Part shown: positions 1 through 27,443 of the stretch, one piece after another
Numbering within the stretch: position 1 is the first letter of the stretch
How the letters are laid out: each line of letters starts with the position of its first letter
NCBI GenBank assembly: GCA_051748045.1
Contig: JBNJGY010000024.1
Location: 1-27,443, forward strand
Source: Thermotogota bacterium
GTDB taxonomy: Bacteria; Thermotogota; Thermotogae; Petrotogales; Petrotogaceae
Direction of reading: 5' to 3'
Length of the DNA stretch: 27,443 bases
Program-made: the position numbers and the translations under genes
The notes under the pieces: generated by a model
What the model was told of the DNA's origin: nothing
Seen by the model: the letters and a program-made list of their open reading frames with translations, nothing else
Databases searched by the model: none

Positions 1-38
1 ATCTACAATCGCCAGGGGCAATTGATCGCCTCTACGGC
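1..38 (-). repeat. GTAG-type REP-like imperfect palindrome, possibly part of a cluster cut by the window edge
   Basis: Minus strand reads GTAG-AGGCGATCAATTGCCCCT-GGCGATT-GTAGAT. Bases 1-40 are 22/40 G+C in an otherwise very AT-rich window. Imperfect hairpin AGAGGCGAT/ATTGCCCCT begins within the GTAG tetranucleotide. Confidence 0.4.
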
Positions 39-87
39 ACAGGAAATAATTTCAAAAAAATAATAAAAACAAAGAGGAGAAAAGAAA

Positions 88-1137
88 ATGACTGTAAAAC
101 AAATTATTTTATTATTAATTGCTTTAGGAATATCCATTCCATTTTTTATTCCAGCTAGAACAGAGGACATAAATTCTGAAAACGGAAAAGAAAGTATTGC
201 GGAAATAGTAGAACTAGAAATTGGAGGAACGGATCAATCACTTATAATAAGAGGTAAAGATGTCAATAACCCTATTTTACTTTTTTTATCAGGGGGACCG
301 GGAGCTTCAGAATTAGCTAGAGTTAGAGAATTCAATCAAGAATTAGAAAATGATTATACTCTTGTCGTTTGGGAACAGAGAGGTGGAGGAAAATCTTTCG
401 ATGGTAGTTTGAAAAAAGAGGATCTAGAAGTGGAAAACTTTGTAAACGATATTAAAGAAGTTTCTGAATATCTAATTGATAGATTTAATAAAGAAAAAAT
501 ATATCTTATGGGGCATTCTTGGGGTACTATTATTGGAGTAGAGGCAGCTAAAAAATTCCCTGAACTATTTCATGCTTATATTGGTGCAGCTCAAATGGTT
601 AATGTAAAAGAAGCAGATAAAATTATATATAACAGATTATTTGATTATGCAAAAGAAAATGATAAAGATTTGGAAGACAAATTGACTGAAATGGGAGAAC
701 CGCCTTATACAGGTGAGAAAATTCATAAAGATTATTTGTATATGATGTCAAAAGAATTTGTAACTTTTGAAATCCCTAATATTAAAAACAAAGAATATCT
801 TGAAGCTCAAGGACTTTTTGATTTTATCGCTATAAAAGAGTATTCCATGATGGACAAAATTAATTTTTTTAGAGGAGCAATAAAAGTTTTTAATGTAGTT
901 TATCCACAACTACAAGATTTTGATTTCAGAGAATCAGCTACTAATTTTGATATTCCTGTTTATATTTTAACTGGTAGTCATGATTATAACGCTCCTTATT
1001 GGATAACAGAAGAATATTTCAATAAGATTAATGCTCCTTCTAAAAAACATTATTGGTTCAGCGAATCAGGACATGGTCAAATATGGTCTGAAGCAGATAA
1101 ATTTCATGAAATTATGAGAAAAATAAAAGAGTTATAA
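88..1137 (+). CDS. Secreted or membrane-anchored alpha/beta hydrolase (proline iminopeptidase-like)
   Basis: N-terminal hydrophobic segment; SGGPG oxyanion motif, GHSWG nucleophile elbow, candidate Asp (GSHDY) and His (SGHG); SD GAGGAG upstream of ATG. Confidence 0.85.
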   Translation: MTVKQIILLLIALGISIPFFIPARTEDINSENGKESIAEIVELEIGGTDQSLIIRGKDVNNPILLFLSGGPGASELARVREFNQELENDYTLVVWEQRGGGKSFDGSLKKEDLEVENFVNDIKEVSEYLIDRFNKEKIYLMGHSWGTIIGVEAAKKFPELFHAYIGAAQMVNVKEADKIIYNRLFDYAKENDKDLEDKLTEMGEPPYTGEKIHKDYLYMMSKEFVTFEIPNIKNKEYLEAQGLFDFIAIKEYSMMDKINFFRGAIKVFNVVYPQLQDFDFRESATNFDIPVYILTGSHDYNAPYWITEEYFNKINAPSKKHYWFSESGHGQIWSEADKFHEIMRKIKEL

Positions 1138-1173
1138 TTTCATATAAAATCCCCATAGCTTTATTTAACTCTG

Positions 1174-1201
1174 GCAGATGCGATTATGCATCTGCTTTTT
1201 T
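1174..1201 (+). terminator. Rho-independent terminator after the hydrolase
   Basis: GCAGATGC-GATTAT-GCATCTGC followed by T6. Confidence 0.85.
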
Positions 1202-1206
1202 ACATC

Positions 1207-1260
1207 TTAAGAATTATTTAAGAATTTAAAAAGTTTTTTTATAGCATTTTAACTTATAAT
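1207..1260 (+). promoter_or_regulatory. Promoter of the TCS/exporter operon with an OmpR-type direct repeat
   Basis: TTAAGAATT at 1207-1215 and 1218-1226 (11-bp period); TATAAT at 1255-1260; no consensus -35. Confidence 0.6.
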
Positions 1261-1291
1261 ATTATTGAGAATAGTTTTTTGAGGTGATTAT

Positions 1292-1984
1292 ATGAATGAA
1301 AATATTTTAATAATAGATGATGAAATAGAAATTAGAAATTTGATTGAAATCTATTTAAAAGGTGAAAACTATAATATTTTCCAAGCAGAGAATGGAAAAC
1401 AAGGGTTGAATATTCTAAGAAACGAAGATATAGATTTAATAATTCTTGATTTAATGATGCCTGAAATGAATGGGAGAGATTTTTGTATTGAAACCAGAAA
1501 AAAATATGATACACCAATTATCATGTTGACTGCGAAAGATCAAGATGTTGATATTATTTTAGGTCTTAATCTTGGCGCTGATGATTACATTACAAAACCA
1601 TTTAATCCCCTAGAATTAATTGCTAGAATTAAATCTCAATTAAGAAGATCATATTTCAACAAAAGCAAAAATAATAATGATAAAAATGAATTTATTCATA
1701 AAGGAATTTATTTGAATACAAACACTAGAGAAATTAAGATAAACGATAAAGATATAAACCTTACTCCTACAGAATTTGAAATTTTAAAACTTTTGTTAGT
1801 TAACAAAGGAAACGTTATGAGCATGGATAAAATTTACGAAGAAGTTTGGGGCAATGATTTTATGGATTCCAAAAATACTGTCATGGTTCATATAAGAAAA
1901 TTGAGAGAAAAAATCGAATTAGATTCTAAAACCCCTTATTATATTAAGACAATATGGGGGGTTGGTTATAAAATTGAAAAATAA
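1292..1984 (+). CDS. OmpR/PhoB-family response regulator
   Basis: Receiver motifs IIDDE, LDLMMP, MLTAK, GADDYITKPF; winged-helix LTPTEF...VHIRKLREK...TIWGVGYK; SD GAGGTG. Confidence 0.95.
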   Translation: MNENILIIDDEIEIRNLIEIYLKGENYNIFQAENGKQGLNILRNEDIDLIILDLMMPEMNGRDFCIETRKKYDTPIIMLTAKDQDVDIILGLNLGADDYITKPFNPLELIARIKSQLRRSYFNKSKNNNDKNEFIHKGIYLNTNTREIKINDKDINLTPTEFEILKLLLVNKGNVMSMDKIYEEVWGNDFMDSKNTVMVHIRKLREKIELDSKTPYYIKTIWGVGYKIEK

Positions 1985-3416
1985 AACAATCAGAGGTTAT
2001 TTTTTAATGGCTTTTATTATAAGCTTCTTTTCTGCAATTATCATAAACTTTGTTTTATTAAATATCTATTCAAAACTTGTCTTTGAATATAGGAAAAACA
2101 GCATAAACGAAGTTTTAGACAATCTTAAAAATCATACTGAAGAAGATCATGATCTTAAAAAAGCATTTAATAATTTTGTAAATAGTTTTGATTTAGGCAA
2201 CAGCACTGTTGGAATTATTAACGAAGACAAAAAATTAATAGCTTCAAATAAACCTATTAATAATATATCTTTTGACAAGTTTAATTTTGATAAGTTCAAC
2301 TTTGAAAACAACAATTTTCTGGAGTTTACTTCTTATGATTTTAAGCCAGATCCACCATTTAAACCAGCCATTAAAAAAGAGCAGTATATATACATTCCTT
2401 TCAAAAATAACAATAATCAGTTTTATTTAATTATTGATTTTGAACCTGGTAAAACAATCGGAATGCTTTTAAATAGAGATACAATGTTTTTTATATCTAT
2501 GATTTCTTCAATTATTATTTTTCTTATTATTTTTTATTTGATTACTAATAAAAAGATAAAATATATTAATAAAATTTCTAAAGAAATATCAAAAAAGTCT
2601 TTTGGAAAATTAGATCATAAATTAGAAGTAAAAGGAAACGATGAAATAGCTGAAATAATAAAAAATATAAACTATATGTCTGAAGAAATAAGCAATCAAA
2701 TAGAGAACGAGAGAGAAGCAGAAAAAGAAAAATACGAATTGATTTCTAATATATCTCATGATCTTAGAACACCTTTAACTTCTGTAATTGGTTATTTAGA
2801 TTTGATAAAAAAAACAAATTATGATGATAAAAATCAACTAAAAGAATACTCAAATATAGCACACAGAAAATCTATTAAAATTAAAGAATTAGTTGATAAT
2901 CTTTTTGAATTCACAAAATATAACAACAAAGATATACAGATATCTAAAATGAGAGTTAACCTAAATGATTTTATTGAACAATTTATATACGAAATGTCTG
3001 ATTATGAAAAAAAATATAATAAAAAATTAAAAAAACATTTGTGTAACGAAGATGTTTATGCAGAACTTGATCCACAACTTTACTTTAGAGTTTTTCAAAA
3101 CCTCTGTATAAATGCTTTTAAATACTCAAAAAATAATTCTGATATCGATATTATCGTCAGTGATAATATAAAAGAAGTGACTATAACAATTTCTAATTAT
3201 ACAAACGACAGAGAAAATATAGATATTGACAAAATATTCAATAGATTTTATAAAGAGGATAAATCAAGAAGTACAATTAAAGGTGGTTCTGGATTGGGAC
3301 TATCAATAGTAAAAAGTATTTTAGATACCCATCAACACGATATTATAGCTAAAAAAACAGAAGACATAATTTCATTTAAAATTATTATTAAAAAAAATAA
3401 AAGGGAGGAATTTTAA
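1974..3416 (+). CDS. HAMP-domain sensor histidine kinase
   Basis: Two TM segments, HAMP (GNDEI), H-box SHDLRTPL, N-box NLCINAFKY, G2 GSGLGLSIV. Start placed at TTG 1974, which has a GGGGGTTGG SD-like sequence upstream; TTG 1962 is the alternative. Confidence 0.92.
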   Translation: MKNKTIRGYFLMAFIISFFSAIIINFVLLNIYSKLVFEYRKNSINEVLDNLKNHTEEDHDLKKAFNNFVNSFDLGNSTVGIINEDKKLIASNKPINNISFDKFNFDKFNFENNNFLEFTSYDFKPDPPFKPAIKKEQYIYIPFKNNNNQFYLIIDFEPGKTIGMLLNRDTMFFISMISSIIIFLIIFYLITNKKIKYINKISKEISKKSFGKLDHKLEVKGNDEIAEIIKNINYMSEEISNQIENEREAEKEKYELISNISHDLRTPLTSVIGYLDLIKKTNYDDKNQLKEYSNIAHRKSIKIKELVDNLFEFTKYNNKDIQISKMRVNLNDFIEQFIYEMSDYEKKYNKKLKKHLCNEDVYAELDPQLYFRVFQNLCINAFKYSKNNSDIDIIVSDNIKEVTITISNYTNDRENIDIDKIFNRFYKEDKSRSTIKGGSGLGLSIVKSILDTHQHDIIAKKTEDIISFKIIIKKNKREEF

Positions 3417-4414
3417 TGAAAAAAAGTTTAGTTACATCTATTATTTTGATAGTATTTATTTTTGCTTTTACCACTAGTATTACCGATTTATACGAACAAG
3501 CGAAAGAGGTTTCTAACGATTATAAACTTTTAGAAATAGACAAGGAAATTGCTTTAATGGATTATGAAAAATCGAAAATTGAATCAATAAACAAAAGAAC
3601 AGATTTATCAGCAGAACTAAGCTATGTTCAAAATATGAATAATTATTACTCTTCATTGAAAAACTATTATAATTCTATAAATTCTATTGTTTATGATTAT
3701 AAAATATCAGAAATAGATATCCAGGTGCTAAATTTACAAATCGAAAATGCTGAAATTAATTATAACAACAATAAAAACCTATATGAAAAAGAATTAATTT
3801 CAGAAAATGCATTGAAAAATAGTAGGATTTCTTTAGATGATTTAAAAAATTCTCTTTTAAATGTCGAAAATAATTATGACCAAAAAAAAGATGAATATGA
3901 AAAATATTTTGACTCTGAAATTAATTCAATAGAATTTGATATAAACTTAGAAAACATTAAATATACCGATGAAACTTATGTAGCAAGTTCACTTTTGGTT
4001 GAACAGAGTGAATTAAACTTAGAGCTAACAAAGTATAACTTTGATACTTTATCTCAAAATAGTTCTCAATACGATAAAAGAAGTGCAGAGTTGAACGTAA
4101 AAAAATCTGAAATAAATTTAGAAAAAACCTTAGAAAATGTCGAAGAGCAGAACAATAATTCTTACATAAATTTAGAAGCACAGAGAAACACAGTGAATAA
4201 TTTATCTGAAATGGTTTCTATAAAACTAAATAATTTAGAAAATGATCAGAACAGTTTTAAAAATAGTTTAATTTCTAAAACTGAACTCAATCAAACAAAA
4301 ATAGACTATTACAACACCCTAAAAAATCTGTACTCAAACGAAAAAAATCTTTTGAATAGTTTAATCAACTATATTTTAAACGTTCAGGTATCTCCGGAGG
4401 AGGTAATGAATTGA
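3416..4414 (+). CDS. TolC/OEP-like protein, apparently all alpha-helical (no beta-hairpins)
   Basis: Signal peptide; two internal helical repeats ending in tip motifs LYEKELIS and FKNSLIS; located in an exporter operon; TAATG coupling to the kinase. Confidence 0.65.
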   Translation: MKKSLVTSIILIVFIFAFTTSITDLYEQAKEVSNDYKLLEIDKEIALMDYEKSKIESINKRTDLSAELSYVQNMNNYYSSLKNYYNSINSIVYDYKISEIDIQVLNLQIENAEINYNNNKNLYEKELISENALKNSRISLDDLKNSLLNVENNYDQKKDEYEKYFDSEINSIEFDINLENIKYTDETYVASSLLVEQSELNLELTKYNFDTLSQNSSQYDKRSAELNVKKSEINLEKTLENVEEQNNNSYINLEAQRNTVNNLSEMVSIKLNNLENDQNSFKNSLISKTELNQTKIDYYNTLKNLYSNEKNLLNSLINYILNVQVSPEEVMN

Positions 4415-5685
4415 AATTAAAATATATCACTTTATCAGTATTTTTGATAATTTCTATATTTTCTTTTTCAAGTGTGAATTCAATAATAGAAGAAAAATTA
4501 AATGAAAACAGTAATTATCAAAAATCTTTGGAAAATTATATTTCAACAAAATACAGTAATTCAATCTACAACAATTGGTTTCAGCCTTATTTGAGTTTAT
4601 CTACAAACCAATTAACAGGTATCACAATAACAGAGGACGGCCTTAGCGATATTGGATTAAATGCAGAGGTTAACATTGCAAATTTTTATGGAGTTAATTT
4701 TGGAGTTCAAATACCTTTTGATATAAAAACAGAAGACAGCTTTGATTTTGATGTGCAAAAAGAGAATATAAGTTTATCAATAACTTATGGGTTAAAAACC
4801 GAGTACTTTTCTAATAGGTTATCTAGAGAATCTAACCTTTTATCCTCTCAGCACAATCTTGAAGAAATAGAAGACTCTATTATCATAAATACATTTAAAG
4901 AAGTGTTTAATTATTACTATTTGAAAAATAACATAGACCTACAATATCAAAAGTTAGAACTATTGGAAGATAAGCACGAAAATTCCGAGTTAGAAGACGA
5001 AAGAGATAATCTAAAAAAACAAATGTTAAATCAAGAATCTCTAATTTTGTCTTTGGAAAATTCATTAGCAAATATTAATATAGATTTTTCAGAAGAATTA
5101 TACATTGATTCAAAATCAAAGATTAAAAACATAGTTAATAATAGTTTTGATTTATCTATTGATAATAGAAAAGATATTGAAGCCTTAGAATTAGCAAAAG
5201 AAGTAGATAAAAGAAATACTAACTTATGGTTTTTGCCTTTTTTGCCCGATCTAAACTTCACTTTTGGAGTAAGAGATTATGAAAATTGGAACTGGGAGTT
5301 TGGTATTAATTTCCAGTATGATATTTTAGATAGAGGAGAAAGGCTTGGAGAGGCTTTAACTAGAAAAAACAACATAACTACTTTAGAATATAATGAAAAA
5401 ATAGAAACTATAAATAGAAATATAAAAAATCACGAAAACAGCTTAGATACCATGAACCTTGAATTACAGATTTTGGAGTTAGATTATGAAAATTTGATAG
5501 ACGATTTAGAAAAATCAGATAACTTAAACAAACTTGGTTATATTAGTAATATAGATCATAATTTAAACTTAATCAATCTTGAAGTAAAAAAATTGGAAAT
5601 TGAAAAACAAAAAAATGAAATAATAATAAAGGAACTAGAACTATTAAATGAAAAAGGTTTATACATTAGAGGTGAGCTAAATTGA
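4411..5685 (+). CDS. TolC/OEP-family outer-envelope protein with beta-strand segments
   Basis: Signal peptide; QPYLSLS...ISLSITYGL and LPDLNFTFG...WEFGINFQYDILDRG amphipathic strands; RKDI and KLGYIS motifs; TTG start with SD GGAGGAGG. Confidence 0.75.
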   Translation: MKLKYITLSVFLIISIFSFSSVNSIIEEKLNENSNYQKSLENYISTKYSNSIYNNWFQPYLSLSTNQLTGITITEDGLSDIGLNAEVNIANFYGVNFGVQIPFDIKTEDSFDFDVQKENISLSITYGLKTEYFSNRLSRESNLLSSQHNLEEIEDSIIINTFKEVFNYYYLKNNIDLQYQKLELLEDKHENSELEDERDNLKKQMLNQESLILSLENSLANINIDFSEELYIDSKSKIKNIVNNSFDLSIDNRKDIEALELAKEVDKRNTNLWFLPFLPDLNFTFGVRDYENWNWEFGINFQYDILDRGERLGEALTRKNNITTLEYNEKIETINRNIKNHENSLDTMNLELQILELDYENLIDDLEKSDNLNKLGYISNIDHNLNLINLEVKKLEIEKQKNEIIIKELELLNEKGLYIRGELN

Positions 5686-6728
5686 AGAAAGCTTTTATAT
5701 TTATAATCATAATAATAATAGCTGTTATATCTGTTTTTTTCATAATAAACAACAATAAAGATACTGATAAAAATACAGATCAGAAAAATGTAGAGAATAT
5801 ATTTACAACTTACACAATAGAAAACACTCGAATTGGAGATTATATTGAAATAACAGGTACTGTAGAAGCTGATGAAAGAAATGTTGTCTCAGAAGTTTCA
5901 GGTAAAGTTACAGAATTATATATTGAAAAAGGCCAAAAAGTAAGTGAAGGAGATCTTTTGGCTAAATTTGAGGATTTGGAGTATAGAATCGCCTATTTAA
6001 ATGACCTTAGAAATTTTGAATTGGCTGTTAATGATAGCCCTAAAATAAAAGAAATCAAGGAATTACAACTAGAATTATCAAAAAGAAATTTGGAAAATAC
6101 CGAATTGAAATCTCCAGTCGAAGGAACTATAAGTGATGTATATATTGGAGAAGATGATTTTGTTCCTACTAATCAAAATATCATCAGTATAGTTGATACA
6201 AACTCTTTGAGAATTGAGAGCGTAGTGGATGAAATAGATTTATCTAAAATTCATGTTGGTATGCAAGCCCTTGTAGAATTCGATCAATTAAACGCATCTA
6301 TTCCTGCAGAAATAAATCTTATAAACCCAGTGGCAGTAAACTCTGGTGGTCTAACTACTATCCCAATAGAGTTAAACTTCACAGAAGATGCCAATAAATT
6401 TGGTGTTATTCCAGGCATTACCGGAAATGTAAAATTGATTATTTTAGAAGCAGAAAATGAAATTGTAATCCCAACAAATGCTTTGAATCAAGATGGTAAA
6501 GGAAATTTTTTTGTTTTTTTAAAAACAGAAAACGAACCTGAAAAAATTAATATTGAGATAGGCGAGAAAACTGATGATAGAGTAATAGTGAAATCAGGGT
6601 TGGAATTTGGTCAAACCTTAGTAATTTACCCTGATCAAGAAGAATTGGAAAGATTAAAAGATAAATATGAAGAAAAGAATCCTTTTGGTCCAGCAGGTCA
6701 AAAAAAAGCACCCGGTGGTGGAAAATAA
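5682..6728 (+). CDS. Periplasmic adaptor / membrane fusion protein (MacA/YknX-like)
   Basis: N-terminal TM; lipoyl-like halves VSGKVTELYIEKGQKVSEGDLL and LKSPVEGTI; VDEIDLSKIHVGM; IVIPTNAL; VKSGLEFG. Confidence 0.9.
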   Translation: MKKAFIFIIIIIIAVISVFFIINNNKDTDKNTDQKNVENIFTTYTIENTRIGDYIEITGTVEADERNVVSEVSGKVTELYIEKGQKVSEGDLLAKFEDLEYRIAYLNDLRNFELAVNDSPKIKEIKELQLELSKRNLENTELKSPVEGTISDVYIGEDDFVPTNQNIISIVDTNSLRIESVVDEIDLSKIHVGMQALVEFDQLNASIPAEINLINPVAVNSGGLTTIPIELNFTEDANKFGVIPGITGNVKLIILEAENEIVIPTNALNQDGKGNFFVFLKTENEPEKINIEIGEKTDDRVIVKSGLEFGQTLVIYPDQEELERLKDKYEEKNPFGPAGQKKAPGGGK

Positions 6729-7402
6729 TGAATGTTATGACACTAAAAAATATTAGAAAAACTTATCAAATGGGTAAAATAGATGTTCATGCTTTAAAAG
6801 ATATTAGTTTTGAAGTAGAAAAAGGAGATTTTACCATAATAGTAGGACCTTCTGGATCTGGAAAATCTACCCTTTTGCAAATATTAGGCGGTTTAGATAG
6901 GCCAACTGCTGGAGATGTAATTATAGAAAAAGACAATATATCTCATATGAAAGATAAAGAATTAGCAATTGTAAGGAATAAAAAAATTGGGTTTGTTTTT
7001 CAGAAGTTCAATTTATTAAGTAATTTGTCTGCTCTAGAAAATGTTGCATTGCCAATGGTTTATGCAGGGGTTAGTTTATCTGAAAGAAAAGCAAAAGCAA
7101 AAGAATTATTAGAACTTGTTGGTCTTGGGAATAGGATAACACACAAACCAAATGAGTTATCTGGAGGACAACAACAAAGAGTAGCTATAGCAAGAGCACT
7201 TGCAAACGATCCAACTTTTTTACTAGCTGATGAACCAACAGGTAATCTAGATACACAAAGTGGAACTGATCTCTTGAATGTTTTTCATAAACTACATTCT
7301 ATGGGTAAAACTTTAGTTATAGTTACTCATGACCAAGAAATGGTTAATGAAGGAAATAAAGTCGTTAAAATAAGAGACGGCCTCATTGAAGAGGTGAATT
7401 AA
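6728..7402 (+). CDS. ABC transporter ATP-binding protein (MacB/LolD family)
   Basis: Walker A GPSGSGKST, signature LSGGQQQRVAIARAL, Walker B LADEPTGNLD, VTHD. Confidence 0.96.
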   Translation: MNVMTLKNIRKTYQMGKIDVHALKDISFEVEKGDFTIIVGPSGSGKSTLLQILGGLDRPTAGDVIIEKDNISHMKDKELAIVRNKKIGFVFQKFNLLSNLSALENVALPMVYAGVSLSERKAKAKELLELVGLGNRITHKPNELSGGQQQRVAIARALANDPTFLLADEPTGNLDTQSGTDLLNVFHKLHSMGKTLVIVTHDQEMVNEGNKVVKIRDGLIEEVN

Positions 7403-8626
7403 ATGGAAATATTAAGAGAAACTATTAGATCACTGATATCTAACAAATTGAGAACTTTTTTATCCATGTTGGGAATAATCATAGGAATTACATCTGTTAT
7501 AGCTGTTATTTCTTTAGGAGAGGGAACTACTCAAAATTTAACTGAAAGTGTTTCTTCATTGGGGTCAAATGTTCTCATAATAACTCCTGGAAAAACAACT
7601 ATAAGAGCAGGGTCTAGTTCTTCAAACAATTCATTAACCGTTGATGACGCCAATAATATAAAATATTCTGCCCCTAGTGTTAGATCTACATCACCAGTTT
7701 TACAAGGATCATTTTTACTTAAGAAAGATGATTTGAATATAAATTCAACCCTTTTATCTTCTAATAATGATATAGTTTCAATATTGAATTTGGAATTGTC
7801 TGATGGAAAGTTTTATGACTCAACAGATATGGAAGAAAAAAGAAATGTTATGGTTATAGGATACGAAATTGCAAATGAATTATATCCAAATGAAAATCCC
7901 ATAGGAAAAAATATTTCTGTAATGCAAAACATATCTAATTCTTTAACAAGAAAAGTTAACTTCGAAATAATAGGGGTTATGAAGGAAACAGGCAGTAAGT
8001 TATTATACAACATAGATACAACTGTGTTAATACCATTTTCAACTGGAGATGCCAGATTATTTCAATCAAATGGTAATGTTCAACAAATTTTAGCTTCAGC
8101 TCAATCCCAAGAAATGTCTAAAACTGCTCAAATTGAAATTGATACAATATTATACAACAAATTTGGATCTGAATCTTTTAACATAATGAGTCAAGATGCA
8201 ATTTTAGAAGTTATAGGAAATGTGACTGGTATCATGAGCTTTATTTTAGTTGCCATAGCAGCAATATCTCTTGTTGTCGGAGGAATTGGAATAATGAATA
8301 TTATGCTTGTATCAGTTTCAGAAAGAACAAAAGAAATAGGAATTAAAATGGCAATAGGCGCAAGTAGGAAAAGAATTCTTTTCGAATTTATTTTCGAAAG
8401 TATTGCCATTACCTTTATCGCTGGTATTATCGGAATAATTTTTGGTATTTTATTGTCTAACGGTATAGCATCTTTAGCAAAAGAATTTAATTTAAGTGCT
8501 TTAATTAGCTGGCAAGCTATTTTTGGTTCTTTTGGTATTTCTGTCGCTGTAGGGTTATTTTTTGGTATTTATCCAGCTAACAAAGCTTCAAAATTAAGTC
8601 CTATTGAAGCTCTAAGATACGAATAA
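7403..8626 (+). CDS. MacB/FtsX-family ABC permease (YknZ-like)
   Basis: RTFLSMLGIIIG; large extracytoplasmic domain; VGGIGIMNIMLVSVSERTKEIGIKMAIGA; C-terminal PIEALRYE. Confidence 0.95.
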   Translation: MEILRETIRSLISNKLRTFLSMLGIIIGITSVIAVISLGEGTTQNLTESVSSLGSNVLIITPGKTTIRAGSSSSNNSLTVDDANNIKYSAPSVRSTSPVLQGSFLLKKDDLNINSTLLSSNNDIVSILNLELSDGKFYDSTDMEEKRNVMVIGYEIANELYPNENPIGKNISVMQNISNSLTRKVNFEIIGVMKETGSKLLYNIDTTVLIPFSTGDARLFQSNGNVQQILASAQSQEMSKTAQIEIDTILYNKFGSESFNIMSQDAILEVIGNVTGIMSFILVAIAAISLVVGGIGIMNIMLVSVSERTKEIGIKMAIGASRKRILFEFIFESIAITFIAGIIGIIFGILLSNGIASLAKEFNLSALISWQAIFGSFGISVAVGLFFGIYPANKASKLSPIEALRYE

Positions 8627-8633
8627 TTTTTAT

Positions 8634-8660
8634 GTGCTGTCTTTTATGACGGCACTTTTT
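8634..8660 (+). terminator. Rho-independent terminator closing the exporter operon
   Basis: GTGCTGTC-TTTTAT-GACGGCAC (one G-U pair) followed by T5. Confidence 0.8.
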
Positions 8661-8693
8661 GTTATATAATAGAGAAAAAGGGGGGAATAAATT

Positions 8694-9626
8694 GTGATTT
8701 TCACTTTAACTATGAATCCATGTTTAGATCGATTTTTATATGTAGATGAATTAAAACCAGATGACACAATAAGGGTAAGAGAGATAAAAGATTATCCTGC
8801 TGGAAAAGGAATTGATGTTTCTAGAGTAATTGAGGAATTAGACGGTGAAACAGCAGCTATATCTCTTTTAGGGGGAAAAACTGGAGAGAAAATTCTTTAT
8901 ATGCTTCAAGAAGAAGGCGTTATAACCATCCCGGTTTGGATAAAAACTGAAACAAGAACAAACGTTATGATAGAAACTAATTCTGAACAATATAGAATGA
9001 GTCTTCCAACCTATGAAATCAATAATGAAAATATCGAAATGATTAAAGAGATAGTAGAAAAATTTGTAAAAAAAGATAGTAGTATTGTTGTTTCTGGTAG
9101 CCTTCCAAATGGATTAGATAGCTCTTTTTATTCAAATATAATTTCTGATCTTAAAAAAGAAAATATTAAAGTCTATTTTGATGCAGATGGCGAAAAACTT
9201 AATCAAGGACTTAAGTCAAAACCATTTTGTATAAAACCAAATATACATGAATTTGAAAGATTAATCGAAAAGAACCTTTCTTCTAAAAAAGAAATAATCG
9301 AAGAAGGAATGAAGTGTAGAAAAAAATATGATTTAGGGATACTTTTAATATCTCTTGGTTCTGATGGAGCTCTGGCTTTTTCAGAAGAAGGAGTTTATGA
9401 ATGTAGCCCATTAGAAATAGAAGTAGATAGTTCAGTTGGAGCTGGTGATTCATTTTTAGCAGCTTTTGTTTATTACAAAGAACAACTCAAATTGTCAACT
9501 GAAGAATCATTAAAAGCTGCAAACGCTGCAGGAGCTGCTACTGCCATGACTCCAGGTACAGAACTACTTCATAAAAAATCATTTGAGGATTTATTAAAAA
9601 AATCTATAGTTAAAAAAGTAAAATAA
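8694..9626 (+). CDS. PfkB-family 1-phosphofructokinase-like hexose kinase
   Basis: TLTMNPCLD, AGKGIDVSRV, SGSLP, IKPNIHE, SLGSDGA, DSSVGAGDSF; GTG start after a G-rich SD. Confidence 0.92.
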   Translation: MIFTLTMNPCLDRFLYVDELKPDDTIRVREIKDYPAGKGIDVSRVIEELDGETAAISLLGGKTGEKILYMLQEEGVITIPVWIKTETRTNVMIETNSEQYRMSLPTYEINNENIEMIKEIVEKFVKKDSSIVVSGSLPNGLDSSFYSNIISDLKKENIKVYFDADGEKLNQGLKSKPFCIKPNIHEFERLIEKNLSSKKEIIEEGMKCRKKYDLGILLISLGSDGALAFSEEGVYECSPLEIEVDSSVGAGDSFLAAFVYYKEQLKLSTEESLKAANAAGAATAMTPGTELLHKKSFEDLLKKSIVKKVK

Positions 9627-9650
9627 ATTAATATATATATATATATTAAT
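9627..9650. repeat. (AT)n tract forming a perfect 24-bp palindrome
   Basis: ATTAATATATATATATATATTAAT immediately after the pfkB stop codon. Confidence 0.7.
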
Positions 9651-9683
9651 ATAAATTATTTAGTAGTAAAAATTAAGGTTTTA

Positions 9684-9716
9684 AAAAAACTCACTTTTTC
9701 TAAAAGTGAGTTTTTT
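9684..9716. terminator. Terminator hairpin, potentially bidirectional
   Basis: AAAAAACTCACTTTT-TCT-AAAAGTGAGTTTTTT. Confidence 0.8.
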
Positions 9717-9717
9717 A

Positions 9718-9746
9718 TTGATTATGATACAAGTTTATTATATAAT
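9718..9746 (+). promoter_or_regulatory. Sigma70/A-type promoter of the HD-GYP gene
   Basis: TTGATT-N17-TATAAT. Confidence 0.6.
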
Positions 9747-9769
9747 ATTTTTATAGGGGGTTAACAACA

Positions 9770-11809
9770 ATGAAAAAATATCTAATAGTAACTTTTTATA
9801 TTTTACTTATAATACTCACTTTAGGAATAAAAATTGGAGTGTATGAAAATCCTCCAATGGTAATAAATGAGAAAGAAGGATTTTTCCCTGAATATATTTT
9901 ACATATTTTATCTGATGATTTTGATGTTGAAATGATTATGAAACCTCAGTCTATGTTAATGGATGATTTAAATAATGGAGAAATTGATGCTATTGTACCC
10001 TTAGGATATTCTGAAGAAAGAGACTCACTACACGATTTTAATAATGAAGCCTTTACATCAAATTGGGGAATAATTTATAAAAGAAGAGAATCTTTAGCAA
10101 ATACAATTTTTGATTTAGAAGATAAAAAAATTGGAGTTATGAAAACTGATATATTTTATGAAGGCCCACAAGGTTTGAAATTTTTACTGAATTCTTTTGA
10201 CTTAGATGCTACTTTTGTAGAGTTTGAAAGCTATACAGATATTTTCAAAGCTGCTCAAAAAGGTCATATCGACCTAGCTGCTGTAAATAAAATATTTGGC
10301 ATGAAGAATTATAATGAATTTTCTCTTTTACCAACAGATATTGTATTTTCTCCAATCAACGTATTAATGATGATTAGGGAGAATTATGAAAGAAAATCCG
10401 AACTAATAAATCTTCTAGACAATAGTTTAAAAGAAGATAAAAATAATAGGGGGAGTTATTACCATACTTTATTATCAAAATATATTAATTCTTCTATTGA
10501 AGTTATACCTAATTGGGTAAAGACAATATCATTATGGAGCATATTATTATTTTTTATAATTATTGTCGGAATATCTATAAATAGAAATATTCTTTCAAAA
10601 TTAGTAAAGAAAAGAACTGAAGAATTAGAAGAAGCAAAAAATGAACTTATACAAAAAAACAAATCTTTAGCTGAAATGAACAATGAAATAAATAACCAAA
10701 ACAAAGAATTGGAATCTATTTATAATGAAAATTCTCATTTATCTGAATCATTAAAAAGCATGATATTTGTTTTGTCTAACATAGGAAAACAAACGTACGA
10801 AACAGAAGACTACTTTTTAAATGAACTATTAGAAACAATATTAAAATTAATACCACATGCCGATTATGGGACTTCTTTCAAATTTATTAACCATAAGGTT
10901 CATTTTGTATCAAGTTATGGTCATGATCTAGATATGTTAAAAAATATTGATATTGATGAAGATTATTATTTTGAATCTATTGATCGTCCAATTATATTTG
11001 ATAAAACAATTAATTATGATAATTATAATTTGTCAAAAGAAGCAATTGATAAAATTAAAAAAGCGAATAAACCAATAAAACAATCTATAACAATGGGGTT
11101 AAATATTGAAGATAAAAAAATTGCTGGAATTTCTATTGATATAGCAGAAAATTCAAATGATTTTTTTTCAAAAAAAGATTTGGAGTTAATAGAAGCTTTT
11201 AGAACTCTTGCATCTACTTTTTATACAGTAAAATTAGATAACGAAAGAATATTTAATTTCCAAAAAAACCTAATAATAAGCTTTTTACAATTATTAGAAA
11301 TACACGATGAATACACAAAAGAACACTCTGAAAATGTAGCAGAATTAACAGAAAATCTAATGAAAATATTAGGTTATAATGATGATGAAATAAGAAATGG
11401 TTATTGGGCTGCATTAGTTCACGATGTAGGTAAAGCTTTGATTTCTGAAGAGGTACTAAATAAAAAAGAAAAACTAACTGATGAAGAATTTAAAATTATA
11501 AAGATGCACCCAGTATGGGCGTTTATGTCTCTTTCGAAAAATGAAAATTTAAAAAGTATTGCAAACATTGTGCTACATCATCATGAAAGATGGGATGGGA
11601 ATGGTTATCCTGATAGATTATCCAGAAATCAAATTCCAGAAATATCTCAAATTATTTGTGTTGTAGATGCATGGGATGCTATGACATCAGACCGTTCTTA
11701 TAGGAAAGCTTTGTCTAAGACAGAAGCTATTGATGAACTGATTAAAAATAAAGGTACCCAATTTTCGCCAAAAATAGTGGACACCTTTTTAGATATTTTG
11801 AATAATTAA
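9770..11809 (+). CDS. Membrane sensor HD-GYP phosphohydrolase (solute-binding domain, TM, coiled coil, GAF-like, HD-GYP)
   Basis: N-terminal family-3 SBP-like domain (IGVYENPP, GEIDAI, KKIGVMK); TM; coiled coil; HDEYTKEHS, HDVGK, HHERWDGNGYP, DAWDAMTSDRSYR. Confidence 0.9.
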   Translation: MKKYLIVTFYILLIILTLGIKIGVYENPPMVINEKEGFFPEYILHILSDDFDVEMIMKPQSMLMDDLNNGEIDAIVPLGYSEERDSLHDFNNEAFTSNWGIIYKRRESLANTIFDLEDKKIGVMKTDIFYEGPQGLKFLLNSFDLDATFVEFESYTDIFKAAQKGHIDLAAVNKIFGMKNYNEFSLLPTDIVFSPINVLMMIRENYERKSELINLLDNSLKEDKNNRGSYYHTLLSKYINSSIEVIPNWVKTISLWSILLFFIIIVGISINRNILSKLVKKRTEELEEAKNELIQKNKSLAEMNNEINNQNKELESIYNENSHLSESLKSMIFVLSNIGKQTYETEDYFLNELLETILKLIPHADYGTSFKFINHKVHFVSSYGHDLDMLKNIDIDEDYYFESIDRPIIFDKTINYDNYNLSKEAIDKIKKANKPIKQSITMGLNIEDKKIAGISIDIAENSNDFFSKKDLELIEAFRTLASTFYTVKLDNERIFNFQKNLIISFLQLLEIHDEYTKEHSENVAELTENLMKILGYNDDEIRNGYWAALVHDVGKALISEEVLNKKEKLTDEEFKIIKMHPVWAFMSLSKNENLKSIANIVLHHHERWDGNGYPDRLSRNQIPEISQIICVVDAWDAMTSDRSYRKALSKTEAIDELIKNKGTQFSPKIVDTFLDILNN

Positions 11810-11974
11810 AATTATGCTAATAGTTGTTTTACATAATCGTTTGTTGGTGAATTGAAAATTCCTTAATAAATATAAATAAATAATTATTTATTATTAATTA
11901 ATCTTTTTATTTAAAATCAATAGTTTTATTAACTAATTATAAGAATGAATAGACTTATTATTTTTTTAATTAAT

Positions 11975-11988
11975 TGATATAATATAAT
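11975..11988 (+). promoter_or_regulatory. Extended -10 promoter candidate for the NifX-fold gene
   Basis: TG-A-TATAAT at 11975-11983 with an overlapping second TATAAT at 11983-11988; AT-rich context lowers specificity. Confidence 0.4.
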
Positions 11989-12083
11989 TAAAGATTTTTT
12001 TGATTCTTACCATTTAACAAAAATATTTTTTAGATTATTCTTATAAATCTTTAAAAAATATTAATATAAACTGGAGGTAATAT

Positions 12084-12509
12084 ATGAAAATAGCAATTCC
12101 CGTAAAAGAGAATAAAAACACTGAGTCAGAAGTTTTTGAGAAGTTTGAAAAAGCTACGAATTTAGCTTTAGTTAATTTATATGAAGATAGATATAATTTA
12201 GATATTATTGAAAAAGATATGGACAAATTATCTTTAGAAGAAATATCAAATTTTTTATCAGAAAATGATATTAAAGCTGTAATTGCAGACAAAATAGAGG
12301 AAGACTTATGTAAATTACTTTCAAAAGAAAAAATAATGGTAGTTTATGAAGCTCAGGGCAAAATAGAAAATATAGTTGGTGCTTTTGCAGCAATGCTTTC
12401 TAACCAAGAACAAGGATGTTCAGGCAACTGTAATGGTTGTGGTGGAGATCATGACCATGAAGATGCTTGTTGTACTACAGATGAAAGTGGTTGTGGTGGT
12501 TGTCATTAA
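12084..12509 (+). CDS. NifB/NifX-family (dinitrogenase FeMo-cofactor biosynthesis fold) protein with a Cys/His-rich tail
   Basis: MKIAIPV start, LSENDIKAVIA, KIMVV pattern typical of the family; last 30 aa contain 7 Cys and 3 His; SD GGAGG. Confidence 0.75.
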   Translation: MKIAIPVKENKNTESEVFEKFEKATNLALVNLYEDRYNLDIIEKDMDKLSLEEISNFLSENDIKAVIADKIEEDLCKLLSKEKIMVVYEAQGKIENIVGAFAAMLSNQEQGCSGNCNGCGGDHDHEDACCTTDESGCGGCH

Positions 12510-12515
12510 TAATAT

Positions 12516-12546
12516 AACGCACATATTACTAAATATGTGCGTTTTT
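12516..12546 (+). terminator. Terminator hairpin between convergent genes
   Basis: AACGCACATATT-ACTA-AATATGTGCGTT followed by T; overlaps the stop codon of the minus-strand gene. Confidence 0.85.
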
Positions 12547-13461
12547 AATTTTTTTATATATACTTTTTAATCCATATGAGGAAAGAACAGCACCAAAGGC
12601 TATGGTTCCTAATTTTCCACCTCCACCACCAAAGTGACTATAACTGTAAATAAAAATTATTGCTACAAATAAACTAATAATGAGCATTTCTAATATACTT
12701 TTGACTCTATCTTTTGAAGACATTCCAGCAAAAGTTGCTGTCATTAAAACAAGTGAATAATCCACATCATAATTACTCATTATTTCAGGCAATATTAATG
12801 CACCTATTAAACTAATAATAGCTGAAACTGCTACGACATTTTTATTATAATAATGGCTGAATAAAAATGTTAGTAATGTACCTAAAAAAGTAATTATCAA
12901 AAGATAGTAATTATTTTCCAAGGTAAAATCTAAAGATAACAAATCTATATTACACATATAGTATATTATAATCCATGAGGAAAATGCTGTTGCTCCCAAT
13001 TTACCCCCGAAACCATCAAAAATATTTTTACCTAGAGCAAAAATTATTCCAGCTATTATAGAAGCTAATATAATATGATAAAAATCATGATAAACTTCCG
13101 GAGAAACCATTCCAACAAATGCTCCTGTATATAGTTGAATAGAATATTTTGGTTTAAACCCAAAACCTAATATTCCAACTAAACTAGCTGCGATAATTGC
13201 ACCTTGACCTAAATAAATATTAAAAATATACGCTAATAAACCTCCCAAGAAAACATAAAAAATATCTCTATAATCAATTTTTTCTTTCACCTTTTTATCT
13301 TTTATGCTCAAATATTCCTTAAACATGGCTGATAAAATTCCGATAACAATTAAAAATGAAAATATAAACATAGAAATATTATCTCTAAAGGATGAAACAA
13401 GAGTAAGGATATATAAAAAACTTGTAGATATGCTAATAATAAAAAAAGAAATATACTTAAT
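12529..13461 (-). CDS. Polytopic membrane protein of unknown function with a duplicated F-x-GM-x-S...GGKLG motif
   Basis: Multiple hydrophobic segments; two copies of the motif set. Start inferred at ATT 13461, 8 nt after the GGGGG SD; the ORF-track TTG at 13521 has no SD. Confidence 0.75.
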   Translation of the reverse strand: MKYISFFIISISTSFLYILTLVSSFRDNISMFIFSFLIVIGILSAMFKEYLSIKDKKVKEKIDYRDIFYVFLGGLLAYIFNIYLGQGAIIAASLVGILGFGFKPKYSIQLYTGAFVGMVSPEVYHDFYHIILASIIAGIIFALGKNIFDGFGGKLGATAFSSWIIIYYMCNIDLLSLDFTLENNYYLLIITFLGTLLTFLFSHYYNKNVVAVSAIISLIGALILPEIMSNYDVDYSLVLMTATFAGMSSKDRVKSILEMLIISLFVAIIFIYSYSHFGGGGGKLGTIAFGAVLSSYGLKSIYKKIKNAHI

Positions 13462-13527
13462 AATTAATTCCCCCTTTAACTCTTTTACAAATATTATTAC
13501 AAAATTTTCTTGAAAAATCAAATTTAT

Positions 13528-13561
13528 AAAAAAACCACAGCATAAGTATTTAATGCTGTGG
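13528..13561 (-). terminator. Rho-independent terminator of the MCP gene
   Basis: Minus strand: CCACAGCAT-N9-ATGCTGTGG followed by T7. Confidence 0.85.
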
Positions 13562-13574
13562 CTTGGGATAAATT

Positions 13575-15260
13575 TTATACTTTAAATTCATCTACAATAC
13601 TATTCAATTTCTCTGATAAACCAGATAGTTCTTCTGAACTTGCGCTTACTTCTTGGGCTGAACTTGATTGCATATCAATTGATTGGGAAATTTCGTTTAT
13701 CGTTTCTGAAATATGATTCATTTTACCAGCAATTTTATCCATAGCAGCACTCATTTCTTCAGTAGAAGCACTTTGTTCTTGACTTGTAGCAGTCAGATTT
13801 TCTATTTCATTGCTGATGTTATCTATGCTATCTGCAATTCCTTTTATATCTTTCTTTATTACAGATGATTGATCAGACACTTTGTTTACTATATCAGTTG
13901 TTTCGTCAGTAGCTTTATCTGCTTTTGTTATTCCATTTTTAATTTCTTTTAATATATCTTCAATTTCAGTTGTTGTTTTACTACTTTGTTCAGCTAATTT
14001 TCTTATTTCATCAGCTACGACCGCAAAACCTTTACCAGCTTCACCTGCTCTTGCAGCTTCAATTGCAGCATTTAAAGCTAAAAGATTTGTTTGTTCAGAT
14101 ATTTCATCAATTTTAGATACTATTTCACCTATGTTTTGTGATTTCTGTTCTACTACTTTTACTATATCTGAAGTGTTTTTTGTTTTTATATTAGCTTCAG
14201 ATATTATTTTAACAATTTCATTAATATTAATAGATCCTGATTGAGAAGCACTACTAATTTTATCTACATCATTATTAATATTTTGTGCCAAATCAGCTAA
14301 CATTTGTGATGATGATGAAATCTCTTGAACTCCTGAAGTAACTTCCTCAACTGAAGCAGATGTGTCTTCAGTAGATTTGGTAATGTCATCAGAATTTGAT
14401 GATAATTCTTCCAAATTAGCTGTAGATTCTTCTGAAGAAGCTGCTAATTCATCAGATGATTCATTTATTGTTTCAATGTATTCATTCATATTATCTACAA
14501 TACTATGAATTCTATTTGATGTCTCTTCTAATGAAATATAGATATCTCCAATTTCATCAATTCTATTTTCTTTGAAATCAACTGTTAGATCACCTTTTCC
14601 AAATTTTTTTATTTTACTTATCAAATGATTTATAGGTCTTGTTATTGACAATGTTATAATTGTTCCTATTATAGAGGATATTATTAAAACTAGTATAAAT
14701 ATTATTAAAATAAACATTGCACTCTTTTGTTGGTCATCATAGATCCCTTTTGCTTCTTGTTTAGTTCTTGTTAAATATATTATTGACAATTCTTCTGTTT
14801 TGTCAATTTGGTTTTTCAAAATATCTCTATTTTCTTTTCTAAAAGAAATATCATCTATTTCATTTCTAACTAATTTTTCAAAATTATTTTCAAAATCATT
14901 TATAACTTTTTCTAATTCATTATAATGTAATATCAATTCCTGATTATCACTATTTGATAACAATTTTTTACCTTCAGTATCGATTTCTTTTATATCTTGA
15001 ATTTCTTCTCTACTTTTTTCCAAAAATTCATTTGTTCTTTCTGTTGAGTAAAGGTCTGAATAATATCTAAGTGATTGTAAATTCCTTTCTAGTTCGTTTA
15101 AATTTTCCACTAAAGGTAGAATATATTCGTTATTTTCCTCTGAAAAACCTGCAGCCTCATTCATGTTTATAAATGAAATAAAGCCTATAGTAAAAGTTAA
15201 CCCTACAATAATTATAAACCCAATTAGTAATTTAAACCCGATTTTTAATTTTTTTAACAT
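13575..15260 (-). CDS. Methyl-accepting chemotaxis protein
   Basis: TM, four-helix sensor, TM, HAMP (GDLT, DEIG); signalling motif [41 protein letters not shown] 15260 follows SD GGAGG. Confidence 0.95.
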
Positions 15261-15359
15261 AATAACCTCCTGTAATATTTCAAAAATAAGAATTAGTCCA
15301 AATTTCATAATACCATTTCTTTATTAAATTGAACTGAAATTATTTTTCACTATTAGCAA

Positions 15360-15383
15360 AATAAGTAACAAATGTTACTTATT
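15360..15383. promoter_or_regulatory. Crp/Fnr-family (HcpR-like) operator upstream of fprA
   Basis: Perfect 11-bp arms AATAAGTAACA-AA-TGTTACTTATT with core GTAAC-N4-GTTAC; centre 15371.5; -10 TATAAT at 15401-15406. Confidence 0.7.
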
Positions 15384-15437
15384 ATATTTTATTATCGGTG
15401 TATAATTTTAATACCGACAATATAAGGAGGTATTATT

Positions 15438-16625
15438 ATGTTTTTTGAGATTAATAATTATGTTAAGTGGGTAGGAAAAATAGACTGGGATTTGACTAAG
15501 TTCCATGGTGAAGAATATTCAGTTAGAAGAGGATCTTCTTACAATTCTTACCTAATTGAGGATGAAAAAAACGTTTTGATAGATACCGTTTGGGAACCTT
15601 TTTCAAGAGAATTTGTAAAAAATTTAGAAAAAGTCATAGATTTAAATAAAATAGATTATATAGTAGCAAATCATGGAGAAATTGATCATAGTGGTGCATT
15701 ACCAGATTTGATTGAAAAAATCCCTAATGTACCTATTTACTGTACACAAAACGCTGTTGATTCATTAAAAGGTCATTATCATAAGGATTGGAATTTTAAT
15801 GTAGTAAAAACTGGAGATACTTTAGATATTGGAAAAAATAAATTGATTTTTATAGAAGCAAGAATGTTGCATTGGCCTGATACTATGATGACCTATATGT
15901 CAGGAGAAAATATTTTGTTCAGCAATGATGCTTTTGGACAACATTTCGCTTCTGAGCAGATGTTTAATGATTTAGTTGCTGATCAAGATGAATTATATGC
16001 TGAAGCAATAAAATATTACGCAAATATTTTAACTCCTTTTTCAAAATTGGTTATTAATAAAATAAAAGAATTACAAGGAATGAAAGTACCTGTTAAAATG
16101 ATTCTTCCTAGTCACGGAATAATCTGGAGAGATAATCCAATGCAAATAGTAGAAAAATATCTTGAATGGGCAGATAGCTATAAACAAAATCAAATTACTT
16201 TACTCTATGATACAATGTGGAATGGTACTAAACGGCTAGCAGAAAATATTGCAAAAGGCATTAAATCAGTTGATAAGGAAGTTACCGTTAAATTAATGAA
16301 TACTGGTAAAAAAGATAAGAATGACATTTTAACTGAAGTTTTTAAGTCAAAATCTATTGGAGTAGGTTCTCCAACTATTAATCAAACCGTACTTCATTCA
16401 GTAGCAGGAATTTTAGATATGATTAAAAGTCTCAAATTTAAAGACAAAAATGCAATTGCTTATGGAACATATGGTTGGAGTGGAGAATCAACTAAAATTA
16501 TTAAAGAAGAACTTGAAAAAGCTAAGTTCAGTATTATTGATGAACCTTTATTAGCAAAATGGAATCCAAATGAAGAGGCTTTGAAAGAAGCTTTTAATTT
16601 AGGAACTAAAATAGCAAAAGTATAA
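15438..16625 (+). CDS. fprA: Flavodiiron protein (A-type flavoprotein, O2/NO reductase)
   Basis: Diiron ligands HGEIDH, LHWPD, SNDAFG, PSHG; flavodoxin domain YDTMWNGT, GSPT, GTYGWSGE; SD AAGGAGG. Confidence 0.93.
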   Translation: MFFEINNYVKWVGKIDWDLTKFHGEEYSVRRGSSYNSYLIEDEKNVLIDTVWEPFSREFVKNLEKVIDLNKIDYIVANHGEIDHSGALPDLIEKIPNVPIYCTQNAVDSLKGHYHKDWNFNVVKTGDTLDIGKNKLIFIEARMLHWPDTMMTYMSGENILFSNDAFGQHFASEQMFNDLVADQDELYAEAIKYYANILTPFSKLVINKIKELQGMKVPVKMILPSHGIIWRDNPMQIVEKYLEWADSYKQNQITLLYDTMWNGTKRLAENIAKGIKSVDKEVTVKLMNTGKKDKNDILTEVFKSKSIGVGSPTINQTVLHSVAGILDMIKSLKFKDKNAIAYGTYGWSGESTKIIKEELEKAKFSIIDEPLLAKWNPNEEALKEAFNLGTKIAKV

Positions 16626-16662
16626 AATAATCAAAATAAATTTTCTTATTATTAGCATAAAT

Positions 16663-16691
16663 TTGTAATTTTATTTTTTAAAATATATAAT
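16663..16691 (+). promoter_or_regulatory. Sigma70/A-type promoter of the PAP2 gene
   Basis: TTGTAA-N17-TATAAT. Confidence 0.5.
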
Positions 16692-16721
16692 AATTATATA
16701 CAAACAACTAGGGGGAATATT

Positions 16722-17552
16722 ATGGAGTTGGAAATTTTAAAATCTATACAAAGTTTTGCTAACCCTTTTTGGGATAATTTTTTTGAATTTTTCACTATTT
16801 TTGGAGAAGAATTGATTGTTATTCCAGTTCTAACCTTTATCTTTTGGATAATTGATAAAAAGTTTGGTGAATACCTTGGCTTTGCTGTATTTACAAGCTT
16901 TTTAGTTAATAATTCCTTGAAAGATATTTTTCAATTTAAAAGGCCTATTGGTGAAGAAGGTATTAGAAGTCTCAGAACACATACTGCAACTGGATATGCC
17001 TTTCCTAGTGGTCATACTCAAGGCGCAGCTTCTTTTTATTCAGCAATATCTATTTATTTAAATAAAAAATTAATATATTTTATTGCAGGAATAATTATTT
17101 TTTTTGTTGGATATTCTCGATTATATCTAGGAGTTCATTACCCTAAAGATGTTATTGCTGGAATAATTATTGGAATTGGAGTTTCATATTTTACTTATTT
17201 AATCAATAAAAAGATAAAAAATAAACTTTTAGTCTATTATATAATCTTTATTATTGGTTTATTTCTACTTTTTTTCTCAAATTCACCTGATTATATTAAA
17301 GCTTTAGGTACTTACTTTGGTTTTGTAAATGGTATTTATATAGAAAAGAAATTTGTAGACTTCAATATAAATATAAGTTTTATAAAAAAAATATTTAGAT
17401 ACATTATAGGTTTAGCTATAATTCTTGTTCTTAAAGAAGGATTGAAACTAATACTACCAAATGAAATATTATATTATTTTATAAGATATTTTTTAATTAC
17501 TTTTATAGGTATAGGAATTTATCCTTACATATTTAATAAGTTGAAATTTTAA
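16722..17552 (+). CDS. PAP2-family membrane phosphatase
   Basis: C1 KDIFQFKRP, C2 FPSGH, C3 SRLYLGVHYPKD; multiple TM segments. Confidence 0.93.
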   Translation: MELEILKSIQSFANPFWDNFFEFFTIFGEELIVIPVLTFIFWIIDKKFGEYLGFAVFTSFLVNNSLKDIFQFKRPIGEEGIRSLRTHTATGYAFPSGHTQGAASFYSAISIYLNKKLIYFIAGIIIFFVGYSRLYLGVHYPKDVIAGIIIGIGVSYFTYLINKKIKNKLLVYYIIFIIGLFLLFFSNSPDYIKALGTYFGFVNGIYIEKKFVDFNINISFIKKIFRYIIGLAIILVLKEGLKLILPNEILYYFIRYFLITFIGIGIYPYIFNKLKF

Positions 17553-17589
17553 ATAAAGAACAACAATCAATGATTGTTGTTCTTTATTT
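17551..17589. terminator. Bidirectional terminator, 19-bp perfect inverted repeat
   Basis: AAATAAAGAACAACAATCA-A-TGATTGTTGTTCTTTATTT, overlapping the stop codons of both convergent genes. Confidence 0.8.
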
Positions 17590-18021
17590 TTCGAAATTAT
17601 CAATTGCTCTAACTATTAATTTTGTAAGTTTCTCCCTCTCTTCTTCATTAAATCCTTTAAAAACTATATTCCATAATTCTTCTGAAATTTTCATAAAATC
17701 ATTTCTAAAAGCTTTAGCTTTTTCAGTAACTTCTACATAAGTTACTCGCTTATCTTCAGTACATTTCACTTTCTTTAGATAACCTCTTTTAACTAATTTT
17801 TTTATTGATTCAGTTATTGTAGTCTTGTTTTTCAATAAAGAGTTATATATTTTACCTATTTTTACTTTTCCTCCATTTTTAAAAACAATACATAAAACAG
17901 AAGCATTGCTGGGTATTATATCTTTATATCCATATTCTTTAAATTTATCTTTTATGAAATCGTCAATTTTATTTATTAGAATTGAATTATATGCTGCTAT
18001 TCCTTTTGATTTTTCACTCAT
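17584..18021 (-). CDS. MarR-family transcriptional regulator
   Basis: wHTH KTTITESIKKLVKRGYL, wing DKRVTYVEVTEK, C-terminal FNEEEREKL. Confidence 0.9.
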   Translation of the reverse strand: MSEKSKGIAAYNSILINKIDDFIKDKFKEYGYKDIIPSNASVLCIVFKNGGKVKIGKIYNSLLKNKTTITESIKKLVKRGYLKKVKCTEDKRVTYVEVTEKAKAFRNDFMKISEELWNIVFKGFNEEEREKLTKLIVRAIDNFEK

Positions 18022-18033
18022 AATTAATCACCA

Positions 18034-18663
18034 TTACCTAATAAAATTTGTTGCTTGTTTTCTTTCTAGTTCAGGTTTTTTTATATTACTATTTTTTAAT
18101 ACTTTTAACAACCATGCTATATTTTTCCCTAATATTCTCATTATTTGGACACCTTCCTCATCTTTCAAAGCTTCACCTGGTCTAGTTCCATAGATTACAT
18201 TCCAATAATTTGATGTAGGTATTATCATTTCTGAATAATTAAGATAATTATTCAGTTCGTTAAAGGCTGTCAACCCTCCTGCTCGTCTTACTGCAACTAA
18301 TGAAGCTCCTACTTTATGTCTGAAAATATTTTTGTTAGCTCCAGATACATAAAAAACTCTATCTAAAAATGATTTCATGTTCCCTGTTATAGAAGCATAA
18401 TGAACTGCTGATCCTAAGATAATCCCATCAGCGTTTTTCATCTTCTGTATTGATTCATTTACAATGTCATCTTTTATAACACATTTTTCATCTTTATTTT
18501 TAAAACATTTTCCACAAGCCAAACACCCAGAAATATTTTTATTTCCAACATGAATTATTTCACTTTCAATATTTTCACTTTCTAATTCCTCAAATACAAT
18601 TTTTATCGCATTATATGTATTTCCTTTTTCGTGTGGACTTCCATTAATTGCTATAACTTTCAC
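18034..18663 (-). CDS. Iron-sulfur flavoprotein (Isf-like, NADPH-dependent FMN reductase/flavodoxin family)
   Basis: INGSPHEKGNT FMN loop; CLACGKC-x7-C cluster motif; GTG 18663 follows SD AAGGAG. Confidence 0.88.
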   Translation of the reverse strand: MKVIAINGSPHEKGNTYNAIKIVFEELESENIESEIIHVGNKNISGCLACGKCFKNKDEKCVIKDDIVNESIQKMKNADGIILGSAVHYASITGNMKSFLDRVFYVSGANKNIFRHKVGASLVAVRRAGGLTAFNELNNYLNYSEMIIPTSNYWNVIYGTRPGEALKDEEGVQIMRILGKNIAWLLKVLKNSNIKKPELERKQATNFIR

Positions 18664-18693
18664 AATACCAACTCCTTTTAAATACACATTTAA

Positions 18694-18722
18694 ATGGTAC
18701 TTTATAATGAATGTATTGTCAA
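18694..18722 (-). promoter_or_regulatory. Promoter of the Isf-marR operon
   Basis: Minus strand TTGACA-N17-TACCAT. Confidence 0.6.
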
Positions 18723-18749
18723 ATGAAATAAGTAATATTTAATTAAATA

Positions 18750-18793
18750 TTGACAAATAAAAACTTTATGTTATAATTTACCTGTATATACAG
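18750..18793 (+). promoter_or_regulatory. Consensus promoter of niaP-niaR with a NiaR-type operator
   Basis: TTGACA-N16-TATAAT with extended TG; palindrome CTGTATATACAG (TGT-N4-ACA) at 18782-18793 over the expected +1. Confidence 0.8.
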
Positions 18794-18818
18794 TCTATAC
18801 ATTAAAGGAGGTAGCATT

Positions 18819-20090
18819 TTGACAATAGACAAGTTAGTAGAAAAAGTAGTGGATAAAAATTTACAAAGGAAATTATTGTTCACAACTTCTTTTGGATGGG
18901 CATTAGTTGCTGCTTATGTAATGATTATGTCATTTACAATAAGTCCCATTTCAGAAGAATGGAATTTGTCAGTACAATTATCATCACTTTTAGCTTCATC
19001 TACGTTTATTGGAATGTTTTTTGGAGCTTTAATAGCAGGTAATTTATCTGATTTAATTGGTAGAAAAAAAACATCTATTTTTTTCTTAGCTCAAGGAATA
19101 ATTTTTGCGTTTTTAGTTTATTTTACTAATTCACCAGAAGCTTTTATAATAGTAAGGATCTTATCTGGAATCGGCTTTGGTGGATTATTACCTAGTTTAA
19201 ATGCTTATTTAACTGAATTTTTATCAGTTGGTTTAAGAGGAAGATATTTAGTTTATTTGGAAACAAGTTGGGCATTTGGTAGTATTTATATTGGAATAAT
19301 GCATTTATTATTTGGGGCTAATATAGATTGGAAGCTTGATTATGTCTCACTAGTAATTGGAATAATTCCACTTATTATTTTATTAAAAATACCAGAATCA
19401 CCAAAATATTTAATAGTAAACAATAAACTTGATCTTTTTAAAAAACAGTTCAATTTTCTCCCTAAAGAAAAAATTGAAGTAGAAAAATCTAAAAAAGTTT
19501 CTTTTTTAAATTTATTCACAAAAAAATATTTAAGTAGAACAATAAATATCTATTTGCTTTGGTTTACTATGAGTTTCGGATATTATGGTGTTTTCATTTG
19601 GGTTAAAGGAATTCTTTTATCAAAAGGAGTTTCTCTTGTACAGTCAGATTGGTTTACTTTCTATATGTTTTTAGCTCAAGTTCCAGGATATCTATTAGCT
19701 GCTTATTTAATTGAAAAAATAGGAAGAAAACCTTCTTTACTTGTATTTACCTTTGGAACATCTTTATCAGCTTTATTTTTTGCATTTTCAAGTTCACCAT
19801 CTATGGTTATTATTTCAAGCTTAATTGTATCTATATTTACTATGGGAGCATGGGGATTAACATATGCGTATACTCCTGAGCTTTATCCCACTAGTTTCAG
19901 GGGTGCTGCCAACGGATCCTCAGCTGCTTTAACAAGAGTCGCTGGATTTATAGCGCCTTTTTATACATCGTTCTTTTTATCTAATGATATGATATATGTT
20001 GGTTTAATTGGAATTTCAGTCTTGTTTGTAATAACTGGAATCTTAAATTTTGTTTATTTACCAGAAACCAAGAATAAGGAAGTTTATTAA
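18819..20090 (+). CDS. niaP: MFS transporter, probable niacin transporter NiaP
   Basis: MFS motif A (GNLSDLIGRK), PESP, YTPELYPTSFRG, LPETK; coupled (TAATG) to niaR and preceded by a NiaR-type site. Confidence 0.78.
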   Translation: MTIDKLVEKVVDKNLQRKLLFTTSFGWALVAAYVMIMSFTISPISEEWNLSVQLSSLLASSTFIGMFFGALIAGNLSDLIGRKKTSIFFLAQGIIFAFLVYFTNSPEAFIIVRILSGIGFGGLLPSLNAYLTEFLSVGLRGRYLVYLETSWAFGSIYIGIMHLLFGANIDWKLDYVSLVIGIIPLIILLKIPESPKYLIVNNKLDLFKKQFNFLPKEKIEVEKSKKVSFLNLFTKKYLSRTINIYLLWFTMSFGYYGVFIWVKGILLSKGVSLVQSDWFTFYMFLAQVPGYLLAAYLIEKIGRKPSLLVFTFGTSLSALFFAFSSSPSMVIISSLIVSIFTMGAWGLTYAYTPELYPTSFRGAANGSSAALTRVAGFIAPFYTSFFLSNDMIYVGLIGISVLFVITGILNFVYLPETKNKEVY

Positions 20091-20587
20091 TGAATTCTGA
20101 TGAAAGAAGAAAAAACATAATAAATCTATTTAATAATGAAAAAAAAGCTATAACAGGAAATCATTTAGCTGATTTGTTTGGAGTAACAAGACAAGTAATT
20201 GTAAAAGATATAGCTATTTTAAGAGCTGAAGGTTTAGAAATTATTTCTACCTACGCTGGTTATAAACTAAAATCAAATAAAAATATAAAAATTATCGCTG
20301 TTAAACATAATAAAGAAGAAATTAAAAAAGAATTGGAAACAATAGTGAATAACGGAGGTAAAGTTATAGACATTACTGTTGAACATCCTATTTATGGTGA
20401 ATTGACAGGTATGTTATCTCTTGAATCTGAAGAAGATATTGAAATTTTTATGGCTAAGATAATAAACTCAAAACCTTTATTAATTGTAAATGATGGTCTT
20501 CATTTACATAGAATAGAAGTTCCTGATGAACAAACTTTTATAAATATAAAAAAAGCTCTTGATAAATTAGGCCTATTAGTTAAATAG
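20090..20587 (+). CDS. niaR: Niacin-responsive repressor NiaR (HTH plus 3H domain)
   Basis: LADLFGVTRQVIVKDIAILRA HTH; 3H-domain histidines in VKH, HPIYG and HLH. Confidence 0.9.
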   Translation: MNSDERRKNIINLFNNEKKAITGNHLADLFGVTRQVIVKDIAILRAEGLEIISTYAGYKLKSNKNIKIIAVKHNKEEIKKELETIVNNGGKVIDITVEHPIYGELTGMLSLESEEDIEIFMAKIINSKPLLIVNDGLHLHRIEVPDEQTFINIKKALDKLGLLVK

Positions 20588-20595
20588 CTATTAAC

Positions 20596-20635
20596 AAATA
20601 AAAAGCTGGTTTCATTAGAAACCAGCTTTTTATTT
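20596..20635. terminator. Bidirectional terminator
   Basis: AAATAAAAAGCTGGTTTC-ATTA-GAAACCAGCTTTTTATTT between convergent genes. Confidence 0.9.
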
Positions 20636-21068
20636 ATGGCATTATAATATTTCCAGAACCATTTCCTTTATTATTTTTATTTTTATTTAGTTGATCAACA
20701 AAGTTTGAAGGAGCCACTGAAATATCTGCTTTTGAATTTTCTTTTTCCATCATTTCTTTCATTTCATTTTGATAATTTTTGATCCTATCTTTCATTTCTT
20801 TTAGATCGTTATCTGCCCATTGAATTATTCCTTTACTTACTTGTTTAATCTGTTCTTCTGAAACTTCCTCTCTTTCTTCATCTAATTCTTTTAAAGCTTT
20901 AAACTCTTGTTCAACAGCTTTTTCAACATCTTCTTCTTTGAGCATATCATTATCTCTCAAAATTCTTACTGCAACATTTGATCTGAATTTTATATCCTCT
21001 AATGATAATTCAATGTTTTCTAATTTTGCCATTATAACTTGAATAATTTGTTCAATACTTATTTGCAT
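20634..21068 (-). CDS. Hypothetical acidic coiled-coil protein
   Basis: 144-aa ORF with SD AGGAGG, its own promoter candidate (AAGACA-N17-TATAAT) and a downstream terminator. Confidence 0.8.
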   Translation of the reverse strand: MQISIEQIIQVIMAKLENIELSLEDIKFRSNVAVRILRDNDMLKEEDVEKAVEQEFKALKELDEEREEVSEEQIKQVSKGIIQWADNDLKEMKDRIKNYQNEMKEMMEKENSKADISVAPSNFVDQLNKNKNNKGNGSGNIIMP

Positions 21069-21146
21069 ATTAAACCTCCTATTTTTTATTTAATTATACA
21101 TTTTAATTATTAATTTGTCTTTATATTAAAATAATAAAAACATTAA

Positions 21147-22121
21147 TCACTCTGACTTTAATCGTCTTGTCATCAATTCATGCATTGCTTTTTTTGGGTC
21201 AATATTATTATATATAACCTCAAATAATTTTTCTGCAATAGGCATTTCTATATTATTTCTATTTGCAATATTATGTACCGCTTTTACAGTATATATTCCT
21301 TCTGCTACCATGTTCATTTTATCTAATATTTCTTTTATCTTCTTTCCTCTACCTAATTGTTCTCCCACATATCTATTTCTAGAATGCTGTGAAGTACATG
21401 TTACTATTAAATCACCTATTCCAGCTAAACCTGCATATGTTTCTTTAATCCCACCAAAATATTCCCCAATTCTAGCCATTTCTACAGTAGCTCTTGTTAT
21501 CAAAGCTGCTTTTGTATTATCCCAATTACCCATTCCATCAATAACTCCTGAAGCGATAGCATATATATTTTTCACTGCTCCTGAAACCTCAACACCTTTT
21601 AAATCATTGTTCGTATATATTCTAAATGAAACATTAGAAAATTCTTTTTGTATTTTTAATAGATCATTTTCATTTTTTCCAGATATAACAACACTGGTTG
21701 GAACATCCCTTGCTACTTCTTCTGCATGTGATGGACCACTTAAAGTACAATATCTTGCATTTTTTAAAACTTCTTTAACTACATCACTCATAAGGTAACC
21801 AGTTTCAATTTCTATACCTTTTGATAAATTTACTATAATTTGATTATTGTAATTAATTTGTTGAATTACGCTTCTAACTGCTTGTGAAGGAATTGCTAAA
21901 ACAATAATTTCAGAATTATTTATAGATTCATTAATATCTGTAACTGCTTTTAAATTTTTTGGTAAAGTTATTCCAGGAAGATAATATGGGTTTTCTCCTG
22001 TATTAATGCTATCTTTAACTTTCTCATCTCTAGTCCAAACAACTACATTATGGCCATTAATCGCTAATATCTTCCCCATCGCTGTACCCCAAGAACCAGA
22101 GCCTAGTATAGATATTTTCAT
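21147..22121 (-). CDS. gpsA: NAD(P)H-dependent glycerol-3-phosphate dehydrogenase
   Basis: GSGSWGTA, SKGIE, LSGPSHAEEV, GAVKNIYAIA, GDLIVTCTSQHSRN, VAEG. Confidence 0.96.
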   Translation of the reverse strand: MKISILGSGSWGTAMGKILAINGHNVVVWTRDEKVKDSINTGENPYYLPGITLPKNLKAVTDINESINNSEIIVLAIPSQAVRSVIQQINYNNQIIVNLSKGIEIETGYLMSDVVKEVLKNARYCTLSGPSHAEEVARDVPTSVVISGKNENDLLKIQKEFSNVSFRIYTNNDLKGVEVSGAVKNIYAIASGVIDGMGNWDNTKAALITRATVEMARIGEYFGGIKETYAGLAGIGDLIVTCTSQHSRNRYVGEQLGRGKKIKEILDKMNMVAEGIYTVKAVHNIANRNNIEMPIAEKLFEVIYNNIDPKKAMHELMTRRLKSE

Positions 22122-22124
22122 TTT

Positions 22125-23057
22125 TTATATCTCCACCTTTTCGGCTATTTTATATATAGTTTCTTTTACACCAGGAGTTCTAAAAGGTGTCGTCATTGGA
22201 TCTAGTTTGATAAGGAATTCATTATCTCTTTTTACTATTTCAATATAATATTCTTGAGTTAGCTCATTTTCAACTGTAATAGCTCTTAGAATTATTTTTT
22301 CATCATTTTCATATTTTTCTCTAATAATTGTTTTAGAAGATTCTGTGTCAATTTCTGCATTAACTAAAAGATTTAATTTTTCATCTGATAATTTTTTTAA
22401 TTTTTTATGAGGCATTTTATCTTGCTCCTTTAATAATCTGTTTGTTTCTTCACCTTTTATTTTTTTTATTTTTAATAAATATTTTTCTCTTCCCATTTTA
22501 TCCCACTTTAATTCATATCTAGTCTTAATATTTCTTTTAAAGTTTTTTTCAAAATCAATAACTTCAAATCTTTTGTCTTGTGAAAAATATTCATTAACTT
22601 CATCAGCATACCAGCTTACATCTGTAGCAAGCTCTAATGTTCCACCTTTTCTTAGAGAAGATGCCAATGTATTTCTGAAATATTCAACAAAAATTCTTCT
22701 ATTTTCATGTTTCTTTTTTGGCCAAGGACATGGGAAATTTACTATTACTTTAGATATTGATTCGTGTGTAAATATTTCTTTTAGTAAAAATCTAGCATCT
22801 CCAATTATCAATCTTATATTATCTAGTCCCTCATTATAAATCTTTTTCTGGGCTCTATCACATGCTGTTAAAGAAGTTTCAATACCTATAAAATTCGTTT
22901 CAGGGTTATTTTTTGCTAAACCAACTAAATATTCTCCACCACCAAATCCAATTTCTACTATAATTTTTCGGTTGTTTCCAAATATATTTTTAATATTTAA
23001 CGGTATTTCATCAAAATTTTTTGGATTAATCATATATTTTAAATGTGCAATATTCAT
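22125..23057 (-). CDS. trmB: tRNA (guanine-N7)-methyltransferase with a C-terminal extension
   Basis: VEIGFGGG, GIE, GDA, NFPCPWPKKKH..RR, ATD, TRYELK motifs. Confidence 0.9.
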   Translation of the reverse strand: MNIAHLKYMINPKNFDEIPLNIKNIFGNNRKIIVEIGFGGGEYLVGLAKNNPETNFIGIETSLTACDRAQKKIYNEGLDNIRLIIGDARFLLKEIFTHESISKVIVNFPCPWPKKKHENRRIFVEYFRNTLASSLRKGGTLELATDVSWYADEVNEYFSQDKRFEVIDFEKNFKRNIKTRYELKWDKMGREKYLLKIKKIKGEETNRLLKEQDKMPHKKLKKLSDEKLNLLVNAEIDTESSKTIIREKYENDEKIILRAITVENELTQEYYIEIVKRDNEFLIKLDPMTTPFRTPGVKETIYKIAEKVEI

Positions 23058-23076
23058 CTTATTCCTCCATTAATTT

Positions 23077-23100
23077 AAAAAACCCCAGCTCTGCTGGGGT
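23077..23100 (-). terminator. Rho-independent terminator after rpsT
   Basis: Minus strand ACCCCAGC-AGA-GCTGGGGT followed by T5. Confidence 0.8.
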
Positions 23101-23109
23101 CAATTAAAA

Positions 23110-23397
23110 TTATTCTGGTGCTACTTCACCTAAATATTTTTTTACATTCATGTGTAATCTTGATTTTTTTCTTGAAGCAGTTTTCTTATGCATAATACCC
23201 TTTGAAGCTGCTTTATCAATTACTTTAAATGTTTTACTTAATTCATTCAATAATTCTTCTCTGTCAGTACCTTCTGTTTCCATTTTTAATTTTAATACTT
23301 TGATTTGATTTTTGATTCTTGTTTTAACTGACTTATTTCTTAATCTTTTTTTCTCATTTTGTTTTACTCTTTTTTTTGCTGACTTAATATTTGGCAC
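23110..23397 (-). CDS. rpsT: 30S ribosomal protein S20
   Basis: MPNIKSAKKR...IDKAASKGIMHKKTASRKKSRL; GTG start with SD AAGGAGG. Confidence 0.97.
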   Translation of the reverse strand: MPNIKSAKKRVKQNEKKRLRNKSVKTRIKNQIKVLKLKMETEGTDREELLNELSKTFKVIDKAASKGIMHKKTASRKKSRLHMNVKKYLGEVAPE

Positions 23398-23418
23398 TTA
23401 GTCTACCTCCTTAAAATT

Positions 23419-24627
23419 TTAAAGTCCTAATGCAGCTCTGATTTCATTAACTTTATCCAGTCTTTCCCAAGGGAACTCAACATCGTTTCTTCCAAAATGA
23501 CCGTAAGCAGCCGTATCTTTGTAAATAGGTTGGAGTAAATTCAAGTTATGAATTATCGCTCCTGGTCTGAAATCAAAAAATTCATTTACAAATTTTACGA
23601 TCTTTTCTTCTGAAATTTTTGCAGTTCCTTTAGTATCGATAAGTAAAGAAACAGGATGTGCAACGCCAATTGCATAACCAAGCTGGATCATTACTTCATC
23701 GGCAACACCAGCTGCAACTAAATTTTTAGCAACATATCTGGACATATAATGTGCAGATCTGTCAACCTTTGTCGGATCTTTTCCAGAGAAGGCTCCTCCT
23801 CCGTGTGCAATCCAACCACCATATGTATCTACTATAATTTTCCTTCCTGTTAAACCTGCATCAGCTTGAGGTCCTCCTAATACAAACCTACCAGTTGGGT
23901 TAATTAAATATTTAGTATGTTTTGTTAATAAATCTTCAGGAATAACTGGAGCTATAACCTTTTCTATTAAATCTTTTGAAATTTGGTCTCTTGTAACTCC
24001 ATCATCATGTTGAGTTGAAATTAGAACAGTATCTATTGCTATTGGTTTATTATTTTCGTCATATTCTACAGTAACTTGTGTTTTCCCATCTGGTCTTAAA
24101 TAATCTAGCTTTTTTTCTTTTCTTACTATTGACATCTGTTTTGCTAATTTATGGGAAAATGAAATAGGTGTTGGCATATAATCATCATTTTCATTTGTTG
24201 CATAACCAAACATTATCCCCTGGTCTCCTGCACCAATTTTATCATAATTTTCTTTAGTTGATGATCCTTCTTTTGATTCTAGATTTTCATCAACACCCAT
24301 AGCTATATCTGCTGATTGTTCATCTATACTAACCATGACAGCACATGTCTCACCATCAAAACCATATTTTGGATTATTATAACCTATATTTGTAATTGTT
24401 TCTCTAGCAATTTTGGCTATGTCAACGTATGCATCAGTTCTAATTTCTCCAGCTATAACAGCTACACCTGTTGTAACTAGTGTTTCGACTGCAGCTCTTG
24501 CATTTATTTTATTTTCTACTGTTTCTTTTCTAAGAATTTCATCTAATATAGAATCAGAAATTTGATCTGCTACTTTATCTGGATGACCCTCTGTAACACT
24601 TTCACTTGTGAATAATCTTTTGTTCAT
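23419..24627 (-). CDS. metK: S-adenosylmethionine synthetase
   Basis: [43 protein letters not shown]. Confidence 0.98.
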
Positions 24628-24710
24628 CTACTGTCCCCCTTAATTAGTAAATAAATTCCAATATCCATTTTACAATAAATATTGTTAATTTTCATTATTT
24701 TTATGTTAAG

Positions 24711-25700
24711 TTATCTTTTTATAAATTTAATTTTGTATGATGTTGAATTACCCCAAAAATCCTCTAATTTAATAGTTCCATTATATTCAGCGAAATTACT
24801 ATTTATATATCTAGATAGATTATTTTCTGAAATAATTAGATTATTATCGTTTGAATACATTTTTAACCAATATATAGTAGATGTAGAGCCATAACCATAT
24901 ATTGGAGCTGGGTTATAGGCATTTTCGTATTTAACTTTTGAAAAATCTAGTTTATATGCCAATTTACCGTCTATAAATAAAGTAATTTTTTTTGGCAAAA
25001 TAGTTGAATTTTGTCCTAGTTTTTCTCTTACTCTAACATCAATTTTTGGATAATCTCCTGTAATTTCAACAACCGTTTCACCATCTTGGTTTATAGAATA
25101 ATTATTATTTTCATTTCTTATTTCTAATAATTCTAATATTTTAATTCTTTCTTCACTATAGTCAATAAATTCTATAGCATCTAGGACAACTTCTCCTGCT
25201 GCAGTTTTTTCTCTAACTTCAAAATGAAGATGTGGAGCTAAAGCTTCACCTGTACTTCCAGAAAAAGCGATGACTTCTCCAGAACTTATAGAAAATTCAT
25301 TTTCAGGAAATATAATTTCTATTCTACCAGCAGAACCTCTAAAGTCTTCTTTTACTAAATCAACATAATCCATTATTTTTTCATTAAAATCATTCAAATG
25401 AGCATATACAGTAGATAAATTTGATTCTGGATGATGGACAAATAACGCATTTCCATATACAGGATCATTAACCCAAGCTTTTTCTAAATATCCTTTAGAA
25501 GCAGAAAATACATCTAAATTTTCTCGATATAATGTAGAAAAATCTATCCCTAAATGGAAATGTGGATCATTTCCAGTACCTCTATATTCACCAAAAGAAG
25601 AAGTTATATATGAATTTTTTATTGGTGGTTCAAATATAGCTGATAATAGTGTAGTAAAAATTAAAAATGTTAAAAGTAAAAACATTACTATTTTTTTCAT
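24711..25700 (-). CDS. Secreted M23-family metallopeptidase
   Basis: Signal peptide; ITSSFG, HLGID, YAHL, SGSTG, PHLHFE. Confidence 0.9.
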   Translation of the reverse strand: MKKIVMFLLLTFLIFTTLLSAIFEPPIKNSYITSSFGEYRGTGNDPHFHLGIDFSTLYRENLDVFSASKGYLEKAWVNDPVYGNALFVHHPESNLSTVYAHLNDFNEKIMDYVDLVKEDFRGSAGRIEIIFPENEFSISSGEVIAFSGSTGEALAPHLHFEVREKTAAGEVVLDAIEFIDYSEERIKILELLEIRNENNNYSINQDGETVVEITGDYPKIDVRVREKLGQNSTILPKKITLFIDGKLAYKLDFSKVKYENAYNPAPIYGYGSTSTIYWLKMYSNDNNLIISENNLSRYINSNFAEYNGTIKLEDFWGNSTSYKIKFIKR

Positions 25701-25702
25701 TT

Positions 25703-26941
25703 CTATTCCTCCAATTTTCTCTTCAATGAATTTAAAATATAATCTTTAGCTATTATTTCTTTAATAGTGTAATCAAATTCATCTTCCTCTTTTAAAACCC
25801 CATATTTATCTGAATATTCGTATAGTTTCCAAAGTTCTTTAAATTTAATTTTTAATTTTTCAATTATAATATTTTCAATAATATCTAAATTATTTTCTAA
25901 TTCTTTTAAAAAAGAATTAATAGAATTCTTATTTACGCTACTTAAAAAATATGCTTTAGGATAAATAATTTTATATTCTTCTAATTTTTCTCTAGTAATT
26001 TTATCAATTTTATTAAATATAAGTATTAAGGGTATTTTATTAACCCCAATTTCTTCTAAAATGTTTTTTACAGCTCTTATCTTCGATTCAAATTCTTCAT
26101 CAGAAATATCTACTATATGAATAATCAAATCTGATTTTTCTATTTCTTTTAAAGTCGATTTAAAAGAATCAAAAAGATTTCTTGGTAAATTTTTTATAAA
26201 TCCTACAGTGTCAGAAAATATACTCGTTAACCCACTAGGTAATTCAACTTTTCTTAGTGATGGAGATAATGTTGAAAATAATTTTTTTGATGTATATATT
26301 CTTTTGTCTTTGGATATACTTTTTAAAAACGTAGATTTCCCTGCACTGGTATAACCAACAATTGATATTAATGGGTAATCTCCATTTTCTCTTTTTTTTG
26401 ATGAAATACTATGATTTTTATCAACCTCTTTTATCTGTTTTTTTAAAAAATTGATTCTATCATATATTCTTCTTCTGTCTGTTTCTAATTTTGTTTCACC
26501 AGGTCCAACTGTACCTATCCCAGCACCTGTATTTGACATTTCTTTACCTTGGCCTATTAATTTAGGTAATTCGTATTGTAGTTGAGCTAGCTCCACTTTT
26601 AATTTACTGTCTTTAGACTTTGCATTTTTTCTAAATATTTCTAATATAACTTCATTTCTATCGATAATTTCCAATTTAGTTTCTTTTTCAATATTCCTTT
26701 TTTGTGAATTTGATATATTATTATAAAAAACTATTATGTCAATATCTAAAGCTTTTGACATATCTTTTATTTCATTTATTTTTCCTGAACCGATAAAATA
26801 TTTTTTATCGGGTTTTTCTCTATTTTGAATTATAGTGCTTTCTATTTCAATATTAATATTATCACAAAGAATCTTCAACTCGTTTAAATCACTTCGAATA
26901 TCTTCATAATTATTTTTTACTGCAATAATTAAACCTCTTAT
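25703..26941 (-). CDS. hflX: Ribosome-splitting GTPase HflX
   Basis: IGSGK, ILEIF, VELAQLQY, GPGETKLETDRR, G1 GYTSAGKST, DTVGFI, NKID. Start extended to ATA 26941 after SD GAGGTG; the ORF track starts at TTG 26878. Confidence 0.93.
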   Translation of the reverse strand: MRGLIIAVKNNYEDIRSDLNELKILCDNINIEIESTIIQNREKPDKKYFIGSGKINEIKDMSKALDIDIIVFYNNISNSQKRNIEKETKLEIIDRNEVILEIFRKNAKSKDSKLKVELAQLQYELPKLIGQGKEMSNTGAGIGTVGPGETKLETDRRRIYDRINFLKKQIKEVDKNHSISSKKRENGDYPLISIVGYTSAGKSTFLKSISKDKRIYTSKKLFSTLSPSLRKVELPSGLTSIFSDTVGFIKNLPRNLFDSFKSTLKEIEKSDLIIHIVDISDEEFESKIRAVKNILEEIGVNKIPLILIFNKIDKITREKLEEYKIIYPKAYFLSSVNKNSINSFLKELENNLDIIENIIIEKLKIKFKELWKLYEYSDKYGVLKEEDEFDYTIKEIIAKDYILNSLKRKLEE

Positions 26942-26952
26942 GCTACCACCTC

Positions 26953-27186
26953 TTAATTTTCATTTCCTTGGAATAGTTTAACATATTTTTCAGGTACCAT
27001 CATTTTGATTGCGTGTTTGTAAACTAGTGATTGTTCTCCACTTTTTTCTAATAATATAGTATAATTGTCAAATGATTTTACATAACCAGATGTTTTAAAC
27101 CCACCTTCAAAATAAATTTTAACTTCAACTTTGTTAATTCTTAAAATGTTAAGAAACCTATCTTGCAAATTAAATTTTTCTGGCAT
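26953..27186 (-). CDS. hfq: RNA chaperone Hfq
   Basis: NLQDRFLN.LR, SFDNYTILL, LVYKHAI; canonical miaA-hfq-hflX context. Confidence 0.95.
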   Translation of the reverse strand: MPEKFNLQDRFLNILRINKVEVKIYFEGGFKTSGYVKSFDNYTILLEKSGEQSLVYKHAIKMMVPEKYVKLFQGNEN

Positions 27187-27188
27187 TA

Positions 27189-27443
27189 TTAAACCCCCTT
27201 AATTTCATTAATAATATATTTTATTGTATCTTCTTTAGAAAAAGAAGACAAGTTTAACCATTGAGCATCTTTATATTTTCTAAAATAAATAATTTGTCTT
27301 CTTGCATAGTTTCTAGTATTTGTTTTTATTAAGTCTTTTATTTCATTTAAAGTTTTTTCACCTTTAATATATTGTATAGTTTCTTTATATCCAATTGTAT
27401 TTAATGAGTTTAATTTTTCATTAAAATTCATTTCTAATATTTT
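27189..27443 (-). CDS. miaA: tRNA dimethylallyltransferase, C-terminal part (5' end outside the window)
   Basis: TIGYKE and NTRNYARRQIIYFR motifs; frame open to the window edge; directly upstream of hfq. Confidence 0.9.
   Translation of the reverse strand, partial: KILEMNFNEKLNSLNTIGYKETIQYIKGEKTLNEIKDLIKTNTRNYARRQIIYFRKYKDAQWLNLSSFSKEDTIKYIINEIKGV

Follow-up and report, generated by a model that had tools for sequence, protein, structure and literature searches.

Operon and gene junctions

The window, that is, the whole stretch of 27,443 nucleotides that was analysed (contig JBNJGY010000024.1 of the Thermotogota assembly GCA_051748045.1), carries an operon of seven genes, all of them on the plus strand. 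A terminator-like hairpin (1173..1196, plus strand), with a stem of 10 pairs and a T run after it, lies 5' of it. The first gene (1292..1984) encodes an OmpR-type response regulator (Pfam Response_reg, E 2.7e-30; Trans_reg_C, E 4.8e-27) and the second (1962..3416) a sensor histidine kinase with Pfam HAMP, HisKA and HATPase_c matches. These are followed by two genes related to TolC, here called ORF A (3416..4414, 332 aa) and ORF B (4411..5685, 424 aa), by the gene of a membrane fusion (adaptor) protein of 348 aa (5682..6728; Pfam HlyD_3, HlyD_D23 and Biotin_lipoyl_2), and by those of a MacB-type ABC ATPase (6728..7402; ABC_tran, E 2.6e-36) and a MacB-type permease (7403..8626; MacB_PCD, E 3.1e-38; FtsX, E 7.6e-22). 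Another terminator-like hairpin (8634..8655, plus strand; 8-pair stem, then a T run) closes the operon.

The ATG of A (3416) overlaps the stop codon of the kinase gene (TAATG), and the TTG starts of B (4411) and of the adaptor gene (5682) overlap the TGA codons of A and B, respectively (TTGA in both cases). A GGAGG-like site is found 6-8 nt 5' of each of these three starts. Given the overlapping starts and the terminator-like hairpins at both ends, the genes form one transcription unit.

The adaptor scores 129.4 bits with the NCBIfam model RND_mfp, whose cut-off is 94.9, and its HlyD-type Pfam match has an E-value of 2e-15. Its helical hairpin is short, at most about 32 residues, since the lipoyl match ends at residue 96 and the HlyD_D23 match begins at residue 129. 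With a permease carrying MacB_PCD and FtsX, an ABC ATPase and a HlyD-type adaptor, the locus encodes a MacB-type ABC tripartite exporter. In the source genome, which is 99.65% complete, the PF02321 matches are A and B only.

Folds of ORF A and ORF B

Both proteins pass the cut-off of the Pfam OEP family PF02321 (22 bits), each in two stretches: A with 37.5 bits (E 2.7e-9) and B with 45.3 bits (E 1.1e-11). Their N-termini are lysine-rich, then hydrophobic, and cysteine-free, and were read by eye as Sec signal peptides. This agrees with the preliminary description of the locus, made from the sequence alone, which had seen here two adjacent, translationally coupled, OEP-like frames with signal peptides.

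The best stretch of A is confined to the helical portion of the profile (positions 65-182 of 187). The AlphaFold2 model of A, obtained with an alignment of 6 rows, has a pLDDT of 90.4 and a pTM of 0.83; it consists of helices 34-56, 60-124, 130-164, 193-210, 218-282 and 288-321 and has no strand of three or more residues. At the positions where a TolC repeat carries its hairpin, both the model and the alignment with B by hhalign place polar linkers of 3 and 7 residues (57-59 and 211-217). The motifs that replace the hairpins of repeats 1 and 2 are IESINKRT (residues 55-62; 3578..3601) and SQNSSQYD (residues 213-220; 4052..4075). LYEKELIS (residues 122-129; 3779..3802) and FKNSLIS (residues 281-287; 4256..4276) form the helix-turn-helix tips of repeats 1 and 2 in the model. 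The earlier reading of A as a protein that keeps both helical repeats and their tip motifs, with short polar linkers for hairpins, is thereby borne out by the model and by the hhalign gaps. Among 21 aligned sequences, L122 of the repeat-1 tip, S217 and Y219 of linker 2, and L285 and S287 of the repeat-2 tip are invariant; Y50, N59 (linker 1), S129 (repeat-1 tip) and N201 are nearly so, and the top linkers count among the few invariant positions of A. The long helix spans are fixed in length, with 71 residues in 71 of 72 family members and 69 residues in all 72.

When the model of A was compared with the PDB by Foldseek, the best 40 matches were all outer membrane factors with E-values of 3e-4 or better (best E 1.2e-7; query-normalised TM-score up to 0.66). 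A sequence profile search of the PDB reached TolC from A at E 0.02-0.7 only and gave no relevant match for B. Outer membrane factors have four transmembrane strands per protomer and the model of A has none; with a hairpin in neither repeat, A would be unable to contribute to a barrel. As modelled, A is a relative of the outer membrane factors by descent and fold, not a usual channel subunit. Normal hairpins in A, or a lack of OEP homology, had been named beforehand as grounds for abandoning the proposed pair, and neither was found in the AlphaFold2 model or in the PF02321 search. A was also considered as an adaptor protein. It weakly matches the hairpin parts of adaptor families (NCBIfam, E 0.002 to 0.7), and this assignment was rejected, as these matches lie over coiled stretches and stay far under the cut-offs, there is no Pfam HlyD or lipoyl match, and the model is all-helical.

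B is the barrel-bearing member of the pair. The best 41 Foldseek matches of its model are all outer membrane factors, headed by CmeC, CusC, SilC and OprM (best E 5.2e-11). The mean pLDDT of the model is 74.4 and is low at the beta parts (35-55 over residues 53-130 and 47-54 over 271-310). In these low-confidence regions, strands are placed at 61-62, 71-74, 77-92, 95-106, 112-115 and 121-126 in repeat 1, and at 282-289 and 294-300 in repeat 2. The strand-rich segment of repeat 1 comprises 70 residues (59-128; 4585..4794) and the hairpin of repeat 2 has 34 (276-309; 5236..5337), which matches the enlarged segment and the ordinary hairpin that had been described. Across 72 family members the first segment measures 58-94 aa, in every one of them, and the second 33-69 aa, part of the length variation being an acidic loop. 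From the low-confidence model region and the alternating pattern read by eye, B is predicted to have about six strands (4 + 2).

The helices of B measure 63 and 26 residues in repeat 1 and 68 and 35 in repeat 2 of the model, in line with the shortened repeat-1 tip noted before. The usual motif is gone from this tip in each of the 21 Thermotogota members that were aligned, and the repeat-2 tip keeps L372 and G376 in the same set.

Distribution and descent of the pair

The A profile matches 87 of 151 Thermotogota genomes, in 35 of 48 genera, and the B profile 84. Both are present in 83 genomes, A only in four and B only in one, so that the co-occurrence called for in the preliminary description is indeed seen. 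In three of the four genomes with A only, a B-like ORF adjoins A; in the remaining one (G026), a transposase-like ORF stands at B's place. The gene found as B only sits at a contig end. Complete A and B ORFs lie side by side in 72 of 74 fetched loci, and the module A-B-adaptor-ATPase-permease is kept in the Mesoaciditoga and Athalassotoga records as well as in genomes G106, G076 and G124.

The pair also recurs independently in a distant lineage. In the metagenome loci L041, L043 and L045, the adaptor, ATPase and permease genes are followed by a barrel-bearing OEP gene (468-478 aa) and then by a barrel-less one (371-375 aa), that is, in the order B-then-A after the pump genes. Among the matches that the 151 Thermotogota genomes gave, none is more than 29% identical to the barrel-less protein of these loci. 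In the barrel-bearing partner, the segments measure about 36 and 62 residues when read by eye, repeat 2 being the enlarged one.

Beyond these loci, the strand-less layout is shared by about 95 cluster representatives (50% identity) among the 150 best library matches. The barrel-less relatives that could be named come from Spirochaetales, Limnochordia and Halanaerobiales, taxa that are represented by a few named metagenome-assembled genomes. A scan of the genome collection with the first A alignment gave three loci, all from Thermotogota, and a Spirochaetales-type barrel-less alignment found no metagenome locus in the locus scan. Fused or longer forms of A were not found between 645 and 2000 residues, a result that the search tool itself rates as weak evidence. 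Two apparent fusions were discarded: a 783-residue frame over A and B in G106 consists of two ORFs (340 and 433 residues) that share one frame and are separated by a stop, and P0136 (642 aa) proved to be an adaptor whose hairpin is long. In databases these proteins are named plainly 'TolC family protein', and full-text searching of the literature found no account of a barrel-less/barrel-rich TolC pair.

The A and B families align end to end by hhalign (probability 97%, E 9e-11, 17% identity), and the two long gaps of A coincide exactly with the beta segments of B. In the phylogenetic tree, the B sequences stand apart as a clade (SH-aLRT 100), and A joins barrel-less proteins of other phyla (SH-aLRT 99 with a Spirochaetales-type group). 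By their sequences, A and B are old separate families rather than recent copies.

A complex prediction with one copy each of B 21-424 and A 20-332, run without controls on 21-row alignments, scored 0.00 in both runs, which speaks neither for nor against binding. In the comparison of 72 members, length changes of the A top linkers and of the B tips coincide in two clades (12 of 12 rows in family f7, plus 12 rows taken to be f8); in other rows the change occurs on one side only, A linker or B tip. These coupled changes are a hint at most, being single events in related genomes and too few to count as independent.

Possible architecture of the exit duct

A functional partnership of A and B is well supported, at the level of gene content, by their co-inheritance, their adjacency and their recurrence with another gene order in an unrelated lineage. 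The pair probably forms a two-part exit duct. The earlier suggestion that both proteins work together has gained ground in this way; as for its geometry, where a mixed channel and an extension of the tunnel had both been offered, there is a mild lean to the extension. We tentatively favour an arrangement, quite possible although short of probable, in which a trimer of the barrel-less A is inserted into the stack as a piece of the tunnel, with the adaptor on one side and a trimer of B on the other.

In this model A and B would be two obligatory outer parts of a single MacAB-type tripartite exporter, switched by the two-component system encoded ahead of them. B would be the membrane-embedded outer membrane factor, a trimer with six strands per protomer instead of four. 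A would be an exported, soluble paralogue of TolC that has lost both hairpins. As a trimer it would form a twelve-helix tube of about the length of the TolC tunnel, with helix-turn-helix ends at top and bottom, placed on the same axis as the adaptor hexamer and B and between the two. The two canonical tips of each A protomer could dock on the short adaptor hairpins and the conserved top linkers of A on the tips of B, which would make the duct longer, to suit an envelope whose periplasm is very wide.

Several features point to stacking over a mixed ring: the two canonical tips and the fixed-length helix spans of A, its near-invariant top linkers, the short adaptor hairpin and the age of A and B as separate families. 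The degenerate repeat-1 tip of B is in keeping with a loss of direct contact between B and the adaptor. Envelopes of Spirochaetales, Limnochordia and Halanaerobiales have long outer-membrane tethers or periplasmic flagella, and the barrel-less relatives in such phyla are a further pointer. So is the lateral periplasm of Thermotoga maritima, given as about 70 +/- 10 nm wide from cryo-tomograms in a passage of PMC10160955. On the other hand, one extra 10-nm tube is shorter than a 70 nm periplasm. A is present in 2 of 24 genomes of family f9, and our guess is that f9 is the family of T. maritima, mostly without the pair although the 70 nm was measured there. Stacking also offers no reason for the extra strands of B, an objection sharpened by the enlarged beta content in both Thermotogota and, by eye, the L041 lineage.

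Those strands would be accounted for by a single mixed ring of one A and two B chains, which we regard as unlikely, though it deserves attention. Twelve staves would come from the three subunits and twelve strands (6 + 6 + 0) from the two B chains, the same numbers of staves and strands as in canonical TolC. A shared barrel would predict just this, that one partner loses strands while the other gains them: A is strand-less in its model, B is modelled with 4 + 2 strands and a repeat-1 segment of at least 58 residues in 72 members, and the L041-lineage partner has, by eye, again one ordinary and one seemingly doubled segment, in the other repeat. A and B also align helix for helix (hhalign), and among pump components the RND transporter MdtBC, whose stoichiometry is 2:1, already provides an example of such a heterotrimer. 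A passage of PMC8277102 names MdtBC as a heterotrimer. However, if a barrel of two-fold symmetry sat on a helical tube of three-fold symmetry, the two B chains, although identical, would have to adopt different conformations, and the barrel of a B trimer would roughly match a twelve-helix tube in radius (estimated at about 16.5 Å for 18 strands with the usual shear, versus about 13.5 Å for 12 strands with an assumed shear), so the extra strands of B do not require a strand-less partner. Moreover, the strand count of B is uncertain (pLDDT 35-55, with part of the length variation in an acidic loop), the identity between A and B is only 17% and their clades have long been separate, and the degenerate B repeat-1 tip (21 of 21) would leave two poor docking sites for the hexameric adaptor.

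A might instead serve the pump outside a duct made by B, as a barrel-less exit tube into the periplasm or as a plug or assembly factor that sits on the tips of the adaptor or of B for as long as the pump is not engaged. The modelled absence of a membrane part, canonical tips that could bind the adaptor unaided and an operon under sensor control would all suit such a role, but we hold it to be improbable: near-complete co-occurrence with adjacency and the recurrence in the L041 lineage argue that A needs B, and none of the 151 genomes has A and the pump clearly without B, except G026. A chance that is slim, in our view, is given to a broader version of stacking in which barrel-less TolC trimers are stackable segments, twelve-helix tubes whose two ends carry cogwheel-like hairpins, one or several being joined head to tail from the adaptor ring to the barrel trimer. 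That A is a functionless, decaying remnant of a duplicated TolC gene is hardly credible. It has indeed lost the part that defines outer membrane channels, yet its frame is intact and its architecture constant over 87 of 151 genomes and 35 of 48 genera, its helix spans keep their length in 71-72 of 72 members, there are invariant residues in its linkers and tips, and about 95 cluster representatives among the 150 best library matches share the strand-less layout. Decay is contradicted by this conservation of frame, spans and residues and was rejected.

To our knowledge, every tripartite pump solved so far has a single outer membrane factor, which is homotrimeric and has four strands per chain. 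What is seen across a phylum here is instead a fixed pair in which one chain appears to be barrel-less and the other to have more barrel than usual, and either geometry, stacked or mixed, would be a new way of building an exit duct. The pair bears on how export machines span periplasms whose width is several times that in E. coli; if the stackable segments proved true, there would be a duct of adjustable length across the 30-70 nm periplasms of Thermotogota, diderm Bacillota and spirochaetes. For annotation, hundreds of entries of 320-390 residues named 'TolC family protein' are probably not outer membrane channels. Being small, partly soluble and derived from thermophiles, the pair should suit structural work.

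Compared with the TolC family of outer membrane factors (PF02321; E. coli TolC, OprM, CusC and CmeC), A and B share the two tandem OEP repeats, the long and the split helix of each repeat, the motif-bearing helix-turn-helix tips, the N-terminal export signal (by eye in A and B) and a gene position adjoining the adaptor and the inner-membrane transporter, which holds for distant Thermotogota and the L041 lineage as well. They differ in that A is hairpin-less in both repeats, B has about 70 residues in place of one usual hairpin and a degenerate repeat-1 tip, and the two occur as a fixed pair. E. coli MacAB-TolC has the same kind of MacB permease (MacB_PCD, FtsX), a separate or fused ABC ATPase, a HlyD-type adaptor and an outer membrane factor as the exit. 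In contrast, there are two outer-factor genes here and one there, the adaptor hairpin here is short, a two-component system lies in the same operon, and the envelope is of the toga type instead of a lipopolysaccharide outer membrane. MdtBC offers a precedent for a pump component made from two paralogues, but it is an inner-membrane transporter and not an exit duct, and neither of its subunits is without a whole structural layer. The role proposed for the A trimer is the one played by the adaptor hexamers of MacA and AcrA, whose soluble periplasmic helical tube extends the TolC tunnel by tip-to-tip docking; unlike them, A has the TolC repeat topology and no lipoyl, beta-barrel or membrane-proximal domain.

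Operon and genomic setting

The operon comprises seven genes on the + strand (1292-8626), with ends that overlap or almost abut, and a terminator-like hairpin flanks it on either side (1173-1196 and 8634-8655). The first gene, which starts at 1292, encodes an OmpR-type response regulator and the second a histidine kinase with HAMP/HisKA domains. These are followed by ORF A (3416-4414, 332 aa), ORF B (4411-5685, 424 aa), an HlyD-type adaptor (5682-6728), an ABC ATPase (6728-7402), and a MacB-type permease with MacB_PCD and FtsX domains (7403-8626). The pump encoded by this operon is of the MacAB type. The stop codon of the kinase overlaps the ATG of A in the string TAATG, and the TTG starts of B (4411) and the adaptor (5682) overlap the preceding stop codons in TTGA, the same device being used at two consecutive junctions. 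A GGAGG-like site lies 5' of each of these three starts. The source genome is 99.65% complete, the window being its contig 24, and its only PF02321 matches are A and B. The nearest named relative for A is Geotoga petraea (83% identity).

Other genes of the window were also observed. A 679-aa protein (9770-11809, + strand) carries an HD_5/HD domain (E 1.6e-35) at its C-terminus, and its long N-terminal part matches nothing in Pfam; with hydrophobic segments around residues 1-20 and 255-275, it may be a sensor phosphohydrolase bound to the membrane. On the - strand, Pfam gave no match at E 1e-5 for the ORFs at 12529-13521 (330 aa) and 20634-21068 (144 aa), and a 329-aa ORF (24711-25700) shows a Peptidase_M23 match limited to about 30 residues (137-166), possibly a degenerate LytM-type domain.

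Fold of the two proteins

A and B had been described as OEP-like from the sequence, and each exceeds the Pfam OEP cut-off in two stretches. The absence of beta-hairpins noticed in A was borne out by its AlphaFold2 model, which consists of six long helices and zero strands (pLDDT 90.4), and its linkers and tip motifs lie where the preliminary description had placed them. In repeat 1, a short upper helix leads through a 3-residue linker into a 65-residue helix, the tip, and a 35-residue helix; after an equatorial stretch the same layout is repeated with a seven-residue linker. This is the layout of a TolC protomer. When the model was compared with the PDB by Foldseek, the best 40 matches (E 3e-4 or better) were all outer membrane factors. 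Furthermore, profile-profile alignment of 21 A-type and 21 B-type sequences extended over the whole length of both (probability 97%, E 9e-11, 17% identity), and the two long gaps of A coincide exactly with the beta segments of B.

B is an outer membrane factor by fold. The enlarged repeat-1 segment attributed to it is present: from a conserved proline to where the long helix begins there are 70 residues. The segment of repeat 2, described as an ordinary hairpin, has 34 residues. The strands are a different matter: the model places four in the first repeat and two in the second at a pLDDT of only 35-55, so that the count of six is a reading of a low-pLDDT region and not a result. The shortening of the repeat-1 tip was confirmed, its helices having 63 and 26 residues versus 68 and 35 in repeat 2, and the usual tip motif is absent from repeat 1 in 21/21 aligned relatives. 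The length variation in the segments of B is partly acidic loop. In three loci (L066, L088 and L096, from genomes G016, G019 and G015, respectively), the repeat-2 segment of the B-type protein reaches 69 residues versus the usual ~34, and the added part is acidic and aspartate-rich, resembling an external loop and not strands.

Conservation of the pair and of the barrel-less form

Among 151 Thermotogota genomes, the A profile matched 87 (35 of 48 genera) and the B profile 84, both being found together in 83; PF02321 had a match in 89 genomes and none in the remaining 62. Profile searches left four genomes with only A and one with only B. In three of the four, a B-like ORF overlooked by the search lies directly beside A, and in the fourth (G026) a transposase-like ORF occupies the place of B. 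The gene in the 'only B' genome is at the end of its contig. B directly follows A in 29 of the 30 best loci, the sole exception being the G026 locus (L024), where the transposase-like ORF (408 aa, 2667-3893, - strand) is on the opposite strand. Both complete ORFs stand side by side in 72 of the 74 fetched loci; the exceptions are G026 and one locus in which B runs beyond the fetched stretch. The module of A, B, adaptor, ATPase and permease is retained as far as Mesoaciditoga and Athalassotoga and in three more families. The proposed partnership of A and B is thus strongly supported by comparative genomics (co-inheritance, adjacency and recurrence).

Lone outer factors were seen as well, in a phylum that otherwise relies on the A-B pair. 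G046 carries a canonical OEP-family ORF with both repeats beside a large, putatively RND-like gene (locus L037, 2205-3428, + strand), and G026 carries an unrelated two-repeat ORF of this family on a separate contig (locus L040, 2306-3496, - strand), beside a large gene that looks RND transporter-like by eye. These two may have been acquired by transfer. One more lone OEP-like ORF was found in G074.

Concerning segment lengths in the 72 pairs, 12 loci of one clade, including Mesoaciditoga and Athalassotoga, have four more residues in the first top linker of A and two more in the repeat-1 tip of B. Another 12 loci have one residue less in linker 2 of A, one more in tip 1 of B, and two less in its tip 2. 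These changes may be coupled, the independent events being too few for more than a hint.

A search from one barrel-less representative retrieved 14 loci, of which 13 carry a near-identical copy (82-99%). In three of these metagenome loci (L041, L043 and L045) the genes for adaptor, ATPase and permease come first, in that order, followed by those for an OEP protein of 468-478 residues and, last, a barrel-less protein of 371-375 residues. The best match of this barrel-less protein in the 151 Thermotogota genomes has 29% identity; judged by sequence, the lineage is outside these genomes and the pair recurs in it independently. By eye on the alignment, its barrel-bearing partner has an ordinary-looking repeat 1 (~36 residues) and an enlarged repeat 2 (~62 residues) with an alternating pattern.

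Moreover, when 1.84 billion cluster representatives were searched with the A profile, 624 matched at E 0.001 or better, 84 of them at 1e-10 or better. Of the top 150, about 95 are full-length (320-390 residues) and lack any insertion in either linker, the others being fragments or ordinary proteins of TolC size. Cluster members are named 'TolC family protein' and come from Spirochaetaceae, Spirochaetales, Limnochordia, Halanaerobiales and unclassified Bacillota, in genomes assembled from metagenomes; Deinococcota, suggested by a language-model look-up, are a lead only. A quick tree was built from 73 hand-picked rows drawn from the A-profile hits (10 of the 21 pairs, 24 other barrel-less proteins, 28 outer factors of the ordinary kind and one additional partner); this origin of the rows and their heterogeneous composition make it indicative only. 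The 34 barrel-less rows, accompanied by a single long-branched ordinary row, all fall to one side of a fork with weak support (SH-aLRT 81). A Spirochaetales-type group is the sister of Thermotogota A (SH-aLRT 99), and Thermotogota B forms a separate clade (SH-aLRT 100). From this distribution, the barrel-less form appears to be an old family rather than a local loss.

Possible architecture of the duct and known systems

We infer that A is exported and soluble, that A and B each form trimers, and that the two are in contact. An A trimer would be a tube of twelve helices, hairpin-like at its top and bottom ends and placed coaxially between the adaptor ring and the B trimer. This stacked arrangement is mildly preferred because A has both tips in canonical form and helices of strictly fixed length, its few invariant positions include the top linkers, the repeat-1 tip of B is degenerate across the phylum, the adaptor hairpin is short, and the envelopes concerned are wide. 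In T. maritima, the lateral periplasm measures ~70 ± 10 nm in the cryo-tomography reported in PMC10160955. However, a single added tube would be too short for 70 nm, stacking leaves the extra strands of B unexplained, and the A-B interface is a hypothetical one.

Those strands would find a use if two B chains and one A shared a single ring (A1B2), which we consider somewhat less likely. The strand arithmetic of 6 + 6 + 0 and the apparent strand gain of the partner in two lineages speak for it, but identical B chains would be forced into two conformations, and by our own estimate an 18-strand B trimer would suit a twelve-helix tube equally well. The arithmetic also depends on uncertain strand counts, in segments whose length varies partly through the acidic loop. 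Stacked trimers are kept as the tentative preference over the mixed ring.

In freely accessible full-text literature, no description was found of a barrel-less TolC relative or of a two-gene or heteromeric outer factor. The A and B proteins might appear in the toga proteome tables of PMC10160955. The pair is relevant to research on efflux pumps and to that on diderms with unusual envelopes. Regarding known systems, the closest family to both proteins is that of the outer membrane factors: B belongs to it, its barrel segment being unusual, whereas A is related by descent and fold but lacks the barrel that defines the family. Adaptor hexamers form a hairpin tube that is the nearest functional analogue of the tube proposed for A.
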